Shown in pieces: positions 1 to 50,377 of a stretch of 50,377 bases of DNA (within the stretch, counting starts at the first letter, position 1; each line of letters opens with the position of its first letter). The position numbers and the translations under genes were made by a program. This DNA is from Deltaproteobacteria bacterium TL4 (GTDB taxonomy: Bacteria; SAR324; NAC60-12), in NCBI GenBank assembly GCA_051382335.1, contig JBBCAX010000399.1:1-50377 (forward strand). The letters are read 5' to 3'. The notes under the pieces were generated by a model that worked only from the letters and a program-made list of their open reading frames with translations, was not told the origin of the DNA and ran no database searches.

Positions 1-194
1 CGACTTTGAACAATTTGCTCAATATTACTCCTGAATAAAATCAGAGACTTATAAAGTCGTATTAGAATTAATGATAGGTTTGGCCTGAAAAACGGGAAAT
101 AATAACCTTGCATTAATTCATTCATAAGATAAAACCACTGATATTATTGAATAATTAAAACTAAAACCATGAATCAAATGTTCAAAGTCCAGTA
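1..194. mobile_element. Probable AT-rich MITE, left end cut by the window edge
   Basis: GACTTTGAACA (2-12) is the exact inverted repeat of TGTTCAAAGTC (179-189), which is followed by CAGTA. The interior is non-coding and AT-rich. Confidence 0.45.
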
Positions 195-377
195 GTTACA
201 AAACGCAATATTCAAACAGGCAAACGAGTTTTGGTCTGAACATAGCATATTAATTTTCACAAACCAGAAGAAAAAAAACAGAGAACCGGAGATAAGTTAC
301 GGTTGACAATGGTAATATTCCTTGTCAGCATGTATAGAGGTCGCTCTGAATCTGTAATTTATTTCAAGGACCATGCT

Positions 378-3300
378 ATGGAAAAAATTGATAACGATCC
401 TTTGAACAAAAAACTCCTGCCACGCTTCTCCAATTTAAAAATTCGGCAAAAGCTGCTCCTCATTTATATCATTTTTGCCACTAATTTAGTGGGACTCGCC
501 TCAGTAGGCTGGTTTGGAATGAATACTTTGTCGACAATCCGGGCTTATGTGGGAGGAGAAGGCTTATGGGCAAAAGCACAAAAAGAGGCCATCTATTATT
601 TACAAAGTTATTCATTTTCGCATAACATCAATCATTATCTGAAATTCCAAACGTTATTAAAAATCCCCTTGGGCAACAGTAAAGCGCGTCTTGAGTTGAA
701 TCAGGTCAATCCCAACATGGAGCTTGCGATACAGGGATTTATGGAAGGGATGAACGTTCCGGAAGAAGCGAAAGACATGGCTCATTTTTTTGTAAGATTT
801 CGCCATTTTGATTACATTGCTCAGACCATTAAAACATGGACTGAAGCCGATGGATATATTCTGGAACTCCAACGGTTAGGGGCCGACTTGTATCAACTTC
901 ATCAACAATTGCCTCATTCGGATTGGGATCTAATTCCTGAACAAAAGCGTATTTTTGAAAAGATTAATGAGGTTAATGATAAACTATCGGAACTTGAAAA
1001 TCGATTTTCTTTTGTCCTGGGTGAAGCCTCCCGCTGGGCTAAAAATCTGTTACTCTATGCTTTTTTGGGAGGAACCCTTTTAAGTGGGCTTTTTGGCATC
1101 TTCATTTCCACCTTGATCTCGAAAAATGTGCTTCACAATTTAAGCATTGCGGTTCAAATCGCGAAACGGGTTTCAAAAGGAGATTTAAGCGCGCAGTTAT
1201 TGACGGCCAGCAAAGACGAGACGGGAGAACTCCTCAATACCCTGCAGAAAATGATTGATCGGTTAAAAGAAATGACAGAAATCGCGATTGCGGTGACTGA
1301 CAGAAACTACGACCTGAAAGTCTCAGTCAATGGCGAAGAGGATCTGTTAGGTCAGTCGCTCAACACCATGTTGACTAACTTATTGGTGTTGAGTACTGAA
1401 AACAGTCTTCAGCGTTGGCGTGATCAAGGACGCTCAAATCTTTATGACGCCATGCGCGGAGAGCAATCCATCAATAATCTGGCTCAAAGTATCATCAGTT
1501 GTTTAGTTCCTTATGTTGACGCCCAATTTGGGGCCTTATATATCAAAGATCAGGGTTCCTTTCACTTAATGGGGAGTTATGCTTATGCGTCTCCACAACA
1601 ATTTGAACAAACATTTAAACCGGGTCAGGGCTTGGTAGGACAGGCCGCCTTTGAAAAGAAAACGCTGTTCTATGACAATATCCCCCATGATTACGTTCAA
1701 ATTCGTTCAGGAATAGGGCAAACAAGTCCCAAAAATATTTTGATCATTCCCTTGCTGTATGCGGGCCAAACCATAGCCGTGCTAGAAATGGCCTCGTCCT
1801 ATTCATTTACAGAGACTCAAATGAGTTTCCTGGAAAGTTTGCGCGAAAATGTTTCCATCGCGCTCAATTCCGCGCAAGCCCGCTCAAGATTGGAAGAATT
1901 ACTGGAGCAAACTCAGAAACAAGCGGAAACACTGAAAATTCAGCAAAGCAAGCTTCAATTATCCAACAAAGAGTATGAAATTCAAACCCAAGCTTTAACA
2001 GAATCAAAGCATGAGTTAAGCAAACAACAAGAGCAGTTGAAAACGATCAACGAAGAACTGGAAGCAAAAACGTATGCGTTAGAAGCGCATCAGATGGAAA
2101 TAGAACGTAAAAACAAAGAATTGAAGCGGACGGGACAAGAGTTGGAAGAAAAAGCACATGATTTGGAACTAAGCAGTCAGTACAAATCGGAGTTTCTAGC
2201 CAATATGTCCCATGAATTGAGAACGCCTCTGAATAGTTTGCTGATTCTTTCAGAAATCTTGGCTAACAACAAGGATGGCAATTTAAGTCCGAAGCAAGTT
2301 GAGTTTGCAAACACGATTCATAATTCAGGTTCCGATCTGCTGCGTTTAATCAATCAGGTGCTGGATCTTTCGAAAGTGGAAGCTGGAAAAATAGAGATGG
2401 TTATAGAAGAGGTTTCGTTGCTAGAACTCATGAATTCGATCAAGCAACGTTTTCAACGGCTCATTGAAAAGAAAGGCCTGGCCTTCCACATCGAACTCGA
2501 CACGGGACTTCCGTCTCACATCAGTACAGACCCCTTTCGAGTGGAACAAATCCTTAACAATTTTTTATCCAACGCCCATAAATTCACAGAGCAGGGGAGT
2601 ATTACCTTCCGTGTTACTAAAGTGTCCCGCTATCCAAGCCTTATTTTAAATAAGATCTCAGAACAAACCCTCGTTTTTGCGGTGGAAGACACGGGAATTG
2701 GGATTCCCAAAAACAAACAAGAACTTGTTTTTGAGGCCTTTAGCCAAGTGGACGGCAGTATCAGTCGCAAATACGGTGGCACAGGTTTAGGACTCTCGAT
2801 ATCCAAGACCTTTGCTGAACTGCTGGGTGGAAGTGTCAGCATTCAAAGCCAAGAGGGTATTGGCAGTACTTTTTTTCTGCTGTTACCCTTTAAAGCTCCG
2901 GAATCGATTTCAACGCCTTTAGTCCAGCAAGCTAAAGCAAATGAATATCTCATTGAATCCCCAAGCAGTCACGCCAGCATTCACGATGATCGTGATGAGA
3001 TCTCACCCAATGATAAAACTATTTTGATTATAGAAGACGACCCCAGTTTTTCAGAAATTGTGCGGGATATTGCGCATCAGTATGGATTTAAAGGGATTAT
3101 TGCGGTCGATGGTCAGATGGGCGTAAAACTTGCGTTAAAACATCAGCCTACGGCGATCATTCTTGATGTGATGCTCCCCAAAATGGATGGTTGGCAGGTG
3201 ATCGAGGCCTTAAAACGGACACCGGAAACACGTAGAATTCCTATTCATTTTATTTCTGTGGTCGATGAAAAAACAAAAGCCATGCAATCAGGAGCCGTTG

Positions 3301-4196
3301 GGTTTTTTACAAAACCCATTTCACAAAGAAGCTTGGAGACCGTATTTATCAGGCTTAAAAATGCCGTAACCACTTCCTACAAACGTGTTTTAGTCATAGA
3401 AAACGAGGAATTATTAACACCTCAATTGAGATCACTCATGCGGAATCGTGATGTGATCACCTCAGTTTCTGGAAATAATGAAATCCTGGTGAAACACTTG
3501 AAAGATTCCCGATATGATTGTATCGTCATCAGAACGAGTTCATTAGAGGGGTCATTAGCAGCGCTTATGGTACATTTTAACCAGCAAGAGTCTTCCAACA
3601 ATCCACTTTTAATCATTTACGTGGATCATGAGTTGAGTAAAGAAGACGAAGAAGCGCTTGTGACTCGAAACGTTGAAGGCCTGCTGATTAAGGAAACGCA
3701 TTCTATCAATCAACTGTTTGACGAAATATTGACGTTTGTCAAACGTCTTAGTCAGAGTCTGGATTTGACGCAGAAGCATCAACTCTCAGATAATGTAGCG
3801 CTGATAGCACAGGGACTTGAAGGAAAAACCATTCTTTTGGTGGATGACGATGCCAGGAGTTCTTTCGCGCTTTCTCAAATGTTGGAAGGACACGGAATCA
3901 AATACAAGTTAGTCTTTGATGGAGAAGAGGCTCTGTCCGCTCTCAACGCAGGTCCTTATCCAGACTTGATTTTTATGGACATCATGATGCCTGGGATGGA
4001 TGGTTATGAAATCATCAAAGCGATTCGAGAACGAAACGCGTTGAAAAAAACGCCCATCATCGCCTTAACCGCAAACGCGATGAAAGGAGATCGTGAAAAG
4101 TGTTTGGACTATGGGGCCAATGATTATTTGTCCAAACCGATTGTTTCTGATTTGCAGTTTCTCTCTATGATAAAAAAATGGGTTGAATCCGCCTAA
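378..4196 (+). CDS. Membrane hybrid sensor histidine kinase (TM sensor-HAMP-GAF-coiled coil-HisKA-HATPase-3xREC, middle REC degenerate)
   Basis: H-box FLANMSHELRTPLN, N-box NFLSNAHKFT, DTGIGI and GGTGLGL motifs; REC motifs ILDVMLP and FMDIMMP. ATG 378 chosen because AAGGA precedes it; the ORF is open from 303. Confidence 0.93.
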   Translation: MEKIDNDPLNKKLLPRFSNLKIRQKLLLIYIIFATNLVGLASVGWFGMNTLSTIRAYVGGEGLWAKAQKEAIYYLQSYSFSHNINHYLKFQTLLKIPLGNSKARLELNQVNPNMELAIQGFMEGMNVPEEAKDMAHFFVRFRHFDYIAQTIKTWTEADGYILELQRLGADLYQLHQQLPHSDWDLIPEQKRIFEKINEVNDKLSELENRFSFVLGEASRWAKNLLLYAFLGGTLLSGLFGIFISTLISKNVLHNLSIAVQIAKRVSKGDLSAQLLTASKDETGELLNTLQKMIDRLKEMTEIAIAVTDRNYDLKVSVNGEEDLLGQSLNTMLTNLLVLSTENSLQRWRDQGRSNLYDAMRGEQSINNLAQSIISCLVPYVDAQFGALYIKDQGSFHLMGSYAYASPQQFEQTFKPGQGLVGQAAFEKKTLFYDNIPHDYVQIRSGIGQTSPKNILIIPLLYAGQTIAVLEMASSYSFTETQMSFLESLRENVSIALNSAQARSRLEELLEQTQKQAETLKIQQSKLQLSNKEYEIQTQALTESKHELSKQQEQLKTINEELEAKTYALEAHQMEIERKNKELKRTGQELEEKAHDLELSSQYKSEFLANMSHELRTPLNSLLILSEILANNKDGNLSPKQVEFANTIHNSGSDLLRLINQVLDLSKVEAGKIEMVIEEVSLLELMNSIKQRFQRLIEKKGLAFHIELDTGLPSHISTDPFRVEQILNNFLSNAHKFTEQGSITFRVTKVSRYPSLILNKISEQTLVFAVEDTGIGIPKNKQELVFEAFSQVDGSISRKYGGTGLGLSISKTFAELLGGSVSIQSQEGIGSTFFLLLPFKAPESISTPLVQQAKANEYLIESPSSHASIHDDRDEISPNDKTILIIEDDPSFSEIVRDIAHQYGFKGIIAVDGQMGVKLALKHQPTAIILDVMLPKMDGWQVIEALKRTPETRRIPIHFISVVDEKTKAMQSGAVGFFTKPISQRSLETVFIRLKNAVTTSYKRVLVIENEELLTPQLRSLMRNRDVITSVSGNNEILVKHLKDSRYDCIVIRTSSLEGSLAALMVHFNQQESSNNPLLIIYVDHELSKEDEEALVTRNVEGLLIKETHSINQLFDEILTFVKRLSQSLDLTQKHQLSDNVALIAQGLEGKTILLVDDDARSSFALSQMLEGHGIKYKLVFDGEEALSALNAGPYPDLIFMDIMMPGMDGYEIIKAIRERNALKKTPIIALTANAMKGDREKCLDYGANDYLSKPIVSDLQFLSMIKKWVESA

Positions 4197-4258
4197 GCGG
4201 AAAGCGTCAGGCTCGTTGAGTTGTTATCATGGTTCTCTCTTTTGTATAGGATAATGGT

Positions 4259-5530
4259 ATGTCTGCTCGGGGAAAAGCAAAAATTTTGGCTGTTGATGAT
4301 AGGCCTGAAAATATTTTAGCCTTGGAAAGCCTACTGGAAGAATTTGATCTGGAAGTGATTAAAGCCTATTCCGGGGCAGAGGCCTTGAAACTGTCCTATC
4401 AACATGATCTGGCTTTAATCCTGTTGGATGTCCAGATGCCGGATATGGATGGTTTTGAAACCGCTGAAATATTACGCACTATAGAAAAAACAAGGTACGT
4501 TCCCATTATCTTTGTAACGGCCATAAATCATACTCAAGAACACATGTTCCAGGGATACGAAGCGGGAGCTGTGGACTACCTGTTCAAACCTATTGCACCC
4601 TATATGTTAAAAGCCAAAGTCAACGTATTCATCCGGTTGGATTATCAACGGAAGCAACTTTTGGCACAGACTCAAAAACTGGAAGAATGGAATATTCAAC
4701 TCAATCAAGAGATAGAAAAAAGAAAAGCGGCGGAGTCTAAGGCTAAAAAGGCTTTAAACCAGATAGAGCGGCAGCAGGAACGAATTCAAGAGGAACTTGA
4801 AGAAGCCCGTAACATACAAAAGTTTTTTCTCCCCAGAAATTTACCGGATTTCCCGAATATTAGCCTGAATTGTACCTATGTTGCGGCCAAAGATATTGGA
4901 GGAGATCTTTATGACATCGTCAAAATCGGAGATAACCACCTCTGTTTGATGATTGCTGATGTCTCCGGACATGGGATCCCTGCGGCCTTATTATCATCGA
5001 TGCTCTCTTATGTTTTTAAAACCAGTGTTTCCCAGAATCATTCTCCAGACCATGTGATCCAGTCGATTAATAATGTACTGTATCAAAATATCCCCAAGGA
5101 TAAATTCGCAACCATGTTTTATGGTGTCTATGACATCCGCTCCCAACTGCTTTCCTACATCGGAGCAGGACACCCCTCCCCTTATTTGATCCGTGCCCAA
5201 AGCCAGGAATTGATTTCACTTCCTCCGACCTTATCCCCTTTAGGGATCCAGCACATTGAGGGTGTCAATCCGACGGTCAACCATCTCCCCATGCTTCCGG
5301 GAGACAAACTGATTCTATACACCGATGCCTTAGTGGAAGTGTTTGATGCGCAACTTCAAATTTTAGGGGAGGAGGGATTACAGAATTTTCTAAAGCGGCA
5401 TTTTCAATCCAGTAGCAAAGATCTGTTAGCTGAACTGTATCGCTTTGGACTTGAATACTCCAAGCAGGAGAAGTACGACGATGATTATACGATGGTGATT
5501 ATGGAACTGCATGCTGAGATCCCGAATTAA
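4259..5530 (+). CDS. Response regulator with PP2C/SpoIIE (RsbU-like) phosphatase output
   Basis: N-terminal REC (VDD...LLDVQMPDMDG); PP2C motifs IGGDLYD, ADVSGHG, LYTDAL, DDDYT. Confidence 0.92.
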   Translation: MSARGKAKILAVDDRPENILALESLLEEFDLEVIKAYSGAEALKLSYQHDLALILLDVQMPDMDGFETAEILRTIEKTRYVPIIFVTAINHTQEHMFQGYEAGAVDYLFKPIAPYMLKAKVNVFIRLDYQRKQLLAQTQKLEEWNIQLNQEIEKRKAAESKAKKALNQIERQQERIQEELEEARNIQKFFLPRNLPDFPNISLNCTYVAAKDIGGDLYDIVKIGDNHLCLMIADVSGHGIPAALLSSMLSYVFKTSVSQNHSPDHVIQSINNVLYQNIPKDKFATMFYGVYDIRSQLLSYIGAGHPSPYLIRAQSQELISLPPTLSPLGIQHIEGVNPTVNHLPMLPGDKLILYTDALVEVFDAQLQILGEEGLQNFLKRHFQSSSKDLLAELYRFGLEYSKQEKYDDDYTMVIMELHAEIPN

Positions 5531-5724
5531 AACCTGAGTTCTGAGTGAAATTTTTTATGGATACGCGCTCTCCGGAACCTTTCTATTCCTACGCTTTCAA
5601 AAAATATTAGTAAAAAACACAATTTGATTCAAGCAGGCCTTGACATTTAACACCCATATTCGTTACGCAAAAAGGAGTGTTATATTTTTTTTGAAATCAA
5701 CAGTTTATTGAGAAGAGGCAGATT

Positions 5725-6936
5725 ATGGAAGACTTTTTTAACCATCCGTTTATCTATCTTACCATGCCGTTTATCAGTGCGATTGTGGGCTGGGGGACTA
5801 ATGTGGTCGCAATTAAAATGATGTTTTATCCTATAGAATTCGTTGGGAAACCACCTTTTTTGGGGTGGCAGGGTATTGTTCCGACAAAAGCGGTCAAAAT
5901 GGCAAGTTTGGCAGTGGACTTGATGACCTCCAAATTACTTGATGTGGCTGAAGTATTCAGTCGCCTGGATCCGGAACGTATCGCCAAGGAAATGGAAGAA
6001 CCCATGAACAGCATGGTTGAGGATATAGTGATGGAAGTGATGCATCAGCAAGCACCCAATCTATGGGAATCCATTCCTGAAAGCCTCAAGCAGGAAGTTT
6101 ACAAGCGAGCAAAAAAAGACGCCCCGGCCATGATTGCAGAAATGATGACAGAAATTAAAGACAACATTGAAGAATTATTCGATATCAAAGACATGGTGAT
6201 CACAAACCTGGTAAAAGATAAATCGCTATTAAATAAAATATTTTTGGAATGCGGACACAAAGAATTTCATTTTATTGGAGTCTCAGGATTTTATTTCGGA
6301 TTCATTTTTGGTGTCATTCAGATGATTGTCTGGATTTTCTACAAAGGAGATTGGACTCTTCCTGTTGCAGGACTTCTGGTGGGATATATTACGAACTGGT
6401 TAGCCTTGAAAATGATTTTTGAACCTAAAGAGCCCAAGGATTTTGGTCCCTTCAAGGGAATCCAAGGCTTATTCTTAAAACGTCAGCATGAAGTTGCAGG
6501 TGATTATGGAGCGTTGATCGCCGCAGAAATCCTGAACCCTCAAAATATTATCGAGGCACTTCTCAAAGGACCTTCGTCTGATAAATTGTTTAAACTGATC
6601 AGCCGACAGGTCAAATCGTCAATTGACGAAACCGCAGGATTGGCAAAACCCTTGGTAACAATGGCTGTAGGAACAAAAAATTACATAGAGATGAAGGAGA
6701 TCGTAGTCGACAATATCATGAAAGAAATTCCGGAATCCATGAAGCATGTTCATGCCTATACCGCGGAAGCGTTGGATATAGAAAACACCTTGCGTGAAAA
6801 GATGCAAAGCCTGACACCCACAGAATTTGAGGATCTGCTGCATCCCGCATTTAAAGAGGATGAATGGATTCTGATCGCCGTTGGCGGACTGCTAGGGCTT
6901 GGTGTTGGATTCTTTCAGTTACTTGTCATGTTTTAA
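5725..6936 (+). CDS. DUF445-family membrane protein
   Basis: Duplicated motif VGWGTNVVAIKMMFYP / VGYITNWLALKMIFEP, WQGIVP, and C-terminal EWILIAVGGLLGLGVG. Confidence 0.85.
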   Translation: MEDFFNHPFIYLTMPFISAIVGWGTNVVAIKMMFYPIEFVGKPPFLGWQGIVPTKAVKMASLAVDLMTSKLLDVAEVFSRLDPERIAKEMEEPMNSMVEDIVMEVMHQQAPNLWESIPESLKQEVYKRAKKDAPAMIAEMMTEIKDNIEELFDIKDMVITNLVKDKSLLNKIFLECGHKEFHFIGVSGFYFGFIFGVIQMIVWIFYKGDWTLPVAGLLVGYITNWLALKMIFEPKEPKDFGPFKGIQGLFLKRQHEVAGDYGALIAAEILNPQNIIEALLKGPSSDKLFKLISRQVKSSIDETAGLAKPLVTMAVGTKNYIEMKEIVVDNIMKEIPESMKHVHAYTAEALDIENTLREKMQSLTPTEFEDLLHPAFKEDEWILIAVGGLLGLGVGFFQLLVMF

Positions 6937-6958
6937 GCCACAGAACCTTTCTGCCTCT

Positions 6959-6984
6959 GAGAGAGGTGAGCCTTTGCCTCTCTC
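6959..6984 (+). terminator. Possible terminator hairpin after the DUF445 gene
   Basis: GAGAGAGG...CCTCTCTC 8-bp stem; no clear U-tract. Confidence 0.3.
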
Positions 6985-7150
6985 CCCTCAGCCTGGAAAA
7001 GTCGTTTCCTCACTTGATTTTTTGCGCCCGCTCATGTCTATAGATATAGATGTTCATTTAAATATATAAAACTCCTCCTGTTGCGTGATCCGTTTAAACA
7101 ACGCTGTTTCAGGAGTGCCAAAGCTTGCTTTGGCCAGAAAGGCGATGGCC

Positions 7151-7334
7151 CAATACCCGTGCATGAAATCAGGTTTGTAGTCCCGCCTTTAGGCGGAAAA
7201 CCCTGCTGAAAAGCCGCCTAAAGGCGGAACTACAAACTTTTCACCATGATTTCAGGAATACTTGCAGTAGTTATATAACTTACTGTAATTTTGGTGTTTA
7301 TTAATTAACGTTCCAATTTCATGCACGGGTATTG
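7151..7334. mobile_element. MITE family B (184 bp, IS4-like ends) nested in MITE A
   Basis: Perfect 19-bp TIR CAATACCCGTGCATGAAAT (7151-7169 / 7316-7334). 10-bp target duplication GGCGATGGCC (7141-50) / GGCGATGGTC (7335-44). The empty site is visible in the copy at 13208-13397. Confidence 0.9.
7173..7237. repeat. GTAG-type REP doublet (REPIN) inside MITE B
   Basis: GTAGTCCCGCCTTTAGGCGG (7177-7196) and inverted CCGCCTAAAGGCGGAACTAC (7214-7233); each is GTAG plus the palindrome CCGCCT-TT-AGGCGG. Confidence 0.85.
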
Positions 7335-7464
7335 GGCGATGGTCTTTCTTTGGATTTGGTAAAAGCAAGCTTTGGCACTCCACAGTCTAGGTTAGACTCA
7401 ACGGAATTTATTTAAATGAAGTCTATAGCTGTAATCAAAATCATTGCAATTGGAGTTCATGAAC

Positions 7465-8889
7465 ATGCAGAAACGTCAAAACCAGGCCCCCTTAGAATTT
7501 AAAATTGCGATTGTCGGTTCAGGTCCAGCGGGATTTTACGCCTTAGACGCTTTAGTAAAATCAGGACGAAGGGGCATCATGATCGATATGTTTGAGCAAT
7601 TGCCAACGCCCTATGGCCTTGTCCGCTCAGGCGTTGCGCCGGATCACCAGGACATCAAATCGGTGACAAAAATTTATGAACGAAATGCAAGTAAAGCAAA
7701 ATTTAGATTTTTTGGTAATGTTCAAGTAGGACAGGACCTTCAAAAGGGAGATTTATTCAAACATTATCATGTCATCATCTACTCGGTAGGCACTCAAACC
7801 GATCGTCGAATGGAAATTCCTGGTGAGTCCTTAAAGGGGTGTTACGCGGCGAAGGATTTTGTAGGCTGGTATAATGCGCACCCTCATTTTCGAGATGCCT
7901 CGTTTAATTTTTCAGCATCCAAAGTCGCCATCATCGGCATGGGAAATGTTGCCGCTGACGTCGCACGAATGCTGGTAACCGAGACCAAACGGTTCGCAAA
8001 AACGGACATTGCGGACTATGCACTGTCTGATTTACAGCGCAATAAAGCCAAGGACGTCTACCTCATTGCCCGACGCGGAGTGTTACAATCCGCTATCACG
8101 CCCACGGTCATCAGGGAATTTCTGAAGATTGAGGGGGTTGATATGGTTATTAATCCTGAAGACTTGGAACTGGACAATGCCAGTCAAAGGGCCTTGGACC
8201 ATGCTGATAAAGAAATGATACAGGGGTTCGAAATGTTGCAGTTCCTCTCACAAAGGCCAATACAGGGGCATCCCAAAAGGATCCATTTTTTATTTAAAAG
8301 ATCCCCCACTGAGGTACTGGGACTCGATCATAAAGTTTGCGGTCTCAGGTTGGTCCACAATCAACTCGTTGAGGAAAGTGGCGGGGCGATTAAAGCGGTT
8401 CCCACCGAACACTATGAGGAATTAAAAGTTCAATCCATATATCGAGCCATTGGATATCTGGGCATCCCCATTCCCCATGTTTCTTTTGACCCCAAACGCG
8501 GAATTATTCCTAATCGGCAAGGCCGAGTGATTGACTTGAAGACAGGAGCGGTGTGTCCCGGTGAATATGTGACAGGATGGGTAAAGAGAGGGCCAAGCGG
8601 CGTTATTGGAAGCAATAAAGCGGATGCCGCTGAAACTATAAGTCACATTCTTGAGGATTACCCCGAAACCTCGCAACTCGAACCTTCTGAGATAGATAAC
8701 AAGGATATTGTCGCTTGGCTCAAAGAAAATAAGATCCCTTATACTACCTTTGGTGATTGGAAGTTTATTGATGATACTGAAAGAGCGATTGGAGCAACGA
8801 AAGGAAAGCCTAGAGATAAGTTTTCTATCGTAGAACAGATGCTGGAACTGATTAACACGCATCGAAACTTTAGTGAGACCAACGGCTAA
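7465..8889 (+). CDS. Ferredoxin--NADP+ reductase (FprA/adrenodoxin-reductase type)
   Basis: IVGSGPAGFYA, PTPYGLVRSGVAPDH, IGMGNVAADVAR, GWVKRGPSGVIGSN, GKPRDK. Start chosen downstream of GGAG; the ORF is open from 7444. Confidence 0.92.
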   Translation: MQKRQNQAPLEFKIAIVGSGPAGFYALDALVKSGRRGIMIDMFEQLPTPYGLVRSGVAPDHQDIKSVTKIYERNASKAKFRFFGNVQVGQDLQKGDLFKHYHVIIYSVGTQTDRRMEIPGESLKGCYAAKDFVGWYNAHPHFRDASFNFSASKVAIIGMGNVAADVARMLVTETKRFAKTDIADYALSDLQRNKAKDVYLIARRGVLQSAITPTVIREFLKIEGVDMVINPEDLELDNASQRALDHADKEMIQGFEMLQFLSQRPIQGHPKRIHFLFKRSPTEVLGLDHKVCGLRLVHNQLVEESGGAIKAVPTEHYEELKVQSIYRAIGYLGIPIPHVSFDPKRGIIPNRQGRVIDLKTGAVCPGEYVTGWVKRGPSGVIGSNKADAAETISHILEDYPETSQLEPSEIDNKDIVAWLKENKIPYTTFGDWKFIDDTERAIGATKGKPRDKFSIVEQMLELINTHRNFSETNG

Positions 8890-8947
8890 CGGCGAATATC
8901 TGTTTCGCGACAGTGACTAATTAATTCAATGGATTCAACAGGTACTT

Positions 8948-9169
8948 ATGTGTTTAGGTATTCCCATGAAAGTTGTTGCCATGGATCCGGAAGATCCGGA
9001 TTTGTGCTGGGTTGAAGAAGCAGGGACCAAACGACCCTGCTTTATAGGATTACTTGAAGATGTCGTCATCGGAGAGTATGTTCTCTTACATGCAGGCTTT
9101 GCCATAGAAAAACTGGATGAAAAGGAAGCTCTGTACAATTTAGAACTGCTCAGCCAACTTCAAAGGTAA
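8948..9169 (+). CDS. hypC: [NiFe]-hydrogenase maturation chaperone HypC/HupF
   Basis: N-terminal MCLGIP and GEYVLLHAGFAIEKLD; 73 aa. Confidence 0.95.
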   Translation: MCLGIPMKVVAMDPEDPDLCWVEEAGTKRPCFIGLLEDVVIGEYVLLHAGFAIEKLDEKEALYNLELLSQLQR

Positions 9170-9190
9170 CCGTTTTATAAGAAAAAGATT

Positions 9191-9973
9191 ATGGAAATCA
9201 ATTATGAATCAATCAATCAGGTAGGACATTTATCCTTTACTGTTTATAATGGCGCAATGGATTTATACCACTGCGAAAAATTATTGGAAGCCTACCAAAC
9301 GGCCGCATCGTCAAAAGAGGACAAGGTGCTTGTTCTCTGGGGAGGCACAGAATTTTTCTCGAATGGAATTGACCTAAGCGCCATCCATCATCGCTACAAT
9401 CCCGCAATACTGGCCTATAAAAATTTAAAAGCGCTAAACGAGGTAATACGCGCGATTCTTGAAACCAAAGATAAGTTTGTGATTGCCGCGCTGCAGGGTT
9501 CTGCCGCAGCAGGAGGCGTGATGCTGGCGTTAGCGGCAGATCTGAGGTATGGACGTGACGGCATTGTTCTAAACCCCTCTTATGTCAATATGGGCTTATC
9601 CGGAGCGGAATACTGGTCGGTGTTATTACCCTCGATGATTGGTTATGGCAGAACTCAAAAATTGATTTACGAGGCAGAACCCCTTTCTTGTGAACAAGCG
9701 GTTCAATGGGGACTGATTCATGCGCAATTGAGTCGAGAAATTCACATATTTCAAAAAGAAGTCGCCCAAAAAGCGGAATATTTTGCCTCACACAATATAG
9801 AAACCCGGCTTGCCGCGAAATCAGTACTCAATCATCGTATGTTGAAAGAAATGGAGGAACAGATCCGCCTTGAAATGACTGCCATGAAAGAATGCTGTAA
9901 TCATGCGGAATTCGCTCAATCCCGGAGTCACTTTATCTCCAAGCACAAAAACAATCCATACCCTCAACATTAA
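9191..9973 (+). CDS. hypX: Stand-alone C-terminal (crotonase-fold) half of HypX/HoxX
   Basis: YNGAM, FFSNGIDL, AAAGGVMLALAAD and VLNPSYVNMGLSGAEYWS match the HypX C-domain pattern; lies between hypC and hypE. Confidence 0.85.
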   Translation: MEINYESINQVGHLSFTVYNGAMDLYHCEKLLEAYQTAASSKEDKVLVLWGGTEFFSNGIDLSAIHHRYNPAILAYKNLKALNEVIRAILETKDKFVIAALQGSAAAGGVMLALAADLRYGRDGIVLNPSYVNMGLSGAEYWSVLLPSMIGYGRTQKLIYEAEPLSCEQAVQWGLIHAQLSREIHIFQKEVAQKAEYFASHNIETRLAAKSVLNHRMLKEMEEQIRLEMTAMKECCNHAEFAQSRSHFISKHKNNPYPQH

Positions 9974-9988
9974 CCAAGGACCCCAAAC

Positions 9989-10999
9989 ATGAGTCACTCA
10001 GTCATCACCCTGGATCACGGGAGCGGCGGTGTCGCCTCAAGGCAACTGCTCTATGAGGTCTTTGGAAAATGGTTCTCCAATGGTTATCTTCAGCACTATG
10101 CTGATGGCGCGGTCTTACCTTTCGAAAATCAAAACATTGCGTTTACTACCGATTCTTTTGTGGTTACCCCTTTGTTCTTCCCTGGAGGAAGCATTGCTTC
10201 CCTGGCGATCAATGGAACCGTTAACGATCTATGCATGGTGGGAGGGATTCCTCAGTTTTTGTCCTCGGCGTTTCTCATCGAAGAAGGTTTTTCTTTAGGG
10301 TTACTGGAGCAGATTGTCCAGGAAATGGCACAAGCGGCACAGCGGGCCGGGGTGCTCGTGGTTACGGGCGATACCAAAGTGTTACCGAAAGGAACGCTGG
10401 ATGGTCTGATCATAAACACCACGGGAATTGGCCGTATTCCACAAGCGGTTCAACTGGGGAAAAAACAGGTCCAGATAGGAGATCATATTCTCATCAATGG
10501 AACGATTGCTGATCATGGCATCACCATCTTGTCCGTTAGAGAAGAATTAGACGGAGTAGAAGCGCTTGGGTCTGATTGTGCGCCTTTGAATTCTCTACTC
10601 ACCCCGTTACTCGAAAAATATCAAACCATCCATTTTTTAAGAGATCCTACCCGTGGAGGGGTTGCCGCTGTTTTGAATGAATTAGTTGAAGCGATGGAGT
10701 TTGGTGTGGTCCTGAATGAAGAAGCCATCCCGATCAAACTCCCTGTCAAAAAGCAAAGTGAACTCTTGGGAATTGACCCCCTTTACGTTGCGAATGAGGG
10801 CAAAGTGATCTTGGTCTGTGCCCCTGAAGACAGCGCGGAGATACTGGACCTCATGCAGGCCCATCCTTTGGGAAAAGAGGCTCAGAAAATAGGAGAAGTG
10901 TTTGGTGCCAACAAAGGGAAAGTGTTTCTGAAAACAGTGTATGACTCCTATCGAAGAGTGGATATGCCTCAGTATGAACAACTTCCACGCATCTGTTGA
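9989..10999 (+). CDS. hypE: Hydrogenase maturation carbamoyl dehydratase HypE
   Basis: HGSGG, TTDSFVVTPLFFPGG, GTVNDL, VTGDTKV, RDPTRGG, ANEGK and C-terminal LPRIC. Confidence 0.97.
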   Translation: MSHSVITLDHGSGGVASRQLLYEVFGKWFSNGYLQHYADGAVLPFENQNIAFTTDSFVVTPLFFPGGSIASLAINGTVNDLCMVGGIPQFLSSAFLIEEGFSLGLLEQIVQEMAQAAQRAGVLVVTGDTKVLPKGTLDGLIINTTGIGRIPQAVQLGKKQVQIGDHILINGTIADHGITILSVREELDGVEALGSDCAPLNSLLTPLLEKYQTIHFLRDPTRGGVAAVLNELVEAMEFGVVLNEEAIPIKLPVKKQSELLGIDPLYVANEGKVILVCAPEDSAEILDLMQAHPLGKEAQKIGEVFGANKGKVFLKTVYDSYRRVDMPQYEQLPRIC

Positions 11000-11003
11000 T
11001 TCT

Positions 11004-11840
11004 ATGAAATGCGATTTTTCCTCTCTAAAATGCCTTTTTCTGGTCTCGTCCTTTAATGGCTTAAGTCAAAAAGTATGGTGCAATTTAGCTTTGCTGTTCC
11101 AATCCTCAAAGCTCATGCTAGGCCTTGATGAAAAAGCCCTACAAGCTTACCAGCCTGATTTAATTCTGTGTCCTTACCTTTTAGACTACTTACCAGAAAC
11201 GGTTTGGAAGAAAACCCCGTGTTTTATTGTACATCCTGGTCCTGTTGGTGATCGAGGCCCGAGTTCCTTAAACTGGGCTGTGTTAGAAGGTAAAGCGCAA
11301 TGGGGCGTCACCATCCTGGAAGCCAAAGCGGAATGGGATGCCGGACCTGTCTGGGCAACAGGATCCTTTGCTATGCCTCAAGCCTCAGTGGCTCATATCT
11401 ATCGCACCCTCGTTGCGGATCAGGTATTAGAACTTCTGCCTCAAGCCGTTGAACGTTATTTCAGCAAGCAGCCGTCAATTCCTCAAATAAAAGGCACCTA
11501 TCGAAAACGAATCCACACCCAGGACTTATTTTTTTCATGGCAGGAAAGCACACAGAGCATCTTGGTAAAAATAAGAGCAGGAGACAATCACCCAGGAACC
11601 TTGGGGATGATTGACCATCAACAATACTATTTATACGGAGCGTCGCAAGGCACGTTAACAGGAAAACCCGGAAGTCTTCTTGACGAACATTGGGGAGAAA
11701 TCTGCGTCGCAACCGGGGATGCCAGTATTTGGATCAGCCGAATCGCACTCCCTGGCGGCGTTAAACTCCGTCCCCACACCTTGCTGGCTTTGGGCGATGC
11801 TCCTCCCCATGAAAGAAAGGAAGGGGGTCCACCCCGATGA
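11004..11840 (+). CDS. hypX: Stand-alone N-terminal (formyltransferase) half of HypX/HoxX
   Basis: SSFNGLSQK, ILCPYL, IVHPGPVGDRGPSSLNWA, WGVTILEA..EWDAGPVWA, KIRAGDNHPG, ICVATGDASIWI. ATG lies 4 bp after the hypE stop. Confidence 0.88.
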   Translation: MKCDFSSLKCLFLVSSFNGLSQKVWCNLALLFQSSKLMLGLDEKALQAYQPDLILCPYLLDYLPETVWKKTPCFIVHPGPVGDRGPSSLNWAVLEGKAQWGVTILEAKAEWDAGPVWATGSFAMPQASVAHIYRTLVADQVLELLPQAVERYFSKQPSIPQIKGTYRKRIHTQDLFFSWQESTQSILVKIRAGDNHPGTLGMIDHQQYYLYGASQGTLTGKPGSLLDEHWGEICVATGDASIWISRIALPGGVKLRPHTLLALGDAPPHERKEGGPPR

Positions 11841-11926
11841 ACCCCGACGATCCCTCTTCTCCGAAATGAAATCCGGTGCGACTACAGTTCTTGCTTTTCA
11901 AACTGTCCGTTCAGGCGGGTGGCCTC

Positions 11927-12328
11927 TCAGAAAGGAATCTCCTCAAGGTCGTCAGGGATATATGAGTTTTCGTAGGATTCAATGGGAGGAATGTTTTCGG
12001 AGTGTGTATTAGGAGCCTTCGCTTCATTTACATGAGGTTGATTCTTATCATTTGCTGTAAGTCTCCAGGCCTGGAGTGAATTGAAGTAAACGGTTTTATT
12101 ATTTTTAGGATCCAGCCATTTTCGGCCTTTCAGATTAAATTCGATGGTTATCATCTGTCCAATTGAAAAATTGTCAAGAATGTTGCAGGTTTTTTGGGTA
12201 GCTTCGAACTTAATGTATTCTGGATAGGATAGATTTTCCGCATACTCAATGACGAACTCTCGTTTTTGGAATTTTTCAGATATATTTTGCGTCTCGTTTA
12301 TTTCAATAAGCTTTCCGGTGATTTGCAT
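11927..12328 (-). CDS. DUF3127-family protein (OB-fold-like, SSB-type acidic tail)
   Basis: MQITGKL...FQKREFVIE..YPEYIKFE...FNLKGRKW...YFNSLQAWRL; ends DDLEEIPF. Confidence 0.85.
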   Translation of the reverse strand: MQITGKLIEINETQNISEKFQKREFVIEYAENLSYPEYIKFEATQKTCNILDNFSIGQMITIEFNLKGRKWLDPKNNKTVYFNSLQAWRLTANDKNQPHVNEAKAPNTHSENIPPIESYENSYIPDDLEEIPF

Positions 12329-12599
12329 GATATCTTCTAAGTTAGAGGTTATTGACAGGTAGATCAATAAAAAGGGAACAATGGTGTTTTCCAAGAAAGG
12401 AACTTTGATAGCATGAAAAAGCAAAAAAACAAATTATAAAATATAGTTGAGGCTGTCTAAAAACTGTGCCATAAAGTCGAACGCTGGGAATACGGCTGTT
12501 CTTATGCTGAAGAGATTTTGTGAAACGGATCTGTACTGAAGGGATTGCTGGAATCCAAGTTTTTGTGGGCGTTCGAGAGGAATGAATGGGAATCAAAAA

Positions 12600-12729
12600 A
12601 ATATTGTTCATGTCTGTTTTTCAATATCCAGAACTTGTGAAGGAGTTTTCGCATACTTTGAAGCAAATCAAAGACGAGGGAAGGGCTAGCAAAATTTCGG
12701 GAAAGTATGGAATTAAATATCGAAAATAA
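12600..12729 (+). pseudogene. Frameshifted C-terminal remnant resembling a family-3 substrate-binding domain
   Basis: Reads NIVHVCF / QYPELVKEFSHTLKQIKDEGRASKISGKYG across two frames, resembling the terminal helices of SBP_bac_3 proteins. Confidence 0.4.
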
Positions 12730-12887
12730 GAGACCATGCCGGATAAAAAACGGTTAAGGACGATCGGCCAAGGGTGTGATTTTCTCTCTTTTCTCCTGAA
12801 ATCAACTTTTCTTTTCGCAAGGTTGGATTGACGTTTCCAGGAGCGCAATGGCTGTGATAACTTAAGACCCAATGATTCCGAAATAAA

Positions 12888-12902
12888 AGACGCCAGATGT
12901 CT
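12888..12902. promoter_or_regulatory. Candidate sigma54-activator binding site AGAC-N7-GTCT
   Basis: AGACGCCAGATGTCT, same architecture as 18148-18162, about 170 bp upstream of a -24/-12 site. Confidence 0.4.
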
Positions 12903-13069
12903 TATACAGCAACAGAGCTCTTAGGCGTGAATCTTCCTGAATTGTACAGGGGGACACCTCTTTTGTGAGGTTGTTTTGCGCACTCAAAATGGAGCAACAA
13001 GACTACCGGTTCTCCTGAAAAAAAGGGGAACGTCTCCATGCGTTATGTTTCTGAATCCTGAGCAGGTCA

Positions 13070-13085
13070 TGGCATTAAAATTGCG
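13070..13085 (+). promoter_or_regulatory. Sigma54 (-24/-12) promoter facing ptsP
   Basis: TGGCATTAAAATTGCG, correct GG-N10-GC spacing. Confidence 0.6.
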
Positions 13086-13207
13086 TTTAGTACTACATTA
13101 AAGAAAAGGATTTCTGCGTCTGCCAAGTTTTAGACATTGTTGGTTTTAAATCGGTGATCATTCTGAGAACTCCTAGAATTCTTACAGACGGCATCAGGCC
13201 GGCTATA

Positions 13208-13397
13208 TAGATGTTCATTTAAATATATTCAGAAAATTCATCCTGTTGCGTGATCCGTTTAAACAACGCTTTTTCAGGAGTGCCAAAGCTTGCTTTGGCC
13301 AGAAAGGCGATGGCCTTTCTTTGGCTTTGGCCAAAGCAAGCTTTAGCACTCCACAGTCTAGCTTAGACTCAAGTGGATTTATTTAAATGAACGTCTA
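13208..13397 (+). mobile_element. MITE family A, copy 2 (190 bp, uninterrupted) with GGAG-type REP doublet at 13277-13352
   Basis: TIR TAGATGTTCATTTAAATA / TATTTAAATGAACGTCTA (17/18) with TA on both sides; internal GGAGTGCCAAAGCTTGCTTTGGC...GCCAAAGCAAGCTTTAGCACTCC. Confidence 0.9.
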
Positions 13398-13588
13398 TAG
13401 ACTGAATTTAGCGGTGTAGTGGTCCAGCAAAAATTTTGCCCCGTGACTGATCACTCCTCCGCAGTGCAAGTTCATTTTAGCCGCCAAAATCGCGAAAGAA
13501 TCGAAAGAAAGGTGCTGCCCCCAGAAGAAACTTATCGGACCGCCTATCTCTAATAATCAACTTTTTGCACAGAAAGCTTGTTAGTACC

Positions 13589-15865
13589 ATGAAGCGTGAC
13601 TATCTGAATCTACTTTGTGATGTAGGAGAACTCATTTCCTTGCTTGCTGGAAGCACAAATATTGAAAATTTTCTTCAACGTTTGGTGATTACGGTCTCCC
13701 ACCATTTGAATACTAATGTGTGTTCGATTTACCTTTATGACGACATGGCAAAAGAATTGGTGTTGCGCGCAACCACAGGACTTAAACATGAAATGATCGG
13801 GATCATCCGATTAAAAGAAGGGGAAGGTCTGGTGGGAATGACCTTGAAAGAACGCCATCCGATTCTTGACAATCATGCCAGCAAGAATCCTCATTTTAAA
13901 TACTTCCCGGAGGCCGGAGAAGAGCCCTTCGAGTCATTTCTGGCAACCCCCATTCTGAGAGAAAACGAGAAAATTGGGGTATTGGTACTGAGACGTCTGG
14001 AAAGTAATTATTTTGGTCAGGATGATGTCGTCGCTTTGAGAGCCATAGCCGCTCAACTGGCGGGAACTATCGAAAACGCGCGTATTTTACTCAGCTTTCA
14101 TGAAGAACACCAACCCCATCAAAAAAACAAGCATCAAATCAAAATGATGATCGGTGAAGTCGCCTCAACAGGTTTCTGCTATGGTTCTGCTGAGGTACTG
14201 AGTGATGTTCCGGGTTTATTTACTGGTATCGAACAAGACGTTACAAACAAACTCACACTGCAGGATCTTCTGCTCGCCATTGAAAAGACCAGCCAACAGA
14301 TTGAGCAATTGCAGATTCACATTGCGGAACGACTTCCGGAAGTGGTTTCTTTGATTTTTAATGTTCATCTTTTGATGTTGAAAGATCAGAGTTTCACGGG
14401 CGCAATGATCCAAAAAGTTGAGGACGGAATGGCTGTGGTGACCGCCGTTCAGCAGGTCACACAGTACTTTGTGGGGTTTTTCTCAAATAGCCAAGCCGTC
14501 TATATGCGAGAAAAATCGAAAGATGTCAAAGATGTCAGTCGCCGGATTATGGACAACCTGTCGTTCCGGGAAGAGACTTCTAATAATCTAATGAAAGGGA
14601 CCATTATTATTGCGAGAGATCTGTATCCCTCTGACATTGTCAAGTTTACGATTGAAGGGATCGTCGGCATGGTCCTGGTTGGCGGCGGACTCACCAGTCA
14701 TATCTCCATTATTGCCCGTTCTTTACACATTCCGTTAATCATTGTGGAGAATGAGGCGCTGTTGTCTATTAAAAAAGGGTCTTTAATTCTGATTGATGGT
14801 GAGGGCGGAACGGTCTATATCGAGCCCACCCGCAAAATCGTCCAAACGGTTAGTAAGTCTAATCAGACAAAGAAACAAAACGAGATTCTCTTTGAGAAAA
14901 TGCGAGAAACAACCCTAACGGCAGATGGTTGTCAAATTCATCTGATGGCCAACATCAACCTGCTCAGTGAAGTTTCCTTGGCGTCTCAATTAAAAATCGG
15001 AGGAATCGGTTTGTATCGCACTGAGTTTCCTTTTTTAGTTCGTCATTCGCTCCCCTCAGAAGAAGAACAGTACCAGATCTATGCTCAGTTGTTTAAACAA
15101 ATGGAGGGAAAAGAAATTACGTTTCGTACACTTGATGTGGGTGGTGAGAAATCGTTGTCCTATTATGATCAAAACCGTGAAGCTAATCCCGAATTGGGGT
15201 TACGTTCCATCCGTTTTTCTTTTGAGCATCGAGATATCTTTGAACAGCAAATTAGAGCCATTCTAAGAGCGGGTACTGATGCCACCAACTTCAGAATCAT
15301 GTTTCCAATGATCTCCTCTCTTGATGATTTCCGCCTTGCAAAGCAAGTGGTGCTTGACTGTATCACACAACTCAAACAGGAACTTCTACCTCATCATCGA
15401 AAGCCTGCGATAGGGATGATGGTTGAACTTCCCTCAGTGGTTGAAACGATTGATGAGTTCGCACGCGAAGTCGATTTTTTCTCTATTGGCACCAATGACT
15501 TTATTCAATTCATGTTGGCTGTTGATCGAGCTAATGAGAAAGTTGCCTCATACTACTGTGGCCACCATCCCGCAGTCTTACGGGCATTGGCCAAGATTGT
15601 TTCAGCGGCGCTAAAGGAGAATAAGGATATTTCTGTTTGTGGTGAAATGGCGCACCAAGAGGAATACATTCCTTTCCTGCTGGGGATAGGCATCCGGAAG
15701 CTAAGCGTTGATCCTCAGTTCATTCCCAAAGTACAGGCGTACATTGAAAAGTTAGCAATTTTCGAAGTTGAAACAAATGCACGTTTGTTATTGAAAGAAA
15801 GTTCAATCGCCGGGATTGAAAAGATCCTTCATAAACATAGTTCCAAGGGGAATCGCACGGTCTAA
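13589..15865 (+). CDS. ptsP: PEP--protein phosphotransferase with N-terminal GAF domain (enzyme I-Ntr)
   Basis: GAF (VCSIYLYD..LVLRATTGL..GEGLVG), phospho-His motif GGLTSHISIIARSL, GLYRTEF, RTLDVGGEK, SIGTNDFIQF, VCGEMA. Confidence 0.95.
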   Translation: MKRDYLNLLCDVGELISLLAGSTNIENFLQRLVITVSHHLNTNVCSIYLYDDMAKELVLRATTGLKHEMIGIIRLKEGEGLVGMTLKERHPILDNHASKNPHFKYFPEAGEEPFESFLATPILRENEKIGVLVLRRLESNYFGQDDVVALRAIAAQLAGTIENARILLSFHEEHQPHQKNKHQIKMMIGEVASTGFCYGSAEVLSDVPGLFTGIEQDVTNKLTLQDLLLAIEKTSQQIEQLQIHIAERLPEVVSLIFNVHLLMLKDQSFTGAMIQKVEDGMAVVTAVQQVTQYFVGFFSNSQAVYMREKSKDVKDVSRRIMDNLSFREETSNNLMKGTIIIARDLYPSDIVKFTIEGIVGMVLVGGGLTSHISIIARSLHIPLIIVENEALLSIKKGSLILIDGEGGTVYIEPTRKIVQTVSKSNQTKKQNEILFEKMRETTLTADGCQIHLMANINLLSEVSLASQLKIGGIGLYRTEFPFLVRHSLPSEEEQYQIYAQLFKQMEGKEITFRTLDVGGEKSLSYYDQNREANPELGLRSIRFSFEHRDIFEQQIRAILRAGTDATNFRIMFPMISSLDDFRLAKQVVLDCITQLKQELLPHHRKPAIGMMVELPSVVETIDEFAREVDFFSIGTNDFIQFMLAVDRANEKVASYYCGHHPAVLRALAKIVSAALKENKDISVCGEMAHQEEYIPFLLGIGIRKLSVDPQFIPKVQAYIEKLAIFEVETNARLLLKESSIAGIEKILHKHSSKGNRTV

Positions 15866-15988
15866 GGTGGGAAAAGGAAGGCCTTCCACAAGCTCTCAGC
15901 TATTCCTCCCCACCTCCTCGAAAAACGACTCCAGCTTAAAAAATTTCCTTTCCGGAAAGTTTTTTTGGAGTCCTTATCTCCAATGGGG

Positions 15989-16405
15989 TCAATTCGGATC
16001 AGAAGATTCTTCGTCAGCAGGCTCTGTTTCCTCAGGTAATACCTCTATTCCGTCAGTAGGCTCGTCAATAAGCTCTTCGGGAGAGTCTGAAGATTGCGTC
16101 TTAAGCTCTTTCACAGGCAAAACCGCCTCTTCTGAGACGTCTTGGGAAGCATCTGAATCCTCACTCATTTTTTCCATTTCTTCTTCAGGCATCCCAGAAT
16201 TAACCGCATTAGACTGTTCAACCTCCTGAACTGCAGAAGGCATGACCGTTGGTGCTGCTTCCTTTGATGACGGTATACTAACGTCTTCAGATTTTTCGGT
16301 AGAAGAAGACGTGGCTTTTTCCGAACTTCGAATACATCCGCTTAGTCCCAAAATCAAACAGGTTATGAACATAAACCATAATCCATACATTTCATATCTT
16401 TTCAT
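15989..16405 (-). CDS. Hypothetical acidic, low-complexity lipoprotein
   Basis: Signal peptide with lipobox LSGC followed by an S/E/D/P-rich tail; sigma54 promoter upstream. Confidence 0.7.
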   Translation of the reverse strand: MKRYEMYGLWFMFITCLILGLSGCIRSSEKATSSSTEKSEDVSIPSSKEAAPTVMPSAVQEVEQSNAVNSGMPEEEMEKMSEDSDASQDVSEEAVLPVKELKTQSSDSPEELIDEPTDGIEVLPEETEPADEESSDPN

Positions 16406-16478
16406 TTTTTTCCTTTCCAGCAATTAACATTTTTCTTTGAGCTTTATTTCTCATTAGTACTCCCACCTACCCTGTCTC

Positions 16479-16494
16479 AGCAATCTTTATGCCA
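16479..16494 (-). promoter_or_regulatory. Sigma54 (-24/-12) promoter of the lipoprotein gene
   Basis: Minus strand TGGCATAAAGATTGCT, near consensus. Confidence 0.8.
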
Positions 16495-16546
16495 TTAAAA
16501 AGACAACTGAAATCTATGATATTTTTTACATGAACACGCACCAATA

Positions 16547-16561
16547 AGAAATAGAATGTCC
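16547..16561 (-). promoter_or_regulatory. Candidate upstream activator sequence
   Basis: Minus strand GGACATTCTATTTCT, 14/15 identical to 18106-18120. Confidence 0.55.
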
Positions 16562-16570
16562 TATAGCCTC

Positions 16571-18016
16571 TTACGCTGAGGATTTTTTTGAAGCGACAAG
16601 TACTTTAAATTCTTCTTTGTTGATCCCATATTTGGAAAGCATTCGGTGCAGTTGGCGTGTCGTGATTCCCGCCGTTTGAGCGGAATTGTTAATGCGCCCC
16701 TGATGTGCGGCTAACAATTCTTTCAAATATTGACGTTCGAAATTGTCAACCGCTTTCTCACGGGCTTTGGCTAAGTTGAGACCCGTATCCACAGGCAATC
16801 GGACATTAATTTCATCAGAGCTGATGAGATCGTGGGGAAGGCTTTCAGGAGTCAAGACTGAGGAGGATTCCAAGATAAAAGCGCGTTCAATGATATTTTC
16901 GAGTTCCCGAATATTCCCAGGCCAACCGTATTGGTCAAAGGCCGCTTCGACATCAGGACTCATACCTGAAATACTCTTGGGATAGTGCTGATTGTAACGT
17001 TTCAAAAATTCATCAACGAGAAGAGCAATGTCTTCTCTCCTCTCTCTCAAGGGAGGAATATGGATGGAAAACACATTCAAACGATAGTAAAGATCACTTC
17101 TAAACTTTCCTTCCTCACTTAACTGTTTCAGGTCGGCATTCGACGCCGCGATAACCCGTATATCCACCTTGATATCAACGGAACCTCCAACCCTTTGAAA
17201 CATCTTGTCTTGAAGCACTTGCAGCAGTTTAATCTGAGCCGAAGGGGTCATTGTGCCCACTTCATCCAGAAAAATAGTCCCACCATTCGCAATTTCAAAT
17301 TTACCTAACTTTCTTTGGAAAGCATGAGTAAACGCCCCCTTTTCATGACCAAAAAGTTCGCTTTCCAAAAGAGAATCGGCAATGGCGCCACAATGGACAT
17401 GAACAAAGGGTTTATCACTTCGATTACTGTAATTATGAATGAGTTTGGCAATGATGCCTTTGCCTGTTCCTGTTTCTCCCGAAATCAGGATAGTCATTTG
17501 AGTGGGCGCAACTTTTTGAACCGTATCAAAGACAAGCTGCATCGTTTTATTATTCGTTTTGACCACACCCCGGTGTTCCTGTTTCCAAAATTCGTTTCGA
17601 AGATACCCCAATTCGCTTTTAATCTTCATGAATTCAGCGGTGCTGTCGAGAACATGTTTGATCTCAATGGGATCCACGGGATAGCTCAGATAATCTGTTG
17701 CGCCGGCTTTGACCATGTGAACCGCATCTCTCAAGAGCGATTGAGGCGATAAAATGACAACAGGCGCCGTTGGAAAACTTTTCCAGAACTTCTGCAAGAG
17801 TTTTTTATAGTCATTTTCCTGACATTTTTCCAAACCAAGGAATTGATTAATGAGAGAAATATCAAGGAAGGTATACTCTTGACGCTTCTTATGGAAGTTA
17901 AGCAGGCAGTCTTCCAAATTGGAGGTGGAAAAGACTTTATACTCATCCTCGAGTGACGTTTTAATCGTGTCAATAGCAGCATTATTTTTTGTAGCAATCA
18001 AAACGGATTTTGTCAT
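16571..18016 (-). CDS. Sigma54-dependent response regulator (REC-AAA+-Fis HTH, NtrC family)
   Basis: GETGTGKG, ESELFGHEKGAFTHA, FLDEVG, FRSDLYYRLNV, WPGNIRELEN and C-terminal HTH. Confidence 0.95.
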   Translation of the reverse strand: MTKSVLIATKNNAAIDTIKTSLEDEYKVFSTSNLEDCLLNFHKKRQEYTFLDISLINQFLGLEKCQENDYKKLLQKFWKSFPTAPVVILSPQSLLRDAVHMVKAGATDYLSYPVDPIEIKHVLDSTAEFMKIKSELGYLRNEFWKQEHRGVVKTNNKTMQLVFDTVQKVAPTQMTILISGETGTGKGIIAKLIHNYSNRSDKPFVHVHCGAIADSLLESELFGHEKGAFTHAFQRKLGKFEIANGGTIFLDEVGTMTPSAQIKLLQVLQDKMFQRVGGSVDIKVDIRVIAASNADLKQLSEEGKFRSDLYYRLNVFSIHIPPLRERREDIALLVDEFLKRYNQHYPKSISGMSPDVEAAFDQYGWPGNIRELENIIERAFILESSSVLTPESLPHDLISSDEINVRLPVDTGLNLAKAREKAVDNFERQYLKELLAAHQGRINNSAQTAGITTRQLHRMLSKYGINKEEFKVLVASKKSSA

Positions 18017-18105
18017 TTTTATACTCTAAATGGTTTTATAAAAACTACTAGAACTCAGCATAGTAAACTGCTTTTTGTGATAAGGCTACTCCGCTCAAGG
18101 GATTC

Positions 18106-18162
18106 GGACATTTTATTTCTACTTTTTTTAGCGGGGCCTACGGTAACAGACCAAGAATGTCT
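18106..18162 (+). promoter_or_regulatory. Two candidate upstream activator sequences
   Basis: GGACATTTTATTTCT (18106-18120) and AGACCAAGAATGTCT (18148-18162), upstream of the -24/-12 site. Confidence 0.55.
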
Positions 18163-18213
18163 TGTTTTTACGTTTATACTCAATAATTACAGTATAATCA
18201 GTATGTTAGCTCG

Positions 18214-18229
18214 TGGCCTGTCTGTTGCA
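18214..18229 (+). promoter_or_regulatory. Sigma54 (-24/-12) promoter
   Basis: TGGCCTGTCTGTTGCA, GG-N10-GC, divergent from the activator gene. Confidence 0.7.
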
Positions 18230-18384
18230 ACACTGCTACTAGCCTAAAGCGGGACAATGACTTTACTAATAGTGCTCATGATCTTAGTCCCAAAACAATC
18301 CGATTGCGATTAAGGTAGGTTAATCATGAGATGCTTTGAAGCATTAAGAAACAATCACCAGTTCTGACTTCATTGGAGTTGAGC

Positions 18385-18630
18385 ATGAGTAAAAAAAGCA
18401 TTACAGGGATTGTTGGTCCAGCTGATTGGGATTCAAAAGGCAATGTTGTTACAATCGCATTGTTTGCACCAGATGAAAAAAAATATTTGATTAAAAATAC
18501 CCCCAAAGGGCGTAAGTTATTCAAGCATGTTGGACAACAAGTAGCCGTCATCCCCAAGAAAAATGAAAGATATTTCGAGAATCTACAAATTGAGGTCTCA
18601 AAATTCTGCCTAGAAGAAATTCAACTTTAG
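18385..18630 (+). CDS. Small hypothetical protein (ITGIVGPADWD..GNV motif)
   Basis: 81 aa with a GGAG RBS, downstream of a sigma54 promoter; composition suggests a beta-rich fold. Confidence 0.7.
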   Translation: MSKKSITGIVGPADWDSKGNVVTIALFAPDEKKYLIKNTPKGRKLFKHVGQQVAVIPKKNERYFENLQIEVSKFCLEEIQL

Positions 18631-18647
18631 GATCTTCCCCCGTGCCT

Positions 18648-18788
18648 TTAAGGCACGCACTCGATCTTTCTTTTGTGGGTCTTGGCATATCGTTCAATAA
18701 ACTCAATAATCTTGACGGCGATATTGAGATTTGATGTGGTTTCAAGGCCTTCGAGTCCTGGAGAAGAATTGATTTCGAGCACAAGTGT
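18648..18788 (-). pseudogene. rimK: C-terminal remnant of a RimK ATP-grasp ligase
   Basis: Minus frame not in the ORF track reads [34 protein letters not shown], the RimK E(V/I)NSSPGLEG signature; an in-frame stop lies immediately upstream. Confidence 0.8.
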
Positions 18789-18911
18789 TTACATTAAACA
18801 CATTCATCAGCTCAAACTGCCGACTTGGATTTGAACGCCTAGAAGCTTATAGTCATTCTTAGTTCATTGTTCAATCTATTATTGAGAAGTATTTCCAACT
18901 CCCCTTTAAGA

Positions 18912-19733
18912 TTAAAACGTCATGACCTGATACGTTTCAGGAATAATGATTTTCACATCAGGGGCGACTTGTCGAATTTGCTCAAGAAATCCAGGCAGAT
19001 CTTGAAACGGTAATTTGGGAGCGGTCCCGTCCGAAGCCAGCGGTGCGGAAAAATCGTCAAAATGAAACGGAATCACAGTCTGGGGTTTAAAAATTTCAAC
19101 CAACCGCCCTGGATAATTCGGAATACGTTTCCATCCTGGAACACAAAGGAACAAAACATCACAACGCTGATCCTTGATTTCCGATTCAATAAAGTTGGCA
19201 CTTCCAACATGCATGAAGGTCGTATCCCCAATTTCCAATTTACACATAAAAACGGTTCCATGACGGTAAGCACTGGCTCTCAACGGTGGAATTCGTCGAC
19301 CTGGAATTATTTCTCCAGGGTAAGGAATACGTCCCATGGCAACTAAACCATGTATTGAGCGAAGCATCGTCACTTTGATCTTCCTGTCAATTTCAATCGT
19401 TTCCCCTCCTGAGCACATTCGAACACGATGGGGTATTTCATGCAAAGACATGAGGACTTCCAAACTACGACTGCCGATCACAGGACCATTGATATATCTA
19501 CTTAAATCAGGACAGTCGAGCGCATGATCCAAGTGGGTATGACTCACAATCATCGAGGATTGTTTGTCTTTTAAGGACTTGGCATAGTTTTCAATAATAC
19601 TGACATTTGGTATGATTTTTCTAAAAATAATATCGATTTTCCCTGGACGGGAAAGGTAGGGATCCATCAAAATTTTATGGTTTTCATAGCTAAATTCGAG
19701 TCCTGTCGCTCCTAACCACCGAACAGTTATCAT
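18912..19733 (-). CDS. MBL-fold metallo-hydrolase
   Basis: VRWLG, ILMDPYLSR, SHTHLDHALD, VIPFHFDDF. Confidence 0.9.
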   Translation of the reverse strand: MITVRWLGATGLEFSYENHKILMDPYLSRPGKIDIIFRKIIPNVSIIENYAKSLKDKQSSMIVSHTHLDHALDCPDLSRYINGPVIGSRSLEVLMSLHEIPHRVRMCSGGETIEIDRKIKVTMLRSIHGLVAMGRIPYPGEIIPGRRIPPLRASAYRHGTVFMCKLEIGDTTFMHVGSANFIESEIKDQRCDVLFLCVPGWKRIPNYPGRLVEIFKPQTVIPFHFDDFSAPLASDGTAPKLPFQDLPGFLEQIRQVAPDVKIIIPETYQVMTF

Positions 19734-19891
19734 ACGGTTCCTTTCCTTTGAACATGTTATTGTGTAAGTTGGATACTCATATCTAGGCTTATTAAACTTT
19801 GTAACAGAAACGCATTATAAAGCAAAGAAACAAAATGAGACAGGGGGAGGGGGCTACTCCTCATCCGAAGTGAAGGCCTGAATCCAAGGGG

Positions 19892-20461
19892 TTAAAATTT
19901 TACTTTGATACCATAGGTGAGGAAGTTAGAACCGCAGATAGGCCAACAATAGAAGCCAAAAACACCTGAGCGATGATGTATTCTTGCCAAGAGTTTCAGA
20001 TTTTCATAATGCAGAAACCCTGTGTCCAATTCAATCATCAAATAATTAAGCAGGTGAGGTTCAGGGCGATCTTCATGCAATACCGGAGGTTGTGTGGCGT
20101 AGGAGAGCCCGCTGCCATAAGCGAGGCTACTCGGTTGAACGTCTTTGAGGAAGGTATAACGCGCAATAATCAGCGCATTCGCTTCCCAGTGATCCAGAAG
20201 ACCTTTGTATTTAGCGACATTACCTTCAAATTCGAAGGTCATTTGACGAATGCGGGCATCCAAACCATAATTAATTCCAAGCACATGCAGACGAAGGGGT
20301 ATATACTGAGGCGATTGTCTCGTAAAAATGAATCTCAAGTCATCGTCGACCCCTTGTCCTTGATAGGCAATAAGTTCATACTGATCCTTGGCCTCAACAT
20401 TGGAGGCTGACACCAGCCTCCCCACAATCCCGAGGCATAAAAGGATAAAGATCATTTTCAC
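19892..20461 (-). CDS. Small outer-membrane beta-barrel, PagL/acyloxyacyl hydrolase-like
   Basis: Signal peptide, amphipathic strands, RIHHRSGVFG and GSNFLTYGIKVKF with terminal Phe. Confidence 0.6.
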   Translation of the reverse strand: MKMIFILLCLGIVGRLVSASNVEAKDQYELIAYQGQGVDDDLRFIFTRQSPQYIPLRLHVLGINYGLDARIRQMTFEFEGNVAKYKGLLDHWEANALIIARYTFLKDVQPSSLAYGSGLSYATQPPVLHEDRPEPHLLNYLMIELDTGFLHYENLKLLARIHHRSGVFGFYCWPICGSNFLTYGIKVKF

Positions 20462-21126
20462 GATTTTTCTCCTTCAAGGGCGACAACGGTAGTTTGAATT
20501 GTTGACCAAATTTGAATCCAAAGTTTCGCAACACTGTCTTGAATAAAATCGTTATAAAACGTACAGGCTTCTTTTGCTTCAGCATAATTGGGTTGTAAGC
20601 ATTCCTGCTGCAAATAATCAGGACGCTTATCCCCATTAATCATCGTCCCGACAATGGTTCCTAACGTCCCCAAAATGGGGCCTTGCACACACCAAACACC
20701 AATACGCCCTTCGTTCTTGAAGGTGACCTCCTGAGGGATTTGGTCTCGATGACTTAACGATAGATGATACTCCATAGTCCCACTGCTGCTTACGAGCACA
20801 ATCGTGGTAAACGTTGCCACGGAATAAAAAACATTTCTTAAAAAATCCGAAGAGGGCTCATGAATGGCAGGCTCAATCTGTAATGTGTAATCGGTATCTA
20901 CGGTATCTGTGGAGGAACAATAGACTTTTGGGAAAAATGATGTTTTTTGAACCGAATCACAAAAGATCAGGGCGACAACTGGATCCGTTGAAACCACACG
21001 CAAGGTTTGCTCACTCGGGTTCCTGGTTTTAATAATGGGTACCGTTTCTTTTTTCATGGAACAAGAAATTATGAAAAATGAAAGTAGGATCATCAAGGAA
21101 TAATAAGGCGATCGTTTCAACATCAT
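20458..21126 (-). CDS. Hypothetical Cys-rich lipoprotein
   Basis: Lipobox IISC; ATGA overlap with the downstream barrel gene. Confidence 0.7.
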   Translation of the reverse strand: MMLKRSPYYSLMILLSFFIISCSMKKETVPIIKTRNPSEQTLRVVSTDPVVALIFCDSVQKTSFFPKVYCSSTDTVDTDYTLQIEPAIHEPSSDFLRNVFYSVATFTTIVLVSSSGTMEYHLSLSHRDQIPQEVTFKNEGRIGVWCVQGPILGTLGTIVGTMINGDKRPDYLQQECLQPNYAEAKEACTFYNDFIQDSVAKLWIQIWSTIQTTVVALEGEKS

Positions 21127-21148
21127 AACCAGTCAGTTCCAAGTGTTT

Positions 21149-21781
21149 TTACGCCCCAGTGCTTAAGGTCTCAGCCAAAGTTTCCAACTTCTCAAGCGTA
21201 TGCAAAAAGCAGGACGTATTGTCTCTTGCAGAAGCCATTTTTTCTTTTGAAACCGGATTCCCAACAATCATGAGGGCACGAGTGAAGGGATAGGGAAGTA
21301 CAAATCCATCTTTTAGCACAAAATGTTTAGGAAAACAGGTCAGGAACGTAATGGGAAGAACGGGGATGGAGGTATGTTCCACAATTTTTTTCAATAAGCT
21401 TTCAGAAAATGAGCTTTCTTGAGAAGAGGGGGCAAGTGGAAACCAAAAGCGTTTTTGTGAATGTTGGATTTGAGTCAGGAGGTCTTGCCAGGATTCCTCG
21501 TTGATAAAGTTCCGGGCATCATAATACGTGACGCCTTTTGAAAGAAGCAGATCGCTCTGATTCAGAGGGGGCGATTGAAGCAAGATCAAATTTTCATTTT
21601 GAACGCGACAGATGCGCTGACAAAATAGAAGTTGACTCCATGAACAAAAGACCACGTAGGGGAGCTCTCTCCGATTCAATTCTTCTATAATGCTGTAGTT
21701 GATAAGAGGAGTACGTATGCTCCGGGTAAGTAGCGTAAGTCCGTCAAAAGACTTGGGTATTAAACGCCATGGGGTCATCAT
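21149..21781 (-). CDS. Divergent DUF374 / acyltransferase-fold protein
   Basis: IPVLPITF and DGFVLPYPFTRALMIVGNP resemble the DUF374 C-terminus; the usual WH and DGPRGP motifs are absent. Confidence 0.5.
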   Translation of the reverse strand: MMTPWRLIPKSFDGLTLLTRSIRTPLINYSIIEELNRRELPYVVFCSWSQLLFCQRICRVQNENLILLQSPPLNQSDLLLSKGVTYYDARNFINEESWQDLLTQIQHSQKRFWFPLAPSSQESSFSESLLKKIVEHTSIPVLPITFLTCFPKHFVLKDGFVLPYPFTRALMIVGNPVSKEKMASARDNTSCFLHTLEKLETLAETLSTGA

Positions 21782-21836
21782 TTTCCGTTATTGAATTTAC
21801 TTGGGATCAGGTTTGGGTTTGGGTTCTTCAACAGAT

Positions 21837-21935
21837 TTATAAGCACATTGTCCTTTGCTTCTCATACAAAACCTGCGCGGATTCAAGCAATGTTTCGCAT
21901 CGTGTCATTTCGGCGAGAATTTCTTTTTCGTTCAT
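21837..21935 (-). pseudogene. Truncated HEPN-like partner of the MNT gene
   Basis: ATGA overlap with the MNT stop; 32 aa MNEKEILAEMTRCETLLESAQVLYEK resembles HEPN helix 1 and then stops. Confidence 0.6.
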
Positions 21936-22219
21936 AATGAAATTCCTTCGAAAATAATATTTCTATAAAATTGTGTATTAATGGAGGCTATGTCTTTCAT
22001 GTGTGATACAGGTAAGACCTGGAAAGAAAATACGCACAGGTGATCTAACTCGTAACCAACTTCTTTTATTTTATCATAGGTCTTCCAATCCGCATTACTG
22101 GCAATCACCAGAATATCCACATCCGAATCATCATTAAAATCACCACGAGCTTTTGAACCATAGAGAATCACCTCTTGCACAATTTTACTAAATTCTTGCG
22201 AAAGACGATCTTTAAACAC
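21932..22219 (-). CDS. Minimal nucleotidyltransferase (MNT antitoxin-like), possibly 5'-truncated
   Basis: ILYGSKARGDFNDDSDVDILVI (GS-x10-DxD); GTG start without an obvious RBS. Confidence 0.8.
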   Translation of the reverse strand: MFKDRLSQEFSKIVQEVILYGSKARGDFNDDSDVDILVIASNADWKTYDKIKEVGYELDHLCVFSFQVLPVSHMKDIASINTQFYRNIIFEGISL

Positions 22220-22255
22220 TTTAACAAAAAAAAACTGAGGTGAAAACTATATTAC

Positions 22256-22819
22256 TCATCTAAGTCTTTTCAATTCCTGATTAATGGCGTCTAAATCAAA
22301 GGCCTCTGGATCAAATTCTCCACCTGCCCACTCCAGCATCTCCTCATGTTCGGGATGTCCTGGATTCTGAATTGCTTCTAAAAAACTAGCATAGCCCCAA
22401 ATACCACCACAATCCTCAGGAGGACAGGCACGTTTACCCGTAATACAAATTGGATAGCTCACGCCCTCTTCCGGCAACAAAGTCTTTTCTACCACCATCT
22501 CATGCCCCCAACTGTCCCCAAAATCATATTCGTACACAAATTTCATCTTGGGTCTGAACTGATCCAACTTCACTCTACTTTCGTTTTCGATCTCATTCCC
22601 AAATTCATGATCAGGCTTACCGTAGTTCATCCCTCCAATGATATATTGGTGAAGATGACAATCCTCCCAGCCCATCACAATCTGCAAAATTCGATGAAGC
22701 TTTGAAAGGTTTATATCACTGGCGACTTGAATCCTCCTCCAAATGGGGGGTTTACTTCCTTTTAGAGTTACCTTTAGTTGATAAATCATAGTATTTGAAC
22801 TCTTTTGCTTTCCTGCCAT
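22256..22819 (-). CDS. Plasmid pRiA4b ORF-3 family protein
   Basis: YQLKVTL..KPPIWRRI, LHRILQ..MGWEDCHLHQY, YEYDFGDSWGH, CPPEDCGGIWGY. Confidence 0.92.
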   Translation of the reverse strand: MAGKQKSSNTMIYQLKVTLKGSKPPIWRRIQVASDINLSKLHRILQIVMGWEDCHLHQYIIGGMNYGKPDHEFGNEIENESRVKLDQFRPKMKFVYEYDFGDSWGHEMVVEKTLLPEEGVSYPICITGKRACPPEDCGGIWGYASFLEAIQNPGHPEHEEMLEWAGGEFDPEAFDLDAINQELKRLR

Positions 22820-23216
22820 ATTCCTCCTTTCCTTTTATCAGTTTCCAATCATAAACTACCTTGTCCTGATCATTCGGATATTCCGATAGATAGCCGTCAT
22901 AGGACTGAACCGTGTTTTTACTCACTGCCGCTTGGTAATAGAGTTCCTCACGGTTGGTTTGCACCTGCTGGACATACTTACCCTTCGGATATTCCGACAG
23001 ATAGCCGTCATAGGACTGAACCGTGTTTTTACTCACTGCCGCTTGGTAATAGAGTTCCTCACGGTTGGTTTGCACCTGCTGGACATACTTCCCTTTCGGA
23101 TATTTCGACAGATAGCCGTCATACGCATCAACTGTCTTACGCGATTGGGTATCTTTAAAAATAATTTCTTCTAACCGGATTTGGGCCTCACTTACAAACA
23201 TTTTGGAAAGATGTCT
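22752..23216 (-). pseudogene. Orphan fragment of a helical-repeat protein (Y..YL..YP.G.Y repeats)
   Basis: 37-aa repeats. The ORF overlaps both neighbours, has no credible start, and the repeat breaks abruptly at YPN. Confidence 0.55.
22873..23123. repeat. 111-bp tandem repeat, about 2.3 copies
   Basis: Units begin TTCGGATATT at 22873, 22984 and 23095; the first two are nearly identical. Confidence 0.95.
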
Positions 23217-23217
23217 A

Positions 23218-24747
23218 TTATGTAGAAAATCCAGAGAAGGGCTCCGCCTCACTATCAACACGAATACGATCCATTCCGGTCGCTTGCATCAACGTTGCTT
23301 CAAGATCCAACAAAACGGTCACATCCCCAGATTCTTCCCGCCCGATGGCCTCAACAATCCGATGATCGCTTTCTTCTCCCCAGTGTTCTGGAATATCAAA
23401 AATGGTGTTGGAAAGGTAAGTGATTCCAACAATGTCTTCCACTTGCAAGCCGACTTTACGCTCTCCAATATTCACCACAATGATTTTAACATGATCATTT
23501 TTGGGGATGCTATTGGGACTTTCGAACATCCGGGGGAGATCAATCACCGTAATGATTTCACCTCGGACATTGATGACGCCTTTTACATAAGTCGGGCATT
23601 TAGGGACAGAAAACACAAGAGACGGGGGAACCGAAGTAATGTGGTTGACCTGCAAAAGCCGAATCGCATAGATTTCATTTCCGATCTTGAAACGAATTAA
23701 AGAAATAATTTCCTCATCATTATCTTCTTCCGGCAGTTCATATTCCAGTTCTTCCTCATACTGAAACTGACTCAGACGTTCTAACTCGGTTTCTGAAAAA
23801 ATCTGATTCAGAAGTATGACCATATACACATAATGCTCTTTTTCGGCAGGAATCTGAACAATGCCTTGTAAATGAGCGGCCTTATGACCTGTGACATTTT
23901 TAGGCAGAGGGCCAATTTTAGAAGGTTTGATCCGCAACACGCCACGAATTTGATCCACCATTAATCCGACCTTGGTTCCTTGGACATTCACTACCAGGAC
24001 ATAGGTCGTTTCTGTAATTTTACTTTGCCTTAAACCAAAGCGTCGGGTCAAACTCAGTAAGGGGATGACTTGGTTTCTCAGGTGAAAAACGCCTTCAATA
24101 TTATGAGAGGACTGAGGAACTTTAATCAAGGTTGGGAACCTGATAATTTCTTCAACATCACTGATTTCCAAGACATAGTATTCATCAGCCAGTCGAAATC
24201 CAACAAAAACCTGCTCAGCTTCCGCAACGATTAATTCCCCACTCTGCTGTCCACTGGGCTTTTCTTTCATGACTTTTACTTCGGTTAAGAAGTCTTCATG
24301 CTTAATCAGCCGTTCTTGATCCAAAAGTAAAAGGGATTCATCATTTTCAAAATGCACAGCTCCCGTTAAAAACTCCAGGGTATTGGGGTCAACCAATGGC
24401 GGAGGAAGCCGAATCTGACTATGTTGCACATTGACCACTTCTCCCATTTGATCCACAAGCAATCCCAAGCGAGAGGCCGCATAATCCACAATCAGAACAC
24501 GCTGGTTATCATGTCTGGGGACATGAGAGAGTCCAAACCGCTGTCGTAAGTCAACGGTTGAAATGGTTTCTCCACGCAGATTTAAGACCCCCAGAAAAAA
24601 ATCAGGAGTTCTGGGAATAGGAGTGATTCTAGGGGGCCGAATGATTTGCTGTACTACCTCGATATGCACACCAAAGCGTTCATCGCCTACTTTGAATGTT
24701 ACATATTTAGCAAAATTTTCTGAATAGACACTGCCAGATCCCGTCAT
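23218..24747 (-). CDS. cheW: Chemotaxis adaptor with three tandem CheW domains
   Basis: Three repeats: GVLNLRGETISTVDL, GVFHLRNQVIPLLSL, GVINVRGEIITVIDL, each followed by a GL(L/M/Q)V(D/E) motif. Confidence 0.9.
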   Translation of the reverse strand: MTGSGSVYSENFAKYVTFKVGDERFGVHIEVVQQIIRPPRITPIPRTPDFFLGVLNLRGETISTVDLRQRFGLSHVPRHDNQRVLIVDYAASRLGLLVDQMGEVVNVQHSQIRLPPPLVDPNTLEFLTGAVHFENDESLLLLDQERLIKHEDFLTEVKVMKEKPSGQQSGELIVAEAEQVFVGFRLADEYYVLEISDVEEIIRFPTLIKVPQSSHNIEGVFHLRNQVIPLLSLTRRFGLRQSKITETTYVLVVNVQGTKVGLMVDQIRGVLRIKPSKIGPLPKNVTGHKAAHLQGIVQIPAEKEHYVYMVILLNQIFSETELERLSQFQYEEELEYELPEEDNDEEIISLIRFKIGNEIYAIRLLQVNHITSVPPSLVFSVPKCPTYVKGVINVRGEIITVIDLPRMFESPNSIPKNDHVKIIVVNIGERKVGLQVEDIVGITYLSNTIFDIPEHWGEESDHRIVEAIGREESGDVTVLLDLEATLMQATGMDRIRVDSEAEPFSGFST

Positions 24748-24881
24748 GACCCCTCATGAATATAGCATTATTAATAGCATTGTTAGCGGTACCCTATACG
24801 AAAATCGTTCAAGACAAGGATACCCACTCTCTTGATATGACAGAAACCCAGCAATAGCGCAACACTTTGTTAGGAATGATT

Positions 24882-27392
24882 CTAAGGTACAAATTCATCG
24901 TAGTATTGCATGAAGGAAACCATGCTTGGAAGAATTTCTTCCGCATGTTCCGCCTGCTCTTCCAGGATCAATTTGTGAATTTCATTCCAATAAATCGTTG
25001 TCGTTTTTTCCTGCCATTCCAACGGCAGTTTTTTGTAAATTTGGATTCCTTTTTTAATGAAGTCGGAATTCCTCGTATGAAAGAATCCCCGGACCGCATG
25101 GAGCGCAACTCGACTTTCAGGATGTTTTACAGAAAAATTCAATAACTGTTCCAATTTTTTCAAAAAGCGTTTAGACGTGACTTCTTCATAGTTTTTACCA
25201 TGATCATAAAGAGCCAGAGCCAAGTCAATCAAGGATCGATAACATTGAGGTAACAGCGTAATTTTAGGATTTTTAACAATTTCCAAAATTTGAGCGAGCA
25301 CTGTTTCAGAATCAGGTTTAAGACTCACGATGGCGGTAATACAGCAGAAAAATAAATTTTCTTTTAATTCTTCATTTTCATCACTTTGCTCTTCTCGAAC
25401 CATCAAGTCATAATAACTGGTTTCGTAACCTGGGAGGGGAATATGGCTTTGCAGGATTTTCATCAACACTTCAACAATTTCCTGAGTCTTGCCCACACAG
25501 CTCTGTTGGTCAAGAAAGCGAACCTTCCGAGCCATGTCTTTGGTCAACGTCATTTTTTGTTCTAAAGTATAGTTTTGATCCATCGCGGCTCGGAAGACTT
25601 CAATTTCCGTTTTTAAAATCTCAACAGGAGAACCGTCCAACCGGTTAACCGCCTCAATAAAGGCGGCCACAACGCGTTTTTGCGTAAAAAGCGCATCCAG
25701 GTGCCGCCCTTCATGGACCGTGACATGGATCGACGTTGACAAGCGGAAATCTTCAATATAGCGTTTGATTTTCGCAAGATTATCTTGTTGGTTGACAAAG
25801 TCACTTGGATAACTATCCAACTTCATCTTATGTTGATTCGGCCAACGTTTCCAATAGGGGAAAAAGGTTTCCGGAAGAGAAAAAATATCGTTTTCTGTCT
25901 GTAGTGTTAGCACAGGAACAGAGCCTGCGACACGGTATAAATTGTCAGTATAGCTTAAGCCAATCGTTTGTTTCCTGGTTTGTTCCTGACTTTCCTGATC
26001 CTGCTCGACATAGACATCTTCTCCAGCGGAGATATAAATTTCTTCATAGTTGAAAGAAACCGCGCCTTCCACCCCTGACTTCAACATTTTGAGCAAGTGA
26101 AGGATGGCCATTTTAGGTGGATTCACAACACCATATTTGAAAAGGGTCCGAATCAATTTGGGGTTGACACTGAAGGGATTCAACTTCAAGGAAGAGTGAG
26201 TTACCGGTAAATGGTTCGATTCCGCCCATTCCAGCAAAGGCGTGTCGGTTTTGGCATTAAAGGTCAACAAATGAGTCAGTCCAGGAAGGTGGGTGACAAC
26301 ACTGGCAATTTTACCAATCGGAACCGTTCCGTTTTTACTGGTCATGGCCACAATTTTTTCAAGGAAACGCGCTTTCCATTGGCTCATAAAGCTTAAAGAG
26401 CTAAAATCGAGTGGAGGATTGATCAAGACCACCGCTTTTAAGGGATCAATGAACTTGGAATACTGAATGGCGTTGAGAACTTGTTTAAAGATAATCAGGG
26501 TGCCTCCCAAACCATGTCCCGCAAGGATCACCTGCCGTTGTTGGGATCTGCGTCTCGCAACATCAATTAAGGTACTCAGCAAATACTCCGCATAGATATC
26601 CATATTGGCGTCTTGCTCTCCCCAGTCATGATCCAGCACAAAAACGCGACTCCCCTGTTTTGCGAGGTGATAATCAAGACTGTTGTTCCCCTCACAATGA
26701 AAAGTGTAATAATTAGTGCTGAATCCCGGAACTAAACAAACAGGCGCCTCATGGATTAACTGACTGGGAATGATTTCCCATATTTTGACAGCATACCCCT
26801 TCAATTGATAGATTCGATGGACATAGATATGTTTAATAAAGGGGGGAATGGGTTCTTTATCAAAATGATATTCCAACAACTCAACGGTTTCCACGACATT
26901 GCTTTTATAAAGAGAGGGATTGTGACGGTGAGCGTAGAGGATTCGTAAACGTGGAACTTCTTCCCCAAATAAGGATTGAATAATTCGCGGGGAAATTTTT
27001 TTGCGTAAAAAGGTGGGAATTTCCTTGTAATTTTCATGGATGCTGAATAAGGCCAATACTTCACGTAAACTATGAACCCCTGCTAAAAAAAACTCGTTTT
27101 CTTCTTCAAGGATATAAGGTTTTGCGCCTTTACGATTGAGTTGCCCCAAAGACTGAAAGTAGCGCTGACGTACGTGTTGATAGATCATCTCAAAGATAGA
27201 TTGATCATAGGAATCATGCACTTCTCCAAGCAGCGTTACCAGACTCTTGCCACTGGGAAGCATACAGCGATGCAACAAGTAATAGATACGGTCACATAAT
27301 TCCCGAAGTTTAATGTCTCGGGTTTTCAAAGAGACGACATCTAACACTATATCTTTCACCTCACGAATCACTGTTTTCTCTGACATGTTCAT
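24882..27392 (-). CDS. Large alpha/beta-hydrolase-fold protein with Gly at the nucleophile position and helical extensions
   Basis: PVCLVPGF, HLAKQGSRVFVLD, ILAGHGLGG, VPVLTLQTENDIF, GRHLDALF. Confidence 0.7.
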   Translation of the reverse strand: MNMSEKTVIREVKDIVLDVVSLKTRDIKLRELCDRIYYLLHRCMLPSGKSLVTLLGEVHDSYDQSIFEMIYQHVRQRYFQSLGQLNRKGAKPYILEEENEFFLAGVHSLREVLALFSIHENYKEIPTFLRKKISPRIIQSLFGEEVPRLRILYAHRHNPSLYKSNVVETVELLEYHFDKEPIPPFIKHIYVHRIYQLKGYAVKIWEIIPSQLIHEAPVCLVPGFSTNYYTFHCEGNNSLDYHLAKQGSRVFVLDHDWGEQDANMDIYAEYLLSTLIDVARRRSQQRQVILAGHGLGGTLIIFKQVLNAIQYSKFIDPLKAVVLINPPLDFSSLSFMSQWKARFLEKIVAMTSKNGTVPIGKIASVVTHLPGLTHLLTFNAKTDTPLLEWAESNHLPVTHSSLKLNPFSVNPKLIRTLFKYGVVNPPKMAILHLLKMLKSGVEGAVSFNYEEIYISAGEDVYVEQDQESQEQTRKQTIGLSYTDNLYRVAGSVPVLTLQTENDIFSLPETFFPYWKRWPNQHKMKLDSYPSDFVNQQDNLAKIKRYIEDFRLSTSIHVTVHEGRHLDALFTQKRVVAAFIEAVNRLDGSPVEILKTEIEVFRAAMDQNYTLEQKMTLTKDMARKVRFLDQQSCVGKTQEIVEVLMKILQSHIPLPGYETSYYDLMVREEQSDENEELKENLFFCCITAIVSLKPDSETVLAQILEIVKNPKITLLPQCYRSLIDLALALYDHGKNYEEVTSKRFLKKLEQLLNFSVKHPESRVALHAVRGFFHTRNSDFIKKGIQIYKKLPLEWQEKTTTIYWNEIHKLILEEQAEHAEEILPSMVSFMQYYDEFVP

Positions 27393-27587
27393 TCTCTATA
27401 CTAAAGGCTGTTGCTGTGTTCACTTTATTGAAAAAGTACCCTGTTTTCAAAAAATAAAATACTTAAAGCGAGTATGATTTCTGATTTTAAAAAAACGTGC
27501 CAATACTCTTGCTCTATGTTAGCATAATAAAATAGATTCTTTCAAGTTGAGAAGGATCTTAACTCCATACAAAGAGAAGCAAAAACC

Positions 27588-28337
27588 ATGAAAGCCATGA
27601 TCTTGGCAGCGGGGAAAGGGACTCGTCTTCAACCGCTGACGCTAAATACGCCTAAAGCCTTAATTCCAATTGCCAACCATCCCGCCTTGGAGTGGGGAAT
27701 TCGACGTCTTGATAAAATAGGCGTTCAGTCCATCATCATCAACACGCATCACCATTCGGAACAATTGGAAGCCTATGTGCGGCAACACCAAGGACATTCT
27801 CCTGAGCTTACACTTTCTAACGAAGATCAAATCCTGGGAACCGGGGGGGGCTTGTTAAAAACAAAAGATTTTTGGGATCCCGACCCCTTTATTCTTCATA
27901 ATGCGGATATTTTTTCAACCGCAGATTTGCTTTCAGCCTATCGTTACCACAAAAAACAACAGAATCTCGCAACCCTACTCACTCAAGACAGGGTCACTCA
28001 AACCAAACTGCTGATTGATGAACAGCAATTTATTTGTGGGATTCATTATTACAAAACGGAAAATTATCAGATGTTACGAGCCCCTCAAGGCGCTATAACA
28101 GAACAGGGCTTTTGTGGCATCCACGTGATCTCTCCTCAAATTTTCTCCCTGATTCAGGAAGTTCCCCCTTTTTCAATTATCGATTGTTATTTACGTTTAA
28201 TTCAAGAAAATCATCCCCTTCGGGCTTTTGATATTAAAAATGCCTATTGGAAAGATATGGGAACACCTCGATGCCTGGAAGAGTTAGAAGCCGATTGGTA
28301 TCGTTATCCAGCAATTCAAGAGTGTTATTCTTTGTAG
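27588..28337 (+). CDS. Sugar-phosphate nucleotidyltransferase (MurU-like)
   Basis: MKAMILAAGKGTRLQPLT..PKAL, ILGTGGG, HNADIF, YWKDMGTP. Confidence 0.88.
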   Translation: MKAMILAAGKGTRLQPLTLNTPKALIPIANHPALEWGIRRLDKIGVQSIIINTHHHSEQLEAYVRQHQGHSPELTLSNEDQILGTGGGLLKTKDFWDPDPFILHNADIFSTADLLSAYRYHKKQQNLATLLTQDRVTQTKLLIDEQQFICGIHYYKTENYQMLRAPQGAITEQGFCGIHVISPQIFSLIQEVPPFSIIDCYLRLIQENHPLRAFDIKNAYWKDMGTPRCLEELEADWYRYPAIQECYSL

Positions 28338-28457
28338 AACCTGACCTCTCTGCTGCTGGCTTGGCAATGAAAGAAAAACTTTACAAATGGAAAGACTCTC
28401 GTTAAATAACTAAGGAGAGCTATTCGAAACCCGTAAAATTTGCGTTTAAGGGACTTA

Positions 28458-29399
28458 ATGAGCAATAATTCTGCTGAAAAATCAACGAGATCTATATCCT
28501 ATGTTGACTATAAAGAAGAAATTAGAATACGCATGGAACAGTATCCCACTCAATCCGATCTGCTGGAACTGTTTCTGAAGGCTTATGATCAACGTAAAGA
28601 TGATTTTCAACGCTCGGCAGAGGACTTAAAACTTCCTCTTTTTGATAAAAACGGAAAGTTCAAAGAACTTCACAGGCTCACCTTTATCGAAGTCGAAGAC
28701 ATTACAAGAAATTTTGGCAGTTGCGGCTATGAGTTTCTCGAATCTACCGCCGTCGAGGCCAGTCGATTTTATAAGTATTTACCCATACGATATCAACCTT
28801 ACCTGGATGAGCTTTTTGAAGTCGCGTTTCATCGCGAGTTGGAAACCATGCAATACTGTATTGATGATTTTATCAAAGAGTCCAAAATCGATCTCGAAGA
28901 GTTAAATGCTGTGGATTTAGGCGCCGAACCCCTCACCCTTTCGATTGCCGAAAAAATTGCGCAGGGTCTCTATATTCCTGCGTTTGAAATGATCAAACAT
29001 GAATATATTCTTTACGTTGCCACCAAAATCAAGGAGTACAATCCCCATCGTACATTTCATCGGTTACATGAATTAGGTCCAGAAGATCAACACACGGTTT
29101 TGGATTATGTTCGCTACATCGTACAAGGGGATAGTATTGTAACCTCAGGAGAGCTTCAGTTTATTGAACGGTTGATAGAAAAATTCAAAACTCCCGATTT
29201 TGATAAGGAAGTATTTAAAGCCCAATTATTCATGGAAGTCACCTTGAAAGATCTTCGGCCCTTGTCTTCCGCAGTTTTAGACCCCATCCGGCGGCAAATT
29301 CTTGGTTTAATTATTGATTCCGCGTATGCGGATCACATGCTTGATTATGAAGAAGTCCCAAGAATTCTGGAAATTGCTGATTTAGTGATGAAAAAATAA
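28458..29399 (+). CDS. Hypothetical protein with C-terminal TerB-like motifs
   Basis: [17 protein letters not shown] and [13 protein letters not shown] resemble the paired A-D-G-x-x-x-x-E motifs of TerB/DjlA folds. Confidence 0.55.
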
Positions 29400-29419
29400 A
29401 TCCTCTCAGGAATTGTCAG

Positions 29420-29899
29420 TTGGAACCAAAAAAAAAAAGACCTTATGTGAAAATCTATACGGATGGCGCTTGTTCGCCCAATCCTGGCATCGGAGGCTGG
29501 GGGAGTGTCTTGATCTCTCCTCAACATAAGAACCACCGTAAAGAAATTTCCGGCGCTGAAGCGGAATCCACGAATAATCGAATGGAATTGCGTGCGGCGA
29601 TTGCCGCACTCCAACAACTGAAATCCTTTTGTATCGTCGATTTATACACCGATTCCGCTTATGTTTGTAATGCTTTTCGAAAAGGCTGGATCTTCAATTG
29701 GAAAAAAAACGGTTGGAAAACGACTGACAAAAAACCAGTGCTCAATCAAGACCTCTGGGAAACTCTGTATGAACTCAGCAAACAGCATGAGATTACGTGG
29801 AACTGGGTCAAAGGCCATGCCAACAACCCGGAAAACAACCGTTGTGATGAATTAGCTGTACAAGCCCGTGAGCAAATCCGGGATCAACTCCGCAAATAA
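29420..29899 (+). CDS. rnhA: Ribonuclease HI
   Basis: [42 protein letters not shown]. Confidence 0.97.
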
Positions 29900-29919
29900 A
29901 GAGGGCCTGCCTTTTTTTT
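29898..29919. terminator. Probable bidirectional terminator between rnhA and the deacylase gene
   Basis: AAAGAGGGC-CT-GCCTTTTTTTT between convergent stops. Confidence 0.45.
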
Positions 29920-31657
29920 AGTCGCTACGTTTACAAACTTTTCCTGTTCGTTTTTCAGGGAAATACCCTTGAGGTGTCACCACAGGATATCCATTCACCA
30001 AAACATAGTCTATACCCTCCGGATAGGCGTCTGGCTTGAAGGGGGTTGAGTTACTACAAATGGTCTCCGCGTCAAACAGAACCAGATCCGCATAATAGCC
30101 TTTCCTGACCAAGCCTCGTTTTTTAATGCCCAGTTGCTGTGCCGGCAGACTTGTTGATTTACGAATGGCCTCAGCAAGGGAGATTATTTTTTCCTCTCGA
30201 ACATATTTCGATAACACTTTAGGGTAACAATCATAGAATAAATGACTGGGTTTGCCAAAGCCCAACAAGATGGTGTCCGTCACAATCGATACATTCGGAT
30301 CCTTCATTGCGCCAAACAGACTTCGCTCCACAAATTCATCACCAGGATGAGTTGGGGATTCAAACACCAAAACCCGCCCTTCTTCTTCGATCAACAGATC
30401 ACAAATGGAATCAAAAGGATGTTGCCCCCGTTCTTTTCCAATTTGAATAAAATTCTTTCCTTCATATTGTTTGTTCTTCTCACTCACAACACTCATCAAG
30501 TAAATGCCGCGGAAGCCTATAATCTTAAAAAAATTCATAGCCCAAGTATGATCTTCGCGGTGAGGCCATTCGGATTTGCCCTGTTGTATCGCTTTGTAAA
30601 TCATCTGTCTGATGGACTTGTCAGAGAGACGATAAATTATGTCTTGATGTTCTCCATTCAGAACCCAAGGGGGGAAAAAGGCGAGTGCGTGAGTAAAACC
30701 AGCACCCGTGGGCATAACATCAATACTTACCTCAACGCCCTGTTTCACCGCACGCGCAACTTGATTCAAATGCGGTTGAACGGACCATTGTAAGGGCGCC
30801 TTAAATTTGACATGTTTATAGATTTCAGCGGCAATTCGAAGGGTCGTATTGGTTAATGAATCCACAACTTCATTAACATGCGGTAACCAGAAAAAGTGTG
30901 AGATTTGTGATTTGACTCCGGTTTTACGACTCAAGGCCAGGACTTCTTCAATCGCCAAAGGTAAGGTATTGCTGTAACTGCGCAAATGACAGGTAAAGAC
31001 CGCATCGTTACGAACTAACAGTTCGGTTAACTCCAAAAGCTCTTTTTCATCTGCCGCCAGTCCCGGGAAATACATCAAGCCAGTACTCATCCCCAAGGCC
31101 CCTGATTCCAGACACTCCTCAACCAAGCCTTTCATCTGTTCTATCTGTTCGCGAGTCGCTTTGGAATTTTGTAAGCCCTTTGCCGCAATTCGAATCAAAC
31201 CGTGGGGTGCTAAAAGTCCGCAGTTCATAACCAGACCTTTGGCTTCCAGCCTTTCAACAAACTCACCATAACTTTGCCAATCAACATAGGGGCGAGGGTC
31301 CTCTCCCATCATGACATCAACATAGTTCATCATCTCGTCATATTTGGAGGCAGAGAGTGGCGCGATTCCCATACCGCAATTTCCGCCCACAAAAGTGGTG
31401 ATGCCTTGACGCAAGAGAGGCTCAAGGAGTTTCGCGTGATTGTCTTTGTGAATCACCAAATCCGCATGACTGTGAACATCAATAAACCCGGGACATAACA
31501 CTTTTCCCATCGCGTTAATTCGTTGCCGTGTTTGTCCGTCATTCAGTTTACCAAGCGCGGCAATTTTTTCATCTTTGATACCCACATCCGCTTGATAAGG
31601 GGGCTTGCCACTACCATCATGAATTGTCGCTGATTCAAAAATTACATCAAACTCCAT
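29918..31657 (-). CDS. N-acyl-D-amino-acid deacylase (amidohydrolase) family protein
   Basis: PGFIDVHSHAD, QGITTFVGGNCG, GMSTGLMYFPG, KSTSLPA..KRGLVRKGYYADLVLFD. Confidence 0.9.
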   Translation of the reverse strand: MEFDVIFESATIHDGSGKPPYQADVGIKDEKIAALGKLNDGQTRQRINAMGKVLCPGFIDVHSHADLVIHKDNHAKLLEPLLRQGITTFVGGNCGMGIAPLSASKYDEMMNYVDVMMGEDPRPYVDWQSYGEFVERLEAKGLVMNCGLLAPHGLIRIAAKGLQNSKATREQIEQMKGLVEECLESGALGMSTGLMYFPGLAADEKELLELTELLVRNDAVFTCHLRSYSNTLPLAIEEVLALSRKTGVKSQISHFFWLPHVNEVVDSLTNTTLRIAAEIYKHVKFKAPLQWSVQPHLNQVARAVKQGVEVSIDVMPTGAGFTHALAFFPPWVLNGEHQDIIYRLSDKSIRQMIYKAIQQGKSEWPHREDHTWAMNFFKIIGFRGIYLMSVVSEKNKQYEGKNFIQIGKERGQHPFDSICDLLIEEEGRVLVFESPTHPGDEFVERSLFGAMKDPNVSIVTDTILLGFGKPSHLFYDCYPKVLSKYVREEKIISLAEAIRKSTSLPAQQLGIKKRGLVRKGYYADLVLFDAETICSNSTPFKPDAYPEGIDYVLVNGYPVVTPQGYFPEKRTGKVCKRSD

Positions 31658-31743
31658 AGTTCTCCTGTATATCAAAGTTAACAATGCGAATAAAATAATT
31701 TTCCCCTTTAGGAAAACAGGAACGGGCCCTTTTTCAAATACAG

Positions 31744-33732
31744 CTAACGGGTCAGTAGCGACGTTGGGGGACGGCGAGATACAACGACTGAGGAAACTTC
31801 TGCAGGAGCTTCTGATTCCAAATTAAAGGAGGAAACCGACTGAATCAAGGTGGCAGACATTTTCGCAAGTTCCGACGAGTTTTTCTGAGAATTCGCAATT
31901 TCATTACTCATATCATTAATCGCCAGTTGTATTGACTGTAAACTCTGATTCACACCATTCACACTCCCCGCAACTTCAGCACTGGAACGAGCGATTTCTT
32001 TCACACCGACAGCGGCTTCATTGAGGTTGAGGACCGATTCTTTCGCGGCATCGGACGCCTCAGCTACGGATCGGTTAATTTCCTGAAGCCCTGATACCGC
32101 ATTGTGGACATTTAAAGCGGATTCTTTGCTAGCAGAAGCAATCATGTCTACAGAACCGCGGACAATAGCCGCGGTTTGACTTTGTCGTTCAATGGATCCA
32201 GCGATGGATTGGTTAATCTCTGAGACACTCCGAATCACATCACTCACACTCTGTGTTCCTTGCAACGCCTGGTTGGTGTAATTTTGAACCTGTTCGATTT
32301 GTTGCGCAATCTCATTATTGGCTTCCGCGGTTTGCTGAGCTAAATCCTTAACTTCCGCGGCAACCACGGCAAAGCCTTTTCCGGCTTCTCCCGCGCTGGC
32401 GGCTTCAATTGTCGCATTGAGTGCCAACATATTCGTTTGAGTCGCGATGTTGCCAATCAATTTCACAATTCGACCAATTTGATTTGCGGAATTGCCCAAG
32501 TGATTCGTGACCTCCAAGGTGAGTTGGGCACTTCTACTGGCATCTTTAGAGATCTCCATGGCCTTTTTAGTGCTTTTAGAAACATCCACCAGTGACGCGG
32601 ACATGCCCTCTACAGAACCGGCTACCTGATTAATATCTTGGGATATTTGATTGATGTTCTTATTCATTTCGGACATATTGGTTGCCGCTTGGTCTGCGGA
32701 CTTTGCGACAGAGTTGATATTGCCACTCAAGGCTTGAAACGATTGTGTCATCGAGAAGACATTGGTAGAGGCTTGCTCTGCGGCAGAAGCTACGGTGTTG
32801 ACCATCTTGGCAATGACATCTGACGAACTGGCAATTGTAGCGGCTTGATGCGTTACATTTTTAGAGTTCTGAGTCATATGTTCCGAGGAACTGTTGAGTT
32901 TGTCCGAAGCCTGGCCGAGGGACTTGGCATTATTATTGATTTGGTAGATCACCTGGGAAAGATTATTCTGTGTGTTGAAGTACGCTCTCAGAATATCCCC
33001 AATTTCATCACGCCGCTTTAAGTTCACGGAAGAAATGGGGAAGGTTAAATCATTATGTCCTAACGCATCAATCGCGCTGACAGCAAGCTTGATGGGGCTA
33101 ATGAGTATTTTCTGGAAATAAATAGTCACAGTACTGTAATAAAACACACTCAGCAACAGGATCGCGACTAGCGCAACGAAAAGTTGATTCGAAAGATCTT
33201 CGGATTCCTGTTTCCTGATATTCATGGATTTACGGTGATCAGACACCATATCTCGCACCACTTGATTGGCTTCCTCAAAAAGTTCCTGTCCTTTGACCAG
33301 CATGAGCAAAAACGCACCTTCCTGGTCATAGTTGCGATTGAGACTCATGGCTTTTTTCATGACTTCTTGAAAAGAAACCCAGATCGTAATAAACTCCTCA
33401 ACTTTATGATGGGTTCCGTCCTTCATTGGAGAGAGCCCCTTGTATTGAAGAATATAATCATCAAACGCGGTTAATTCTTGCTGGATTCGACCTTCCAACT
33501 CAGTCATTCGATTTGGATCGGTCTGGGAAAGATGCGTGATTACCAAAAGCATGATTTTTGTTGTGTCCTGCTCAATCGCGTTGGCTTTCAGGAGGGGATC
33601 CACGTCATTTTCCAACACCTTCACTGTTTTCTGAGTGGTTCCGCTGGCCACAAAATAGGCGAACCCTGCTATCAGCAGCACAACGAGCATATTCATCAAA
33701 AGCAACATAAAAAGTTTGGTGGAAATTTTCAT
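31744..33732 (-). CDS. Methyl-accepting chemotaxis protein (4HB-type sensor, HAMP)
   Basis: Two TM segments, RRDEIG HAMP motif, [37 protein letters not shown]. Confidence 0.95.
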
Positions 33733-33763
33733 AGAACCCTGGCAAATGTAATGTTAATTGAAT

Positions 33764-34996
33764 TTAGTGAATAATCTGTTTCCATGTATTCGCATCCATG
33801 ACGACATATCCTGAAGGCGTTAGATAACTGGGAACCACAAGATCCGAGCCCTGATAGCCATTTTTGGTAAAATCGATGGAAATCCCTTCCAAGTCAAACT
33901 TGGATTTTTTGACTTGCTCCACAAAATTAGCCCGGGTGAGTTCTCCTGTGATCTCATTCAGGATTTTCAAAGTCATTTTACCCACAATATAGCCTTCAAG
34001 TGAGACAAAACCAAACGCGCTTCCTAATTTTTGTTTTGCTTCTTGAACGATCGGAAGCTTTGCATCCAAGAGCGGAACAACCTGCGTCATGATCACGGGA
34101 AGGGTGGCTTGATATTTTTCCAAATCATTTTTTAAACTATTGGCCCCTGTAAAGGAAACCGCAGACACAATCCACTTTTCTCCCATGCTCGACGCATGTC
34201 GTGCAAAGTGTGCGATGTTATCATAAGTCCCCACCGTCACAACAAGCTTACAGGGTTTGCCGGACTTTTTTTCCCAATTTTTCAAAGAGTCATAACCTGG
34301 GCGAACATTGGGAGTATTCCGTTGATAAACGCCAACGGGACCTACATTATTCCGTTCAGGATCATCCCCACTCATTTTAATCAGTTGGTTATAAGAGGCC
34401 AAGACCTCCTGCGAGGCTTTAGCACGCTCCATGGCCAGCATGACGCCTGTCAATCCTGCCATTCCATAAGAATCATTCTGGACATACGCGCAAATTTGGG
34501 TCGTAGTTAATCCATTCTCCAATGCGGCGTCTATCAGCGCGGCCGTTTCATGAATGTAACTTGCCCGATAGTTGGCGACAGGACCGGGAGCCGGTCGTAA
34601 CAGTCCCGCTCCTGTGAAAAAACCAACCGCTGGAATATTATTTTGGGCGAGAATCGGCAGCGTTTTTTCGGCGGTAGGCGTTCCCACATTGCCAATCATT
34701 AAGAAAATACCTTGACCGATGAGCTTCTGGGTTCCCTCAACCGCTTTAGGCGGTTCGTAAAAATCATTCTCAAATAAAACCTGAATGGATCGTCCCTTGA
34801 CTTTTTGGCCGGCAAAGGCAGCTTGCAATCCCTCTTGCATTCCCTGTCCCAGATCTTGCGCTTTCCCTTTCAGAGCAAGAACCGAACCAAAGGTAAGCGT
34901 TGTGCTGGTCACCCCCGCTTCCGCAAATAGAGCGGCAGGCAGCCATAATACGAAAAAACCGGTGATCACGGAGAATAAAAGTTTATTAATTTTCAT
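33764..34996 (-). CDS. Periplasmic ligand-binding protein, branched-chain amino acid (LivK-like) family
   Basis: Signal peptide, AGVT..TLTFGSVLALKG, NDFYEP, GNVGTPT, FTGAGLLR, YVQNDSYG, SLEGYI. Confidence 0.85.
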   Translation of the reverse strand: MKINKLLFSVITGFFVLWLPAALFAEAGVTSTTLTFGSVLALKGKAQDLGQGMQEGLQAAFAGQKVKGRSIQVLFENDFYEPPKAVEGTQKLIGQGIFLMIGNVGTPTAEKTLPILAQNNIPAVGFFTGAGLLRPAPGPVANYRASYIHETAALIDAALENGLTTTQICAYVQNDSYGMAGLTGVMLAMERAKASQEVLASYNQLIKMSGDDPERNNVGPVGVYQRNTPNVRPGYDSLKNWEKKSGKPCKLVVTVGTYDNIAHFARHASSMGEKWIVSAVSFTGANSLKNDLEKYQATLPVIMTQVVPLLDAKLPIVQEAKQKLGSAFGFVSLEGYIVGKMTLKILNEITGELTRANFVEQVKKSKFDLEGISIDFTKNGYQGSDLVVPSYLTPSGYVVMDANTWKQIIH

Positions 34997-35226
34997 AGAC
35001 CTCTTTTGATTACAGATTCTAAGATTGAACTCCCTCTAAATGCATAGAAGCAGTTGTTGAATAGGACCCCTGATTGATGTTTAGCATAATCAATTCGAAA
35101 AGGTAAAGGCTGGTTTTAAAAAATAGTTTCAATTCATAATTTTTTTCCAAGAGACTGTCCGAAAATGGGAAACCGGGATCTTGCCGCTTTGAAAAAAAGG
35201 GAGGAGAAAGGCGTGACTTTTGTTGA

Positions 35227-35242
35227 TGGTATGCTGCTTGCT
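35227..35242 (+). promoter_or_regulatory. Sigma54 (-24/-12) promoter of flgFGAH
   Basis: TGGTATGCTGCTTGCT, GG-N10-GC, 55 bp before the flgF ATG. Confidence 0.75.
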
Positions 35243-35297
35243 TTGCTTTTGCTTAAAGACTCACTTTGGTTTCATTGATTTTTAACATAAAGGCCTT

Positions 35298-36065
35298 ATG
35301 GGAATCGCTAGCTTAATTTCGGCAGGCGGCGTATTGGAAAGGAAACTGGACAATACCGCTAATAATCTCGCCAATGTTAATACGTCGGGATACAAGGAAG
35401 ATCAGTTATCCTTCCGGGAAGTTCTTTCCAAGGCGACTCGAGTCGCGCCTGAATCTGATGAAGAAATGTTTCTCAATCATGAAAACCTGGATTTGTATGT
35501 CGGCATGGATAAATCTGCCGTCGCGGTTGACGCGGTTGGCATAAATTTTACGCCGGGAATGATCAGACACACCAATAATCCCTTGGATTTTTCCATAGAC
35601 AATGATGGTTTTTTTAGTGTTTCAACGCCTCAGGGAGAGCGTTATACCCGATCAGGGAATTTCAGTTTGGACAGTAACAGTCAGGTTGTGACCGAAGATG
35701 GCTATCCCTTGCTGGGAAAACGAGGACCGATTGTCGTAAAGGGGAAGGATATTGTTGTTGATGAAAATGGAGGATTTCACGTTGATGGAAAGTTAGTGGA
35801 TTCCTTAAGAGTGGTCCGCTTTAAAGACAAACAAGATCTCCAAAAACTCGGACATGCCTTTTTTGCTCCTGTGAAACGGGATAATGTCCCCATTGAATCC
35901 AAAGAAATCAAAGTCCGTCAGGGCGTTTTGGAAGGCTCCAATGTAAATACTGTTAAGGAAATGACCAATATGGTTGCGGTCAACCGAGCGTATGAAACCA
36001 TACAGAAAGCCTTGAGAGCCGTTGACGGTTTGGACGAAAAAGCGATCACCCTCGCAAGAGTATGA
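35298..36065 (+). CDS. flgF: Flagellar basal-body rod protein FlgF
   Basis: ANNLANVNTSGYK, YTRSGNF, LEGSNVNTVKEM; precedes flgG. Confidence 0.9.
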   Translation: MGIASLISAGGVLERKLDNTANNLANVNTSGYKEDQLSFREVLSKATRVAPESDEEMFLNHENLDLYVGMDKSAVAVDAVGINFTPGMIRHTNNPLDFSIDNDGFFSVSTPQGERYTRSGNFSLDSNSQVVTEDGYPLLGKRGPIVVKGKDIVVDENGGFHVDGKLVDSLRVVRFKDKQDLQKLGHAFFAPVKRDNVPIESKEIKVRQGVLEGSNVNTVKEMTNMVAVNRAYETIQKALRAVDGLDEKAITLARV

Positions 36066-36116
36066 AAAAACAGGGATGTAATCAGTTAACCTTGAGCCAA
36101 AGGATAGGGACCTCCT

Positions 36117-36905
36117 ATGATGCGTTCATTATACACGGCTGCCACAGGGATGGGTGGTCAGCAAAAACAAATTGATACGATTGCCAACAACTTGGCGAAC
36201 GTCAACACCACAGGTTTCAAGAAAAGCAGAAATCATTTTCAAGATCTCCTCTATCACAATGAACGAACTGCGGGCGTTGCCTCCTCACTTTCCACTCAAG
36301 TTCCGGTGGGTATTCATGTCGGTCATGGGGTTAAGCATGTTTCTTCTGAAAAAATACACACTCAGGGCGATATGCAGAATACCGGGAATGATTTGGATCT
36401 CAGTATTGATGGTCCGGGGTTTTTCCAGGTTTTACAACCTAATGGCGCATTGGCCTATTCCCGTGCGGGGCATTTCAACATTGACGGTCAGGGGCGTTTG
36501 GTCACAGATGATGGGATGTTGCTTGATCCTGAAATAAATATTCCTTCGGAAACTCGAAAAATTGAAATCGGGTTTGATGGGACTGTTTCCGTTTTTTTAC
36601 GAGATGAAACACAGCCTGAAGCCGTGGGAACCATACAACTCGCGCGTTTTTCCAATGTGGCCGGTTTGACCCCCATGGGTAAAAATTTATATCTGCCTTC
36701 TCCCGCGTCAGGAAACGCCATTGTGGATGCGGCCGCCTCCAATGGAATGGGAAGCTTAAACCAAGGGTTTTTGGAAGGTTCCAATGTCTCGATTGTGGAA
36801 GAAATGGTTGGCATGATCACCGCGCAACGTGCTTATGAGGTCAATTCCAAAGCGATTCAAACCTCAGATAACATGTTGCAGACAGCCAATAATATTGTGC
36901 GTTAA
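36117..36905 (+). CDS. flgG: Flagellar distal rod protein FlgG
   Basis: MMRSLYTAATGM, ANNLANVNTTGFKK..FQDLLY, LEGSNVSIVEEMV.MITAQRAYEVNSK. Confidence 0.97.
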   Translation: MMRSLYTAATGMGGQQKQIDTIANNLANVNTTGFKKSRNHFQDLLYHNERTAGVASSLSTQVPVGIHVGHGVKHVSSEKIHTQGDMQNTGNDLDLSIDGPGFFQVLQPNGALAYSRAGHFNIDGQGRLVTDDGMLLDPEINIPSETRKIEIGFDGTVSVFLRDETQPEAVGTIQLARFSNVAGLTPMGKNLYLPSPASGNAIVDAAASNGMGSLNQGFLEGSNVSIVEEMVGMITAQRAYEVNSKAIQTSDNMLQTANNIVR

Positions 36906-36993
36906 GTTGTGACTGGTCGCTGTCGAAAAACAGGGATTAGCTGTTAGAAATACGTTGTTATCGACGTTCAAGCCATGGGAAGGAGAGTCTGCT

Positions 36994-38052
36994 ATGTGTA
37001 GTTTTTGGCGTAACTCGTTGGGATTATTGATGGTTGGAATGCTGGTTGGGAGTTCTACTTACGCAGCGCCTCAACAAGTCCGTGAGCCAAATAAACGGAG
37101 TTCCCTAAACTCCAGGTCTCATGCCGTTTCCAATCAATCCAAAAGGGAAGTTCCTCCTGAAGAACAAACCCAAATTTTTTTCCCTCCGCTCACTGCGGTG
37201 GAAGGAGATCACTACAAGCTGGGGGAAATTGCGACTTTTGAAGGTTTGGATTATGAGTTTATTGAGAAAATTGCCCAGATAACGATTGGCAAAGCCCCAA
37301 TGCCTGGTGGAAAACAAGTGGTGACCCAGTCTCTTGTGCTCTCCAAACTTCGTCCTCATATCAAAACGGGGCAAGTAACCTTTCCTGGCGCGGATGCTAC
37401 AAGCGTCCAGAGAGTCGCCATTCGAGTTCCCGGAGAAGATATTGATCAGATCGTCTTGAACCATGTCCAGGCGCAATATCAACACCAGGAAGTGAAAGCC
37501 AAACTCCTTTCAAAAAGCCGGGATGTTTTTTTACCTAAAGGCGAGTTGAGTTATGACATCCAGCAAAAAGGAACTTATAAAAAAGAAGGTGGCTATCGGA
37601 CCTTCAGCGTGGTTTTTAGTATTGACAGCAAAAAAATAAAAACCGTTCTGGTCCGTGTTTATATCAAAGTTTATAAAGACATTTTCGTGGCAAAAGACAC
37701 CATTAAACAAGATCATATTGTTCAAGAAACGGACTTAATGAAAGTCCGCAGAAATGTGGATCGATTGCCCGCAACGTACATTGATGACAAAAATGAAGTG
37801 ATTGGGAAAATGGCAAAACGGACCATCAGTCCTCAGGAAGTCATGAAAGAGAACATCATGGCCACGCCTTTTTTAGTAGAAACAGGAGAACGGTTATTGA
37901 TTGTCTACGAAACGAAATCCCTGCGTTTAACCGCAGAGGGCATCGCTTTATCGAAAGGACATATGGGCGATCGAATTCCTGTCCGAAACCTCGAAAGTAA
38001 AACGGTGGTTTACGCGAATGTTAAAGCCAGAAACCAGGTACAGGTGAATTGA
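36994..38052 (+). CDS. flgA: Flagellar P-ring formation chaperone FlgA
   Basis: Signal peptide, SAF-like C-terminus ending G.MGDRIPVRNLESKTVV.A.V; position between flgG and flgH. Confidence 0.88.
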   Translation: MCSFWRNSLGLLMVGMLVGSSTYAAPQQVREPNKRSSLNSRSHAVSNQSKREVPPEEQTQIFFPPLTAVEGDHYKLGEIATFEGLDYEFIEKIAQITIGKAPMPGGKQVVTQSLVLSKLRPHIKTGQVTFPGADATSVQRVAIRVPGEDIDQIVLNHVQAQYQHQEVKAKLLSKSRDVFLPKGELSYDIQQKGTYKKEGGYRTFSVVFSIDSKKIKTVLVRVYIKVYKDIFVAKDTIKQDHIVQETDLMKVRRNVDRLPATYIDDKNEVIGKMAKRTISPQEVMKENIMATPFLVETGERLLIVYETKSLRLTAEGIALSKGHMGDRIPVRNLESKTVVYANVKARNQVQVN

Positions 38053-38083
38053 GAAAACCCCCAACTTCAAAAGGAGAATAGCT

Positions 38084-38848
38084 ATGGCGAATAAAATTTG
38101 GTCCGGGGTTTTGATCTTTTTTGTGCTGATGGGAAGTGGTGGTTGTAGTACAATCTTCCCCAAAAAGACCGTTAGTCCCGAAAACACGACCGTTGAAGCT
38201 CAGACCCCCCTACCATCTTCGCCTAAACGGGACAGGCGACCACAAATTCCAATCGCTCGTAATCGTTATGAGGGCTCTCTTTGGAGAGATGAAGCTTCGT
38301 TTGGTAATTTGTGGAGGGATCATCGGGCCCGTTTTCGGCACGATCTGTTGACTATTGTTGAACTGGCTTCTGTCATTTCTGTTCCGCCTCCCAAGCCCCT
38401 TGCTGCGGAAGCCACAAAGCCCAAATCCGATCTTGAAAAAGCGAATGTGGTTTTGGAGGCACTCACGTTAAGAGATTCTATTGAAGAGGAACAAAATAGT
38501 ATTTTACGATCAATTGAAACCATTTCCGCAGAAGTGATTCGGGTCTTACCTAATGGAAATATGCTGGTCCGTGGAAGGAAAATCGATCACCGTCAACAAA
38601 ATAAAGTGCGTTATGTGACCATCGTCACAGGTGTTTTACGTCCTGCGGATGTCAATGATACGAACGTGGTTTCCGCAGCAAAGTTGGTAAATCCTGAAGT
38701 TCAAATTAAACGTCAAGTTCAGGGTTCATTACTGCGTGAACGCCTTGATAAATTAGGACCGCTGATTGGCAAACAAAAAGCGGGGGTCCTTGGCAGAATT
38801 ACCGATTTCACCAAAGCGGATGCCAAATCAAAAGGGGGGAAAAAATAG
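38084..38848 (+). CDS. flgH: Flagellar L-ring lipoprotein FlgH (divergent)
   Basis: Lipobox SGGC, GSLW, D.RAR...DLLTIV, VIRVLPNGNMLVRGRK, GVLRPADV..TNVV. Confidence 0.85.
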   Translation: MANKIWSGVLIFFVLMGSGGCSTIFPKKTVSPENTTVEAQTPLPSSPKRDRRPQIPIARNRYEGSLWRDEASFGNLWRDHRARFRHDLLTIVELASVISVPPPKPLAAEATKPKSDLEKANVVLEALTLRDSIEEEQNSILRSIETISAEVIRVLPNGNMLVRGRKIDHRQQNKVRYVTIVTGVLRPADVNDTNVVSAAKLVNPEVQIKRQVQGSLLRERLDKLGPLIGKQKAGVLGRITDFTKADAKSKGGKK

Positions 38849-38878
38849 CCATACGCGTGGGCGGCTATTTCTTTTTCT
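38843..38878. terminator. Hairpin between convergent flgH and hypothetical gene
   Basis: AAATAGCC...GGCTATTT stem followed by CTTTTTCT. Confidence 0.5.
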
Positions 38879-39374
38879 TGGGTTTCCGGAGAAGTTCATC
38901 TTCAGTCAGAATTAAGGCATGTCGAATGATTTCCAAATGGGAATATTCCTGATCTATCAGATGAGGATAGCGTTCCAGAAAAAATTGGGAAAGTCGTTCA
39001 AGAAGCCCATCTTCCTGCAAAGGATTTTGTATGTATTTTGCCAAGATCAGAGCTTCATGGACCAACTCCTCTGGCGTTGAAAAATCGTAATTTTTCATTT
39101 GCGGAAACATGTCTGTAAAGTAGTGACAAAGACGTTCATACAGATGATTCATATAATTCAAGCGGTCATCCGCTTTCAACGTATTGACAACCCGTTCGAG
39201 TTTCTCATTTTCAAAATGCATTTCAATCCCTTCTCCGAATTTAATGATACTGGAACTCCCTTTTTTCAGTACCCGAGGATTATGGTGCTTTAAGATTTCG
39301 AGCATTTTGAACTGATCACTGGTTTCTTCTCTCATGACGACCTTCGGTGGTTGATCTAATATCATTGCATCCAA
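38865..39374 (-). CDS. Hypothetical protein with an internal two-fold helical repeat
   Basis: 169-aa ORF with a nearby AGGAG; repeat pattern L.ERL..F....P...S...E...ALIL. Confidence 0.7.
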   Translation of the reverse strand: MDAMILDQPPKVVMREETSDQFKMLEILKHHNPRVLKKGSSSIIKFGEGIEMHFENEKLERVVNTLKADDRLNYMNHLYERLCHYFTDMFPQMKNYDFSTPEELVHEALILAKYIQNPLQEDGLLERLSQFFLERYPHLIDQEYSHLEIIRHALILTEDELLRKPKKKK

Positions 39375-39804
39375 AATGAGACTCCTTTCTGACTTGTTGA
39401 TTTTATATTCTACAGGTCCTATCTGGGCCTTGTTTATGTCTTGTGTTATTCCCGCTTTTGTAGAAATAACAAGCAGGTTCCCAATAGCAAACCATTGTAT
39501 TCAATTTTTTGTAACGACTCAGTCTAAAACTATGAGTCTGCGAAATACACAAAAAACACTAAAATTATTAGTTTTTTCGCATTTTTCTAACCGCAAAACG
39601 CAGGACAAACTATCATTTTTGTTGTGTTACGCAAGGTGAAAAGTATATATTTAGAAGGGGGGATTCTGCTATGAAAGACTAGGCTACAGCCTATTTGTCC
39701 CTGGGTCCATTACTGTTAAACGATTCACGAAATGGAGTGACTTGGCGCCTATCGCATAAACGTTTCAAAACCACTCCTGAGATCCTAGCCCTGGAAAAAT
39801 AAAA

Positions 39805-41199
39805 ATGATAAGTATTAATAAAAAGAAAATTCAAAAAATAGATACTAGCGGAGTTGATGATGATTCAGTCTCCGTCTTCGGAAGTGTTGATGCCATTCCT
39901 ACGGTGTTGTTCTTTGAAGAGGTTCGAAAAAAACTGGAAGACAAACTCAAGGAAGTTCAATCCTATAGCGTTGGAAAAATCATCAAATCCGAAAGGCTGA
40001 CCTTATTTCGTAATAAAGGGAAAGACATTGAGTTTTTTTCTGGAAGTATTGTGAATAACAGGACGCCGAAAGGTCAAAGCCGTGTTTCCATTCTCATCAA
40101 AGATCCCACCAATGTATTGGCCCGTCTCGATTTGATTGAACCCTACATCCTTGGCGATAAGAAGATGGGTGCCAATCTTAAAGGCGCAGAAAATATTTAT
40201 TTACAAGCTCTTTTTGCCGCATCGATGAATGAGTCTCACGGAAAAGCCATTTCCTATGCGTTACGTGCTCAAAAAGGATACCTCCGGCAAATGGAAGATG
40301 CCTTCATCAGAGAGTACAACCGCATTAAGCAGAAAGGAGACTCCATCTCAGGGACTTTGCCTGAAGATCATCGCAAAAAATCACAATACTATGATCAGGC
40401 GAAAGAACGCAAAGACATGGTGGAATTCTTGAAACAGTGTGATGAACAATTACAAGTTATCAAAATCAAAAAAGACATTATGATTAACTTGAAAAAATCT
40501 TTGTTGCAGGAAGATGAGGTGGTGGAAAAAGAGGGGAAAGACCTGAAAGAGGGGAAAGACGACGTGCAAGCAAAACTAAAAACCTTAGGCAAAGATACAG
40601 GGCTCTATCAGGGATTCAATGACCTTTTGGTTTCATCGGTGTACCTGGTTCCACTACAACAACAAAACATGAATCTGATTAATGCGTTAAAGAAAATCTA
40701 TAAAGATAAACCTTTGGGGCTTTATCATGAGGCACGGTTTCATAAAGTCTTGGCGAGTTTCTATGATAGTGCCATTCACAAAGAGGAATGTTCTCCGACC
40801 GATGGAATCAGTAAGTCGGATCTTGAAAAGAGGAGAAGTAAAGAAATGGGTGCGGCGATCGGTATGATTCAAAATGCGGTCAATATGGTCCCTGATAATC
40901 CCAAAGAAGTCATAGACCAACGTTGTATTGAACAGTTTGGTGCCATGCTCTTGGAAACTCATAAAATGCTTCCAGGGGCAACCTCAAAAATTATAAAACA
41001 CATCCCTAAAGCCCGTTCCTTGTTGGCAAAAGTCTCAGATACCAAGAATCAGGATGTTGTCAGAAAACTTCAGTCCCAGCTTTATGAAATTGAAGAGGAA
41101 TTTTCTATTAAAAAAGAGCAGGCTCAGGAGAGTGCACCGCAAAATGAGGGGCAGGAGCGGAGCTTTCAAAAAGCCAGAGCCGAGGAGGATGACGAATAA
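39805..41199 (+). CDS. Hypothetical charged helical protein
   Basis: 464-aa ORF, K/E/D-rich; no motif recognised. Confidence 0.75.
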   Translation: MISINKKKIQKIDTSGVDDDSVSVFGSVDAIPTVLFFEEVRKKLEDKLKEVQSYSVGKIIKSERLTLFRNKGKDIEFFSGSIVNNRTPKGQSRVSILIKDPTNVLARLDLIEPYILGDKKMGANLKGAENIYLQALFAASMNESHGKAISYALRAQKGYLRQMEDAFIREYNRIKQKGDSISGTLPEDHRKKSQYYDQAKERKDMVEFLKQCDEQLQVIKIKKDIMINLKKSLLQEDEVVEKEGKDLKEGKDDVQAKLKTLGKDTGLYQGFNDLLVSSVYLVPLQQQNMNLINALKKIYKDKPLGLYHEARFHKVLASFYDSAIHKEECSPTDGISKSDLEKRRSKEMGAAIGMIQNAVNMVPDNPKEVIDQRCIEQFGAMLLETHKMLPGATSKIIKHIPKARSLLAKVSDTKNQDVVRKLQSQLYEIEEEFSIKKEQAQESAPQNEGQERSFQKARAEEDDE

Positions 41200-41239
41200 A
41201 GGTTCTTCTTAGTCCAGCATCCACTGAGAGACCCTACAG

Positions 41240-42346
41240 TCAAACTGTCGACTCAACCTGTTCGGCTTGAAAGGTGAGTGTGATGAGAGTTCCATGCGCT
41301 TCCGGAAAGGTCTCCTGGTCTTTGGAAACCACTTTGATGGACCCTCCGTATTTTTTCATAAATTTTTGAATCAGCGGCATTCCAAAGCCTGTTCCTGTTT
41401 CGCCTTGAGTCCCTGTGCGGCTTGTCCGTTTTCTGATATCAAAAAGATTCCGTAGTATCGCTTCTGGAATGCCAATCCCAAAATCCTGGACTGTCAGAAA
41501 CACGTGATCTTTATCCTGGGATCCGGTTACCAGAATCTGGGTATTAGGATAAGAAAATTTAATGGAATTGGTGAGCAGGTTATTCAGCACAGAGTTGATC
41601 AGCGAGCTTTTTTCAACCAATATATTCAACCCTTCAGGAATAGTGGCGACGGCTTTGATTTGTTTTTCCAAAAATTTATCTTCCAACATCAACATCGCCT
41701 CAGAGACGATGTCCTTAAGAGAAAGATGAGTCAATGGAAGCTCAAATTCTTTGTCTTCTAAAACACGTACCTGCCGAACCAGCTTAACGATAGCTAAACA
41801 ATTCGTTATTGCCCGGAGCATCTGCCCTTTTTTTTGTTGAAGTAGTCCAGGATCTTTTTCGGCATTTTCCAAAACCATAGCGACGCCCCACAAAGGATTG
41901 TTCAGATCATGACAAAGAATGTGCAAAAGCTCCTTATATTCCTGACTCTGTCTTTCAATGAGACCCCGGCTAAAACTCAGATCCAGGTGTGTTTTGACAC
42001 GTGCCAGCAACTCTTTGGGCTGAAACGGTTTGGTAACATAATCAATGGCGCCAAGCTCAAAGCCTTTGACAATGTTGTCTGTTTCATCTTTTACCGTGAT
42101 AAAAATAACGGGAATGTCGGCTGTTTGCTCATTAGCTTTAATACGTTTACAGATTTCAAAACCACTGAGTTCGGGCATTAAGACATCTAATAAAATCAAA
42201 TCAGGACGTAGGGTTTCCAGCGATTGAAGCGCGTGTTTTCCTGAGGCTGAAACCATCACTTGATAACCTTCCTGCTTGAGGGTGGAGCCTAGTATTTGAA
42301 GGTTTCGAGAGTCATCATCTACAATAAGAATCAGGGGCTGAGACAT
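41240..42346 (-). CDS. Cytoplasmic hybrid REC-histidine kinase (paralog 2)
   Basis: LLDVLMP, HILCHDLNNPL, NLLTNSIKFS, DFGIGI, GTGFGM. Confidence 0.92.
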   Translation of the reverse strand: MSQPLILIVDDDSRNLQILGSTLKQEGYQVMVSASGKHALQSLETLRPDLILLDVLMPELSGFEICKRIKANEQTADIPVIFITVKDETDNIVKGFELGAIDYVTKPFQPKELLARVKTHLDLSFSRGLIERQSQEYKELLHILCHDLNNPLWGVAMVLENAEKDPGLLQQKKGQMLRAITNCLAIVKLVRQVRVLEDKEFELPLTHLSLKDIVSEAMLMLEDKFLEKQIKAVATIPEGLNILVEKSSLINSVLNNLLTNSIKFSYPNTQILVTGSQDKDHVFLTVQDFGIGIPEAILRNLFDIRKRTSRTGTQGETGTGFGMPLIQKFMKKYGGSIKVVSKDQETFPEAHGTLITLTFQAEQVESTV

Positions 42347-42356
42347 AAGGCTGTTT

Positions 42357-43463
42357 TTATTTCAAATGGTTTAAAAAACGTAATTGGACCAACGTTCCAT
42401 GAGCGGAAGTTGACGGTTGCTCTTCTTCGCTATGAATTTCGATATCGCCCCCATATTTGAGCATGAATTTCTTAACTAGCGGCATTCCAAAGCCTGTGCC
42501 TGATTCTCCGAGTGTTCCAGTGCGACTTGTCTTTTTGCTGACATCAAAAAGCATTAACAGTAATTTGTCAGGAATGCCTATGCCAAAATCCTGAATGGAT
42601 AAAAGGGTCTGCTCGTCCCTCGTTGAAGCCTCGATTACAATTTGAGAGTCGGGGTAAGAGAACTTGATCGCATTGGACAGCAGGTTATTCAGTACAGAAT
42701 TGATGAATGAGCTTCTCTCAGCTACAACCTGAATTTCTTCAGCGACTTTAAGATTCAAATGAATATGTTTTTCTAAAAGCTGCTGCTCAAACATAGATAA
42801 AGATTCCGCAAGGACTTTGTATAATGGAATGGCGCTGAGAGACAGTGTAAATTCAGCTTCGTCTAAAGATCGAATTTGGCGAACCAATTCGATGGTATCC
42901 AGGCTATTCTTAATTGCTGAATTCATTGCGGTTCTTTTAGATACCAAAAAATTAGGATCCCATTTGGCGTTCTCAAGAACGAGAAAAATGCTCCACAACG
43001 GGTTGTTCAAATCGTGACAAAGAATGTGTAAAAGTTCTTTATACTCATTTCTTTGTTTTTGTACAAACTCTTTGCTGAACTTCAACTCCAGGTGTGTCTT
43101 TACCCGGACCAAAACTTCTTGAAGATTGAACGGCTTCACAATGTAATCAACGGCTCCAAACTCGAAGCCCTTGATGATATCATTGATTTCCGTTTTTGCG
43201 GTCAAAAAGATGATAGGAAGGGCTTGAGTCTCAGCCGAATTTTTGAGCCGTTCACAAAGCTCAAAACCATCCATTTCAGGCATCATGATGTCGAGGAGAA
43301 TCAAATCGGGCAGCATGGACTCCAACATGGTTAACGCTTGCGGACCACTTGTCGCGGGCATCACTTGATAACCTGCGCTTCTTAGTGCCGTTCCAAGCAG
43401 TCTTAGGTTACTGGAATTATCATCGACTATCAGTATACGGCCTGCTTTTGGGGAATCATGCAT
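42357..43463 (-). CDS. Cytoplasmic hybrid REC-histidine kinase (paralog 1)
   Basis: LLDIMMP, HILCHDLNNPL, NLLSNAIKFS, DFGIGI, GTGFGM. Confidence 0.92.
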   Translation of the reverse strand: MHDSPKAGRILIVDDNSSNLRLLGTALRSAGYQVMPATSGPQALTMLESMLPDLILLDIMMPEMDGFELCERLKNSAETQALPIIFLTAKTEINDIIKGFEFGAVDYIVKPFNLQEVLVRVKTHLELKFSKEFVQKQRNEYKELLHILCHDLNNPLWSIFLVLENAKWDPNFLVSKRTAMNSAIKNSLDTIELVRQIRSLDEAEFTLSLSAIPLYKVLAESLSMFEQQLLEKHIHLNLKVAEEIQVVAERSSFINSVLNNLLSNAIKFSYPDSQIVIEASTRDEQTLLSIQDFGIGIPDKLLLMLFDVSKKTSRTGTLGESGTGFGMPLVKKFMLKYGGDIEIHSEEEQPSTSAHGTLVQLRFLNHLK

Positions 43464-43536
43464 ACATCATAACCTGTGAAAATGGATTTAAATGGACTAA
43501 GCCAGCACGAACACATAAACAAGGAGATAAGCTCAA

Positions 43537-46500
43537 TCACTCAGCGAGTCTCAAAGCCGATTCGATGACTTCTATGAATTGAGGAAATTGGCCTAAAGTA
43601 TCGGGCAACGCGTCAACTTGAAAGCTGATCGCTTGAGCCTTCAGTAACGCACTCCAGTCTTGTAACTCCTGATAGTGACACGCCTCTCCCTTCTTATAGA
43701 TCTGATCGGCGAAAACCTCAATAGAATCGATCAGCAATATTTTACTTAATCTTTCCCATTCGTGGACTTGGTCCTTTAGAAATTGGAGCAAGGCTGGTAA
43801 TTTCTCCAAGGTTTCCTGAGGAAAATGGAAGTGTGTTCCGTCATTAACCGCATTCTTTGTGGCTTGCGGTTCAATATCTACGGAGGGGTTCACACTCACT
43901 TCATCGATATCATACGCAAGAAATTCAGTGAGTGTGATGATAAACTCTTTCCGGTGTATGGGCTTTTTTAAATAGCTGTCACAGAGCTTTTTGACCCATT
44001 CTTCTTCTTCTTTCATCACAGAGGCGGTAACGGCAATAATGGGAATATGTTTTAAGTCCGGATCTTTCTTGGCAATTTTTATGACTCCGTACCCACTCAG
44101 TTCCGGCATCTTCATATCCATCAAAACAAGGTCAATGGCTTGGGTCCGAAGAATGCTGAGCGCTTCCAGACCATTTTTTGCTTCGATCAAAGTGAAGGGA
44201 TAAGTCCGCAGATATCCGATGATCAGTTTTCGATTGGAGGCGACGTCATCCGCGATAAGAAGGGTTGCTGGTTTGAATTTAATGGCTTTTAGATCAATTG
44301 TTGCGCTATTTTTGTCGAGTTGCACCAGTGGATCTGTGCTAATTTCTACCTGGTCCAGAATAATATTGAAGGTTGTTCCTTCATTGGAGTTTCTGAGGGC
44401 AAAGATGCTTCCGCCCATTTTGTCTACAAGTCTTTTTGAGATGGCCAATCCCAAGCCAGTACCTCCGTACTGCGCACTATGCGGACTCTTGATTTGCTCG
44501 AAAGGGTTGAAAATCAACTCACTTTGCGTATTTGGAATACCGATTCCCGTATCTTCAACCGTAAATGTCAATTGAAGATGCTCAGGACACTCTTCAGACA
44601 AATAGTGATTCACGTATAAACCGATAAAGCCTTTGGCCGTAAATTTGATGGAGTTTCCGACAAGGTTCAACAAGATCTGACGGATACGGATTTCATCCAA
44701 CATGAGTTTACGGGGAAGGCCGGGATTTATTCTGACAATAAAATCAAGCCCTTTTTCATCCATTTTTTGAATAAAAATCTGTTTAAGCTCTTGGCATAAG
44801 ATGCGGAGATCCACAGGCTGCAATTCAATCTCAATTTTTCCGGCTTCCACTTTGGACAAGTCCAGAATATCGTTAATTAAAGTCAGTAACGCTTTTCCGC
44901 TACTTTGGATGGTGCTTAAATATTCTTTCTGCAACGGTTCGGAAATCATCTCATACAGGATATCGGTAAAGCCCAAAATCGCATTCATGGGAGTACGGAT
45001 TTCATGACTCATGTTGGCTAAAAATTCACTTTTAATCCGGTTTGCGGACTCCGCTTGTAATTTTGCTTCGCGTAATTCCTCTTCGGCCAGTTTCCTATCT
45101 GTAATATCCTCAACCATGGCGAGAAAGTAAAGCGGACTCCCTGAGGCATCCTTGATACACCCTACCGAAATCCGTCCCCAAACAATCAAGCCATCTTGTC
45201 GCAAATAGCGTTTATCCATTTGATACTGCTCAAGCCTGCCTTCTTTGAGTTTCTGGGTTTGTTCTTCACTTTCGGTTCTGTCTTGAGGATGTGTGATGTC
45301 TAAATAGGTGAGCTTCATCAGCTCAGCTTCAGAATAACCGATAAATTTAGTAAACTCCGAATTGACACGTTGAAAGGTTCGCTCCAAATTGATCATCGCG
45401 GCACCAATCGGCGCCTCATCAAAAATGCGACGGAACCGCTCTTCATTCTCTCTTAAGGCTTCCTCGATGTGTCTCCGTTCTTCAATTTCATCCTGTAGTT
45501 TTCGGTTCCAATAAAGGATGATCAGTACCATGACGCAGACCAATAAGCCTATCCGCAAAAGCCATTTCTGAAGTTCGCTGGTGTCAAAACCATGTTCAAA
45601 GCGCACTGTAACCCATTTATGCCTGAATTTATCGGCTTCGGCTGCCGAAATGGAAGCCAGTCCTTTATTCAAAATAGGCACAAATTCCGGCCAATCATAA
45701 CGAACTCCGATTTGCAACTGATAATCGGTGAGGCCTGTTGGTGCGGCGATTTTAAGATTAACAAGATTATTTTCCTGTATCAGGTAACTGGCAACCGCCA
45801 AATTTCCAATATAACCATAAGCACGACCTTCTGAAACCAGTTTTAAACCTTCCAAGGCAGATTTTACGGAAAGACGACGGATCGCCGGGTAATTTTGCAT
45901 GAGCAAACGATTCGTCATTTCATTTTCAACGACAGCCACCAATTCTCCACTGAGATCTCTTAAATTCGCGACCAGGTCCGAACCGGTTCTGGTAATAATA
46001 ACTCCGGGAAAAGAGAGGTAGGGTTCGGTGTAATGGAGTAAAACGGAATTTTCAAGCAGTTGCGGAATACAGGCTATCGCATCGATCTGTCCACTTTGAA
46101 AGCCTTGAATTAATTCCGCGCGATTGGGAAAGGGAACCGCTTGAAAGGTAAAGCCCAAGCGTTTGCTCAGAAGCTGAAGATAGTCCGAAGCAACTCCCTG
46201 ATGTTTGCCTTTTTGATCCACATAGTCAAACGGAGACCAGTCCTGATGGACTCCAAAACGAACAACCGGGTGCTTTTGACTCCACTCTTCGTCCTTGGCA
46301 CTCATTCGGACCCCCTTGGTTTGAGCGGAGAGTTGGCGCATCTCAGAGGCAGCAATCCAGCGGCGCTCAAGCTCTACCCTTTCTTCTTGGGAAATTGCGT
46401 CGAACCCCGTGTCAATTTTGTCCAATAAAGATTGATTCCCCTTTTTGACCGCGGCATGAATAGTATCGCTGAATGAATCAAGGCTGAAGCTTTTGAACGT

Positions 46501-47961
46501 TCCGATTTCACCTAGTTGTTGTAAAACATTTTCTGAAACCATGAACTCATCAATATACGCGTCAATTTCCTGTTTGATGGCGGCTTTAATCATTGCTTCA
46601 CTGTCACCAAAAAGTACGGCCTGTAGGTTCGGATAATTCTGACGTAAGTAAGCCTCCTGGAATGACTGACCTAGGACTCCAACTTTATGCTGTTCTAAAG
46701 CTTCAAGTCCTGAAATAGCAAGGCGCTGTGAGGGGAAGAAAAGGTGTGTCTTTATTTGATAAAAAGGTTGGGAAAAATCAAACCATTGTTTTCGACTCTC
46801 GGACCGAAGGAGTCCTGAATGAAGATCAATCTCGCCGTTTTTTAAAGTTTCCAGGGTTTCTTCCCAGTTGGTGACACGGAATTCAATTTTTTCTCCCACT
46901 TTCTGTGCCCATAAGCGCCAGATATCCACAAACATTCCTGTAGGCAGGCCTTCAAAATTTAAACCTGTAAACGGCATGTAATTATCCGCAATGGCGATCA
47001 CGAGGGTATCAGGAGTGACGGATTCAGAAGTACCCATCCATTTACGAACAATAGCGCTTCTTTCCTGGGGGGTGATCTGTTCCATTCCTTTGTTAATCGT
47101 TGTGAGCAAAGAAGTCTGTCCTTTATTAAAATGAAAAGGCGCGGAACCTTCACTGCTGGCAATCACAACCTTCTTGACTGTTTGTCCTAAGGATGACGTT
47201 TTGATTTCACCAACCCAAGGACGAACAATATCCTTCATTTCTTCCGGGGTGATCGTCGCGATGCCTTGATTGAGTTTTGCTAATAATTCACGATTCCCCT
47301 TGAGAACCGCAGCGTGAAAGTACTTGGTCGTTACAGGAACAGGGGCTTTTTGAATTTTCTTGAACCCGTTCAATTGCGCGATATAGGGAATGGCAACTTG
47401 ATTTTCCAGCACAAAAGCTTGGATCTCGCCCTTAAGCAGACCTTCTACCAAATGAGAGACATCGGGATAACGTCTGATTTTAGCGGCTGGCTGATGTTTT
47501 ATGAGGAAGCTTTCAAAAAAATCCAAACCGATCACTCCCACTGAATTCGCGGCTAAAGCCTCAAGGGTTTGAGGAGGATTGAGTGAAATTTGATGAAACA
47601 GGTAGGAATCCACCTCATAGAAAGGACGGCTGAAATACAAAAAGCGAGAGCGTTTGGAAGTAAAGGCAACGCCTCCCAGAATATCCACTTGTTGCTCTTG
47701 AATGGCTTGATGTGCCTGCTCCCAGGCTAAACGTTGAAACTGAATGGCCAAGCCTGTTTTTTGGGACCATTTTCTCCAAAAATCGACTAAAATACCCTGA
47801 GGTTGATCTTGATTTCCCTCAAAGAAAAAGGGGATGTATTCCGGAGCCGCAATGATCAATGGGGAGGATGGCCGCTCCGCCTGGGAAGTGCGGCTTAGAA
47901 CGCCTAGAAACAGGATCAAAATGAAACAAAGTGGTATCCTTAAAAGCCTAGTCCACATCAT
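43537..47961 (-). CDS. BvgS/EvgS-like hybrid kinase: three complete SBP_bac_3 domains plus one collapsed, then TM, PAS, HisKA, HATPase, REC
   Basis: Repeated PF..G...D.W and FS.P(F/Y) SBP motifs; PAS ITHPQD; FLANMSHEIRTPMN; GGTGLGL; LMDMKMP. Confidence 0.93.
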   Translation of the reverse strand: MMWTRLLRIPLCFILILFLGVLSRTSQAERPSSPLIIAAPEYIPFFFEGNQDQPQGILVDFWRKWSQKTGLAIQFQRLAWEQAHQAIQEQQVDILGGVAFTSKRSRFLYFSRPFYEVDSYLFHQISLNPPQTLEALAANSVGVIGLDFFESFLIKHQPAAKIRRYPDVSHLVEGLLKGEIQAFVLENQVAIPYIAQLNGFKKIQKAPVPVTTKYFHAAVLKGNRELLAKLNQGIATITPEEMKDIVRPWVGEIKTSSLGQTVKKVVIASSEGSAPFHFNKGQTSLLTTINKGMEQITPQERSAIVRKWMGTSESVTPDTLVIAIADNYMPFTGLNFEGLPTGMFVDIWRLWAQKVGEKIEFRVTNWEETLETLKNGEIDLHSGLLRSESRKQWFDFSQPFYQIKTHLFFPSQRLAISGLEALEQHKVGVLGQSFQEAYLRQNYPNLQAVLFGDSEAMIKAAIKQEIDAYIDEFMVSENVLQQLGEIGTFKSFSLDSFSDTIHAAVKKGNQSLLDKIDTGFDAISQEERVELERRWIAASEMRQLSAQTKGVRMSAKDEEWSQKHPVVRFGVHQDWSPFDYVDQKGKHQGVASDYLQLLSKRLGFTFQAVPFPNRAELIQGFQSGQIDAIACIPQLLENSVLLHYTEPYLSFPGVIITRTGSDLVANLRDLSGELVAVVENEMTNRLLMQNYPAIRRLSVKSALEGLKLVSEGRAYGYIGNLAVASYLIQENNLVNLKIAAPTGLTDYQLQIGVRYDWPEFVPILNKGLASISAAEADKFRHKWVTVRFEHGFDTSELQKWLLRIGLLVCVMVLIILYWNRKLQDEIEERRHIEEALRENEERFRRIFDEAPIGAAMINLERTFQRVNSEFTKFIGYSEAELMKLTYLDITHPQDRTESEEQTQKLKEGRLEQYQMDKRYLRQDGLIVWGRISVGCIKDASGSPLYFLAMVEDITDRKLAEEELREAKLQAESANRIKSEFLANMSHEIRTPMNAILGFTDILYEMISEPLQKEYLSTIQSSGKALLTLINDILDLSKVEAGKIEIELQPVDLRILCQELKQIFIQKMDEKGLDFIVRINPGLPRKLMLDEIRIRQILLNLVGNSIKFTAKGFIGLYVNHYLSEECPEHLQLTFTVEDTGIGIPNTQSELIFNPFEQIKSPHSAQYGGTGLGLAISKRLVDKMGGSIFALRNSNEGTTFNIILDQVEISTDPLVQLDKNSATIDLKAIKFKPATLLIADDVASNRKLIIGYLRTYPFTLIEAKNGLEALSILRTQAIDLVLMDMKMPELSGYGVIKIAKKDPDLKHIPIIAVTASVMKEEEEWVKKLCDSYLKKPIHRKEFIITLTEFLAYDIDEVSVNPSVDIEPQATKNAVNDGTHFHFPQETLEKLPALLQFLKDQVHEWERLSKILLIDSIEVFADQIYKKGEACHYQELQDWSALLKAQAISFQVDALPDTLGQFPQFIEVIESALRLAE

Positions 47962-47986
47962 TTTCCTTCTCGGTAAGAGGTGTTAT

Positions 47987-48271
47987 CTAGTCTTTAGTAA
48001 CCTGAAATCCCGCATCCTTCAATAGTTTTTTTGCTTTTTGTGGATTGTAAGGGTAAGGTTGAAGTTCCTTGGCGTAGCCAAACCCACTAGGCAGGAAACA
48101 GGTTGCCAGGCGTTTCGCGTAACCAAGGTACACTTCTTTGAGTATCGTATCCCAATCAATCGTATAGTTGAGCGCTTGACGGATTCTGCGATCCTTGAAA
48201 GGAGGGCTTTGGTTATTCAATTCCATTTGGTAGGATCGTGTCCCTTCAACCGAAGAAATTTTTAGGTTTTC
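47987..48271 (-). pseudogene. 5'-truncated remnant of a family-5 (peptide/nickel) substrate-binding protein
   Basis: ENLKISSVEGTRSYQMELN..PFKDRRIRQALNYTID..YPYNPQKAKKLLKDAGF; in-frame stop upstream. Confidence 0.8.
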
Positions 48272-48445
48272 TCACCGAAAACGAGATCTGTTGAGGACAC
48301 CGCGGAGTTGAGAAGTTGGATGATTTGTTTTGGATGGCCGCCACGTAGGGCGGCGCTATATAGGCATATAGGAACAAAAACGGGATCAATACTATTTCAG
48401 CACAAAGTAATCTTCCTTGTGTTTTTGCTGAGTCACTGAACAGGA

Positions 48446-49723
48446 TCAATCATCAAAATTGCCCTCGGCTCCCTCATTGGTGTGTATTGAGGCGGCTTTT
48501 TTTCGATAATTGACTTCAGTCCATTCTGAAGGCTTTTCAATAAGCTTCCCTTTGGGGCCAAGATCATAGGTTCCAGCCTTGAGGATCGCGTCAATCGCGA
48601 GAGGCGCAGTATCCTTCGCGTTAAAGACGTTGATCAGAAGCTCATAAACAAAATCTTCCACTCGTTTCGCCATCCGATCCCTCACGGCTTTGGGCTGTCC
48701 TAAAAATTTGTTTTCAAAGGGAAGATTCAGCTTTTTGTAATCTCCTTTTTTAAGTCCCTTCGAATCAGCATAGGCAACCATTTCCTTCCACATGGCTTCG
48801 GTGACCCCTTGATCCTTGACCTTGATGAGATTGTCGCCATCAAGAAGTGCGTTTCCATAATCATTCACTTCAAGACCCCATGACAACATTTGAAGCGCTG
48901 TCGCGACATTGGCTTTGGTCGTGCTGGTCTTTTTCGCGATTTGTCTGAGCCGTTCTGAACTATTTCCTGAGGTGCCATGCTGTGCGCCAGAAACCTTATA
49001 GGGTTTCAGCGCATCATGAATACTTGCCGTCAACTCCACAGAAATCCCCGAGTCACTGGCTTCCAGTCCATGAGTGGTCCCATTATTCAAGGCGATCCAG
49101 TCTGGAAAAATCTGATGCGCGTTGAGTCCCTGAATCAGAAATAAGGCTTCCTCAACTGTTGATAGCCCCTCACTGCCTTTGATTTCTCCCACTTCTGTCT
49201 CCAACCCCGCCCATGACGGAACATAAGCGTTTAATAAAAGGTTGGACCGCAGGTTATCCGCATCTGGAAGATGCGAAGCATCAATGGCGATGGACGTAAT
49301 TCCTGCCTCAAATAAACTGGGAATTTCAATTTTAGCGGCTTCAAGCTCCTTGTCATTTTTAATGCCATAATGATCCGCATGGACCGCGACAGGAACGGTA
49401 ATTCCCAGCTCATTGCAATAGGCATCCACTTGCCGTGCGATATTCCATAAACTCACGGGACAATAGGCACTGGCACCGCCCTCCGATTTTGCGATTTCAA
49501 TAATAATTGCGGCGTTTGCCCGTTGGGCTGCCTTTAAGGCACCCCGAATTGTAAAGCTGTTTCTTCCATTTGCGGCAATCGTCATGGCACAGCCCTTCGC
49601 GATCATTGCGCGATCAATGACTTTGCCACTCACAATCAACGCCTTTGAATTTGGAAACAGTTCAACAACATTGGGTGGGCGCCCGACTTCAAGCGCTTGA
49701 TTAAATTTTTGGAGATTGTTCAT
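48446..49723 (-). CDS. fba: Class II fructose-bisphosphate aldolase
   Basis: VPVAVHADH, IAIDASH, ETEVGEI, ALNNGTTHG, AQHGTSG, KANVATALQ. Confidence 0.9.
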   Translation of the reverse strand: MNNLQKFNQALEVGRPPNVVELFPNSKALIVSGKVIDRAMIAKGCAMTIAANGRNSFTIRGALKAAQRANAAIIIEIAKSEGGASAYCPVSLWNIARQVDAYCNELGITVPVAVHADHYGIKNDKELEAAKIEIPSLFEAGITSIAIDASHLPDADNLRSNLLLNAYVPSWAGLETEVGEIKGSEGLSTVEEALFLIQGLNAHQIFPDWIALNNGTTHGLEASDSGISVELTASIHDALKPYKVSGAQHGTSGNSSERLRQIAKKTSTTKANVATALQMLSWGLEVNDYGNALLDGDNLIKVKDQGVTEAMWKEMVAYADSKGLKKGDYKKLNLPFENKFLGQPKAVRDRMAKRVEDFVYELLINVFNAKDTAPLAIDAILKAGTYDLGPKGKLIEKPSEWTEVNYRKKAASIHTNEGAEGNFDD

Positions 49724-49891
49724 GCTTACCTCATCATCAAGTTATCTCTCCAGGTGGAGAAGGTAATGTTTTTTTGTGTAATAAATAAATTAAAGAGAAG
49801 ATTCACAGTTTAGAAACGTTTTGTAATCGTTTTAAGCCAGGAAAAATCCCTGTAAGTTCAAGAATGAAACCACTTTTCATTCTAGCCTTCC

Positions 49892-50014
49892 GGCTACCCA
49901 CTTAAGCCGGGACATCTTGATGGTAGGCCGGAACTACGTGTCCGGCAACCTCAACGATCAGAAAAGCGGGGCATGTAATCCCCGCCTACCAATGTCCCGC
50001 TTAAGTGGGTAGCC
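49892..50014. mobile_element. MITE family C (123 bp, GGC ends, 8-bp duplication; IS1595-like) carrying a GTAG-type REP doublet
   Basis: TIR GGCTACCCACTTAAGC(C)GGGACAT (49892-49915 / 49992-50014). Exact duplication AGCCTTCC (49884-91 / 50015-22). Internal GGTAGGCCGG...CCGGC and GCGGGG...CCCCGCCTACC. Confidence 0.88.
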
Positions 50015-50102
50015 AGCCTTCCCATGCGGGAAAAAGGGATGCATCCTATAAAATTGTTTTGTTTTTATCAAGCTATACTTGCGTTGGGGTAAATCTTTAA
50101 TT

Positions 50103-50181
50103 TTGTGGTAGGTCGAGATTACATGCCCGACCCATGACAACGCTGGAATAGGGCGAGGCATGTAATCCCGACCTACCACAA
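50103..50181. repeat. Free-standing GTAG-type REP doublet of the same family as the MITE C cargo
   Basis: TTGTGGTAGGTCGAGATTACATGCCCGAC ... GGCATGTAATCCCGACCTACCACAA. Confidence 0.85.
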
Positions 50182-50198
50182 ACAGAAATATTGACCTA

Positions 50199-50377
50199 TA
50201 GACGTTCATTTAAATAATTTCATTGGAATCACTGTGGAGTACCAAAGCTCGCTTTGGCAAAATTCAAAGAAAAGCTTTGGCTTTTCTGGTCAAAGCAAGC
50301 TTTGACACTCCTAATCATGAGTCGATTAAATGGGTCATCCAAAATATACATGCTGAATTTATTTAAATGCATGTCTA
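50199..50377 (-). mobile_element. MITE family A, copy 3 (inverted, diverged); the window ends at its terminus
   Basis: TA + TAGACGTTCATTTAAATA ... TATTTAAATGCATGTCTA; core 50231-50312 aligns to the reverse complement of 13276-13357. Confidence 0.85.

Follow-up and report, generated by a model that had tools for sequence, protein, structure and literature searches.

An apparently undescribed two-gene form of the hydrogenase maturation protein HypX in SAR324 bacteria and Psychromonas

HypX is normally one protein, which makes the CO ligand of [NiFe] hydrogenases. The locus described here raises the question whether its two domains can be encoded by separate genes and, if so, whether the two products still work together. 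The window, by which we mean the whole 50,377-nucleotide stretch of DNA analysed, is one whole contig of the draft genome of Deltaproteobacteria bacterium TL4 (6.59 Mb, 445 contigs, 100% complete, 2.6% contaminated). At positions 8948-11840 four genes follow each other in the order hypC, a crotonase-fold gene, hypE and a formyltransferase gene, with gaps of 21, 15 and 4 bp. The first gene is hypC (8948..9169, forward strand), encoding the 73 amino acid chaperone of the Fe(CN)2CO scaffold (PF01455, HupF_HypC, E 2.4e-22; TIGR00074, 69 bits against a cut-off of 48). It is followed by the C half of HypX (P0002; 9191..9973, forward strand), a stand-alone crotonase-fold protein of 260 amino acids (ECH_1; best PDB match the 6J0P family) predicted to be a formyl-CoA decarbonylase. 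The third gene, hypE (9989..10999, forward strand), encodes the 336 amino acid carbamoyl dehydratase for the cyanide ligands (TIGR02124, 406.9 bits against a cut-off of 251.6). The last is the N half (P0001; 11004..11840, forward strand), a 278 amino acid formyltransferase with both subdomains (Formyl_trans_N, PF00551, and Formyl_trans_C, PF02911) and a predicted formyl-THF:CoA formyltransferase. Its length is counted from the ATG past the hypE stop codon, the same frame being open from an ATG at 10941 within hypE. The motifs HPGPVGD, EWDAG and NPSYVNMGLSGAEYW are found in the translated halves.

The locus sits 9-12 kb inside the 50-kb contig, which contains no N, and its longest repeat elsewhere in the assembly is a 40-bp weak match. 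The GC content of the four genes (43-48%) is near that of the genome (43%), and the closest named relatives of both halves carry the SAR324 cluster label. Promoter and terminator scans gave counts at chance level (5 vs 7.8 and 6 vs 6.3, respectively).

Comparison to 177,635 distinct PDB sequences returned Aquifex HypX as the best match of both proteins, with an E-value of 2.6e-47 for the N half (next family 1.8e-08) and of 7.5e-40 for the C half (next family 1.5e-14). Generic relatives scored far lower: the Fmt model TIGR00460 reached 58.8 against a cut-off of 201.5, placing the N half outside Fmt, and the best crotonase model 86.2 against a cut-off of 300, placing the C half outside the generic enoyl-CoA hydratases. 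In trees both halves group with fused HypX against the outgroups (SH-aLRT 99-100). Identity to Cupriavidus necator HypX (pHG1, WP_011153943.1) is 32% for the N half and 41% for the C half over residues 11-195. An AlphaFold model of the C half (pLDDT 82.8, no templates) has the HypX C domain as its top solved structure, with a TM score of 0.90 and an rmsd of 2.0-2.2 A over 255-258 columns; its final helices fold back as in monomeric HypX, while several swapped crotonases superpose at 13-18 A. Neither half has the linker (Aquifex 271-288). No fused hypX was found in a search of the TL4 genome, and as two polypeptides the pair departs from the single chain that defines HypX/HoxX. Here the formyltransferase and the crotonase of HypX each have an intact gene of their own. 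A sequence-only reading of this DNA had proposed as much: its gene order and gaps match the open reading frames exactly, the motifs that it listed are all present, its statement that both HypX domains are covered by something other than a simple frameshift agrees with the domain matches and the intact frames, and the alignments to Aquifex and Cupriavidus HypX which it called for, together with the sub-cut-off family scores, speak against its own caveat that the halves might be closer to generic Fmt and enoyl-CoA hydratases.

The residues proposed to be catalytic in Aquifex HypX are, according to passages of Muraki et al. 2019 (PMC6802093), His74, Asp80, Asp109, Tyr416 and Glu426. With the Aquifex numbering transferred by eye from HMMER alignments, these correspond to His77, Asp83 and Asp112 in the N half of the window and to Tyr131 and Glu140 in its C half; Tyr439 and Glu449 of C. 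necator HypX fall in the same motif as the latter two. The equivalents of His74 and Asp109 are present in 25/25 stand-alone N halves and those of Tyr416 and Glu426 in 39/39 stand-alone C halves. The Asp80 equivalent is found in 31/31 fused proteins; among the 25 N halves it is Asp in only 11 and absent in four.

Half-length protein searches recovered 39 C halves, the query included (50-68% identity), and 19 N halves (47-55%), past which both sets fall sharply to fragments of fused HypX. A C-half profile run against 1.84 billion 50% representatives matched a single cluster with 445 bits, the next best scoring 217 bits, with no intermediates. The lineage is represented by 16 loci: 13 among 67 genome loci, the window and the loci of G009 and G098. 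It includes SAR324 relatives, Lambdaproteobacteria and cultured Psychromonas (P. ingrahamii 37 and P. aquimarina by their source names), and one locus lies on a closed chromosome. The C gene adjoins hyp genes in all 16, and in 13 the N gene is directly ahead of it, mostly as hypC-hypE-N-C-hypD, at gaps of -4 to +216 bp, with nine of the 12 measured gaps putting the two genes in different frames. The order C-hypE-N is found in the window and in G009, of the same family and another genus, where hypE and hypC were located by tblastn. In the remaining locus (G061) the halves are unlinked: a 170-kb contig carries the C gene, ahead of hypD, and a different contig carries the N gene, with no hyp neighbours within 8 kb. 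The accession numbers of P0003 and P0122 are two apart with the C half first, a hint of one more assembly with the order C-x-N. The sequence-only reading had described HypX here as permuted; the reversed order around hypE is real in TL4 and G009 and is not what defines the family, the halves being adjacent as N-C in 13/16 loci. The genome search that it proposed for the same split and order thus found the split in 16/16 loci and the order of the window in only two. With 13 loci against two, the simplest explanation of the C-hypE-N order is that the prevalent N-C arrangement was reshuffled later. A fused HypX with C before N (circularly permuted) was absent among 145 new representatives, 95 of which have both domains.

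Within the phylum of the window, a C half of the lineage occurs in nine of 88 genomes and an N half in those nine and no others; all nine have HypD. As HypD is present in 34/88 genomes and 25 of these 34 have no HypX-level match, the pair appears dispensable for many relatives. One further genome of the phylum (G077) has a C fragment of the canonical type where a contig starts. In the family of the genome with the P. aquimarina locus (G064, locus L004) the C half is found in 7/42 genomes and HypD in 12/42. In a Campylobacterota sample the matches (16 of 101) were all long, fused-size frames, and a metagenome scan yielded three short contigs of the lineage among 59 loci, with the partner gene seen on none. 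In eight of ten pairs, those that were unsaturated, dN/dS was 0.10-0.22 for the N half, 0.05-0.15 for the C half and 0.06-0.21 for hypE; both pairs involving the window were saturated (pS 0.75-0.80, pN 0.22-0.32). The split family is under purifying selection, and a split unique to this genome under relaxed selection, which the sequence-only reading had named as a possible objection, is contradicted by the 16 loci and by dN/dS values of at most 0.22.

In fused HypX, according to passages of PMC6802093 and PMC12134894, the C domain anchors CoA by its adenosine and residues of the N domain hold the phosphates. The N halves have Gln22, Arg134, Asp194 and Lys254 each in 25/25 sequences, the HypX counterparts of which touch the CoA anchored in the other domain or contact that domain itself. 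Arg134 and Asp194 are of HypX type and not of Fmt type, generic Fmt having Phe (11/12) and Asn (10/12) at these positions. The C halves keep Asn20 in 38/39, Asn58, Gly59, Leu62 and Phe248 in 39/39 and Asn128 in 37/39. Lys254, Asp61, Phe248 and Lys251 are not specific, because generic Fmt or crotonases often have them too. Across the two genes of 16 genomes, Gln22 is paired with Asn128 in 15, Asp194 with Tyr, His or Phe19 in 15 and Asp139 with Arg122 in 12; of the four genomes with Pro139, which form one clade, three have lost Arg122. The charge pairs Arg246-Asp61 and Arg/Lys256-Asp24 are found in 16/16 gene pairs. The former corresponds in position to the His246-Asn346 contact of Aquifex and covaries in fused HypX, where a basic 246 and an acidic 61 coincide in 10/14 vs 18/112, counts which are uncorrected for kinship; the latter may be an interface pair, beside the lost Arg261-Glu312 bridge. 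Pairing of the two halves is likely, judged solely by these conserved CoA and interface residues.

We consider it probable that the halves form a heterodimer which rebuilds the shared CoA cavity and supplies CO to [NiFe] hydrogenase under oxygen, as fused HypX does. CoA would have its adenosine anchored in the C half and its phosphates gripped by residues of the N half, to judge from those parts of PMC6802093 and PMC12134894 which treat fused HypX. The N half, through His77, Asp83 and Asp112, would transfer the formyl group from N10-formyl-THF to CoA; the pantetheine arm would then swing across to the C half, and CO would be released there by Tyr131 and Glu140 and handed to HypC-HypD in the presence of oxygen. 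Because such partners need no linker, the gene order would be free to change between N-C, C-hypE-N and unlinked.

Alternatively, the halves could act apart, with formyl-CoA released by the N half into the cytoplasm and decarbonylated by a C half that is perhaps bound to HypCD and possibly also uses formyl-CoA from other sources. The unlinked genes of G061 would agree with this, as would the state of the interface. Of ten direct interdomain pairs readable in Supplementary Table 1 of PMC6802093, the window proteins keep four, change two and lose four. Further points against the heterodimer are that the Ser194/Gln195 positions are Asn/His and that the C-terminal tail past Lys251 has nine residues in the window vs 20 in Aquifex. 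Interface positions are not significantly more conserved than the rest (N half 0.73 vs 0.64, p 0.08; C half 0.70 vs 0.71, p 0.57; one position is mis-mapped by a residue). However, the N half lacks its own adenosine site in the HypX structure, yet it keeps the residues which reach the CoA phosphates across the interface; none of the nine genomes of the phylum has a C half without an N half; and formyl-CoA remains bound in fused HypX, according to passages of PMC12134894. We therefore regard separate action as unlikely, and the sequences favour the heterodimer over diffusible formyl-CoA.

It is also quite improbable, in our view, that the pair makes no CO and has taken up a different role in one-carbon metabolism or hydrogenase maturation, for instance hydrolysis of formyl-THF or formyl-CoA. 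The long stem of the lineage in both trees, the relaxed Asp80 equivalent in 14/25 N halves and several family-specific changes (Asp24, Arg256, Leu74) would be expected from such a shift, but the equivalents of Tyr416 and Glu426 are invariant in all C halves, and the C gene stays by hyp genes at every locus alongside hydrogenases of different kinds, NAD-linked in Psychromonas and of the membrane uptake type in L010 and L013. In TL4 itself hypC and hypE adjoin the halves, and HypA, B, D and F and one NiFe hydrogenase are encoded elsewhere in the genome. This hydrogenase, the sole client found, has a Tat signal, is protease-independent and lies beside a haem-c chemoreceptor. The genome has the cbb3 oxidase subunit CcoN, above cut-off, and FolD, which makes oxygen exposure and a supply of formyl-THF plausible; such a gene set would fit a microaerobic need for HypX.

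A decaying hypX or a wrong assembly join, to which a draft in 445 contigs might give rise, is hardly credible, given the split in 16/16 loci including cultured Psychromonas and a closed chromosome, and the reversed order also in G009; for the family as a whole it is ruled out by the varied gaps and frames across loci and by the low dN/dS.

The origin of the two-gene form was approached with unrooted trees of both domains, each built, after de-replication of 190 rows, from 15 split and 31 fused ones, Aquifex not being among them. Split rows form one side of both trees (SH-aLRT 100 for either domain) with the same subgroups, and therefore constitute one lineage whose halves were inherited together. 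The two-gene HypX was likely transferred along with the hyp cluster between Psychromonas and the SAR324 relatives. In quick trees rooted on crotonases or Fmt the split lineage lies outside all fused rows in three of four and inside them, unsupported, in one; the nested tree and one of those placing it outside had 47 fused rows and omitted four Psychromonas rows. When all 115 root positions were compared under LG+G4 on a fixed topology, the stem between split and fused rows was best for both domains, and roots inside fused HypX were not rejected at 23/92 positions for the C and 67/92 for the N domain, the outgroup branches being long. With one of the four rooted trees nesting the lineage and so many inside roots retained, a firm placement as sister to all fused HypX was not adopted, although on balance the trees favour that position. 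The two genes may have arisen by fission of a fused hypX. It is possible, though doubtful, that the lineage was never fused and is the surviving two-protein sister of all single-chain HypX, a relic of the time when a formyltransferase and a crotonase began to share a CoA for making CO. The lone C half would then be a natural formyl-CoA decarbonylase, open to assay and perhaps to feeding in the absence of the N half.

The pair resembles the HypX/HoxX proteins of Aquifex aeolicus (PDB 6J0P-6J1J), C. necator and Rhizobium leguminosarum in having both domains in a hyp-gene setting, all five proposed catalytic residues, most of the CoA contacts and the C-domain fold. It differs from them in being two genes with no linker, a short C-terminal tail, a changed interface and free gene order, and in forming a separate long-stemmed lineage. 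A PurN-type two-gene module, seen at one locus (L254), is like the window in having separate genes among hyp genes and a crotonase with Tyr and Glu in a matching motif. Its formyltransferase, unlike the N half of the window with its Formyl_trans_C domain, is PurN-like, has no C-terminal subdomain and gives no match to the N half at E 1e-4, and its crotonase, which shares 27% identity with the C half, branches outside HypX and the two-gene lineage. The parent folds, represented for the N half by Fmt, ArnA and the hydrolase domain of 10-formyl-THF dehydrogenase and for the C half by enoyl-CoA hydratases/isomerases, give far weaker matches and lack the HypX-specific residues. No description of a two-gene HypX was found in full-text literature searches; the supplements of Burstel 2016 (PNAS) and Schulz 2020 (JACS) could mention these proteins. 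In the part of Barz et al. 2010 (PMC2974642) relevant here, the HypX of P. ingrahamii 37 is listed as one accession with no remark; counted from the hydrogenase in the Psychromonas gene order, this is likely to be the N half. The two-gene HypX is a real and conserved form, and it is apparently undescribed.

The mechanism of HypX rests on an intermediate buried between fused domains, and with separate halves, formyl transfer and decarbonylation could each be assayed singly. As these halves are separate and under selection in cultured Psychromonas, the channelling model becomes directly testable. In databases the halves are labelled 'enoyl-CoA hydratase', 'formyltransferase' or 'hypothetical', and because of such labels the aerobic supply of the CO ligand has been overlooked in these marine and subsurface bacteria. 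Should the lineage be older than the fusion, it would show how the biological synthesis of CO from folate was assembled, and would bear on the question of other sources of CO in hydrogenase maturation.

The genome that carries the window has a single NiFe hydrogenase, and its hyp genes are dispersed over several contigs (C160, C442, C96 and C413), with hypD-hypA and hypB located on other contigs, hypF broken across the ends of two contigs, and short hypF-like pieces at the ends of three further ones. In the window itself, an FAD/NAD(P)H oxidoreductase gene (7444-8889) is found on the same strand as hypC and 58 bp upstream of it; this gene was not found next to hyp genes at related loci. Further downstream, the window encodes a 509 amino acid protein composed of three CheW domains (23218-24747).

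In G009, the genome of another genus with the same C half-hypE-N half order, an interval of about 310 bp is present between hypE and the N half gene (L114:10538-10858). It contains a short direct repeat and the end of a reading frame, which has no Pfam match and which we take to resemble REP-associated transposases.

Four N halves of the two-gene lineage (L010-L013) have no acidic residue at the position of Asp80, the proposed catalytic residue in Aquifex HypX numbering, and carry a proline at 139; three of the partner C halves have lost Arg122. From these substitutions, activity or interface is possibly altered. A second two-gene HypX-like module, more distant than the lineage of the window, is present at L254 (G233:C316:1-9000) in the order hypC-hypD-PurN-like formyltransferase-crotonase-hypE-hypA-hypB-hypF. 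Two C domains of the canonical type, P0347 and P0467 (264 and 270 amino acids), begin at the domain edge and are either fragments or independent stand-alone forms. P0404, a protein known without genomic context, joins a HypX C domain and a FolD-like cyclohydrolase/dehydrogenase in one polypeptide.

The hydrogenase locus (L070; G000:C417:6527-11152) is composed of the large subunit gene, the small subunit gene downstream, and, after these, a gene for a methyl-accepting chemotaxis protein that contains two CxxCH motifs. The large subunit ends at its last histidine, without an extension, and the small subunit has a twin-arginine-like leader; no hydrogenase maturation protease was found in this genome or in G009. 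The same three genes lie upstream of hypD-hypA-hypF in G009 (L252), and in G007 (L253) the hydrogenase is adjoined by a homologue of the N-terminal part of the receptor. A literature search found no description of a periplasmic hydrogen chemoreceptor of this type, for which the chemotaxis protein at L070 is a candidate.
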